From NCBI GenBank assembly GCA_038126035.1, contig JAYPEY010000014.1, positions 13,486 through 55,101 of the forward strand: DNA of 41,616 nt, read 5' to 3'. The notes beneath the pieces were generated by a model that made no database searches, had not been told where the DNA came from, and saw only the letters and a program-made list of their open reading frames with translations. The position numbers were made by a program, and so were the translations under genes. The DNA is from Verrucomicrobiales bacterium. GTDB lineage: Bacteria > Verrucomicrobiota > Verrucomicrobiia > Limisphaerales > JAYPEY01. Below, one piece after another: positions 1 to 41,616 of the stretch; within the stretch, counting starts at the first letter, position 1; each line of letters begins with the position of its first letter.

Positions 1-529
1 AGCCCAGCAACCGGCAGGCCTCCGCCCGGCGATCCGGATCAGCAAGTCCCGGAATCGCCGCTTCTAAATGCCCGGCCGCCTGCTCCATCAGTCCGGACTG
101 GTGACAAAGCCGCCCGAGAAGCGCCTGCGCTTCCGGCTTCCGATCCGGCTTGCCGGCCAGCCCCTTTTGCACCGCCTCAATGGCCTCCTCCGTCCTGAAC
201 TGCCGCGCCAACAGGCGTCCCAGGACAATGCCCGTCTCCGCCCCGTCTTTCTCGTTCGCGGCGGATCGCAGGCGAGCCTCCCACGCCGCCAGTCCCTCGT
301 TCTCAGAATACCCCTGAAAAACCCGGTCGAACGCCTGTTCCTGAAACGGGTTGCGCAACAGGACCTGTTCGTAACGTTCACGGATCTTCCGATCCAGACC
401 GATCTCCGGCGCCCCTTGGGCCGACGCGCGCCCCCCCATGAACGGCGACAGCGTCAGGCACAGGATCCCGAGCGCCAGATGCGGCAGGCGAGGTCGAGCC
501 GTCGCCCACGGCGTTCCAGGATTCGTCAT
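1..529 (-). CDS. Secreted TPR-like helical-repeat protein, N-terminal part (runs off the window start)
   Basis: Manual translation from ATG at 529: MTNPGTPWATARPRLPHLALGILCLTLSPFMGGRASAQ (signal peptide) ...RERYEQVLLRNPFQEQAFDRVF...LGRLL...EEAIEAVQKGL...ALLGRLCHQSGLMEQAAGHLEAA (TPR-like pattern). No stop before position 1. Absent from the ORF track because it is truncated. Confidence 0.7.
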   Translation of the reverse strand, partial: MTNPGTPWATARPRLPHLALGILCLTLSPFMGGRASAQGAPEIGLDRKIRERYEQVLLRNPFQEQAFDRVFQGYSENEGLAAWEARLRSAANEKDGAETGIVLGRLLARQFRTEEAIEAVQKGLAGKPDRKPEAQALLGRLCHQSGLMEQAAGHLEAAIPGLADPDRRAEACRLLG

Positions 530-753
530 CGGCGCTTCTTTCGGATCCGGGTTTCTGGGTGATTCGTCATTCCGGCGCGTTTCTCGATCTGCCGCGCCGG
601 AACGCCCTGCCGCGTCGCAAGCGGGGCCTTCCACCCGTTGAACGGCAAACTACGAGCGCCAGAGGAGCCGGTCAAAAGCAAAAGAGTCTGGAATGATCCC
701 CGGATGGGTCCTAGATTGCCGAAGTCGCACTTGGATCTCAGAATAATCGTCGC

Positions 754-3312
754 ATGAAGAACTGCCAGCCAGCCGGACCGAAACGCCTCCTGATCATCTT
801 CCTTGCCTTCACGCTCGCCGCATCGGGCGTCTCCCAAACAACGGAGACCATCGACCCGAATCCCGTGCGGGGACGCTATTTCATCTCGCCCTTTGGCAAG
901 GATGAATGGACCGGGAAGATCCCCGAGCCCAACGCCTCCCGGACCGACGGCCCCTTCAAGACCTTCGTCCGGGCGCGCAAGGCGCATCGCGACGACACCG
1001 TCCAGACCCGGATCATCGTCCGACAGGGCGTCTACCATTTCGCTGAACCCTTCGTTCTCGAGAAGATCGACTCCGGGTGCAGCTACGAAGCCTACCCCGG
1101 AGAGCGCGTCATTCTCAGCGGCGGCCGGCCGGTCCTGACCTGGACCAAGGTAACCAGATCGGCCTGGTCGGCGAGCCTGCCCGAGGTGCGTCGCGACCGC
1201 TGGGCCTTCAAACAGCTGCGGGTCGGCAACGAAATGCAGATCAATGCGCGCCATCCCGACTTCGATCCCAACAACCCCATCGAGGGCGGCTGGGCCCACG
1301 TCGAAGGCTCCGAGAAGAAGATCGGGAAGTTTGGCTCGTCGATCTCGAAGATCCAGAACCGCGGCGACTGGGTGGAGTGGTCCGTGTCGGTCCCGGCGGA
1401 CGGAACCTACCGGATCCTGTTCCTGTATCAGGCGGCCAATCGTCGCTACGGCATCGCCGATGTCGGCGAGCGCATGTCGCTCTCCGTCGATGGCGGCGCG
1501 CCCATCAAGTTGAAGAACCTCAAGGACACCGCCCGCGCCGCGTGGGCCGAGGTCGCCTCCGCCACCCTGACCGAGGGCGCCCACATCCTTCGTTGGAGCA
1601 ACGACGAAGGCGGCTTCCTGAACATCGACGCCCTGCTGCTCACCGACGACCCCGTCTGGGATCCGCTCAAGACCCGCGCGCCCGCCGCCGGCCGGGCGGC
1701 CGTCACGCATCAGGCCGAGATCATTGAAAACCACGGCTGCCAGGAGATCGTCATCCCGGAATCGCGCACGCCCGCCTCCCGCACGGCGTTCAAATTCAAG
1801 TTTGGCGACATCCCCGGCGTGGCGCAATCCATCGCCCCGGAATATCACGTCTTCAACGGCGCCGGCGCCGGAAACACGATTCTCTACCAACGCGGACTCG
1901 ACCCCCGCACCCGGACGGTCGGGGTCGAGGCCGGCAGCAACGCCTCGCAGGAAGTCCTCCCCGGCAACCGCTTCTTCGTCAGCAACATCAGGGAAGGCCT
2001 GACCAGCCCCGGAGAATGGTATCTCGATACCCGGAGAACCACGCTCTATTACTGGCCCAAGGCCCTCGACTTCCAGCAGCAGGGCGTCGTCGCGCCGTTT
2101 CTCGACCGCATCGTCCATATCAAGGGCGATCCCTCCAGGAACGAGTACGTCGATTCCGTGACCATCAAGGGCATGACCTTCATGGACACGACCTATTCCC
2201 GGAATTTCAACCCCTACCTCCCCGTCGATGCAGCCCTCTGGTTGAGCGGCGCCAAGAACTGCGTGATCGAGGGCAACCGGTTCATCCACCTCGGCGGCAA
2301 CGCCGTCCGCATCGATGAACAGAGCGTCGGCAATGAGATCGTCGGCAACGAGATCGGGCACACCGGCCAGGGCGGCGTCGTCCTGCTCGGCGACAACAAA
2401 TCGCAACCGAAGAAGACCCTGATCGCCGGAAACTGGATGCATCATCTGGGGACGATCCTGAAGCACGTCGCGGGCGTCTACTGCGTCAGCGCCGGCGAGA
2501 CACGGGTGTCGCACAACCTGTTCGAGGAACTCCCCCGCTACGCCATCTCCTTCAAGAGCCTCAATGCGCGAAGCTATTCCCACGGCAACGTGGCCGAATA
2601 CAACGAGATTCGCCGCACCTGTCTGGAAACGGCGGGAGGGGCCGCCATCGAGACCTCGGGACCGCACAAGATGGACACCGGCAATGTCATCCAATACAAC
2701 CGGATCCATGACACCGTCGGCCTGACCTGCAACGCCGAGGGCGAATTCCAGAAACCCTTTCTGAGCTGGGGCATCCTGCTCGACGCCTACTCCAGCGGGA
2801 CCGCCGTCGTCGGCAATGAGGTGGTCGGCAACGCCCAGGGCGGACTCTGCATCACCGGCGGCAGGAACAACCGGATCGAGAACAACGTCTTCGCCAACGG
2901 CCTCAAGCACCAGGTCCTCTTCCGCGTCGACGCCTCGGCCGACAAGAACAGCTTCATCCGCAACATCCTGCAATACACGTTGATCGAAGGCGATTTCATC
3001 GGCGCAACCGGCCGCTGGTCGCCGAAGTTTCTCAGCCTTTGCGATTACAACATCTACTGGCAGACGGAGGGCGTCGGTTACCTCAGTTCGGCCACCAAGG
3101 CTCTGACCCCCCTGGGCAGTTTCGCCAAGTGGCAGGCCGCCGGATTCGACAAGAACTCCGCCATCCAGGATCCGGGATTCGTCGACTCCCTGAAGAACAA
3201 CTTCACCCTCACCGCGGGCTCGCCCGCCTACAGCAAGATCAACTTCCAGGCGCTCCCCTACGAGAAGATCGGACTGCCGGGCTTCGATCGCGCCTGGAAG
3301 AAGGAGCCCTGA
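754..3312 (+). CDS. Secreted right-handed parallel beta-helix protein (GH141-like) with an inserted CBM6/CBM35-like module
   Basis: Signal peptide; YISPFGKDEWTG...DGPFKT, AYPGERVILSGG and LTSPGEWYLD..TLYYWP motifs; many I.GN.I / N.I.YN beta-helix repeats; CBM-like GDWVEWSVSVPADGTY...LTEGAHIL...NIDAL segment. Confidence 0.75.
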   Translation: MKNCQPAGPKRLLIIFLAFTLAASGVSQTTETIDPNPVRGRYFISPFGKDEWTGKIPEPNASRTDGPFKTFVRARKAHRDDTVQTRIIVRQGVYHFAEPFVLEKIDSGCSYEAYPGERVILSGGRPVLTWTKVTRSAWSASLPEVRRDRWAFKQLRVGNEMQINARHPDFDPNNPIEGGWAHVEGSEKKIGKFGSSISKIQNRGDWVEWSVSVPADGTYRILFLYQAANRRYGIADVGERMSLSVDGGAPIKLKNLKDTARAAWAEVASATLTEGAHILRWSNDEGGFLNIDALLLTDDPVWDPLKTRAPAAGRAAVTHQAEIIENHGCQEIVIPESRTPASRTAFKFKFGDIPGVAQSIAPEYHVFNGAGAGNTILYQRGLDPRTRTVGVEAGSNASQEVLPGNRFFVSNIREGLTSPGEWYLDTRRTTLYYWPKALDFQQQGVVAPFLDRIVHIKGDPSRNEYVDSVTIKGMTFMDTTYSRNFNPYLPVDAALWLSGAKNCVIEGNRFIHLGGNAVRIDEQSVGNEIVGNEIGHTGQGGVVLLGDNKSQPKKTLIAGNWMHHLGTILKHVAGVYCVSAGETRVSHNLFEELPRYAISFKSLNARSYSHGNVAEYNEIRRTCLETAGGAAIETSGPHKMDTGNVIQYNRIHDTVGLTCNAEGEFQKPFLSWGILLDAYSSGTAVVGNEVVGNAQGGLCITGGRNNRIENNVFANGLKHQVLFRVDASADKNSFIRNILQYTLIEGDFIGATGRWSPKFLSLCDYNIYWQTEGVGYLSSATKALTPLGSFAKWQAAGFDKNSAIQDPGFVDSLKNNFTLTAGSPAYSKINFQALPYEKIGLPGFDRAWKKEP

Positions 3313-3369
3313 GCCCGCGCCGCTCCCCGCCACGGCCAACCGCCACGGAGAGCCGGGACGTCCGAACAC

Positions 3370-4074
3370 ATGCCTCACGATCTCGACATCGCCGACGCGC
3401 TGCTGTCGTTCATCATCTTCGTGGTCTCGGTGACCCTGCATGAGGCGGCCCACGCCTGGGCGGCTCTCAAGGGCGGCGACCCCACCGCCTATCACGGCGG
3501 GCAGGTCACCATCGATCCCACGCCGCACATCCAGCGCGAACCCTTCGGCATGGTGGTCCTCCCCCTGCTCTCCCTCTTCCTGATCGGTTGGCCGCTGGGC
3601 TTCGCCAGCGCTCCCTACGATCCCATGTGGGCCGTGCGCCATCCTCGTCGCGCGGCCCTGATGGCCGCCGCCGGCCCCGCCGCAAACCTGCTCCTGCTGA
3701 TCGTCGCGGCGCTCGGCATCAAGGCCGGAATGATCGCCGGCCTCTTCTACGCCCCGGATTCACTGAGCTTTGGCCACATCGTCGGCGCCGAAGGCAGATT
3801 CGCATCCGGAATCGGCTACGTGTTGGGCATGGGCTTCTGCATGAACCTGCTCATGTTCGTCTTCAACCTCATCCCGCTCCCTCCGCTCGACGGCAGCGGC
3901 GTCGTCATGGGATTCCTTGATGAGGAAACCTCCGAGAAATACCTGACCGTCATGCATCAACCCGCCTTCACCATCATCGGCATGCTCCTGGCCTGGAAGC
4001 TGATCGCCTTCCTCTTCTCCCCCGTCCTCCTCTTCGCCATCGGCCTCCTCTACCCCGAATCAAATTACCGGTGA
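3370..4074 (+). CDS. Site-2 protease family (peptidase M50) intramembrane metalloprotease
   Basis: HEAAH zinc motif, AAGPAAN, FNLIPLPPLDG; several hydrophobic segments. Confidence 0.92.
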   Translation: MPHDLDIADALLSFIIFVVSVTLHEAAHAWAALKGGDPTAYHGGQVTIDPTPHIQREPFGMVVLPLLSLFLIGWPLGFASAPYDPMWAVRHPRRAALMAAAGPAANLLLLIVAALGIKAGMIAGLFYAPDSLSFGHIVGAEGRFASGIGYVLGMGFCMNLLMFVFNLIPLPPLDGSGVVMGFLDEETSEKYLTVMHQPAFTIIGMLLAWKLIAFLFSPVLLFAIGLLYPESNYR

Positions 4075-4156
4075 TTCGAAAGGCGGGGAGGCTCTCGTCC
4101 TCCCACTCGTCCTCGTCGATCCGGGATTCGGAACAAGATCTGGAAATCGCCCCCGC

Positions 4157-5479
4157 CTATTTCGCCGTCATGGCGGCTTCGATCGCCGCGGTGGGGTCTT
4201 CATGCGCGCTGACGCTGCTGATGAGCCCGGCCCGATCAACGAGCCACATTGCAGGAATGCCTTCGATGCCCAGATTATCCGCCAATTTCGTGATCCAGCC
4301 GTCCTTGTCGTAGGCGACCGGCCAGACGATCTTCTCTTCGCCGACAGTCCGCTGAAAATCGAGTTTCTTGGCGTCCAGGCTGAGCCCGAGGATCTCGAAG
4401 CCGGCATCCTTGTGCTTCGCGTAGGCCTTTCGCAATTGGGGCAGTTCCTCGATGCAGGGACCGCACCACGACGCCCAGAAATCGATCAACACCACCTTCC
4501 CCTTCAGCTTCGCCAGGTCGATCTCCCGCCCGTCCGACGCGGTGAACTTCAATTCCATGCGTTTGCCGACCGGAGCCGCCTTCAGTTCTTCGAAGGTTGC
4601 TGCGGCCGGCGTGGGCGCAGCGTTTTTTTCCGGCGTCTGGGTGGGCGCGCCGGCCAGCGCTTCCGCCCGTTTCTCAGCCAACCGATTCAATTCCTCCAGC
4701 TTCCCCGTCGCCTCCTTTTGCAATGCCACGACCTCCGCCCGGGTTTCCTCCGAAAGCTCCACCGCCAGGACCTCATCCAACAGTTGCAACGCATGCGAAA
4801 TGTCATCTTTTCTGGGAATCGAATCAGAAACCAACCCCTCGGCCGCCGTGTGCAGCAGCTCGTAGACCTCCGTCCGTCCGGGATACTCCTGCATCAGGCG
4901 ACGGGCCTGCCGCTCCAGCTCCTTCAACATGCGTTCATTCGACTCCGGACTCCGCTTCTCCAGCGCCGACCGCATCGCCCCATCGAGTCGATACCGAAAC
5001 AGTTTCTCGGCGTCGTCGCCGACCAGCGAGGTCTCCAATTCCCGGATCCGGTCCTCGTGCGCCGTCAGCCCGTGTTCCACGGCAATCCTCAGAAACTTCA
5101 GCTCCAGGTCCGACGCCTTCGACGCCATGGGGTGCTCTGGAAAGTCCTTCCCGAATTCACGGGTCATCCCGGCCGCCTTGGCCGCCCGGGCGCCATTGTT
5201 GCGCTCCCACTCCGCAAACACCTCGTCCGAGGGCGGATCGTTGGTCCACGACGGCGGCGGCGCGATCGGCTGCGCCTGCGCCACCACGGCTTCCCAGGCC
5301 GCGTTGGCGCGCTCCATCTCCTCCTCCTGCCGGACCGTCTCGGCGCTGACCGGCGGCTTCGGCGGATTGGGGTTGTATCCCTTGCCCGCCCGGGATGGCG
5401 TATCGAAATCACATCCGGCCACGAGCATTCCCATCGTCGCCGCCGTCAACCAGACTGTCCCTCTTATTCGCATCGTCAC
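4157..5479 (-). CDS. TlpA/ResA-family thiol-disulfide oxidoreductase lipoprotein with a long helical N-terminal region
   Basis: Lipobox LVAG-C; C-terminal KGKVVLIDFWASWCGPC...GIPAMWLVDRAG thioredoxin fold; GTG start overlaps the upstream stop (GTGA). Confidence 0.88.
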   Translation of the reverse strand: MTMRIRGTVWLTAATMGMLVAGCDFDTPSRAGKGYNPNPPKPPVSAETVRQEEEMERANAAWEAVVAQAQPIAPPPSWTNDPPSDEVFAEWERNNGARAAKAAGMTREFGKDFPEHPMASKASDLELKFLRIAVEHGLTAHEDRIRELETSLVGDDAEKLFRYRLDGAMRSALEKRSPESNERMLKELERQARRLMQEYPGRTEVYELLHTAAEGLVSDSIPRKDDISHALQLLDEVLAVELSEETRAEVVALQKEATGKLEELNRLAEKRAEALAGAPTQTPEKNAAPTPAAATFEELKAAPVGKRMELKFTASDGREIDLAKLKGKVVLIDFWASWCGPCIEELPQLRKAYAKHKDAGFEILGLSLDAKKLDFQRTVGEEKIVWPVAYDKDGWITKLADNLGIEGIPAMWLVDRAGLISSVSAHEDPTAAIEAAMTAK

Positions 5480-6267
5480 TGCCCTTCCGTCTTTGCCGCC
5501 TCCGCCAACGCTGCCTCCAACCGGCTCAACGCCAGCTGCACGCGCAACGGATTGTCCGGCGAACCAAAATCCGCGGCCCGCGCATCGTCAACGGGATTTT
5601 CCCGCGCCCGGACCAACGCCCGACGCATGGTCTCTCCATCATCGATCGTCAATTTCCCATCCAGCCTCCCCGCCTGTTCGGCGCGCATCACCGTCCGGGA
5701 AAACTCCAGCAACGGCGCGCAGGGCTCCAGGCAGGGAATCACGCTCTTGTTCTCCTCGCCGTCCTCGTCCAATCCCGGAGCCGACCACAATCGACGCTTG
5801 AGGCAGTTGTCCGGCGCGCAGACCGTGCCCACCGTTTCGCCCACCAACGCATCGTCCAACAGTTGGGTCAACCGATACATCCCCGTCTGCCGTCCGGTGA
5901 ATTCGCGATAGGAGGTCGCTTCGACGCGCCCCGCCCGGACCGCGGCCCAATCCGCCACCGCGCCGGGATAAAGATGATTCAATGCCTCGACCAGGGCCGC
6001 TTCGTCCGTCGCCAGACAGATCCAACCGGAACGGAGATCGGGGCTCGCCTTCAGCGGCCGGAACGCCCCGCTCTCCGAAAACCTGGCCAGGTCCCGCAAT
6101 TCCGGGACAGACAGCCGCCGCAGGCCTGAGGCGTCCGCCTCCCGGTCTGCGACATGCCGCAGCTCAAATCCCGCATCCACCCGCCGCGCCAACGTCTGCG
6201 CAACCAGCGTCTCCGCCGCTACAAATCCGCCAAATTCCCGCGCTGTCCGGTCGTCGTGTGAACCCAT
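5476..6267 (-). CDS. DR2241-family protein (stabilising domain plus C-terminal Cys-rich 4Fe-4S domain), stand-alone without a CbiX domain
   Basis: GAFRPLKASPDLRSGW, LNHLYPGA, RQTGMY, C..NCLKRRLW, IPCLEPC motifs; start taken at the MGSHDD ATG (6267), 4 nt after the upstream stop. Confidence 0.75.
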   Translation of the reverse strand: MGSHDDRTAREFGGFVAAETLVAQTLARRVDAGFELRHVADREADASGLRRLSVPELRDLARFSESGAFRPLKASPDLRSGWICLATDEAALVEALNHLYPGAVADWAAVRAGRVEATSYREFTGRQTGMYRLTQLLDDALVGETVGTVCAPDNCLKRRLWSAPGLDEDGEENKSVIPCLEPCAPLLEFSRTVMRAEQAGRLDGKLTIDDGETMRRALVRARENPVDDARAADFGSPDNPLRVQLALSRLEAALAEAAKTEGQ

Positions 6268-6271
6268 GGGT

Positions 6272-6713
6272 TCACAACGTAACCGATACCGGCGAATTGC
6301 AAAACTTTTTGCCGTCCAGCTTTTCTGCGTCCGGCGCGCCGCCCCGTTCTCCCGCCAGTATCGCCACGGTCTCCGCAATCTCCAGCAGATCGAACGGCTT
6401 CGAAAACACCCGGACCGCCCCCCATCCGGGACGCCTGAAACAGATCCTCCTCCTGATCCGCATTCAACGCTCCCGAAACCGCGATAACCCGGGCCTCCGG
6501 AAACTCCTGACGCAACTCATGAATCAGATCCAATCCGTCCATCCCCGGCATGAGAATGTCCGTGATGATCACGTCCGCGCGAACCTCCTTGTTCAAGTTC
6601 AATGCCACGACTCCATTCGCGGCTCCTTCCACCTGATGCCCATCTTCTTCCAGGACAAATCGCAACAACTCGCGAATATGGGCTTCATCGTCCACTACAA
6701 GCACTTTGGCCAT
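6272..6713 (-). pseudogene. Single-domain CheY-like response regulator, frameshifted (+1 in a G6 run, C6 at 6418-6423 on the + strand)
   Basis: One frame reads MAKVLVVDDE...IITDILMPGMDG...VIAVSG; the conserved GAVRVFSKPF continues in another frame (ORF 6272..6463). Removing one G gives 146 aa. May be a homopolymer sequencing error. Confidence 0.82.
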
Positions 6714-6760
6714 ATGTTCTCCAGGTTGAGGGTTGATTGTCTTGTGGACCGAAATTGTTG

Positions 6761-6776
6761 GCAATTTTCGTGCCAA
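6761..6776 (-). promoter_or_regulatory. Sigma-54 (-24/-12) promoter
   Basis: Minus strand TTGGCACGAAAATTGC matches the YTGGCACG-N4-TTGC core consensus, about 50 nt upstream of the receiver gene start. Confidence 0.8.
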
Positions 6777-6876
6777 CGTCCCTCGCCTCATGACGAATAA
6801 CGGAGAAAATATCCCAATTGCCAATTGACGCGGAAACACCCTCAAAGTTCAACTCGGTCAACTCCCCAGAATACCC

Positions 6877-9378
6877 ATGAGAAAATGCCTTTTCCTCCAC
6901 CGTAGCGCGGCCGTCCCGGCAGCGGGTTACAGCAGCGTCTCGCCGCTAGAATCGGGCGACCGGGCGGGGACGCCCGTCGAACCAGCAGAGGCGCCCGTCG
7001 CATCCCTCAAACTCCCGATCGCCGCCGGCCTCACACTGGTCCTCACCGCGCTCCTCTCGATCACCGTCACGGCCATAGCCGAACTACCGCAGATCGACAG
7101 CGTGGAGTTCCAACCCTTCGCCTCCTCCACCGAACGCGTGCTGGAGGCCCTGCGTTTCGTCGGCGCGCCTTTGGCCACGGAGGACGAGGCTGCCGTCCGC
7201 GCCGCCCTGCGCGAGATCGATCAGGCCGGCGCGGTGAAAAAGATCCAGTCCGTGCTGGACCGCTATTGTGTGGCGGGGGTGCACATCAATCCCGAAAGCC
7301 GCGTCAAGGTGCAGGAGGGCCCCGCCAAAAAAGAACTGGTGCAGCAGGGCTGGCGGACCTTCCTGGTCAAGGTCCACAATGAGGCCGGCATCACGCCGAT
7401 CCTGAAGGCCGTGAGCCCGAACGCCCGGCCCCAATACAAGCGCAGCCGCAGCTCACCCGAGCCCAAGCTGGAGATCACCGCCGCCGATGTCGCCCATCGC
7501 TTCCTCGACATCGCCATGTTCAACAACCGCCCCCTCAAGCCCGGCCTTTCCGGACTCGAAGCGGAATATCGCATCATCCAGCTCTACAGCCGCGACGTCG
7601 GCCGCCGCGAGGCCACCCTCGCCTTCAATGTTGGCCAGGGCACCCAGGACCTCGGCTTCCGCAACGAGGTCGCCATCCTGTTCAACTGCGTCCCCGCCGT
7701 CAGCGTCTCCCTCGGCGTCAAGGACGTGGACGGCAGGCCCACCTCCGCCGCTTTCGTCATCCGCGATTCCCATGGTCGGGTCTATCCGAATCCAGCCCGC
7801 CGCCTGGCCCCCGATTTCTTCTTCCACGACCAGGTCTATCGCGCAGATGGCGAGACCCTGCTCCTCCCGCCCGGCGAGTATTCCGTCACCGTCACCCGCG
7901 GCCCGGAATACCTCGTCCAGACCAACCAATTGACCGTCAAGGAAGGCGTCGCCAGCCAACGCGCGGACTTCCAACTCCAGCGCTGGATCCACCCCGCCAA
8001 GCGTCAATGGTTTTCCGGCGACCACCACGTCCACGCCGCCGGTTGCGCCCACTACGAGAACCCCACCGAAGGCGTCACGCCCGCGGACATGATGCGTCAC
8101 ATCCTCGGCGAGGATCTCAATGTCGGCTGCGTCCTCAGTTGGGGGCCCTGCTGGTATGCGCAGAAGCAATACTTCGAAGGCAAGGTCTCCGCGCTGTCGA
8201 AGGGCGACCACCTCATGCGCTACGACGTCGAGGTCAGCGGCTTCCCCTCCTCCCACGCCGGCCACCTCTGCCTGCTCCGCCTCGAAGAGGACGACTACCC
8301 GGGGACCGAGCGCATCGAACAATGGCCCAGCTGGACTCTGCCCGTGCTCAAATGGGGCAAGGAGCAGAACGGCGTCGTCGGCTACAGCCACAGCGGCTGG
8401 GGACTCGCCCTGCCCGACTACGCGCCCGACGGCAGCCGCATCGAGATCTTCCGCCGCAAACCCGGCCCCCGCGGCCGCGCCGCCGACACGCTCCCCGACT
8501 ACGCCATGCCCCGCTTCGACGGCATCGGCGCCAACGAATACGTCGTCACCGTCGCCCACGATGTCTGCGACTTCATCTCCGCCGTCGACACCCCGGCCAT
8601 CTGGGAATTGAACATCTGGTATCACACGCTCAACTGCGGCTTCCGCGCGCGCATCAGCGGCGAAACGGATTTCCCCTGCATCTACGGCGACAAGGTCGGA
8701 CTCGGACGCATCTACGTGAAACTCGACAAGGACCAGCCCCTCAACTTCGACAACTGGGTCCAGGGCCTGAAGGCCGGCCGCAGCTACTGCGGCGACGGCA
8801 TGAGCCACATCCTCGACTTCAAGGTCGATGACGTCGCCGTCGGCGAACCCGGCTCCGTGGGCAGGATCAGCCAGCTCAACCTCGCCAAGCCCGGCAAGGT
8901 GAAGGTCAGCTTCGACGCCTCCGCCCTGCTGGCTCCGAAGCCCACCGCCGAAACCGAGCGCATCCGCAAATCCCGCCTCGACGCGAAACCCTACTGGCAC
9001 ATCGAGCGCAGCCGCATCGGCGCCACCCGCAAGGTCCCGGTCGAAATCGTCGTCAACGGCCAGGCCGTCGCCCGCAAGCAACTACTCGCCGACGGCAAAA
9101 CCCGCCCCATGAGCTTCGACATCGACCTCACGCATTCCAGCTGGGTCGCCGTGCGCATCCTGCCCAGCGCCCACACCAACCCGGTCTTCGTCGAGGTCGG
9201 CGGGCAACCGATCCGCGCCAGCCGCAAAAGCGCAGACTGGTGCATCAAGGCCGTCGACACCTGCTGGGAACAAAAGAAGAACCGCATCCGCGAAGACGAA
9301 CGAACCCAGGCCAGACTCGCCTACGGCCGCGCCCGCAGCATCTACGAAAAGATCAAACTGGAAAGCGTGGCGGATTGA
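6877..9378 (+). CDS. CehA/McbA-family (PHP-like) secreted metallohydrolase
   Basis: VHINPESRVKV, TRGPEY, WFSGDHHVHAAGCAHY, YDVEVSGFPSSHAGHL, GETDFPCI, SAHTNPVFV; hydrophobic signal-like stretch at about aa 46-70. Confidence 0.8.
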   Translation: MRKCLFLHRSAAVPAAGYSSVSPLESGDRAGTPVEPAEAPVASLKLPIAAGLTLVLTALLSITVTAIAELPQIDSVEFQPFASSTERVLEALRFVGAPLATEDEAAVRAALREIDQAGAVKKIQSVLDRYCVAGVHINPESRVKVQEGPAKKELVQQGWRTFLVKVHNEAGITPILKAVSPNARPQYKRSRSSPEPKLEITAADVAHRFLDIAMFNNRPLKPGLSGLEAEYRIIQLYSRDVGRREATLAFNVGQGTQDLGFRNEVAILFNCVPAVSVSLGVKDVDGRPTSAAFVIRDSHGRVYPNPARRLAPDFFFHDQVYRADGETLLLPPGEYSVTVTRGPEYLVQTNQLTVKEGVASQRADFQLQRWIHPAKRQWFSGDHHVHAAGCAHYENPTEGVTPADMMRHILGEDLNVGCVLSWGPCWYAQKQYFEGKVSALSKGDHLMRYDVEVSGFPSSHAGHLCLLRLEEDDYPGTERIEQWPSWTLPVLKWGKEQNGVVGYSHSGWGLALPDYAPDGSRIEIFRRKPGPRGRAADTLPDYAMPRFDGIGANEYVVTVAHDVCDFISAVDTPAIWELNIWYHTLNCGFRARISGETDFPCIYGDKVGLGRIYVKLDKDQPLNFDNWVQGLKAGRSYCGDGMSHILDFKVDDVAVGEPGSVGRISQLNLAKPGKVKVSFDASALLAPKPTAETERIRKSRLDAKPYWHIERSRIGATRKVPVEIVVNGQAVARKQLLADGKTRPMSFDIDLTHSSWVAVRILPSAHTNPVFVEVGGQPIRASRKSADWCIKAVDTCWEQKKNRIREDERTQARLAYGRARSIYEKIKLESVAD
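6902..7001. repeat. GTAG-type REP-like palindromic element, degenerate, inside the 5' end of the CDS
   Basis: GTAGCGCGGCCGTCCCGGCAGCGGGTT...CAGCGTCTCGCCGCT...GGCGGGGACGCCCGTCGAACCAGCAG resembles GTAG-headed REP units; recognised from memory, not searched. Confidence 0.45.
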
Positions 9379-9483
9379 GGCGGAGAATTCCGGTGTAGCT
9401 GAATTGAAGAACGATTCCCGAGAATCCCGGCAGGAACGGAGTATCACGGAAAATCGACTTGTTGATAAATTGTTCGGCATCGC

Positions 9484-9864
9484 ATGACTACCGCACGTTC
9501 ACTTGGGCTTGGACTTTCAGTCGGATTGTTCGCTGCTATCCTTGCGATTGTTGGCGAGTTACTCGGCTGGTTCAATTGCATCAGCGCATGGTTTGTCGAG
9601 ACAGTGGTCTTGAGCGTTGTGTCGCGTCGTTCCCGCGCTGTTACGATCGGGAGCAGTGCGCTTGTTGCCTACATTGCCATCATCTCGCATGTCATCATTC
9701 AGGGTCAGATCAGCGGTCGTTGGTTTTCAGACGATTGGATGCCAGTGTTTGCGTCTTTCTTCTTTTTTGTGGCGCTTCCTTTCTTGTTTGCCGGGGCTCT
9801 TGATATGTTTTCTTTGCGACATGCTCGAGCTAATGCCGACCGAATGAAGCATGCCTTTGATTGA
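9484..9864 (+). CDS. Small multi-pass membrane hypothetical protein with atypically low GC
   Basis: 126 aa with about four hydrophobic segments; T-rich sequence unlike its neighbours. Confidence 0.6.
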   Translation: MTTARSLGLGLSVGLFAAILAIVGELLGWFNCISAWFVETVVLSVVSRRSRAVTIGSSALVAYIAIISHVIIQGQISGRWFSDDWMPVFASFFFFVALPFLFAGALDMFSLRHARANADRMKHAFD

Positions 9865-9941
9865 TCGGGGAGAAGGGGGCGACCCCATCAAATCCATACC
9901 TGCATGAATCCGCCTTCGCCGTCGTTGCAGCGCGACAAGCC

Positions 9942-9967
9942 GGCCCGTCAACCGCGACGGGCCTTTT
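9942..9967 (+). terminator. Putative intrinsic terminator
   Basis: GGCCCGTC-aaccgc-GACGGGCC followed by TTTT. Confidence 0.5.
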
Positions 9968-10170
9968 CCAAGCCCCTTGCGTTTTGCGTCCCCGCCGGAT
10001 TGCGCCGTCAGCCTGGCCTTCGGACAATTCCCCCTGCCGACGGGCGTGACATCGCGCCAGGTCCCCTCCGCCGGAGGGGATATTCACCGCGAACGCCAAG
10101 CGTTGAGCGGCGAATCGGGGTGGGTCCGCCCGGACTTGCAACGCGCGCCCAGCCTTCCCCTTGCCTATGC

Positions 10171-10258
10171 CGCCGCTACGCGGCTCGAAGTTTCCTCCCT
10201 CCCAAACCGTGCCCTCGTTCCTCGGACACGGCTGTTCATGTGACGCCGCTCCGCGGCT
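10171..10258. repeat. REP-like element: CGCCGCT(A/C)CGCGGCT direct repeats flanking an inner hairpin
   Basis: 10171-10185 CGCCGCTACGCGGCT and 10244-10258 CGCCGCTCCGCGGCT; inner CCGTGCCC...GGACACGG imperfect inverted repeat. Confidence 0.55.
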
Positions 10259-10323
10259 GACCTGCGCCCCCATGCATTTTCCCTGTCACCTTTTCGTCGC
10301 ATCCGGCCACCTGATGAGCAACG

Positions 10324-11847
10324 ATGAATGCCACCGAGAACGCCATCATGCCGGAAACCAGCGACAACCAACTGCTGGAGCTTTGCCTCGCCGGGGACCG
10401 CGACGCCTACGGCCAGCTGGTCGAACGCTACCAGGGGCTGGTCTGCTCACTGACCTACAGCGGCTGCGGCAACCTGGCCCAGAGCCAGGACCTGGCGCAG
10501 GAGACCTTCATCACCGCGTGGAACAAACTCCGCGACCTGCGGGAGCGCGACAAGTTCAAGTCCTGGCTCTGCGGCATCGCCCGCAACCTGATCGCCAACG
10601 CGAGAAGACGCCAAAGCCGCGCCGCCACCGAAGGGGCCATTCCGATGGCGGACGTTCCGGAGCGCGCCGACACATTCCCTTCGCCCAGCGACCGGGCCAT
10701 CTCCGATGACGAGGCGGAATTGGTCTGGCAGTCGCTCGAGGAGATCCCGGAAAACTACCGGGAGCCGCTGGTCCTGTTCTACCGCGAGGAGCAGTCGATC
10801 GAACGCGTCGCTGAGGCCTTGGATCTTTCGCAGGACGCGGTCAAGCAGCGCCTGTCCCGCGGGCGCAGGCTGTTGAAGGAGCGCGTGGCGTCGCTGGTGG
10901 AAAGCGCCTTGAGCGGCAGCCGCCCCGGCAAGGCATTCACCATCGCCGTGCTGGCGGCCCTGCCGAATCTGGTCCCGCAGGCCGCCATCGCCGGGGTCGC
11001 GGCCACAGCGGCCAAAGGCGCCCCTGCGGCCAAGGCCGCCGCCGCTTCCGCAGGCTTGGGCGGCGCAGTCTTGGGCCCGGTCATCGGTCTGGCGGGGGCC
11101 TCGTTCGGCGTGCGCGCCGGCATCAACGCGACCAAATCCCCGCGCGAACGGCGCTTCATGATCCGGGTCGCGTGGCTGGCCATGGGCCTGGCCGTCGCCT
11201 TCATCCTCGCCCTGCTCGCCGTGACGCTGTTCGGCCGAGACCTCGCCCGCGCCAACGCCGCGCTCTATGCCGGGTTGCTCATCGGCATCATCTTCAGCTA
11301 CGTGATCGGGCTGACATCCATGATCGCCTGGGTCAACCGACGACAGATCCGGATCCAGAAGGAGGAAGGGACCTACATCGAGCCCAGGGCCGTCATCGGC
11401 AACCAGCCGGGCGAACTGACCCGGGGAGGCGTCTACGGCAGCTTCGGAGGCGGCATTGCCGGCGCTTCAGCCTGGCTGTATGTCCTGGCGTTTCGGGTCG
11501 GGGATTGGACGGGACTTGCCTTGACCGCCGCCTTCACCGGGCTGGCATTTTGGCTCAGCGTTCGAACCTGTCTCAAGAAGCCTGACAGGTATTTCGCGGT
11601 CCTCATGACGACCTTCGGCTCCATTGCCGCGTTCACCCTGGTCCTGCTCAACTGGAGATGGCATCTGTGGATGGGCCACCAGATTCCCCACGAAACCGCG
11701 AATCACTACACGCGCTGGGGCATGAGTCTCCTCCTGCTGGTCATCTATGGCTCCGTCCTGATCGGCTCGGCGTTGAATCCCAATCTGCGCCGCCGCGGGC
11801 AACAAAACGACGGGCAGCGCCCCTCCCGGGACGAGGCGGGTCACTGA
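10324..11847 (+). CDS. ECF sigma-70 factor with a C-terminal multi-transmembrane extension
   Basis: Region 2 (AYGQLVERYQ...QDLAQETFITAW...FKSWLCGIARN) and region 4 (IPENYREPLVLFY...VKQRLSRGR), then an Ala-rich linker and about 6-7 hydrophobic helices. Confidence 0.88.
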   Translation: MNATENAIMPETSDNQLLELCLAGDRDAYGQLVERYQGLVCSLTYSGCGNLAQSQDLAQETFITAWNKLRDLRERDKFKSWLCGIARNLIANARRRQSRAATEGAIPMADVPERADTFPSPSDRAISDDEAELVWQSLEEIPENYREPLVLFYREEQSIERVAEALDLSQDAVKQRLSRGRRLLKERVASLVESALSGSRPGKAFTIAVLAALPNLVPQAAIAGVAATAAKGAPAAKAAAASAGLGGAVLGPVIGLAGASFGVRAGINATKSPRERRFMIRVAWLAMGLAVAFILALLAVTLFGRDLARANAALYAGLLIGIIFSYVIGLTSMIAWVNRRQIRIQKEEGTYIEPRAVIGNQPGELTRGGVYGSFGGGIAGASAWLYVLAFRVGDWTGLALTAAFTGLAFWLSVRTCLKKPDRYFAVLMTTFGSIAAFTLVLLNWRWHLWMGHQIPHETANHYTRWGMSLLLLVIYGSVLIGSALNPNLRRRGQQNDGQRPSRDEAGH

Positions 11848-12050
11848 AACGGCGCCGCGTGCGTCTGGCTCCTTCTCCGGTTGGTGCCCTTGTAGCCGGG
11901 ATCCGCATAGACCTTCTCGTATTTTGAGGCCCGCTCGGTCCTCGTCGATTCGCCCTTGTCGCGGGTTGCGCAACCCGACAAAAGGACCAGGCAGCCGCCA
12001 AACACCAAGACCGCAATCAAAGAGTTCACGGTAGATTCACTTCGTCGCAT
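11841..12050 (-). CDS. Small putative lipoprotein
   Basis: MRRSESTVNSLIAVLVFGGCLVLLSG-C lipobox followed by a short basic tail. Confidence 0.5.
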   Translation of the reverse strand: MRRSESTVNSLIAVLVFGGCLVLLSGCATRDKGESTRTERASKYEKVYADPGYKGTNRRRSQTHAAPFQ

Positions 12051-12136
12051 GGGACTGGCATACATCGGCCCCGCCGGTCAGCACAACCCCAATCGCGCCA
12101 GGGCCATTCCGCCGTCAATTTTCTTCCAACAACTCG

Positions 12137-12164
12137 TTGACAAGCCGCCCGCATCCGCTACGAT
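12137..12164 (+). promoter_or_regulatory. Sigma-70 promoter of rpsT
   Basis: TTGACA-16 nt-TACGAT, ending 28 nt upstream of the rpsT ATG. Confidence 0.6.
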
Positions 12165-12192
12165 CACCCGCTCTCATAATCCGAATTTACCT

Positions 12193-12459
12193 ATGGCTAA
12201 CACGAAATCGGCTCAAAAACGCATGCGCAGCTCCGTCAAGAAGACAGAGCGCAACCGCTCTGAAAAGACGCGCGTCCGCACCGCCCTGAAATCCGTCAAG
12301 ACCCTTGCCTCCGAAGGCAAGAAGGACGAGGCGGCCGCGGCCCTGAAAAACGCGGCTTCCGTCCTGGACAAGGCCGCCAAGCACGGCGTCATCCACAAGA
12401 ACACCGCCTCGCGCCAGAAGTCCAAACTGGCCCATGCAGTCAATTCCGCGGCTGCCTGA
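12193..12459 (+). CDS. rpsT: 30S ribosomal protein S20
   Basis: MANTKSAQKRMR...RNRSEKTRVRT...LDKAAKHGVIHKNTASRQKSKL; 88 aa. Confidence 0.97.
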   Translation: MANTKSAQKRMRSSVKKTERNRSEKTRVRTALKSVKTLASEGKKDEAAAALKNAASVLDKAAKHGVIHKNTASRQKSKLAHAVNSAAA

Positions 12460-12477
12460 GCGCGCCCCGCGACTTTC

Positions 12478-12509
12478 AAGGCGTCCCGCTTTCACGGGAC
12501 GCCTTTTTT
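12478..12509 (+). terminator. Intrinsic terminator of rpsT
   Basis: AAGGCGTCCC-gctttcac-GGGACGCCTT followed by TTTT. Confidence 0.85.
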
Positions 12510-12553
12510 GTGCCCGCATTGCCTCCGGTCCGCATCCCGCATCCCGCATCTCC

Positions 12554-15500
12554 ATGGCCGATCTCGAACTGACCGAGAAACTGCTGCTCAAGCTCGGCGG
12601 TTGGGAGGCCATGAAGCGCGCCCGCAGTTACTGGCGCGAGGGCAGGGTCCTCAGCTCCGACTGGAAGCCGCCGTTGCTCAAGGGCGTTCTCCAGGCCGGT
12701 TCGACATCCTATCAATCCGGCCTCGTCATCAGGAACAGCATCGATGCCGAGAACCTCTGCCGCTGCAAGGAATCACGCAACTGGGGAACCATCTGCGCCC
12801 ATTCGCTCGCCATCGGCATCCACGCGATCAAGGGCGATTTCAAACTGGAATCAAAGGCCCTTGACTCCGGCAGCGCTGCCCGCCCCGAAGAACTCGAATC
12901 CGCGTCGCCCCAACGCAATCCGGAGAAATGCCTCGACCGCGCCGACGCCGCGGCAACCGGAGCCGAACCGCTGCAGATCTTCGTCATTCTGCCGCCCAAC
13001 TTCGAACGCGCCGTCGCGGCCGACAAGGTCATGGTCTATTTCGAAGGCGGTTGGGATCGGGGGCGACAACCGCTCAACACCCTGCCGATGGACGCGGCCT
13101 TCCTCATGGACGAAGGCGATCTGCGCCTCCTCGACGCCATTGAGGAACTGGCCGAGGGCGAAACGCCCGGCATGCTCATGCTTCGGACATCACAGTTCGC
13201 CGACCTGCTCTCCGGCCTGCGCGACCACCCGCGCATCGCCATGGGCAAGGACCGCGACCTGCGCGTGATCGACGCGCCATTCAAGACGCCGCTGGCAGCC
13301 AGCCTCAAGCCCAACGGCGTCATCACGCTCGAGGCCGGACGAAATGACGCCAACGCCATCCCCCTGCCCGGCGAACGCATGTGGCTGTTTGACGGCGATG
13401 AGTTTCGTCCGTTGGACGTCCCCAGAACCTGCGCCGACGCCATGAACGGGCCGGTCGTCATTCCCCGCGCCGATGTGCCCCGCTTCCTCAACGCCGACTG
13501 GCCGGAACTGGCCGCCAAGTGCGAACTGACCTGCGACTTCAATCCCGGTGATTTCTCCATCGACACCCTCGCCCCGCAATTCCTGCTCAGCCTGCGCGGC
13601 ACGCTCCACAAACTCGAGGCCCTGCTCCAATGCCGCTACAACCAGCGCGTTTTCACACTCGGGGGCAGTGAACCAATGGAGGAGATCTGGCTGCCCGATC
13701 CCGACCATCCCAGGAACTACACCGCCCGCGATCCCGGAGCCGAGCATGCTGCGCTCCAAAGCCTCAGGTCCGCGGGCTTTCAGGGCCCCAACCGCAAGGG
13801 CCGCCTCGAACTCATCGGCGAACCCGCCATTCTCTCCTTCTTCGGACGGCTCTATCCCCGGCTGGAGAAGGAATGGAAATGCGAACTCGAGGGGACGCTG
13901 GAACCCGCGGTGGACCGCATCGACCGGATTGAACCCGAATTCCAGATCGTGCCCTCCGGCGAGAACTGGTTCGACCTGAAGATCGATTTCCAGTCCGGCT
14001 CCGGCCAGCGCTTCTCCCCGGCCGACATCCAGCGACTGCTCCTTTCCGGCGGCGGGCACACCAAACTGCCAAACGGCCGCAACGCCGTCCTCGACACAGG
14101 CGCCGTCGAGGAACTCAATCAGGTCCTGCTCGATTGCGAACCCGACCAGATCGACGGCGGCTACCGCATCGACGAACGCCAGGCAGGCTACCTGGCGGGG
14201 ACGCTTTTCCGCATGGGCTTCGAGAACATCGCCGCCCCGCAGGAATGGCGCCGCCGGGCATTCGAACAGACCGGCGAGGCCGACCTCGCCCCGCCGCCCC
14301 TCGGCGACCTTGCAGAGGTCCTTCGACCCTACCAGAAGCACGGCGTCGGCTGGCTCCACTTTCTCCGGACGAACGGCTTCGGCGGCATCCTCGCCGACGA
14401 AATGGGCCTCGGGAAAACGCTGCAGACCCTGGCCCTGCTGCGCGCCGCCGCGCTGGAAACAAAGAACGAGAAACGCCGCCCCTCGCTGATCGTCTGCCCC
14501 ACCAGCCTCGTGGCCAACTGGATCTCCGAAGCCGCCAGGTTTACCCCCGGGTTGAAGTCGCTCAAACTCCACGGCCCCCATCGCCACGCCGACTTCGCCC
14601 GGATCCCGGAATCCGACCTCGTCGTCACCAGCTACGCCCTGGCCCGACGCGACCTCGAACAATACCGGAAACACGAGTTTGATACGGTCGTGCTGGACGA
14701 AGCCCAGCACATCAAGAACCGGCAGACCCAGAACGCCAGGGCCGTCAAGGCCGTCCGCGCCCGGAACCGGCTCGTGCTCACCGGCACGCCGATGGAGAAC
14801 TCCGTGCTCGACCTCTGGTCCATCTTCGACTTCCTCCTGCCCGGCTATCTGGGCTCGGCCAGGGATTTCAAGGACCGCTACGAGATCCCCATCACGCGCG
14901 ACAAGGATGCCAGGACCCGGGACCGCCTCGCGCGCCGACTGCGCCCCTTCGTCCTGCGTCGCCTGAAGACAGAGGTCGCCAAGGATCTGCCGGACAAGAT
15001 CGAGCAGGTCTCCTACTGCGATCTCACGCCGCAGCAGGCCGCTGTCTACGAGCAGATCCTGACCTCCAGCCGACAGGCGATCCTCCAGGCCGATGAGAAG
15101 CAGGGCTCCGCCAAGGGCCGCATGGTCGCCCTGCAGGCCCTGCTTCGCCTCCGTCAGATCTGCTGCGACCTGCGTCTGCTCGACCTCCCCGAAACCAACG
15201 ACGCCGAGGCCTCCGCCAAGCTCGACCTGTTTGCTGAACTGCTGGAAGAGGCCGTCGATGGCGGCCACCGCATCCTGGTTTTCAGCCAGTTCGTCAGCAT
15301 GCTCAACCTCCTGCGCGAACGCCTCGACGCCGAGGAAATCCCCTTCTGCCAACTCGACGGATCCACCCGCGACCGAAAGGCCGTCGTGGACCGGTTCCAG
15401 CAGGACGCGTCCATCCCCGTCTTCCTGATCAGTCTCAAGGCCGGGGGCACGGGGCTCAATCTGACCGGGGCTGACACGGTCGTGCACTTCGATCCCTGGT

Positions 15501-15718
15501 GGAATCCCGCGGTCGAGGACCAGGCGACCGACCGCGCCCACCGAATCGGTCAGAAACGCGTGGTCACCAGCTACAAACTCATCGCCCGCAACACCGTCGA
15601 GGAGAAGATCCTGAGCCTCCAGAGCCGCAAACGCGACATCGCCAAGGGCATGCTGGGCGATGAAACAGCGTTCGCCGAAAGCCTCAGCTGGGAGGAGATC
15701 AAGGGCCTTTTCGACTGA
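12554..15718 (+). CDS. SWIM-zinc-finger SNF2-family helicase/ATPase
   Basis: CRC...ICAH SWIM motif; LRPYQ..G..WL, GILADEMGLGKT, LDEAQHIKN, LTGTPMEN, SLKAGGTGLNL, DPWWNPAVEDQATDRAHRIGQ; start moved to the MADLEL ATG downstream of the terminator. Confidence 0.93.
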   Translation: MADLELTEKLLLKLGGWEAMKRARSYWREGRVLSSDWKPPLLKGVLQAGSTSYQSGLVIRNSIDAENLCRCKESRNWGTICAHSLAIGIHAIKGDFKLESKALDSGSAARPEELESASPQRNPEKCLDRADAAATGAEPLQIFVILPPNFERAVAADKVMVYFEGGWDRGRQPLNTLPMDAAFLMDEGDLRLLDAIEELAEGETPGMLMLRTSQFADLLSGLRDHPRIAMGKDRDLRVIDAPFKTPLAASLKPNGVITLEAGRNDANAIPLPGERMWLFDGDEFRPLDVPRTCADAMNGPVVIPRADVPRFLNADWPELAAKCELTCDFNPGDFSIDTLAPQFLLSLRGTLHKLEALLQCRYNQRVFTLGGSEPMEEIWLPDPDHPRNYTARDPGAEHAALQSLRSAGFQGPNRKGRLELIGEPAILSFFGRLYPRLEKEWKCELEGTLEPAVDRIDRIEPEFQIVPSGENWFDLKIDFQSGSGQRFSPADIQRLLLSGGGHTKLPNGRNAVLDTGAVEELNQVLLDCEPDQIDGGYRIDERQAGYLAGTLFRMGFENIAAPQEWRRRAFEQTGEADLAPPPLGDLAEVLRPYQKHGVGWLHFLRTNGFGGILADEMGLGKTLQTLALLRAAALETKNEKRRPSLIVCPTSLVANWISEAARFTPGLKSLKLHGPHRHADFARIPESDLVVTSYALARRDLEQYRKHEFDTVVLDEAQHIKNRQTQNARAVKAVRARNRLVLTGTPMENSVLDLWSIFDFLLPGYLGSARDFKDRYEIPITRDKDARTRDRLARRLRPFVLRRLKTEVAKDLPDKIEQVSYCDLTPQQAAVYEQILTSSRQAILQADEKQGSAKGRMVALQALLRLRQICCDLRLLDLPETNDAEASAKLDLFAELLEEAVDGGHRILVFSQFVSMLNLLRERLDAEEIPFCQLDGSTRDRKAVVDRFQQDASIPVFLISLKAGGTGLNLTGADTVVHFDPWWNPAVEDQATDRAHRIGQKRVVTSYKLIARNTVEEKILSLQSRKRDIAKGMLGDETAFAESLSWEEIKGLFD

Positions 15719-15776
15719 CGCGCGACTGCGCGCTTGCCACGCCCTCCGTTTTTCCCATAGTCCCCGCCTTACCAAG

Positions 15777-16037
15777 ATGTCGACCAAACTCTACGTGGGC
15801 AACCTGCCCTTCAAGACCCGCAACGACGATCTGCGCGACCATTTTGCGCAGGCCGGCGAGATCGCCGATGTGCACGTCCTCCGCAACCGTCGCAACGACC
15901 GCTCCCACGGCATGGCCTTCGTGGACATGACCGACGCCGAGGCCGCCCAAAAGGCGATCGAACTGTTCAACGAGCAGGAATACGAGGGGCGCAAACTCAG
16001 CGTCTGCCTCGCCCGGCCCGAGATGAAGACCGCCTGA
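15777..16037 (+). CDS. RRM-domain RNA-binding protein
   Basis: MSTKLYVGNLPF (RNP2), SHGMAFVDM (RNP1-like), GRKLSVCLARP. Confidence 0.9.
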   Translation: MSTKLYVGNLPFKTRNDDLRDHFAQAGEIADVHVLRNRRNDRSHGMAFVDMTDAEAAQKAIELFNEQEYEGRKLSVCLARPEMKTA

Positions 16038-16047
16038 CGCGCGCCGC

Positions 16048-16650
16048 TCAGAGCTCCGCCTTGATGGCGGCCAGCAGATCCGCGTATTCCTCAAAGGCCT
16101 TGAACTGGGGAAACTGTTCCTGGATCGACTTCGGCGAATGGAACAGGAAACCCACGTCCGCCTCCTTCAGCATCGTCGTGTCGTTGAAGGAATCGCCAAA
16201 CGAAATGACCTTGTATTCCAGGGTCTTCAGAGCCATCACCGATCTCCGCTTCTGGTCCGGCTGGCGAAGGTGGTAGTTCACGATCCGATCATCGACCACC
16301 TCCAGGCTGTTGCAGAACAGGGTCGGCCAGTCGAGTTGCCGCATGAGCGGCGAGGCAAACTGCAGAAAGGTGTCCGACAGGATGATGCACTGGGTGATGG
16401 AACGGAGCTCATCGAGAAACGCCTTTGCCCCATCCAGCGGCGCCAGCGTCCCAATCACCTCCTGAATGTCCGAGAGCTTCAGTCCCCGTTCATCCAGGAT
16501 CTTCAGACGCCCGCGCATCAGTTCATCGTAATCCGGAATGTCCCGGGTCGTGAGGCGCAGTTCCTCAATGCCGGTCTTCTCGGCAAACGCAATCCAGATC
16601 TCAGGGATCAGGACCCCTTCCAGATCCAAGGTGACAATCGATTGTTTCAC
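16048..16650 (-). CDS. thrH: Bifunctional phosphoserine phosphatase / homoserine phosphotransferase (HAD family)
   Basis: LDLEGVLIPEIWI, TTRDIPDYDELM, ILSDTF, GDSFNDTTML; GTG start at 16650. Confidence 0.93.
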   Translation of the reverse strand: MKQSIVTLDLEGVLIPEIWIAFAEKTGIEELRLTTRDIPDYDELMRGRLKILDERGLKLSDIQEVIGTLAPLDGAKAFLDELRSITQCIILSDTFLQFASPLMRQLDWPTLFCNSLEVVDDRIVNYHLRQPDQKRRSVMALKTLEYKVISFGDSFNDTTMLKEADVGFLFHSPKSIQEQFPQFKAFEEYADLLAAIKAEL

Positions 16651-16766
16651 GCGCGCGAGTCTGCGGATTGAAGCGGCGGATGTCGAGCCGGGGGCTGCCA
16701 GGGTTTCACCCTCGCAGGCAGGTCGCAAACGGATGCTCTGCAGAATTCATCCGCGCCCCCCTCACG

Positions 16767-16798
16767 AAAAAAGGCGCGGGATCGCTCCCGCGCCTTTT
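16767..16798 (-). terminator. Intrinsic terminator after the PII gene (possibly bidirectional)
   Basis: AAAAAAGGCGCGGGA-tcgc-TCCCGCGCCTTTT. Confidence 0.85.
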
Positions 16799-16837
16799 GA
16801 TTGTTGATGATTCGTCCGGCGATCGTGCGCCGGCGCT

Positions 16838-17194
<357 letters not shown>

Positions 17195-17222
17195 TTATGG
17201 TCTCAAGTTCAATTCCCGGTGC

Positions 17223-18620
17223 TCAGGAGTTGTAGGCCTGCTCGCCGTGGTCGGCGACGTCCAATCCCTCACGCTCGTCATTCTCATCCACCCGCAGCCC
17301 GATGGTCTTCTCAATGCCGATGGCCAGCGCCACCGAAATGATCAGGGTGTATCCCGCGACGCCGAAGGCCGCCAGGATCTGGATGCCCAGCTGCGCGCCC
17401 ATCGAGTAGGAGGCGTCCTTCATCCCACCGAATTGCTCCGCGGCAAAGATGGCCACCAGGATCGTGCCGACAAAGCCGCCCACGCCGTGGACGCCGAAGA
17501 CATCAAGCGAGTCGTCGTAGCGGAACTTGTTCTTCAGCACGACCGAGAAATACCAGCAGACGATGCCCGACACCGTGCCGATGCAGAGCGCTCCAACCGG
17601 CCCAACCTCGCCGGACGCCGGGGTGATCGCGGCGAGACCGGCAATCGCTCCCGTGACGCCGCCCAGGACGCTGGGCTTGCCGTTCTTGAACCACTCGATC
17701 GAGGTCCACACGATGGCCGCGGTCGCCGCGGAAACCTGGGTCACCAGCATCGCCATGACGCCGTCCGGACTCGCGCCCAGATCGCTGCCGCCATTGAAGC
17801 CGAACCATCCGACCCAGAGCATGCCCGTGCCCATGACGCACATCGGCAGGTTGTGGGGAGCCATCTTCTCCTTCAGGTGGCCGCTGCGCGGGCCCACCTT
17901 GATGCAGAGCACCAGGGCCGCGACGCCGGCCGTGATGTGGACGACGATGCCGCCGGCCAGATCGATCACGCCCATCTTGTAAAGCCATCCCCCTTCCTGC
18001 CAGACCATGTGGCAGACCGGCACGTAGACCAGCAGCGCCCAGATCAGCGAAAACGCGACCACCGCCGAGAATTTCATCCGCTCGCAGAACGCGCCGACAA
18101 TCAGCGCCGGGGTGATGATGACAAAGGTCATCTGAAACATGAACAGCAGGGATTCCGGAATGCCGTCGCCCGCCTCCGGATCCAGCCCCTTGAGGAAGAA
18201 CCGGTCGAATCCGCCAATGAAGGGACAGCCCTCGGTCAACGCCAGGGAATAGCCGCAGACCAGCCAGAAGATGGTCATCACGCAGGTGATGAAGAAACAG
18301 TGCATCAGGACGGAAAGCACGTTCTTGCTGCGCACCAGACCGCCATAGAAAAGCGAAAGCCCGGGAATCGTCATGAACAACACCAGGGCTGTCGCCGCCA
18401 TGATCCAGGCGGTGTCCGCCTTGTCGATGCTGCCCGAACCGCCCTCGTCCGACACTTCCCCCGCGGTGATGTCGCCGCCTTCCTCCTCCATCTCTTCCGC
18501 CGCAACTGCGGCTTCCTCGGCCGCAGAAGCGGCGTCCTGGGCTTGCAAAACGCCGCCCGTCCACGCGCATAGGGCAAACGCGAGCCATAATCCTGTCATC
18601 AGTTTTCGCATAGGGATCAT
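17223..18620 (-). CDS. amtB: Ammonium transporter
   Basis: ALVLFMTIPGLSLFYGGLVRSKN, FQMTF, DLAGGIVVH, WVGWFGFNGGS, DDSLDVFGVHG; signal peptide plus acidic N-terminal extension. Confidence 0.96.
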   Translation of the reverse strand: MIPMRKLMTGLWLAFALCAWTGGVLQAQDAASAAEEAAVAAEEMEEEGGDITAGEVSDEGGSGSIDKADTAWIMAATALVLFMTIPGLSLFYGGLVRSKNVLSVLMHCFFITCVMTIFWLVCGYSLALTEGCPFIGGFDRFFLKGLDPEAGDGIPESLLFMFQMTFVIITPALIVGAFCERMKFSAVVAFSLIWALLVYVPVCHMVWQEGGWLYKMGVIDLAGGIVVHITAGVAALVLCIKVGPRSGHLKEKMAPHNLPMCVMGTGMLWVGWFGFNGGSDLGASPDGVMAMLVTQVSAATAAIVWTSIEWFKNGKPSVLGGVTGAIAGLAAITPASGEVGPVGALCIGTVSGIVCWYFSVVLKNKFRYDDSLDVFGVHGVGGFVGTILVAIFAAEQFGGMKDASYSMGAQLGIQILAAFGVAGYTLIISVALAIGIEKTIGLRVDENDEREGLDVADHGEQAYNS

Positions 18621-18738
18621 TGTCTTTCTTGGTTGGTTGGTTGGTTCCGTCTGGTTCTGGTGGTGTGCGATGCCGGCGCACGGAAACCCCTCTCATTCTG
18701 TGAGAGGTCGCCGCGACTGTCGGAATGGGGGCTACCCT

Positions 18739-18754
18739 AGCAGATCGGGCGCCC
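18739..18754 (-). promoter_or_regulatory. Degenerate sigma-54 promoter candidate for amtB-glnK
   Basis: Minus strand GGGCGCCCGATCTGCT: GG-N10-GC spacing kept, three mismatches to consensus. Confidence 0.35.
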
Positions 18755-18890
18755 ATTATGCGCGCGATGCATCGTTTCAATGGATTTTACTCATGCTTCA
18801 CCGGGATTATACCGATCTTTTTTTCGGAGTGGTGGGCCGAGGTCCTGTCGGCTGGCTATTTTTGAGCGCTTAACCGCAAACAAGTGTGCC

Positions 18891-18913
18891 TTTTTGATCA
18901 CATCGATCAAAAA
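18891..18913. promoter_or_regulatory. Perfect inverted repeat, candidate transcription-factor/enhancer site upstream of amtB
   Basis: TTTTTGATC-acatc-GATCAAAAA. Confidence 0.45.
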
Positions 18914-18933
18914 CATTCATGCATACAACAAAG

Positions 18934-18970
18934 AAAAAGCGGCGTCCTTCACGCGAAGAACGCCGCTTTT
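18934..18970 (-). terminator. Intrinsic terminator after glutamine synthetase
   Basis: AAAAAGCGGCGTCCTTC-acgc-GAAGAACGCCGCTTTT. Confidence 0.8.
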
Positions 18971-18992
18971 GAATGTCTGATTCGCCTCAGAA

Positions 18993-20003
18993 TCAGGAGG
19001 TCGGAACCTCGCTGATCGTCTTCAAAACACGCGAAGCAATCTGGTAGGGGTCGCCCTGTGAATTCGGACGGCGGTCCTCCAGGTAGCCCTTCCAGTCGTT
19101 GTTCTTGAAGGAGTGCGGAACACGGATGGACGCGCCACGGTCGGCGATGCCCCAGCTGAACTTGTCGATCGACTGGGTCTCGTGCAGACCGGTCAGACGC
19201 AGGTGGTTGTCCGGGCCGTAGGCCGCAATGTGCTCCTCGCGATTCTTCTCGAAGGCCGCCATCAGCGCCTTGAAGTAATCCTCGCCGCCGACCTCACGCA
19301 TGTGCTTCGTGGAGAAGTTGCAGTGCATGCCGGAGCCGTTCCAGTCGCCCTGGAAGGGCTTGCAATGCCACTCGACATCGACGCCGTATTTCTCGCAGGC
19401 GCGCAGAAGGAGGTAGCGGGCCGTCCACATGTCGTCGGCACACTTGGTGGAACCCTTCGCGAAGATCTGGAATTCCCACTGTCCCTTGGCCACTTCCGCG
19501 TTGATTCCCTCGTGATTGATGCCCGCGTGCAGGCAGAGATCGAGGTGCTCCTCAACGATTTCACGGGCCACGTCGCCAACGTTCACATAACCGACGCCAG
19601 TGTAGTATTCGCCCTGCGGATTGGGGAATCCCTCGTCCGGCCAACCGAGCGGACGGCCGCCGCGGTGCAGGAAGTATTCCTGCTCAAAACCGAACCAGGC
19701 GTCCGGGTCGTTCAGGATCGTGGAGCGCGCGTTCGACGGATGCGGATCGCCGTTCGGAAGCATGACTTCGCAGAGAACGATTGACGCGTTCGTGCGACCG
19801 CCGTCCGCGTAAAGCGCGACGGGCTTCAGGATGCAATCGGAATCGCTGCCTTCAGCCTGCTGGGTGGAACTGCCGTCGAATCCCCACTCCGGGCACTCGT
19901 CCACGGACTTGGGTTCTTCGTCAACGATCTTGGTCTTGCCGCGGAGATTCGGCACCGGCGTGTAGCCATCGAGCCAGATATACTCGAGCTTGTGTCTAGG
20001 CAT
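18993..20003 (-). CDS. glnII: Glutamine synthetase type II
   Basis: 336 aa; LEYIWLDG, WGFDGSST, GFEQEY, NAEVAKGQWEFQI, GDWNGSGMHCNFS, RLTGLHET, DRGASIRVP, GYLEDRRP; start at the MPRHKL ATG. Confidence 0.93.
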   Translation of the reverse strand: MPRHKLEYIWLDGYTPVPNLRGKTKIVDEEPKSVDECPEWGFDGSSTQQAEGSDSDCILKPVALYADGGRTNASIVLCEVMLPNGDPHPSNARSTILNDPDAWFGFEQEYFLHRGGRPLGWPDEGFPNPQGEYYTGVGYVNVGDVAREIVEEHLDLCLHAGINHEGINAEVAKGQWEFQIFAKGSTKCADDMWTARYLLLRACEKYGVDVEWHCKPFQGDWNGSGMHCNFSTKHMREVGGEDYFKALMAAFEKNREEHIAAYGPDNHLRLTGLHETQSIDKFSWGIADRGASIRVPHSFKNNDWKGYLEDRRPNSQGDPYQIASRVLKTISEVPTS

Positions 20004-20081
20004 TGTCTTGTGTCTTTCTCGTTTGAGTGTTGGTTTCGGAGCGAAGGCTTTTAGCCCTGATTCGAATTTGAGCCAAGCATA

Positions 20082-20098
20082 AGCACACCCCGTGCCAG
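20082..20098 (-). promoter_or_regulatory. Sigma-54 promoter of glnII
   Basis: Minus strand CTGGCACGGGGTGTGCT (TGGCACG-N4-GTGCT, GG-N10-GC), about 80 nt upstream of the ATG. Confidence 0.7.
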
Positions 20099-20221
20099 AT
20101 TTTTCTGAATCGGCCCGATCACGAAATTGACGGTTTCCTCGCGCCTTCCAACAAGAATTGGTCATCTCCCGATCTTGGCCCCTTCCCCTGCCTCTGCTAG
20201 CGTCCGGCCCTCCAACACCCC

Positions 20222-20656
20222 ATGCGCGACGTCAAAGACACCAAACGAGCCACCGTCCGGGTCGGATTCGACGGCCGCGTCCACAAGCAATACCACGGCT
20301 TCTGCGCCGACAAACGCTTCGAAAACGAGGTTCGCGTCCTGCGCTTTCTGGAGGAGAACGGCTGCGACTTCGTGCCCCGGGTCGTTTCCGCCGACGAAGA
20401 GCGCCTCATTCTCGTCACCACCAATTGCGGCCAGATCGTCGAGAAACTCAGCGAATCCAAGCTGAAAGAACTCTTCGGCGAACTCGAGTCCTTCGGTGTC
20501 CGCCACGGGGACCCTTTCGCCCGCAATGTTACCTATGACGGACGCCAGGGCCGCTTCTGCATCATCGATTTCGAATTCGCCACCATTCCTTCAACCGGCG
20601 AAGGCCTGACCATCGAGGACCTCGAGCGGCTCCACAGGCAGGAGGCCGACCAGTGA
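20222..20656 (+). CDS. Minimal protein-kinase-like protein (144 aa)
   Basis: VHK (beta3 Lys), ENEVRVL (alphaC Glu), RHGDPFARNV (catalytic loop HxDxxxxN), IIDFEFA (DFG-equivalent); ends soon after. Confidence 0.75.
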   Translation: MRDVKDTKRATVRVGFDGRVHKQYHGFCADKRFENEVRVLRFLEENGCDFVPRVVSADEERLILVTTNCGQIVEKLSESKLKELFGELESFGVRHGDPFARNVTYDGRQGRFCIIDFEFATIPSTGEGLTIEDLERLHRQEADQ

Positions 20657-21477
20657 GCGCCCCGATCCGGCAGTTCACCTGGAATGGCCAGACACATCAG
20701 GGCCGCGTGCGTCGCAACAACGAGGACGCCTTCCTCGCCATGATGTTCAACCAGCACGAGATGCACTATCTCGGCAAGATCGGCGAGGCGCCGTCGGACG
20801 ACAACGACTTCATTTTTGCCGTCAGCGATGGCATGGGCGGTGCCAAGAAGGGCGAATACGCCAGCAAGACCGCGCTCCAGACCCTGACCCACCTGATCTC
20901 CCGCAAGTTCCATCGCGGCAAGGCGGACCTCCAGATCGACAAGGAAAGCGTCCTGCGCGAGTTCTTCCAGTCTGTCCACGAAGGCGTCCAGAATGTGGGG
21001 CGCTACTACGAGGAATGCCGCGGCATGGGGGCCACGATGACTCTCTGCTGGTTCAGCGGCAACACCCTGTCGGTCGGCCATGTCGGCGACAGTCGCGCCT
21101 ACCATTTTCCCAAAGGCGGCGGCATCAACCAACTCACCGAAGACCATACCGTCCCCGGCCGACTGCGCCGCGAGGGCAGGATCAGCGAGCGCGAGGCCCG
21201 CAATCACCCGAACAAGCATCTCCTCGAACGCTCCATCGGCGCCCAACCCGATCCGGTGGAGCCCCAGATCGTCTCGCTGCAGTTCGGCGTCGGCGACCGC
21301 TTCGCCCTGTGCACCGACGGCGTCACCGACGGCATCTGGGACCACGGCATGGAGCGCTACATCCAGGATCCCCCGCCCTACCTGATCGACCTCCCCCCGG
21401 CCCAGCGTCTGATCAAGGAGGCCATGGATGCCTCCGGCCGCGACAACCTCACCGCCCTGGTCGTGGAGACCGATTAG
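20653..21477 (+). CDS. PP2C/PPM-family Ser/Thr protein phosphatase
   Basis: GRVRRNNEDA, VSDGMGG, HVGDSRAY, LCTDGV, GRDNLT; GTGA overlap with the kinase gene. Confidence 0.92.
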   Translation: MSAPIRQFTWNGQTHQGRVRRNNEDAFLAMMFNQHEMHYLGKIGEAPSDDNDFIFAVSDGMGGAKKGEYASKTALQTLTHLISRKFHRGKADLQIDKESVLREFFQSVHEGVQNVGRYYEECRGMGATMTLCWFSGNTLSVGHVGDSRAYHFPKGGGINQLTEDHTVPGRLRREGRISEREARNHPNKHLLERSIGAQPDPVEPQIVSLQFGVGDRFALCTDGVTDGIWDHGMERYIQDPPPYLIDLPPAQRLIKEAMDASGRDNLTALVVETD

Positions 21478-21522
21478 CCCCCCTCCTCTTTTCCAATTGA
21501 CCCGACTCCCGCGACGCCTACC

Positions 21523-22512
21523 ATGCGCAGCCTAATGACAGTGCATCGCGCCGTTTCCATTCTCACTGCGTCCGTCGTATTGACGCTCTTCACCACAACC
21601 GCCCAGGCCGCCGACCAGGGCGTCAAGATCACCAGACTCAAGGACCGGCTGCGCGTCGAGATCGACGGCAGGCTGTTCACCGAGTATCGCTTCGCCGACG
21701 TCCCCCGCCCCTTTTTCTACCCGGTCAACTGGCTCGACGGCGAAACCGGCATGACCCGCAATTACCCGATGGTCGAGGGCGTCAAGGGCGAGGAGACCGA
21801 CCACAAGCATCATCGGGGCGTCTGGTTCGCCCACCGTCACGTCAGCGGCCACGACTTCTGGGGCGAGACGCCAAAGTCCGGCAGGATCGTTCATGACAAA
21901 TTCCTGGAGATCCAATCCGGGAAGGACGTCGGCGTCATCCGCCAAGCGACAAAATACATCTCCCTGGAAGGAAAGCAGATCTGCTCCGACGTCCGGACGA
22001 TCCGCATCCATCGCCGCCCCGAAGGCCGCATGCTGGACTTCAATGTCACGGTCAAGGCCACGAATCAGGACATCGTCATGGAGGACGACAAGGACGCCGG
22101 CATGGGCATCCGTGTTCCCCACACCATGAAGGTGAGCTACCGCAGCAGGAAGGCCGCCGGCGGCCACATGGTCAACAGCGAGGGCGATCGCGACATCGAC
22201 TGCTGGGGCAAGGCCGCCAAGTGGCTCGACGCCCATGGCATGGCCGGCGACAAACACCTCGGCGTCGCCATCATGGACCATCCGGACAACCCCCGTTTCC
22301 CCACCTGGTGGCACGCGCGCACCTACGGCCTGATCACCGCCAACGCCTTCGGAAAACGCCACTTCGAACGACTCAAGGATCCCGCCGCCGGCGAACTGGA
22401 GATTGCCAAAGGTGGAAGCCGCACCTGGAAATACCGCTTCTACTGGCACGAAGGCGATGAGAAACAGGGCAAGGTCGAACAACGCTGGCGCGAGTTCGCC
22501 GCCGGCAGGTGA
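21523..22512 (+). CDS. Secreted PmoA-family/DUF6807 protein (not a methane monooxygenase)
   Basis: Signal peptide; RPFFYPV, DHKHHRGVWFAH, DHPDNPRFPTWWHARTYGL. Confidence 0.75.
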   Translation: MRSLMTVHRAVSILTASVVLTLFTTTAQAADQGVKITRLKDRLRVEIDGRLFTEYRFADVPRPFFYPVNWLDGETGMTRNYPMVEGVKGEETDHKHHRGVWFAHRHVSGHDFWGETPKSGRIVHDKFLEIQSGKDVGVIRQATKYISLEGKQICSDVRTIRIHRRPEGRMLDFNVTVKATNQDIVMEDDKDAGMGIRVPHTMKVSYRSRKAAGGHMVNSEGDRDIDCWGKAAKWLDAHGMAGDKHLGVAIMDHPDNPRFPTWWHARTYGLITANAFGKRHFERLKDPAAGELEIAKGGSRTWKYRFYWHEGDEKQGKVEQRWREFAAGR

Positions 22513-22584
22513 GCCCATCCTGAGTGTGATTCACTTGCAGACATTTGACAGTCATTGCGGAATGCGAAGCGCCCTTGGCGTTCC

Positions 22585-22713
22585 CGGAGCGCGGCTGTGT
22601 CGAAGACCAGCCGCAGCCACGCCGCCGACAACCAAGGCTTGGGCGGTTGTCAGGCGCATGCAGGACGGAGGCTGCTGCGGCTGCCCCCGAAGACGGGGCA
22701 CAACCACGCTCCG
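22585..22713. repeat. Large REP-like imperfect palindrome
   Basis: CGGAGCGCGGCTGTG pairs with CACAACCACGCTCCG; CAGCCGCAGC with GCTGCGGCTG; inner GACAACC with GGTTGTC. Confidence 0.65.
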
Positions 22714-22778
22714 TCCGCTGTCAGCAAGATGACTTTCAACAGTTTCGAAACCAGCAACCGCAAGAAACCGCAACATCC

Positions 22779-24248
22779 ATGAACAAGAAACAGAACCGAC
22801 GCTCCTTCCTCAAATCCACCCTGGCCGCGACCGCCACGGTCAGTTGGACCGCCAAATCCTGGTCCCAGGTCAAGGGCGCCAATGAATACGTCCGCTGCGC
22901 CACCATCGGTCTCAACGGCCGCGGCAAGTCCCACATGAGCTACGTCGACGGCCTCAACCCCGAGGGCGTCAAGATGGTCGCCCTCTGCGACGTCGACTCC
23001 AAGGTGCTCACCCGCAGCGTCGACCGATACAAGAAGAAGGACAAGAACTCCCCGGTCGAGGGCGAGAGCGACATGCGCCGACTGTTCGATCGCAAGGACA
23101 TCGACGTCATCACCGTCGCCACTCCGAACCATTGGCATTCCCTCGCCGCCATCTGGGCCATCCAAGCCGGGAAGGACGTCTACGTCGAGAAGCCCGTCTC
23201 CCACAATGTCTGGGAGGGCCGCCAACTCGTCCGCGCCGCGCGGAAATATGGAAAGATCTGCCAGACCGGCACGCAGGCCCGATCCAGCCATTGCATCCGC
23301 GACGCCGTCAAATTCGTGCAGGAAGGCAACCTCGGCAAGATCAAGGTGGCCCGCGGCCTCTGCTACAAGCTGCGTCCCAGCATCGGCCACGTCAACGCGC
23401 CGCAGAAGGTGCCGGATTACATCGACTACAATCTCTGGAGCGGCCCCGCCCCGCTGGTCCCGCCCACCCGCAACACCAAGAACGGCCCGATCCACTACGA
23501 CTGGCACTGGATGTGGAATTACGGCAACGGCGACGTCGGCAACCAGGGCATTCATCAGATGGATATCGCCCGCTGGTTCCTCGGCGAGGACGGGCTCTCC
23601 CCCCGCGTCTGGAGCGTCGGCGGACGCCTCGGCTACGTCGATGACGGCGAGACCCCCAACACCCAGGTCGTCTACCACGATTACGAAAAGGCCCCGCTGA
23701 TCTTCGAGGTGCGCGGTCTGACCGAGAATCCGAAGTCGAAGGACCGCCCCACCTATCGCGGCGGCAGCGTCGCCGTGTTCATCGAATGCGAGAAGGGCTG
23801 GGTCGCCGTCCGCAACTACAACTCCGTGCAGGCCTACGACAACAAGGACAACAAGATCAAGGAATGGAAGGGCGCGGTGAACCACTTCGAGAACTTCATC
23901 AACGCGGTCCACTCCCGGAAGCACACCGACCTGAACGCCGACATCTGGGAGGGCCACCTTTCCAGCGCGCTCTGCCACACCGGCAACATCTCCCACCGCC
24001 TCGGCGCCGCGGCCTCCCGCGAACAGATCGAGGACGTGATCAAGCCGGACCACGACGCCACCAACTCCGTCGATCGCATGGTCGAGCACCTCGGCAAACA
24101 CAACATCGACCTCAAGAAGACCCCGCTCACCCTCGGCCCCGTCCTCACCATGGACCCGAAGGTCGAGAAGTTCATCGGCAACACCGCCGCCGACAAGCTC
24201 CTCCGCCGCGAATACCGCGAACCCTTCGTCGTGCCGGCGCGGGTGTAA
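22779..24248 (+). CDS. Tat-exported Gfo/Idh/MocA family NAD-dependent oxidoreductase (paralog 1)
   Basis: NRRSFLK Tat motif; IGLNGRG, ATPNHWH, GKDVYVEKP, GNQGIHQMD; start at the MNKKQN ATG. Confidence 0.92.
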   Translation: MNKKQNRRSFLKSTLAATATVSWTAKSWSQVKGANEYVRCATIGLNGRGKSHMSYVDGLNPEGVKMVALCDVDSKVLTRSVDRYKKKDKNSPVEGESDMRRLFDRKDIDVITVATPNHWHSLAAIWAIQAGKDVYVEKPVSHNVWEGRQLVRAARKYGKICQTGTQARSSHCIRDAVKFVQEGNLGKIKVARGLCYKLRPSIGHVNAPQKVPDYIDYNLWSGPAPLVPPTRNTKNGPIHYDWHWMWNYGNGDVGNQGIHQMDIARWFLGEDGLSPRVWSVGGRLGYVDDGETPNTQVVYHDYEKAPLIFEVRGLTENPKSKDRPTYRGGSVAVFIECEKGWVAVRNYNSVQAYDNKDNKIKEWKGAVNHFENFINAVHSRKHTDLNADIWEGHLSSALCHTGNISHRLGAAASREQIEDVIKPDHDATNSVDRMVEHLGKHNIDLKKTPLTLGPVLTMDPKVEKFIGNTAADKLLRREYREPFVVPARV

Positions 24249-24279
24249 GGGTTCGACATCCAGGAGCCATCTCAACAAC

Positions 24280-24310
24280 AAACAAGCCGGGCGTCATGCC
24301 CGGCTTGTTT
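24280..24310 (+). terminator. Intrinsic terminator (perfect 13-bp stem)
   Basis: AAACAAGCCGGGC-gtcat-GCCCGGCTTGTTT. Confidence 0.8.
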
Positions 24311-24339
24311 CGTTTCTATTGCATCCGTGGTGATATTGC

Positions 24340-25491
24340 TTGCAGGGCCCGGTCGATGCTGCCATTTCCCGTGTTTTGCTGGAGAAACGATCCAAGAAGC
24401 GACCCAGGTCCGCCAATTCCAAGCGCAGGTTCAACTGGAGATTCAGCGATCTGTATCGTCGCGCGTTGGTCTGGAGAAAGGAGTGGCAGGCCCGGCTTTC
24501 AGGCCGGGGTTATTCCTGCGCCGCCCTGGACGGCGTTTCCGAATACAACATCACGATCAACAGCGATCTGACCGTGTCCTGCAACTGCCAGGATTACGAC
24601 GGCCTCGGTCATCTCGGCAGTCTCCGCGAGGACTCCTTCTCCGATGTCTTCTTCGGCTCCAGATCGCAGCAGTTCCGCTCGGAACTCGCCCGCGGAAACC
24701 TGCCCATACCGACCTGCTCCCGCTGCGGCGACCTGAAACGGCTTCCGCCGGACTCCCCAAACGAACCGCCCGCGGCGCGCCTGCCTTATCGGGGCATGCT
24801 GTTGGAGAACACGGTCCGCTGCAATGTGGATTGCACCGGCTGCGCCCGCGAGAACGCCGCCGCCATCCGCGTCAACAAGCAACTCCTGATGCCTCTGGAG
24901 GACATGGAGAAGATGTCGGATCTCGTCAGCGAACTCGAAATGCGGCAACTGTTCTTCCTCAATCTTGGAGAACCGTTCCTCTCCCCCAACATCGGGCAGG
25001 AACTGGACATGCTCCGGCGAAAGAACCCCGACCTCCGGATCTACACCTCCACCAACGGCGTGCTGCCGAACAAGGACGCCAAGCGCGAGGCGGCGCTCAA
25101 CCTCAGCCATATCGCTTTCTCGGTGCACGGAATCAGCAACCAGATGTCCGCCAGATACATGCGGAACGGCGATTTCGAAAAGGCCTAAAAGGCCATGAAA
25201 GAGATGGCCGCCTTCCGCAATGCCCGAAACCTCACCGAGCCGATACTCGAGTGGAAATACCTGCTCTTCAACTGGAACGACAAACCAGAACACCTCGCCC
25301 GCGCCATTGAAATGGCCAGGGACGCCGGCGTGGAATTCATCTCCTTCTGGCCCACCAACAACCCCTTCTGGGGCTGGTCCTGGCGCTATCGCCTCGGGCT
25401 CCTGGACCGGTTCGGCAAAAAATGCTGGAAAGGACTCGAAGTCGATCTGCGCCCGGAACCTCATCACGGCAAGCCCCTCCCCCAGTTCTGA
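24340..25491 (+). pseudogene. Radical SAM protein with an N-terminal SPASM/twitch-like module, interrupted by an in-frame TAA at 25186-25188
   Basis: CNVDCTGC (CxxxCxxC), GEPFL, STNG; N-terminal YSC...VSCNCQD...LGSL...CSRC; ORFs 24340..25188 and 25195..25491 share a frame (EKA*KAMKEM...LEWKYLLFNWND); start codon uncertain. Confidence 0.78.
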
Positions 25492-25630
25492 TCGCAGCGA
25501 CAGACTGTCACGCCGTCCACAGGCGCGGCACAAGTTGTCTTGAATCGCATCCACCGGCCGGATAGTTTCCTGCCACTCAGTCCGCAAAGGACCGAGCGTC
25601 GTTCTCCATCGTTTGAATCAGCCTGCCGAA

Positions 25631-27127
25631 ATGAAGACGAATCGCCGCAAGTTCCTGAAGTCCTCCTTCCTCACCGCCGCCTCCCTCAGCATCCCGGTCA
25701 AGTCCTGGGCCAAAGTCAAGGGCGCCAACGAACGCATCAACGTCGCGACCATCGGCTTCCGCAGTCGCGGCGGCGGCCACATCGGCGCGATCCGCAAACT
25801 GGAGGCCTCCTCCAATGTCGCCTACACCGCGCTCTGCGATGTCGACAAGACCGTGCTCGACAAGGGCGTCGCCTCCTTCGCCCGGGCGGACAAAAAGGTC
25901 GCCGCCTACACGGACATCCGACGCCTGCTCGAGCACAAGGACCTGGACGCCGTCACCATCGCCACGCCCAATCACTGGCATGCGCTGGCCGCCATCTGGT
26001 CCATTCAGGCGGGCAAGGACGTCTACGTGGAGAAACCCGTTTCCCACAATGTCTGGGAGGGCCGCCAGATCGTCAAAGCGGCGCGCAAATACAACAAGAT
26101 CTGCCAGACCGGCACCCAGAGCCGCTCGGCGACCGGCATCAAACAGGCGGTCGAATGGGTGCAGGCCGGCAATCTCGGCAAGATCAAGATTGCTCGCGGC
26201 CTCTGCTACAAGCCGCGCCTCAGCATCGGCAACGTCAAGGGCTCCCAAGCCGTCCCCTCCCACATCGATTACGACATCTGGGTCGGCCCCGCCCCGCTCC
26301 GTCCGCCCACACGCAACGGCAACTACGGGCCCATCCACTACGACTGGCACTGGATCTGGGACTACGGCAACGGCGACCTCGGCAACCAGGGCATTCACCA
26401 GATGGACGTCGCCCGCTGGTTCCTCGGCGAGCAGTATCTCGCGCCCACCGTCTTCAGCGTCGGCTGCCGCGTCGGCTACGAGGACAACGGCGAGACCCCG
26501 AACACCCAGATCGTCTACCAGGGCTACGAAAAAGCCCCGCTGATCTTCGAGGTCCGCGGACTTCCGAAGAACAGGGCCGCGCACAAGGAATCCGGAACCT
26601 GGCGCAAGAACATGGACAAGTATCCCGACCCCAAACGCGGCGCCAGCATCGGCGTCGTCGTCGAATGCGAGGAGGGCCAGATCGTTGTCTCCAACTACCG
26701 CGGCGCCACAGCCTACGACAGGAACGGCAAACAGATCGAAAAGTGGGAGGCCACCGTCGATCACTTCGAGAATTTCCTCAACGCCTGCCGCAGCCGAAAG
26801 GTCTCCGATCTGAACGCCGACATCTGGGAGGGCCACATCTCCAGCGGCCTCTGCCACACCGGCAACATCTCCTATCGCCTCGGACAGGGCGCCTCGCCCG
26901 ACGCCATCAAGGCCAACATCAAGAGCCTCCACGGAGCCGAGGAATCCTTCGACCGCATGGCCGAACACCTCGCCGCCAATGAAGTGGACATCACAAAGGA
27001 CAAGGTTGTCCTCGGAAATGTCCTCCAACTGGACCCGAAAGTCGAAAAATTCATCGGCGCCCCCGATGCCGACAAACTGCTCACCCGCGACTACCGCAAA
27101 CCCTACGTCGTGCCGGATCAGGTCTGA
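25631..27127 (+). CDS. Tat-exported Gfo/Idh/MocA family oxidoreductase (paralog 2)
   Basis: NRRKFLK Tat motif; long blocks identical or near-identical to paralog 1 (IQAGKDVYVEKPVSHNVWEGRQ, GPIHYDWHW, LNADIWEGH). Confidence 0.92.
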   Translation: MKTNRRKFLKSSFLTAASLSIPVKSWAKVKGANERINVATIGFRSRGGGHIGAIRKLEASSNVAYTALCDVDKTVLDKGVASFARADKKVAAYTDIRRLLEHKDLDAVTIATPNHWHALAAIWSIQAGKDVYVEKPVSHNVWEGRQIVKAARKYNKICQTGTQSRSATGIKQAVEWVQAGNLGKIKIARGLCYKPRLSIGNVKGSQAVPSHIDYDIWVGPAPLRPPTRNGNYGPIHYDWHWIWDYGNGDLGNQGIHQMDVARWFLGEQYLAPTVFSVGCRVGYEDNGETPNTQIVYQGYEKAPLIFEVRGLPKNRAAHKESGTWRKNMDKYPDPKRGASIGVVVECEEGQIVVSNYRGATAYDRNGKQIEKWEATVDHFENFLNACRSRKVSDLNADIWEGHISSGLCHTGNISYRLGQGASPDAIKANIKSLHGAEESFDRMAEHLAANEVDITKDKVVLGNVLQLDPKVEKFIGAPDADKLLTRDYRKPYVVPDQV

Positions 27128-27208
27128 ACCGCCCCGGGCCTCCAAAAAAAATCATGTCTCAACATGGAAATCACTGCGAAAGGCGCCGTATTGCCGGTTG
27201 CCCATTCG

Positions 27209-27242
27209 AAATTGACTTTTCAATTTTACCCGATTAAATCGG
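27209..27242 (+). promoter_or_regulatory. Candidate promoter overlapped by two palindromes
   Basis: AAATTGA-cttt-TCAATTT covers TTGACT (-35-like); CCGATT-a-AATCGG covers TTAAAT (-10-like). Confidence 0.35.
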
Positions 27243-27341
27243 ACCTCCGACCAACGGCTGCCATGTACGTGTGACATCTCCCAAGCCCACTTCCCTTTCA
27301 CCAACAAAACCAACCAACCAACCAACAACACAGCAACAACC

Positions 27342-28040
27342 ATGAGTTCATCTGATGAGGTAAACAAAAAGATACAGGAGCTGGAAGCGCTCAAGAAAGA
27401 GGCGGGACGATGGAAGCTTGGCGGCACCATCGCCATTCTGGTCATCGTCCTGGTCTGCGTCGGCAAGATTGTCGGCGGCGTCACCGCCCTGGCCAAGAAA
27501 AGCCCCGAACAGGAGAAACTGATCGCGAAGGTCAAGGAAGGGATCGACAACCAGATCATTCCGGATCTCAAGCGCGCCGGAGACCAGGCCAAGGAAAAGG
27601 CCACTGCCGCGCTTAAGGCCGAGCTCGACAAGCTCAGCGACCGTCTCCCCGAATTGACCTCGAAGGCCCAGGCCGAAGCGATGGCCCTGGCCGAGGCTCT
27701 GCAGGAAGAGGCTGACGTCGTGATGAAGGACACCTTCGAGAAGATGCTCAAGGATCGCGAGGCCAAGATACGCGAGATGTATCCCGAGGTCACCGAGGCC
27801 AAGATCACCTCGGCCGTCGCCAACCTGCAGACCGAGATCGAGGCCGAGTTGAACAAACTCATCAAGGAGATGTTCATCGAGCACCTCGAGGCGGTCGACG
27901 GCATCGTGCAGCACATCCAGATGATCAAGGAGGACAACGACGACCTGGATCTCCACGACCAGGACGCTCCCTGGGAGATGGCGACCCTCATCTTCGAGAT
28001 CGTCAAAGAGGAGTTCGACGGACGATTGAAGCTGCCCTGA
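27342..28040 (+). CDS. Hypothetical membrane-anchored all-helical/coiled-coil protein
   Basis: One TM segment near the N-terminus (LGGTIAILVIVLVCVG), then K/E/A/L-rich amphipathic helices; strong GC3 codon bias. Confidence 0.8.
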   Translation: MSSSDEVNKKIQELEALKKEAGRWKLGGTIAILVIVLVCVGKIVGGVTALAKKSPEQEKLIAKVKEGIDNQIIPDLKRAGDQAKEKATAALKAELDKLSDRLPELTSKAQAEAMALAEALQEEADVVMKDTFEKMLKDREAKIREMYPEVTEAKITSAVANLQTEIEAELNKLIKEMFIEHLEAVDGIVQHIQMIKEDNDDLDLHDQDAPWEMATLIFEIVKEEFDGRLKLP

Positions 28041-28077
28041 ACCTGATTCCGAAAAGAATTTTCATCCCCCTACTGTC

Positions 28078-28836
28078 ATGAGTGAAGAAAAGTCCAACAA
28101 ACCGGAAGGCGCGGCCAGCGCCGGAGGCGGCGCGACCGCTGAAGCCTACATCAACGAGCAGCTCATCAAGGCGCGCAAAGGCCTCAACACGACCCGCATC
28201 GCGATGTCGGTCGTCGCGCTGATCGTCCTGACCTACATGAGCTTCATCACGGTCCAGATCGGCAAGTTCACCGATCCGGAAATCGCCGCAGACCTCGCCA
28301 TGGGCTACGCCAAACCCCAGGTCGACAACTACACCTCCCAACTCCTCGAACAGGTCGACACCAAGATCCCCGAAATACTGGCCCCGCTGCCCGACAAGGT
28401 CCTGGAATCACTTCCGGATTACCGGCAGAACATCCAGACCAAAATCGTCGAATCGATGCGCACCTACGCGGGTCAGACCTCCAACGACATGGGCGAGCAA
28501 CTCGACGCCTATCTCGAGGCGCACGGCGATTCGATCGCCGATCTCCTCAAGACCGCCGACGACCCGCAGGCCGGCCAGGAATTCGCCAAGGCGATCTCCG
28601 AGCAGATCGTCGGCTACCTGGACCACAAGACCCCGGACGGGGAATCCCTGCGTGAAAAACTGGACCTCTCGCTGATTGCGCTGCAGGGCATCCAGGGCCA
28701 TGTCGCCTACCTCGCCAAGTCCGACACGCTGAACAAGCACGAGCAGAACCAACGGCGCGTCATCGCCATCCTCGTGCGCACGGTCGAGCAGGAAATCTCC
28801 CGGACCGCCGCCGGCCAGAATCTGCCCGGACTCTGA
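28078..28836 (+). CDS. Hypothetical membrane-anchored helical protein (apolipoprotein-like composition)
   Basis: One TM segment (IAMSVVALIVLTYMSFITV), then amphipathic helices punctuated by Pro; strong codon bias. Confidence 0.8.
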   Translation: MSEEKSNKPEGAASAGGGATAEAYINEQLIKARKGLNTTRIAMSVVALIVLTYMSFITVQIGKFTDPEIAADLAMGYAKPQVDNYTSQLLEQVDTKIPEILAPLPDKVLESLPDYRQNIQTKIVESMRTYAGQTSNDMGEQLDAYLEAHGDSIADLLKTADDPQAGQEFAKAISEQIVGYLDHKTPDGESLREKLDLSLIALQGIQGHVAYLAKSDTLNKHEQNQRRVIAILVRTVEQEISRTAAGQNLPGL

Positions 28837-28863
28837 TCGTCCGGACGTCAACCCGATCAACAC

Positions 28864-28894
28864 CGGCCGGACGGGCTCCCCGTCCGGCCGTTTT
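28864..28894 (+). terminator. Intrinsic terminator
   Basis: CGGCCGGACGGG-ctc-CCCGTCCGGCCG followed by TTTT. Confidence 0.75.
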
Positions 28895-28909
28895 CGTCCG
28901 CCCTGGATC

Positions 28910-30316
28910 ATGACAGAGCCCGCCAAAGCGCCTTACGACTTCGATATCGCCGTTATTGGCGGCGGCAGCGGAGGCTACGCCGCCGCGCGCACCGCCGTCG
29001 CGGAAGGATTGAAGGCCGTGGTCATCGAAGGCGGCGAGGAAGTGGGCGGCCTCTGCATTCTGCGAGGCTGCATGCCCACCAAGGCGCTGCTCTACGCCTC
29101 CGAGATCGCCCATCTCGCGCGCAACGCCGCCACCTGGGGCATCGATGTTCCCGAGGTGCGCATCGATCTCGCCAAGGCCATGGCCCGCAAGGACGAGATG
29201 ATCCGTGAGTTTGCCGACTATCGCCGCGGACAGTTGACCGACGGACGCTTCGAATTCATCCGCGACACGGCGTCATTCGAAGATGCGCACACACTCCGGC
29301 TCGCCGGCGGACGCCGCCTCACCGCCGCTCACATCGTCATCAGCACGGGCTCCCGCATTTCCCCGTCACCCCTCCCGGATCTCGATGTCGTCGGCTGTCT
29401 CACCAGCGACGAGGCCTTGCGGCTCACGACGCTTCCGGAATCGATCGTCGTGCTCGGCGGCGGCCCGATCGCGCTGGAATTCGCCCAGTTTTTCGCGCGG
29501 TTCGGCGTCGAGACCACCGTGATCCAACGCAGCCCACAGATCCTCAAGACATTCGACCCCGATGCCGCCAGGGCGCTGACCGAGGCGTTCGAACAGGAGG
29601 GGATCCGGGTGATCGCCGGAACGCGGCTGCTGTCCGCAAACCGGGAAAACGGACGGAAGATCATCCGTTTCGAGCACGAGGGTCGGGAAAAGGAGATCGC
29701 CGCAGAGGAGATCTTCAACGGCCTCGGACGATCGCCCAACACGGGGGCGTTGAACCTCGACGCCGTCGGGGTGGAACGGGAACGCTCCGGCCACATCAAG
29801 ACCTCCCCCGAGATGCGGACGACCGTCCCGCACATCTACGCGGCCGGCGATTGCGCGGGACCGCACGAGGTCGTGCATATTGCCATCCAGCAGGGCGAGA
29901 TCGCCGCTCACAACATCGTCCATCCCGACCGCTCCAGAAGCATTGATTACCGCGTCATCTCGAGCATCGTGTTCACCGATCCGCAGGTCGCCCAGGTCGG
30001 CTTGACCGAGAAGGAGGCGACCGCACAGGGCATCCCGTTCCTCGCGGACAGCTACCCCTTCGACGACCATGGCAAGTCGCTGATCATGGAAGCGCGCCAC
30101 GGCTTCGTGAAACTCATCGCCCACAGGGAGACCGGTAAGATCATCGGCGGCTCCTGCGTCGGCCCGATGGGCGGCGACCTCCTTCACGAGATCATCGTGG
30201 CCATGCAGGCGCAGATGACCGTCCATCAACTGGCCGAAACCCCGCACTACCACCCCACCCTGGCGGAAATCTGGACCTACCCCGCGGAAGAACTCGCGGA
30301 TCAGATTCCCCTGTAG
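28910..30316 (+). CDS. FAD-dependent pyridine nucleotide-disulfide oxidoreductase (dihydrolipoamide dehydrogenase-like)
   Basis: IGGGSGG, GGLCILRGCMPTK redox disulfide, LGGGPIALE, YAAGD, HYHPTLAE. Confidence 0.9.
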   Translation: MTEPAKAPYDFDIAVIGGGSGGYAAARTAVAEGLKAVVIEGGEEVGGLCILRGCMPTKALLYASEIAHLARNAATWGIDVPEVRIDLAKAMARKDEMIREFADYRRGQLTDGRFEFIRDTASFEDAHTLRLAGGRRLTAAHIVISTGSRISPSPLPDLDVVGCLTSDEALRLTTLPESIVVLGGGPIALEFAQFFARFGVETTVIQRSPQILKTFDPDAARALTEAFEQEGIRVIAGTRLLSANRENGRKIIRFEHEGREKEIAAEEIFNGLGRSPNTGALNLDAVGVERERSGHIKTSPEMRTTVPHIYAAGDCAGPHEVVHIAIQQGEIAAHNIVHPDRSRSIDYRVISSIVFTDPQVAQVGLTEKEATAQGIPFLADSYPFDDHGKSLIMEARHGFVKLIAHRETGKIIGGSCVGPMGGDLLHEIIVAMQAQMTVHQLAETPHYHPTLAEIWTYPAEELADQIPL

Positions 30317-30332
30317 ACCGCAACCATCCAGC

Positions 30333-31463
30333 ATGAAGACCAAAGCCGCCGTTCTCTACGAAATGGAGAAACCCAAGCCCTACGCCGAGTCAAAGCCGCT
30401 CGTCATCGAGGAACTCGATCTCGAAGGTCCCGGCCCGGGCGAGGTCCTGGTCGAGATCGGCGGGGCCGGTCTTTGCCACTCCGACCTGTCGGTCATCAAC
30501 GGTTCCCGACCGCGCGTCATGCCCATGGCGTTGGGACACGAGGCGGCGGGGACAGTGCGCGAAGTCGGGGCCGGGGTGACCGGTCTCCAACCGGGCGACC
30601 ATGTCGTCTTCTCCTTCGTCCCCGTCTGCGGTCACTGCCAGCCCTGTCAGGCCGGACGCGCAGCCCTCTGCGAACCGGGCTTTGAAGCCAATGTCGCCGG
30701 CACGCTGCTCAACGGAGCCCGTCGATTCCACAACCCCGCCGGCGAACCGATCAACCACCACCAGAGCGTGTCCGGCTATTCGCAGTTCACCGTCACGATG
30801 CCTGAGTCATTGGTGAAGATCGACCCGGAGGTCCCGCTGGAAACGGCCGTCCTGTTCGGCTGCGCCATCATGACCGGCGTGGGCGCCGTGGTGAACACCG
30901 CCCGTGTGCAGCCGGGATCCTCCGTCGTCGTGTTCGGCATGGGAGGCGTCGGACTCAGCGCGGTCATGGGCGCTCGCGCCGCGGGAGCCGGCCCGATCGT
31001 CGCCGTCGACAGGCTGGAGTCCAAATTCGATCTGGCCCGCCAATGCGGCGCCACCCACACCGTGGACGCCTCCCGGGACGACGCCGTCGAGGCCGTCCGT
31101 GAAATCACCGGAGGCGGCGCCGAATTCGCCTTCGAGGTGGTCGGCAGCGAGAAGGTCCTGGCGCAGGCCTACGCCTCAACCGCTCGCGGCGGCACGACCG
31201 TCAGTGTCGGACTCCCTCATCCCGAACGAAAACTGGAGATCCAGGCCGTGTCCCTCACCGCCGAGGAACGCGTGCTTCGCGGCTCCTACATGGGCTCCTG
31301 CGTGCCCAGCCGCGATGTGCCGCGCTTCATCTCGATGTACCGGGCCGGCCTCCTGCCCGTCGATCTCCTGAAGAGCCGCTTCCTCGGGCTGGAGGACATC
31401 AATGAAGGTTTCGACCGTCTCGACCGCGGCGAGGTCGTGCGGCAGGTGATCCGTTTCGACTGA
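30333..31463 (+). CDS. Zinc-dependent alcohol dehydrogenase (MDR family)
   Basis: GLCHSD, GHEAAG, CGHCQPC...C, GCAIMTG, GMGGVG. Confidence 0.92.
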   Translation: MKTKAAVLYEMEKPKPYAESKPLVIEELDLEGPGPGEVLVEIGGAGLCHSDLSVINGSRPRVMPMALGHEAAGTVREVGAGVTGLQPGDHVVFSFVPVCGHCQPCQAGRAALCEPGFEANVAGTLLNGARRFHNPAGEPINHHQSVSGYSQFTVTMPESLVKIDPEVPLETAVLFGCAIMTGVGAVVNTARVQPGSSVVVFGMGGVGLSAVMGARAAGAGPIVAVDRLESKFDLARQCGATHTVDASRDDAVEAVREITGGGAEFAFEVVGSEKVLAQAYASTARGGTTVSVGLPHPERKLEIQAVSLTAEERVLRGSYMGSCVPSRDVPRFISMYRAGLLPVDLLKSRFLGLEDINEGFDRLDRGEVVRQVIRFD

Positions 31464-31467
31464 ACGG

Positions 31468-32715
31468 TCATTCCCCGCCCGGCAGCAAGGCGCTGGGAAT
31501 CTTCGCCCCCATGCGCAGGCGCAGGAAAAACAGGCCCATGCCTGCGAGTCCGATCATCAGGTTGGGTGTATGAGCGTCTCCGGCAAAGCCGCAGGGCCAG
31601 GCCAACCGGTTCTCACCGAACCGTTCCCAACCAGCCAGCCCCGCCTCCCGGGCCAGATCCCTCAGCTCCGGACGTCCCAAGAGTCGATCAGCCGACAGCA
31701 GCAGGTCCGCATTGCCTCCCGCGCCATGGCAGAGGGAGAAATTGCCCGTGCGATGCTGGTTGAATTCGCTGACCGACGACGCTGTCGTTTCCAGCGCAGC
31801 ATCCGCCTCACGCGCCGCCTCAATGTCAGACAACGCGCCCGCGGCAACGATCAGCGACAACGCAATTCCCGGGGCCCCGTGACACCAGGCCCGCATGAAC
31901 TTCAAGCCCTCGGAAGCGGGCGTCACATCCACAGCGGCTTCCCGAAGATCAGGCCAGTTCCTCACATCATCCCGATACCAATGCCGCTCGTAGCGCATGG
32001 CTTCAATGGCCGCCTGGCGAAACCGGACCTCCGCCGTCGTCGCAAACAAGCGGGAAAACGCGAGCGTAAAACCGGCGGCGCCGTGCGCCAACCCGGTCAG
32101 TTCCGGCCCGGAACCTGAAACCGTACGCCAACTCCAACCGTGTTCCGATCGATCCGCCAGCCCGATCAATTCATCACCCAGCTTAACGGCCCATTCGATC
32201 AGCGCGCCATCATCCAGGCTCCCCCCCATTGTCAGCAGCGCCGGAATCGCTCCCGCTCCGCCCGCAATGACATCAGGATTCTTCGCCGGCGCGCCGTTCC
32301 CGCGCGTGTCCCTGAGCAACCTGCGGGCCCCTTCGATGAACTCCCCCTCCGCCAGCGCCTCGCCCGCGCGCGCCAAAGCCCACCCGACGCCGACGGCGCC
32401 CGAATAGAATCCCGCCGCCAATTGCGGCGCCCTCGTCACTTGAAACAAGGATTGTCGCAGGGCCGCCGTCGCTGTCTTCCTGTGAACGGCCTCGCCGGTG
32501 ACCTTTGCCAGTTCAGCAAGAAACCAGGCCACCCCCGCGTTCCCCGAATACAGCCCCGCATCCAACGAAACGGTGTCGAAGCGCCGCCTGGCTCCCGCCC
32601 CGCCAGCCTGACGATCGCCCAACCACGCGCACCGACCGTCGTGACGGATCGCGTCGGCGCAGATGCGCGAACCGATCTCGTCAGCCGCCGCCAGAAACAG
32701 GTCATCGTCCGTCAT
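31468..32715 (-). CDS. Stand-alone LanC-like lanthionine cyclase
   Basis: Repeated GxxG motifs (LYSGNAG, FYSGAVG, VIAGGAG), GLAHG (catalytic His), NWPDLR, AWCHG and LCHG (zinc ligands), LMIGLAG; ATG at 32715 overlaps the upstream stop (ATGA). Confidence 0.88.
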   Translation of the reverse strand: MTDDDLFLAAADEIGSRICADAIRHDGRCAWLGDRQAGGAGARRRFDTVSLDAGLYSGNAGVAWFLAELAKVTGEAVHRKTATAALRQSLFQVTRAPQLAAGFYSGAVGVGWALARAGEALAEGEFIEGARRLLRDTRGNGAPAKNPDVIAGGAGAIPALLTMGGSLDDGALIEWAVKLGDELIGLADRSEHGWSWRTVSGSGPELTGLAHGAAGFTLAFSRLFATTAEVRFRQAAIEAMRYERHWYRDDVRNWPDLREAAVDVTPASEGLKFMRAWCHGAPGIALSLIVAAGALSDIEAAREADAALETTASSVSEFNQHRTGNFSLCHGAGGNADLLLSADRLLGRPELRDLAREAGLAGWERFGENRLAWPCGFAGDAHTPNLMIGLAGMGLFFLRLRMGAKIPSALLPGGE

Positions 32716-33737
32716 AACGTCAATTCCCCCAATCCATGCGGATCCCGACCGCCTCGATTCAACCACGGTTCATCCAGCGAAATGCCCCGCTTCTCAAATC
32801 GCGCCTCAATCGCCGCCAACCCGCCCCCAGAAGCCCCGCCCTCTTCAAAGGCATCGATCAAGCCGTCCGCCACGATGCCGCAGCGATCCATTCCAAAACT
32901 CTCGCCGCCTTCCGGGTTCTCCGCCGCCCCGACTCCGCGAGCAATCCGGCGCGTGAACAGCGGCGTCGCGTCGTCCAGATCGTCCGCCACCCCGGTCACG
33001 ATCTCCGGCAACAACTCCCGCAACAACCCGATCCTCCGACCGCCCACATACAGGACCCCGGAATCGCGCCGGATGTAATGCCGTTTCTTCGCCGGACACT
33101 TGAACTGATACGGAATGCGCCATCGGTTGAGAACCCGCCCCAGGATCCCGACCAGTCGAACCGCCCCCTCCCAACGAAGGTTCCAGTAGATCCTGATCTG
33201 CGTCGCCCGTTCCACATCGTCCGCCGCCGCCTCCCCGAAAAAGAAATGAAATCCCGGCTGCGCCGCGGTCGATTCGGACAGTGTCAACGCGCGAACGATA
33301 TCGCCGGCGCCGGGCGCATGCGGCTTGGCGTCGTGGACGTACTGCCCGGGAGACCATGTCCGCGCCCGGGAGTCCTTCACCGTCGTCAACCGACCATCGG
33401 GCAGTCTGGCGATCGTCTTCCAGCCCTCATCCCAGGACGTCCGCCCCGGATTCGCCGCGCTCAGCAGACTGGACACGTCGTCCCCGGACTTCGCCCCCTC
33501 CCCATCCACCTGTGGAAGCGGGTCCGCCCCAGCCCCGGTGTAGAACCCGCTGTAGAGGGAGTTCCTAAGCCGGGTCCTCAACGCGTCGCCACCCAACTGC
33601 GCGGTGCGCCCGGTCGGCGGAGGCTGATCGCGCACGTCCACGCTTCGCCCATGCAATTGAAATTCATGCCGGGAGACGATCTCCGTCGCCCCGGCAATCT
33701 CCCGCAGGCTCTCCCTGACGTCGTCGGAGGCGCTCAT
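32712..33737 (-). CDS. HopA1-family protein (LanY-like phospho-Ser/Thr lyase)
   Basis: RIYWNL, PYQFKC, RRDSGVLYV, TPLFTRRIARGVGAAENP, ESFGMDRC; ATG at 33737 overlaps the kinase stop (ATGA). Confidence 0.82.
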   Translation of the reverse strand: MSASDDVRESLREIAGATEIVSRHEFQLHGRSVDVRDQPPPTGRTAQLGGDALRTRLRNSLYSGFYTGAGADPLPQVDGEGAKSGDDVSSLLSAANPGRTSWDEGWKTIARLPDGRLTTVKDSRARTWSPGQYVHDAKPHAPGAGDIVRALTLSESTAAQPGFHFFFGEAAADDVERATQIRIYWNLRWEGAVRLVGILGRVLNRWRIPYQFKCPAKKRHYIRRDSGVLYVGGRRIGLLRELLPEIVTGVADDLDDATPLFTRRIARGVGAAENPEGGESFGMDRCGIVADGLIDAFEEGGASGGGLAAIEARFEKRGISLDEPWLNRGGRDPHGLGELTL

Positions 33738-34829
33738 CCTCGTTCCCCCAGCAATTGCGCCGCCGATTCGGCGGGCTTGGACATCAGGTTCACACCCGCC
33801 TGGACCTGGCGGACCGCGTGCCAGGTCAGGCGCGCGCGTCCGCGCGCCCATTCGTAGGCCGTCTGCACCAGTCGGGCGCCCGCAAACCGCAGCGCCTTTT
33901 CGAACGCCACGGAGTCTTCGCTCTCATTCCAGCAATTCGCTTTCGCGTAAGCAGCCCAGAAGGCCCCGATCGCGGAACGCATGGAATCCATGGGCAATTC
34001 CGATGATCGCACCGCTTCGGCCAGGGATTCCTCCGCGCCCGTCGGTTTTACCGAGTGGAGCCACTGGTTGAACCAGGATTGCATCACCCCGCCGACATCC
34101 CAGAGCGCGTCCCCAAAATCGGCAAACTCCCAATCGACAATGGCGACCGGATTATCCGACGCCTTCCCCGGACGCCGCAGGCAGTTCTCCAGTTTCATGT
34201 CGCCATGAATCAGCGCATTGGCGGTCCATTCCCCCGCGATCTTCGCGGTCTCCTCCAAGACCTCCGGATACTCACGAACAATGCCGGCCACCGATGCCTG
34301 TCCCCCGGTGGGGGCGCCATACTTCAACTGCCGCTCCGGCCAGTTGGCGTGCAGGATCCAGGGCATGGCCGACGGAAAGACCGTGTTCGCCGCCAATCGG
34401 TCCTTCCGCGCGGCGCCCGACCCGGCCAGCGCGCCCAATGCCCCCCCCCAGCGAGGCGGCGTATTCCACGTCGAATTCCCTGCGGGCGGCTTGGGAGCGC
34501 AGCAGGTTGTCACCGGGAATCAACTCCATGACCAAGGTCCGCACGGCCTTGTCATGCAACCGCAACTCCGAAAGGATTGTGCGCAATTCCGGCCAATCGC
34601 CGGCCATTTGAAAACAGGCCGCCTCCCGCTCCGAATGACGCCCGCCAGCGCTCACGCCCAAGCCGGCCTGCTTGACGAAACAGCCGTTCCCCTCTCCGTG
34701 CGCCGCCACAAAACTGCGGTTACGACCGGAGCGATCCCGTATTTCCAGACGCCCGTCCAACGGCGCCGTCGCATCGATCAGACCGCGCGCCACCAGGAAA
34801 TCGTAAAGGTTGTGTCGCGTCAGAATCAT
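33734..34829 (-). pseudogene. APH-type phosphotransferase (LanK-like kinase) with a +1 frameshift in a G9 run (C9 at 34441-34449 on the + strand)
   Basis: N-half (ORF 34272..34829): SGRNRSF, CFVKQ, LVMELIPG; C-half (ORF 33734..34513): IHGDMKLENCL, IVDWEFADFGDALWDVG. G8 instead of G9 gives one 364-aa ORF. Confidence 0.82.
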
Positions 34830-34878
34830 CCGGAATGCCCTGTCCCCGCCATCAGCCCAGCCAGGCGGGACAAACCGC

Positions 34879-36456
34879 CTACTTCACCCCGCACATCAGC
34901 TTCCTGATCGGCTTGGCGAAGATCAGCAGCAGGACCCCGGTCACGATCGCCGTCACCACAATCTGCAGGAACAACGCCGGCAGGACCTCCATGTTGAAGG
35001 TCCTCATGCACCACCCCAGCAGAAACCCCGGCTCGCCGCCCTCCTCTTCCAAACTGAAATCACCGGCGATCAATCCGGCAATCAGGTTGCCGAGCGACGC
35101 CGCCAGGAACCAGGTCCCCATCATCTGCCCGACAAACCGCTTCGGCGCCAGCTTCGTCACCGAACTCAATCCCACCGGACTCAGACAGAGCTCCCCCATC
35201 GTGTGCAGCAGATAGGTCAGGATCAGCCAGAAGGGCGCGACGCTGTTTCCGGCGGTCGCGATCTTCGCCGCCGCCACCATCAGCAGGAATCCCGCAGCCA
35301 GCAGGATCAGGCCGATCGCAAACTTCACCGGCATCGACGGCTCCAACATCCGCTTCGCCAGACTCACCCACACCCAGGCGAAATACGGCGCCAGCACAAC
35401 TATGAAAAACGGGTTCAACGACTGGAACCAACTCGCGGGAATCTCAAAACTGATGAAACCCAGCATCCGGTCAGTATGATCCTTGGCAAACAGGTTCAAC
35501 GAAGAGCCCGCCTGCTCAAAACCGGCCCAGAACATGGCCGCCGCCAGGAACAGGACCACGATCACCATCGTTCGCTTCGTTTCGGTCTCGTCCAATTTGC
35601 CGAACATGAAGACGGAGCCGAAGAACAATACGGCCATGCCGACGATGATGTAGGTCGTGTTCGCCGCCAGATCGATCGGGTGGTAATCCACCGCTCCTGC
35701 AAGTCCCAGGATCACGGCGACCGCCACCGCGGCCAACCCGCCTGCAACCCAATACCAACCGGGATCGATCCCCTTGGCATCCGATCGATGCGCCGGATCG
35801 CGCCCGGCCGCGCCCATGTCCTTCAAGGTCATCCCGTATTGGATGACGCCAAACAGCATTCCGATGCCCGCGGCGCCAAAACCCAGGTGCCAGTTGACCT
35901 CCTCGCCCAGATAACCGCACACCAGCGGGCCGATGAAGGCGCCGATGTTGATGCCCATGTAGTAGACCGTGAACCCCGCGTCCCTCCGCGCCCCGCCCTC
36001 CGGATACAGTTCCCCGACGAGGGCGCTGATGTTCGGCTTCAGAAACCCGGTTCCGATCACCACCAGGACAAGCCCGACAAAGAACGCCGCCGTCCCGGGC
36101 AGGGCCAACGTGAAATGTCCCGCCGTGATGACGATGCCGCCGACCAGGACGGCCCGTTGCGCGCCCAGCAGGCGATCCGCAATCCAGCCGCCAGGCAGCG
36201 ACACCAGATACACGAACGCGGTGTAGAGCCCATAGACCGCCCCCGCGGTCTTCCCGTCCATGGCCATGCCGCCCTTCTCCACCTCGGCGACCATGAACAA
36301 CACCAGCAGCGCGCGCATGCCGTAGTAGCTCGCGCGCTCCCACATCTCCGTGAAAAACAACGTGGAGAGCCCCGCCGGATGGCCGGTCACCCGCTCCCAT
36401 GCGCGCCCCACGGCCGTGGACGCGGTCGAACCCGCTCTCGTTTCTGAATCGGACAT
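34879..36456 (-). CDS. POT/PTR-family proton-dependent oligopeptide transporter
   Basis: GHPAGL..LFFTEMWERASYYGMRA (ExxER), GGWIADRLLG, GFLKPNIS, FTVYYMGINIG, GELCLSPVGLS. Confidence 0.93.
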   Translation of the reverse strand: MSDSETRAGSTASTAVGRAWERVTGHPAGLSTLFFTEMWERASYYGMRALLVLFMVAEVEKGGMAMDGKTAGAVYGLYTAFVYLVSLPGGWIADRLLGAQRAVLVGGIVITAGHFTLALPGTAAFFVGLVLVVIGTGFLKPNISALVGELYPEGGARRDAGFTVYYMGINIGAFIGPLVCGYLGEEVNWHLGFGAAGIGMLFGVIQYGMTLKDMGAAGRDPAHRSDAKGIDPGWYWVAGGLAAVAVAVILGLAGAVDYHPIDLAANTTYIIVGMAVLFFGSVFMFGKLDETETKRTMVIVVLFLAAAMFWAGFEQAGSSLNLFAKDHTDRMLGFISFEIPASWFQSLNPFFIVVLAPYFAWVWVSLAKRMLEPSMPVKFAIGLILLAAGFLLMVAAAKIATAGNSVAPFWLILTYLLHTMGELCLSPVGLSSVTKLAPKRFVGQMMGTWFLAASLGNLIAGLIAGDFSLEEEGGEPGFLLGWCMRTFNMEVLPALFLQIVVTAIVTGVLLLIFAKPIRKLMCGVK

Positions 36457-36579
36457 GCGCAGGGTTTACCCGCGAAGCGACCGGTTGAAAAGGATCGATG
36501 CGTCCCCTCGCACCGGAAAACAAAACCCGGAGTCGGGGCTTTCATCCGCGGGTCGGCATTGCCAGCCGCGGCGAACAAG

Positions 36580-37491
36580 TCATTCACCTCCTGCGGCCGG
36601 ATGAGACGCTGGCGGACACGAGCCGCCCAGCCGCCCATGGACCACCCATTGCCGTCGGCGGAATCGCGGAAAGTGCCGCAACTTGGCCAGCCTCCCCAGC
36701 TTCGGTTCATCCTCGTCCAGATGCATCCATTCCTTCAGTATCTCAATGCCGTCGCCCCAGGCCGCAATCTCCCGCGCATCGGCCACGCCCGAGCAAAACA
36801 TCGCCCCGGGTCCGAAGCACAACTCCGCCATGAGCTTCCTCTCCACCTCTCCGCGCCGCAGCGGATCAAGCCAGAATGAATTGAACACCTCGCACACAAG
36901 CTCCGCCCCCGGAAAACGTCGACACATCTCCCCCGCCAGGGCCTCCACTTCATGGTTCTCAAGATACATGAAAAGCCCCTCCGCCAGAAAAAGGACCGGG
37001 CCATCCCCGCTCAGGGCAGGCGCATCCATCCAGCCGAAGTCCATCACATTGCCCGCGACGGCGGCCGCTCCCGCATCGCCCCCCGGCAGGCCGCGCCGCA
37101 ACCCGATGATCTCCGGCGTGTCCAGATCGAAGAATCGTCCACCGGAGCCCTGCAGCCGATCAAACCGCGTATCGAAACCGCAGCCCAACGTGGCCACTGT
37201 CCCGCCGGGATGTCGCCCCAGAAAACCCTGCGTCAACCGGTCGAACTCCCGGGCGCGCAGGGCCACATAGACCTGCGTTTCGGGATGTGTGCTCAACCTC
37301 GCAGCGCGCTCATGCAGATCGATTCCGGACGTCTGGAGCCGCGGTTTGAGGCGGGCCAACCAATCGACCGCCAGCGGATCCCGCAGAATCGGAGCCGCCG
37401 ACCGCGTCTCCGCAACGCGGCACGCCAGCGTCATCAGCGCCGTAGCCGGCACATCGCCAAGGGTCAGGTTGTCGGTCGCCAGATCGTTCAT
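36580..37491 (-). CDS. Class I SAM-dependent methyltransferase (LCM/TcmP-like O-methyltransferase family)
   Basis: VPATALMTL..R, LRDPLA, RAREFD, LGCGFDTRF, DLDTPEII, LAEGLFMYL; start at the MNDLAT ATG. Confidence 0.85.
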   Translation of the reverse strand: MNDLATDNLTLGDVPATALMTLACRVAETRSAAPILRDPLAVDWLARLKPRLQTSGIDLHERAARLSTHPETQVYVALRAREFDRLTQGFLGRHPGGTVATLGCGFDTRFDRLQGSGGRFFDLDTPEIIGLRRGLPGGDAGAAAVAGNVMDFGWMDAPALSGDGPVLFLAEGLFMYLENHEVEALAGEMCRRFPGAELVCEVFNSFWLDPLRRGEVERKLMAELCFGPGAMFCSGVADAREIAAWGDGIEILKEWMHLDEDEPKLGRLAKLRHFPRFRRRQWVVHGRLGGSCPPASHPAAGGE

Positions 37492-37661
37492 TGTTGTGGT
37501 TTCGAGCCCTGCGTCCCACCCGGGAGCGCCGGGAATCTGCCTGCTTGCGCGGCGCATTTCAATCCGCGACACGAATTTCAGGTTTCCCCAAACCGGCATC
37601 GGATGTAGATTGGCCCCCGTCGCGAGGTCGGGACCGGTCGGCGCCGCGCCAGGAAAGATTC

Positions 37662-37970
37662 ATGGAAACCTATTTCAACAACATCACGCCCCAGGAAAAC
37701 GGCAAGGACCGACTCGTCGAGGACCTGGGCCGCGTCGTCAAGGACGCCGAGACCCTGCTCAAGGACGCCGGCGAAAAACTCCCCGAAAAGACCCGCGACC
37801 AACTGCGCAAGGCGGTCGATCAGATCAGGGAAAAGTATGAGGCCGTGCAGGAGCGGGCCAAGGCCGGCGCGCAATCGACCGAACGACTCGTGCGCGAACA
37901 TCCCTTTGAGGCCCTCGGCGCCGCTTTCGGCGTCGGTCTCTTGATCGGCCTGCTGATCAACAAGAATTGA
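37662..37970 (+). CDS. DUF883 / ElaB-YqjD family membrane-anchored protein
   Basis: LVEDL..VVKDAETLLK...VREHPFEALGAAFGVGLLIGLLI C-terminal anchor. Confidence 0.88.
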   Translation: METYFNNITPQENGKDRLVEDLGRVVKDAETLLKDAGEKLPEKTRDQLRKAVDQIREKYEAVQERAKAGAQSTERLVREHPFEALGAAFGVGLLIGLLINKN

Positions 37971-37998
37971 CGCAGTTCGCTGTCCGACCACGATTTCC

Positions 37999-38026
37999 AA
38001 ACCCGCCGCTCAGGCGGGTTTTTCTT
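37999..38026. terminator. Terminator between convergent genes (possibly bidirectional)
   Basis: AAACCCGCC-gctca-GGCGGGTTT followed by TTCTT. Confidence 0.7.
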
Positions 38027-38882
38027 GTTCCCCCATCCCGCAGAAAGGCGGCATCGCGCAGGGGCCGCTGAACGCGCCCCGCTGACGCCACACTTCGTAA
38101 AGCAATGCCGCGCCCGCGTTGGCGACATTGAGCGAATCGACCCGGTCCATCTGAGGCAGGGCCGCGCAATCGTTGCAGGCGGCCAACGCCGACGCCGAGA
38201 TGCCATGCCCCTCGCTGCCAAACACCAGACAGCAATCGCCCCTCATGTCCACGTCCATCGCCGTCCGGCTGTCTGGGCGCGGATGCGCGGCGACGCACTT
38301 CACCCCGATCTCACGCAGTTCGGACAAGGTCCTGGCAAGGTTGGTCAGATGGACAGTGGGAAGATGCAGAATGCCCCCCATCGAGGCCCGCACGGATCGA
38401 CGGATGTAGGGACTGCTCGACGTCTCGCCCACCAGCAGGGCCTGCGCGCCCAAGGCGGCGCAATTTCGCACCAACGCGCCCAGATTCTCCGAATTGCTCA
38501 CCCCGTCGAACGCGGCGAACAAATACGGCCGCGGGCTGTGCATCAGGACCTGCTCCATCGTCGGCTCCACCGAAATCTTCGCCACCGCAAGAATGGGTTG
38601 ATACATCGTGTGCCCGATGACCTCCTGTAGCAGGGGCTTCCCACCCAGGTAGACATCAATCACCTCGGATCGTCGCTCGCACAACGGCCTCACACGCTCA
38701 AACCACTCCTCCGAAACCAGCAGCGAAACCACGCTGAACCCGCTCCCCAGCAGGACCTGGACCGTCTTCTCCCCCTGCGTCACGAAGATGCGCCGCTCCA
38801 CATGTTCCCGGGGCCGCTGAAGCGTCCGGTAGGGCTCCAACCCCGGCATTTCCAGCGAATCGATATGATGGATGCGCAACAT
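38010..38882 (-). CDS. TrmH/SpoU-family RNA methyltransferase
   Basis: DGVSNSENLGALVRNCAALG, VRASMG, LVFGSEGHGIS, DSLNVANA. Confidence 0.9.
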   Translation of the reverse strand: MLRIHHIDSLEMPGLEPYRTLQRPREHVERRIFVTQGEKTVQVLLGSGFSVVSLLVSEEWFERVRPLCERRSEVIDVYLGGKPLLQEVIGHTMYQPILAVAKISVEPTMEQVLMHSPRPYLFAAFDGVSNSENLGALVRNCAALGAQALLVGETSSSPYIRRSVRASMGGILHLPTVHLTNLARTLSELREIGVKCVAAHPRPDSRTAMDVDMRGDCCLVFGSEGHGISASALAACNDCAALPQMDRVDSLNVANAGAALLYEVWRQRGAFSGPCAMPPFCGMGEQEKPA

Positions 38883-39004
38883 GGACGGAGCCAAACCTAG
38901 CCCGAAAACGACGCCCCCCCAACCCGCAATTGAGGCGAAAAGGTCCGCAACATTTGCGGCTTCAAACGCTGGCCTTGCCGGAACGCGTTTGCTACGCTCC
39001 GACC

Positions 39005-40117
39005 ATGCCTAAACAAGCTTGGAACATATTCTTGGGGTTCTTGGCGATCCTGGCCATCGGCGGCCTGGGCTTCAAGGTCTACCAGCAACAGCTCCTGCTC
39101 GACAAAGCCAACAACGACCTTTCGGCCGAACACCAGAAGGCCGAACAGGCCAAGACCAATGGAGCCGCGTCCGTCAACGACCTGAGAACCAAGAACGCCA
39201 CCTTGGAAAAGAACCTCCAGGAGACCATGAAGATGGTCGAGGGCCTCGAATCGCAGAAGTCCTCGCTCGAACAGGCCAAGGCCACGCTCGAGAACGCCAA
39301 CAACAGCCTCTCCACAGAAATCACCCGGCTCCGCCAGCAGATCCAGGAGGCCGATGCGCTGAAAACCAAGCTGGAAACCGACCTCAAGGCCCAGTTGCAG
39401 ACCAAGGATGTCACCATCAGCCAGCTCGAAGGCAAACTCTCGGTCGACATTCTCAACCGCGTGTTGTTCGACCTCGGCAAGGCCGAGCTCAAGGCCGAGG
39501 GCAAACAGATCCTCAGCGACGTCGCCACCGCCCTCGAGGGGCTCCCCAACCGCCCCATCCACGTGATCGGCCACACGGACAACATCCCGTTCAAAGGCGG
39601 CTCCGGCCGCTTCCGCAGCAACTGGGAACTCTCCGCCGGCCGCGCGGTCGCCGCCGTCCAATACCTCCAGACCGAGGCCGGCATCGACCCAATGCGCCTC
39701 GCCGCTGTCGGCCACAGCGAATACCATCCCATCGCCAGCAATGACAGCGAGGCCGGACGCGCCCAGAACCGCCGCATCACCCTCGTCATTATGCCCGAGG
39801 AATTGAAGGTCGAGGAACCTCCCGCACCGAAACCGGAGCCGGAGCCGGAAAAAACGGACGCCACAACCACGCCCGACACAAACAAAGACACGGACGCCAA
39901 GCCGGAAACCGACAAGGCCGGAACGGCGCCGACGCCCGACGCGGACAAATCCGCCCCCTCCGAGGACGCGGCAAAGACGCCCGCTCCAGCCCCGGACTCA
40001 GCCGGCGCAAACACGCCGTTGCCGGAGCGAAACTCCGCCACGAATGCGGCTCCCGACCTGCCCAAGATCCCCCTGCCCCGCGCCAGGCCCGAATCCGCGC
40101 CCCAACCCAAGGGCTGA
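39005..40117 (+). CDS. OmpA/MotB-like peptidoglycan-binding protein with N-terminal TM anchor, coiled coil and Pro/Ala-rich tail
   Basis: LFDLGKAELK, VIGHTDN, NWELSAGRA, GRAQNRRI; heptad-rich central region. Confidence 0.88.
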   Translation: MPKQAWNIFLGFLAILAIGGLGFKVYQQQLLLDKANNDLSAEHQKAEQAKTNGAASVNDLRTKNATLEKNLQETMKMVEGLESQKSSLEQAKATLENANNSLSTEITRLRQQIQEADALKTKLETDLKAQLQTKDVTISQLEGKLSVDILNRVLFDLGKAELKAEGKQILSDVATALEGLPNRPIHVIGHTDNIPFKGGSGRFRSNWELSAGRAVAAVQYLQTEAGIDPMRLAAVGHSEYHPIASNDSEAGRAQNRRITLVIMPEELKVEEPPAPKPEPEPEKTDATTTPDTNKDTDAKPETDKAGTAPTPDADKSAPSEDAAKTPAPAPDSAGANTPLPERNSATNAAPDLPKIPLPRARPESAPQPKG

Positions 40118-40180
40118 CCCCGGTTCTCCGGCCCGGCAAAACGCGGCGCCGTCGTCCTCCATCAGCAACGCCCCTTCCCC

Positions 40181-40816
40181 ATGGCCATCACCGTTTCCAT
40201 CGTCGAAGATCAGGATGAAACCCGCGAGCATCTGACGCTCCTCGTCAATGGCGCGCCCGGATTTTCCTGCGTCAGCAACCATGGTTCCGCCGAAGAGGCT
40301 CTCACCGAGATCCCGAAACTGCGGCCCGACGTCGTCCTGATGGACATCAACCTGCCCGGGATCAGCGGCATCGACTGCGTCCGCCAACTGAAGGAGGCGT
40401 CCCCCGATATCCAGGCGCTGATGTGGACGATGTACGAGGATGCGGACCAGATTTTCGAGGCACTCACCGCCGGCGCCAACGGCTACCTGCTCAAGCGCGA
40501 CCCGCCCTCCAAAGTCCTTGAGTCCATCACGGAACTGGTCTCCGAAGGAGGCGCGCCGTTCTCACCGCGCATCGCCCGCATCGTCGTGCAATACTTCCAG
40601 GGCAAGCCCGCGGCCAGCTCGGATCAATACAACCTCTCCAAGCGCGAACTCGAGATTCTGGAACTGCTGGCCAAGGGCCATCGCTACAAGGAGATCGCCA
40701 ACGACCTCGGCATCAGCTTCGACACCGTCCGCAGCCACCTCCGCAACATTTATGAGAAACTGCAGGTCAGTTCCCGCACGGAGGCCGTTGTGAAGTTTCT
40801 CAACGGCAAACGTTGA
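40181..40816 (+). CDS. NarL/LuxR-family response regulator
   Basis: [24 protein letters not shown]; [15 protein letters not shown]...[13 protein letters not shown]. Confidence 0.93.
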
Positions 40817-40885
40817 ATCGAGCCCCCCGGTCTGCCATTGAATGACGGACGCCGCATTCCCCGCGCCGCCACCTGACCGGCCGAC

Positions 40886-41616
40886 ATGCCCGCAGCCCCC
40901 GCCATCCCGTTCGATCCGCCGGACCACACAGTCGGCGGGTGGCTCCCCTCTCCCGCGCAAAAATCCCTGCTCCGCGCCAGCCTCCTGACCGACGCCGACG
41001 ACGCGGAAGCCGCGCTGGATGAATGGCTGCGGAAGATGAACCGGCGGCCATTCGACGCGGCCTCCTGGCGGTTGCTCCCCCCACTGGCCCACAACCTCCG
41101 GCGTCTGGGCATCGACCACCCCATCCTCGCCGACATCGAGCCGATCCATCGCTACATCTGGCTCAGAAACAAGATCCACCTGAACCGGGCGGCGCAGATA
41201 CTCGACACACTGGCCGCCCATGGAAGCGCCGGCATCGCGCTCAAGGGCGCCTCCCTCCTGCTGCGCTGCCATGACAACCTCGGCCTGCGGTCGATGGAGG
41301 ACTTCGATGTGCTGATCCCCACAGAGCACGCCTGGGACACCGTTCAATTTCTCCTGTCCCAGGGCTGGAAGGCCCCGTTCATCCGGTCCCGCCTCGACCG
41401 GGACTGGCTCTCCACCCACCATTCCCTGAACTTCATCGGCCCCGACGACACCCGCCTCGACCTCCATTGGCACATCTTCCCCGAAAGGGTCGAGGCCGAC
41501 GCGGACGCCGGCTTTTGGGAAGATGCGGTCCCCCTCGATGTGTGCGGCGTCAAAGCCCTGGCCCTCGATTGGACCGACGAATTTCTCACCGCCTGCATCC
41601 ATGGCGTCCGCTGGGA
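40886..41616 (+). CDS. Nucleotidyltransferase family protein (NTP_transf_5-like), truncated at the window end
   Basis: Manual translation: MPAAPAIP...RLLPPLAHNL...IALKGASL...LRSMEDFDVLI...LDLHW; open to the window end. Confidence 0.75.
   Translation, partial: MPAAPAIPFDPPDHTVGGWLPSPAQKSLLRASLLTDADDAEAALDEWLRKMNRRPFDAASWRLLPPLAHNLRRLGIDHPILADIEPIHRYIWLRNKIHLNRAAQILDTLAAHGSAGIALKGASLLLRCHDNLGLRSMEDFDVLIPTEHAWDTVQFLLSQGWKAPFIRSRLDRDWLSTHHSLNFIGPDDTRLDLHWHIFPERVEADADAGFWEDAVPLDVCGVKALALDWTDEFLTACIHGVRW

Follow-up and report, generated by a model that had tools for sequence, protein, structure and literature searches.

A probably orphaned lanthionine-synthetase gene set, now being lost, in a Verrucomicrobiales bacterium

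Three coupled genes on the minus strand of a Verrucomicrobiales contig, encoding an APH-type kinase, a HopA1-family lyase and a LanC cyclase, are probably best explained as an orphaned and recently inactivated lanthionine-synthetase set that is now being lost, next to a peptide transporter gene whose adjacency is incidental. The outcome of our analysis of the surrounding 41,616 nucleotides (hereafter the window) is mainly corrective. The preliminary description had proposed a peptide importer combined with a class V lanthipeptide module; this reading fails, and the cluster type is already known from genome mining.

Organization of the locus

The gene of the APH-type, LanK-like kinase (33734..34829, minus strand) is +1-frameshifted: its 5' part is read from the ATG at 34829, its 3' part continues in another frame to the stop at 33736-33734, and the shift is located in a run of nine guanines (34441..34449, minus strand; C9 on the plus strand). 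The genes of the LanY-like HopA1-family phospho-Ser/Thr lyase (32712..33737, minus strand; 341 aa) and of the zinc-type LanC cyclase (31468..32715, minus strand; 415 aa) are intact. Both the ORF lists and the sequence confirm the coupling of the three genes by ATGA start/stop overlaps, at 33737/33734 for kinase and HopA1 and at 32715/32712 for HopA1 and LanC. The tight placement of the trio is likewise borne out by the coordinates: it starts 49 nt past the gene of a proton-dependent oligopeptide transporter (POT; 34879..36456, minus strand; PTR2 8e-70, TIGR00924 426 bits), a neighbour outside the module, and the LanC stop lies 4 nt (31464-31467) from the stop of a convergent Zn-dependent alcohol dehydrogenase gene (30333..31463, plus strand; ADH_N and ADH_zinc_N), which forms the other edge. 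The spacer between POT and kinase (34830..34878, minus strand) corresponds to the slot of the substrate gene in relatives; a crude sigma-70 scan, which carries little weight for this organism, detected neither a sigma-70-like promoter nor a terminator-like site in it.

A Pfam scan of 31 window ORFs revealed no ABC exporter, Cys decarboxylase or reductase. A Peptidase_M50 gene is present at 3370-4074, far from the trio.

Assignment of the three enzymes

Profile searches matched all three enzyme families and show that the enzymes had been assigned correctly: Pfam APH on the 3' part of the kinase (4e-9), PF17914 on the HopA1 protein (4.5e-32) and PF05147 (LANC_like) on the cyclase (2.5e-55). The 3' part of the kinase has retained 16 of 16 residues with a conservation of 93% or more in other trios, among them those of the HGDxKxxN and DWE motifs. 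The HopA1 protein resembles the lyase of the lexapeptide dehydratase, LxmY (PDB 9dk1_B, E 2.4e-10), and retains every invariant column of 35 homologues; the spacing of its R182/K213/R223/Y230 equals that of R187/K219/R229/Y236 in CaoY, a residue set established by mutagenesis (PMC9486802). For LanC, the best NCBIfam match is the LanM C-terminal domain (TIGR03897, 1.8e-73), with LicM2 as PDB match (2e-20). Its translation contains the GLAHG, WCHG and LCHG motifs, and H211, C278-H279 and C329-H330 are kept, with Cys278/His279 and Cys329/His330 as zinc ligands; 57 of the 61 positions conserved to at least 93% in other trios are retained as well. A quick LanC tree reveals no close donor of the trio.

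Judging from the families, the chemistry previously suggested, i.e. phosphorylation, elimination and thiol addition, is reasonable. The kinase would phosphorylate Ser/Thr residues of a substrate protein, the HopA1 lyase would eliminate the phosphate to leave dehydro-residues, and LanC would add Cys thiols to these, forming thioether rings.

The trio genuinely belongs to a widespread type of lanthionine synthetase, 'phosphotransferase + HopA1 + LanC' (Eyles et al. 2021), in which the same three enzyme families are adjacent and co-linear. According to that study, 96% of 1,340 HopA1 proteins adjoin a phosphotransferase and 20% are near or fused to LanC, and the threefold combination could be a new, uncharacterised lanthionine synthetase (Eyles et al. 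2021, Chem Sci, PMC8153245). The window agrees with this type in its HopA1-kinase adjacency and its zinc LanC, but differs in that it has no substrate gene and a frameshifted kinase. In the literature searched, we found no biochemically characterised member.

The label 'class V', on the other hand, does not fit. Class V systems are described as consisting of LanK, LanY and a second APH-like protein, LanX, to which cyclisation is ascribed, without LanC (PMC9486802). The module shares the dehydration half, APH-type kinase and HopA1-type lyase, with LxmK/LxmY/LxmX and CaoK/CaoY/CaoX; however, it includes a zinc LanC and no second APH gene, and the two kinase parts reach 27 and 49.8 bits with the NCBIfam LxmK model (NF038156), far below its cut-off of 315, a match at superfamily level only. 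Class IV LanL and class II LanM follow the same logic of kinase, lyase and zinc LanC cyclase. Yet LanL and LanM each unite these steps in one polypeptide, elimination by LanM taking place in its kinase-like domain (PMC9486802), whereas the window encodes three separate proteins with a lyase of the HopA1 rather than the OspF type.

Related loci and their substrate genes

The 80 related loci used for comparison were retrieved with aligned natural homologues that have the SFGMHRC motif in common, a search pattern that biases the set towards one sub-motif of the family. They show a pattern like that of the published type: the order kinase, HopA1, LanC occurs in 67 of them, and kinase followed by HopA1 in 75, the other eight being without LanC. 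Of 16 long HopA1 homologues tested, fusion to LanC is seen in 14 and fusion to APH in one. The conserved order together with these fusions indicates that the trio is not a chance arrangement.

The relatives almost consistently carry what the window does not. Of 63 loci with at least 1500 nt of upstream sequence, 59 possess a leader-domain ORF and/or a Cys-rich ORF just upstream of the kinase, and a repeat ORF was recognized by eye in a 60th (L022); in 7 of 67 loci, the leader-domain gene is located elsewhere in the locus, not directly adjacent to the kinase. An adjacent substrate gene is the rule in the homologous clusters and a conserved link to POT is lacking (see below), two outcomes that the preliminary description had itself named as speaking against its proposal. 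The substrate protein usually consists of a conserved N-terminal domain of about 100 aa followed by long Cys/Thr-rich repeats, which number in the dozens; the largest (L005) comprises 856 aa with 64 Cys. Undibacterium, Bradyrhizobium and Tumebacillus are among the cultured hosts. The leader domain has no match in Pfam or NCBIfam and no clear one in the PDB, and its motif does not occur in the available, possibly truncated supplement text of Eyles et al. 2021 (PMC8153245). For its predicted fold (pLDDT 73.9), Foldseek returned no PDB match at E <= 0.001, and the best score of a wide VIA search was a Z of 3.9, with small beta-barrel look-alikes only; these model-based searches would point neither to a new nor to a known fold.

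At the locus itself, the absence of an adjacent precursor is upheld: no precursor-like ORF was seen here or in the closest relative, the sister contig L084. The unannotated window ORFs at 6877-9378, 27342-28040, 28078-28836 and 40562-41602 are not Cys-rich; those at 27342-28040 and 28078-28836 are also conserved in congeners that have no trio. The leader HMM has no match in the window, and its best among 79,993 six-frame ORFs of the genome is at E 4.1. A genome-wide screen for Cys/Thr-rich ORFs gave 83 candidates, of which the top 40 were inspected and all looked like shadow frames. Comparison of 82 precursor ORFs with the genome by blastp produced low-complexity matches only, and Nif11 leaders have no match in the genome; a search for NHLP leaders was equally without matches, its control matching nowhere either. 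Substrate genes with many repeats are difficult to assemble, and the genome is a metagenome-assembled draft (157 contigs, 91.8% complete), so that a substrate gene not linked to the trio may have escaped the assembly.

The kinase frameshift

The kinase frameshift is real. One base fewer in the G9 run restores the frame, and the restored reading agrees across the site with the intact 365-aa kinases of the close relatives P0154 (78%) and P0155 (68%). Contigs from four of four separately assembled runs, including SNP-variant haplotypes, bridge G9 with no gaps; these assemblies come from one study and may include the source assembly, and minority G8 molecules would be invisible in contigs. As a consequence of the frameshift, dehydration is probably off in this organism. 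The run is not conserved, since L084 reads GGGGAC at this site and P0155 is also in frame, so that it looks like a recent mutation rather than an evolved switch. The genome contains 85 G/C runs of at least nine, which makes such runs common mutational sites here. Very long G/C runs also occur in clusters in this genome, in part at the ends of contigs, and are possibly sequencing artefacts.

Local history and selection

HopA1 was not found in the 60 relatives searched, including the four same-genus genomes, nor PF17914 in any of 400 other genomes of the phylum. The same layout of POT, trio and dehydrogenase is present in L084, an independent metagenome contig, in which the kinase has a TGA at codon 5. 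The congeners G002 and G003 lack the trio, and POT and the dehydrogenase directly face each other there in convergent orientation. In G002, the 78-nt spacer between them matches the 3'-terminal ~75 nt of LanC, and in G003 the two genes are 18 nt apart; the dehydrogenase gene shows 78-88% DNA identity across all four same-genus genomes. The aligned remnant implies that G002 deleted the whole trio and retained a 3' scar of LanC.

These findings also bear on the transporter. A tblastn search (E 1e-4, within ~8 kb) detected POT in none of the 80 related loci, and outside the window its linkage to the trio is found in L084 only. The existence of two congeners with POT and dehydrogenase but no trio, one of them with a scar, indicates that POT was in place here before the trio and does not depend on it. 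The adjacency of POT is positional, not functional, and the functional link proposed earlier is not sustained.

Between the window and L084, all three genes show a dN/dS of 0.17-0.21, and none of their domains is relaxed; such purifying selection means that for most of its history the trio was more than junk. Four pairs of intact, precursor-bearing control clusters gave 0.13-0.27; two atypical pairs (L006/L036, 0.46-0.60; L016/L017, 0.03-0.10) show that the 'ordinary' range is broad, and four further pairs were unusable owing to saturated dS. Since the values resemble those of intact clusters, the arrangement without a precursor was kept by selection for most of this time, a persistence that a mere 'remnant' leaves unexplained.

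Interpretation of the locus

We favour as probable the interpretation given at the outset: in this lineage, the trio stands alone, wedged between the convergent housekeeping genes POT and dehydrogenase, and it would have been functional until recently, as the selection record suggests, before the kinase was hit by the +1 frameshift. The frameshift, together with the losses in sister lineages (the stop at kinase codon 5 and the deletion with a scar), argues for an orphaned set that is now being lost. Observations that count against it are a dN/dS of about 0.2 without a substrate gene in cis, the intact kinases of P0154 and P0155, the intact HopA1 and LanC genes with all catalytic residues, and the draft state of the assembly. 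The same observations could be accommodated if the trio were a still working, trans-acting lanthionine synthetase with a substrate encoded elsewhere, and with G9 as an on/off switch or bypassed by slippage. Ordinary purifying selection on all three genes, the incomplete assembly and the non-adjacent leader-domain gene in 7 of 67 relatives lend themselves to this alternative, which we regard as possible, though with clearly less confidence. It is opposed by the genome, which yields no leader domain, Cys/Thr-repeat protein or Nif11 leader, by a G run that is not conserved, is one of 85 and appears as G9 only in all four run assemblies, and by the different kinase lesion in one sister lineage and the deletion of the trio in a congener. 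It is hardly credible that the frameshift or the POT junction arose during assembly and that an ordinary, unbroken cluster lies behind it: the metagenomic origin of the draft and its long G/C runs would be compatible with it, but four run assemblies reproduce the whole of 31300-36600 or bridge the G run without gaps, and L084 independently shows the same layout.

Two further models dispense with a dedicated substrate. Mammalian LanCL shares the LanC fold and the addition of thiols, transferring glutathione onto dehydro-residues, and stands alone, without a dedicated kinase/lyase pair; the LanC of the window, in contrast, is translationally coupled to a kinase and a lyase, and dedicated Cys-rich substrates accompany its relatives. 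The branch without a precursor (window, L084, P0154 and P0155) might represent a selected, trans-acting protein modifier, a bacterial counterpart of the LanCL pathway that is switched off here by the poly-G run. Its targets would be cellular proteins encoded elsewhere, which would receive dehydro-residues along with thioether or small-thiol adducts. We consider this unlikely; it rests on a dN/dS of about 0.2 without a cis substrate in two lineages and on a genome with no recognisable precursor. Very doubtful, in our view, is the broader proposal of a non-RiPP system acting on cellular proteins, or on peptides brought in by POT, through phosphorylation, elimination and thiol conjugation, in the manner of LanCL with glutathione. 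Purifying selection in two lineages without a cis substrate gene would suit it, and the spacer, without promoter- or terminator-like sites in the crude scan, would permit co-transcription with POT. Against it stand the absence of POT from all 80 loci, the congeners that keep POT without the trio, the nesting of the enzymes in a family that almost always has a dedicated substrate gene, and the retention of 57 of 61 conserved LanC positions.

As an orphaned set, the locus is a documented snapshot of gene-set loss, with three different lesions in three sister lineages and normal selection until recently. Tracing its relatives revealed that large Cys/Thr-repeat proteins almost always precede this uncharacterised enzyme type. 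If these substrates are multiply thioether-bridged 'lanthi-proteins', lanthionine chemistry would extend from short peptides to whole repeat proteins.

Gene organization of the trio

Four genes of the window share one orientation on the minus strand: the gene of an oligopeptide transporter (POT, 36456-34879; Pfam PTR2, 8e-70) and, after a spacer of 49 nt in the sequence, a kinase gene starting with ATG at 34829 (Pfam APH, 4e-9), a HopA1-family gene (33737-32712; Pfam HopA1, 4.5e-32) and a LanC gene (32715-31468; Pfam LANC_like, 2.5e-55). The last three – referred to here as the trio – are coupled by ATGA start/stop overlaps, and only 4 nt separate the LanC stop from that of a convergent Zn-dehydrogenase gene on the opposite strand (30333-31463). 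Coordinates and Pfam matches confirm the layout of the preliminary description. Elsewhere in the window, the SPASM and radical-SAM matches of the ORF at 24340-25188 stand in inverted order compared with the usual one, SPASM at residues 69-129 and radical-SAM at 158-281; a misassembly, a rearrangement or the presence of two gene pieces could explain this. At 20222-21477, a short APH/Kdo-like kinase ORF of 144 aa shares nucleotides with the beginning of a gene for a PP2C phosphatase; by position, this pair is unrelated to the trio.

Assignment of the enzymes

Searched against the PDB, the trio lyase hits chain 9dk1_B, the structurally solved lyase of lexapeptide (E 2.4e-10), and the trio lyase's residues R182, K213, R223 and Y230 are spaced as R187, K219, R229 and Y236 of the cacaoidin lyase CaoY, three of which matter according to mutagenesis reported in passages of PMC9486802. 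The LanC protein retains the His and two Cys-His zinc motifs as well as 57 of 61 positions conserved to at least 93% among the LanC proteins of other trios, and LanM C-terminal domains are its top curated matches. All 16 conserved positions examined in the 3' part of the kinase gene are kept, those of the catalytic loop and the Asp that binds metal among them. Judged by these residues, the trio looks catalytically competent, frameshift aside (see below); its chemistry would comprise phosphorylation, elimination and thioether formation.

The lyase is akin to those of the class V products lexapeptide and cacaoidin, but the label "class V" applied to the locus earlier does not hold: class V lanthipeptide systems are without LanC, as stated in passages of PMC9486802, whereas the trio contains one of the zinc type, and the two parts of its kinase reach 27 and 49.8 bits with LxmK, the kinase model of class V, far under the cut-off of 315.

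Distribution of related loci

Relatives of the HopA1 protein form 2,587 clusters in a representative library (E <= 0.001). Of 16 long HopA1 proteins tested, 14 are fused to LanC (HopA1-LanC) and one to APH (APH-HopA1); hence, the kinase, lyase and LanC activities work together. The HopA1 Pfam family is also matched above its cut-off in the control genome of Corynebacterium glutamicum.

A pattern scan with one genome per species yielded 80 loci from many phyla, a sample which is biased because the pattern represents one motif variant. According to tblastn with the window's proteins, the order kinase > HopA1 > LanC occurs in 67 of them, kinase > HopA1 alone in eight (six cyanobacterial), HopA1 > kinase in three, and HopA1 > LanC with no kinase detected in two, one of which (L041) ends at a contig end. 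None of the 80 contains the POT gene by the same search, and in two same-genus genomes (G002 and G003) POT is directly convergent with the dehydrogenase gene; the proposed link between the trio and a peptide importer is thereby refuted. In two Pyrinomonadaceae loci, another HopA1 > kinase pair, this one lacking LanC, is found some kilobases downstream of the complete trio (L059:9258-11171 and L062:9324-11231). Genes for large Ser/Thr kinases of the Hanks type are located some kilobases upstream of the trios in L012, L031, L052, L063 and L067, in L063 together with an FHA-domain gene.

A repeat-protein gene upstream of the kinase

According to clustering of the flanking ORFs, the kinase gene of the relatives is directly preceded by another conserved gene, the fourth of the set; genes outside these four vary (33 ORFs, 12 loci). 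In most cases, about 100 aa at the N-terminus of the encoded protein form a conserved domain (leader domain), and the long, highly repetitive region behind it is rich in Cys, Thr and Pro, with dozens of Cys/Thr-rich tandem repeats. A 9-residue unit occurs in about nine copies in L010 (5821-6789), and the protein of L005 (284-2854), the largest, has 856 aa with 64 Cys; L026:5217-6596 is a further example. Among the 67 complete loci, 51 give a match to an HMM of the leader domain, immediately upstream in 44 cases and elsewhere in the locus in seven. With Cys-rich upstream ORFs added, a candidate is present in 59 of the 63 loci whose upstream sequence spans at least 1500 nt. Of the four misses, L022 has a repeat ORF recognised by eye and L045 a Thr-rich ORF with one Cys; in L053 and L067, no upstream candidate substrate ORF was seen. 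In Undibacterium, Sideroxydans and relatives, the putative substrate is split, a large repeat protein with no leader following a short protein that bears one. This split type occurs, e.g., in L018 (4596-5309 and 5548-6678), and also in L019-L021, L028, L030, L032-L034, L046, L047, L049, L056 and L073. The upstream proteins matched no Pfam family (14 tested) and no NCBIfam family (8 tested); in a structure model of the leader domain, the core is rich in beta structure (pLDDT above 85), and a structure search of the PDB gave no clear match. We infer that these repeat proteins are the trios' substrates, and likely giant ones with multiple lanthionine rings.

The preliminary description rightly noted the missing adjacent precursor, as the leader HMM finds no match within the window. 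Nor does it match any of 79,993 six-frame ORFs of the 6.05-Mb genome (best E 4.1); composition and blastp screens of the genome returned only shadow or low-complexity frames, and a search for Nif11 leaders none. With an assembly of 157 contigs and 91.8% completeness, absence of a substrate gene is not proven, because repeat genes assemble poorly.

Kinase frameshift and local history

A run of nine consecutive G (34441-34449; C9 on the plus strand) divides the kinase gene between two reading frames. Contigs of four separately assembled public runs bridge this run without gaps, and the frameshift is real; an assembly artefact is accordingly very improbable. The runs stem from one study labelled estuary metagenome, which may include the source of the window; SNP-variant haplotypes occur in two of the four assemblies, and minority length variants are invisible in contigs. 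Poly-G tracts are not special here, because the genome has 85 G/C runs of nine or more. The genome also has clusters of very long G or C tracts reaching 25 nt (e.g. C1:4426-4617, C17:40298-40384, C32:15197-15335), some at contig ends (C53, C60, C121, C150), which may represent an unusual repeat or artefacts of sequencing.

The HopA1 protein was not found in 60 relatives examined, four same-genus genomes among them, nor was its Pfam family in any of 400 other genomes sampled from the phylum. A sister metagenome contig (L084) has the window's layout, POT-kinase-HopA1-LanC-dehydrogenase; at the amino-acid level, the POT proteins are 92% identical and those of the trio 74-78%. The L084 kinase keeps its frame where the window has the G run, but has a TGA at codon 5, where the near-identical protein P0154 has Arg; the kinase of a third lineage (P0155) is intact as well. 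In G002, POT and dehydrogenase are separated by a 78-nt spacer whose alignment covers the final ~75 nt of LanC and continues into the dehydrogenase gene, with short similarity at the junction (L092, G002:C457, 480-560); on sequence grounds, this is a clean deletion scar. Together with the shared layout, the scar places the trio in the ancestor of these lineages. Throughout these lineages it lacked an upstream substrate gene, and it was later damaged in three distinct ways.

Pairwise comparison of the window with L084 (dS 0.47-0.82) gives dN/dS of 0.19 and 0.17 for the two kinase parts, 0.21 for HopA1, 0.19 for LanC and 0.06-0.12 for flanking genes; region-wise, no relaxed stretch appears in HopA1 or LanC. 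Intact, precursor-bearing clusters at similar dS show 0.13-0.27 in four control pairs, 0.03-0.10 in one and 0.46-0.60 in another. The trio falls in the range of most control pairs. Ordinary constraint has thus acted on it during the greater part of its divergence, and its lesions are recent.

Interpretation and relation to known types

Probably, the trio is an orphaned set that was recently inactivated and is being lost, the window's copy presumably being inactive now. The selection record is the chief evidence against a simple remnant and speaks for a trio that still acts in trans, its substrate being unlinked and the G run either bypassed or serving as a switch; yet the independence of the three lesions and the lack of conservation of the G run are the chief evidence against a working system, and we regard action in trans as a possible but clearly weaker explanation. 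A role outside RiPP biosynthesis on cellular or imported peptides, also raised in the preliminary description, seems unlikely. The loss of an orphaned set thus remains our preferred reading.

Passages of Eyles et al. 2021 (PMC8153245) record the phosphotransferase-HopA1-LanC type, to which the window's trio belongs, as uncharacterised, and find LanC close to, or fused with, 20% of HopA1 proteins. In the full-text literature, subscription journals aside, we found neither a later characterisation of this type nor large repeat substrates; the leader motif was not found in the non-PDF supplement text of that study, which may be truncated. The trio is a new, stranded addition to a known type, and more of note lies in the substrate-protein family than in the window's own locus.
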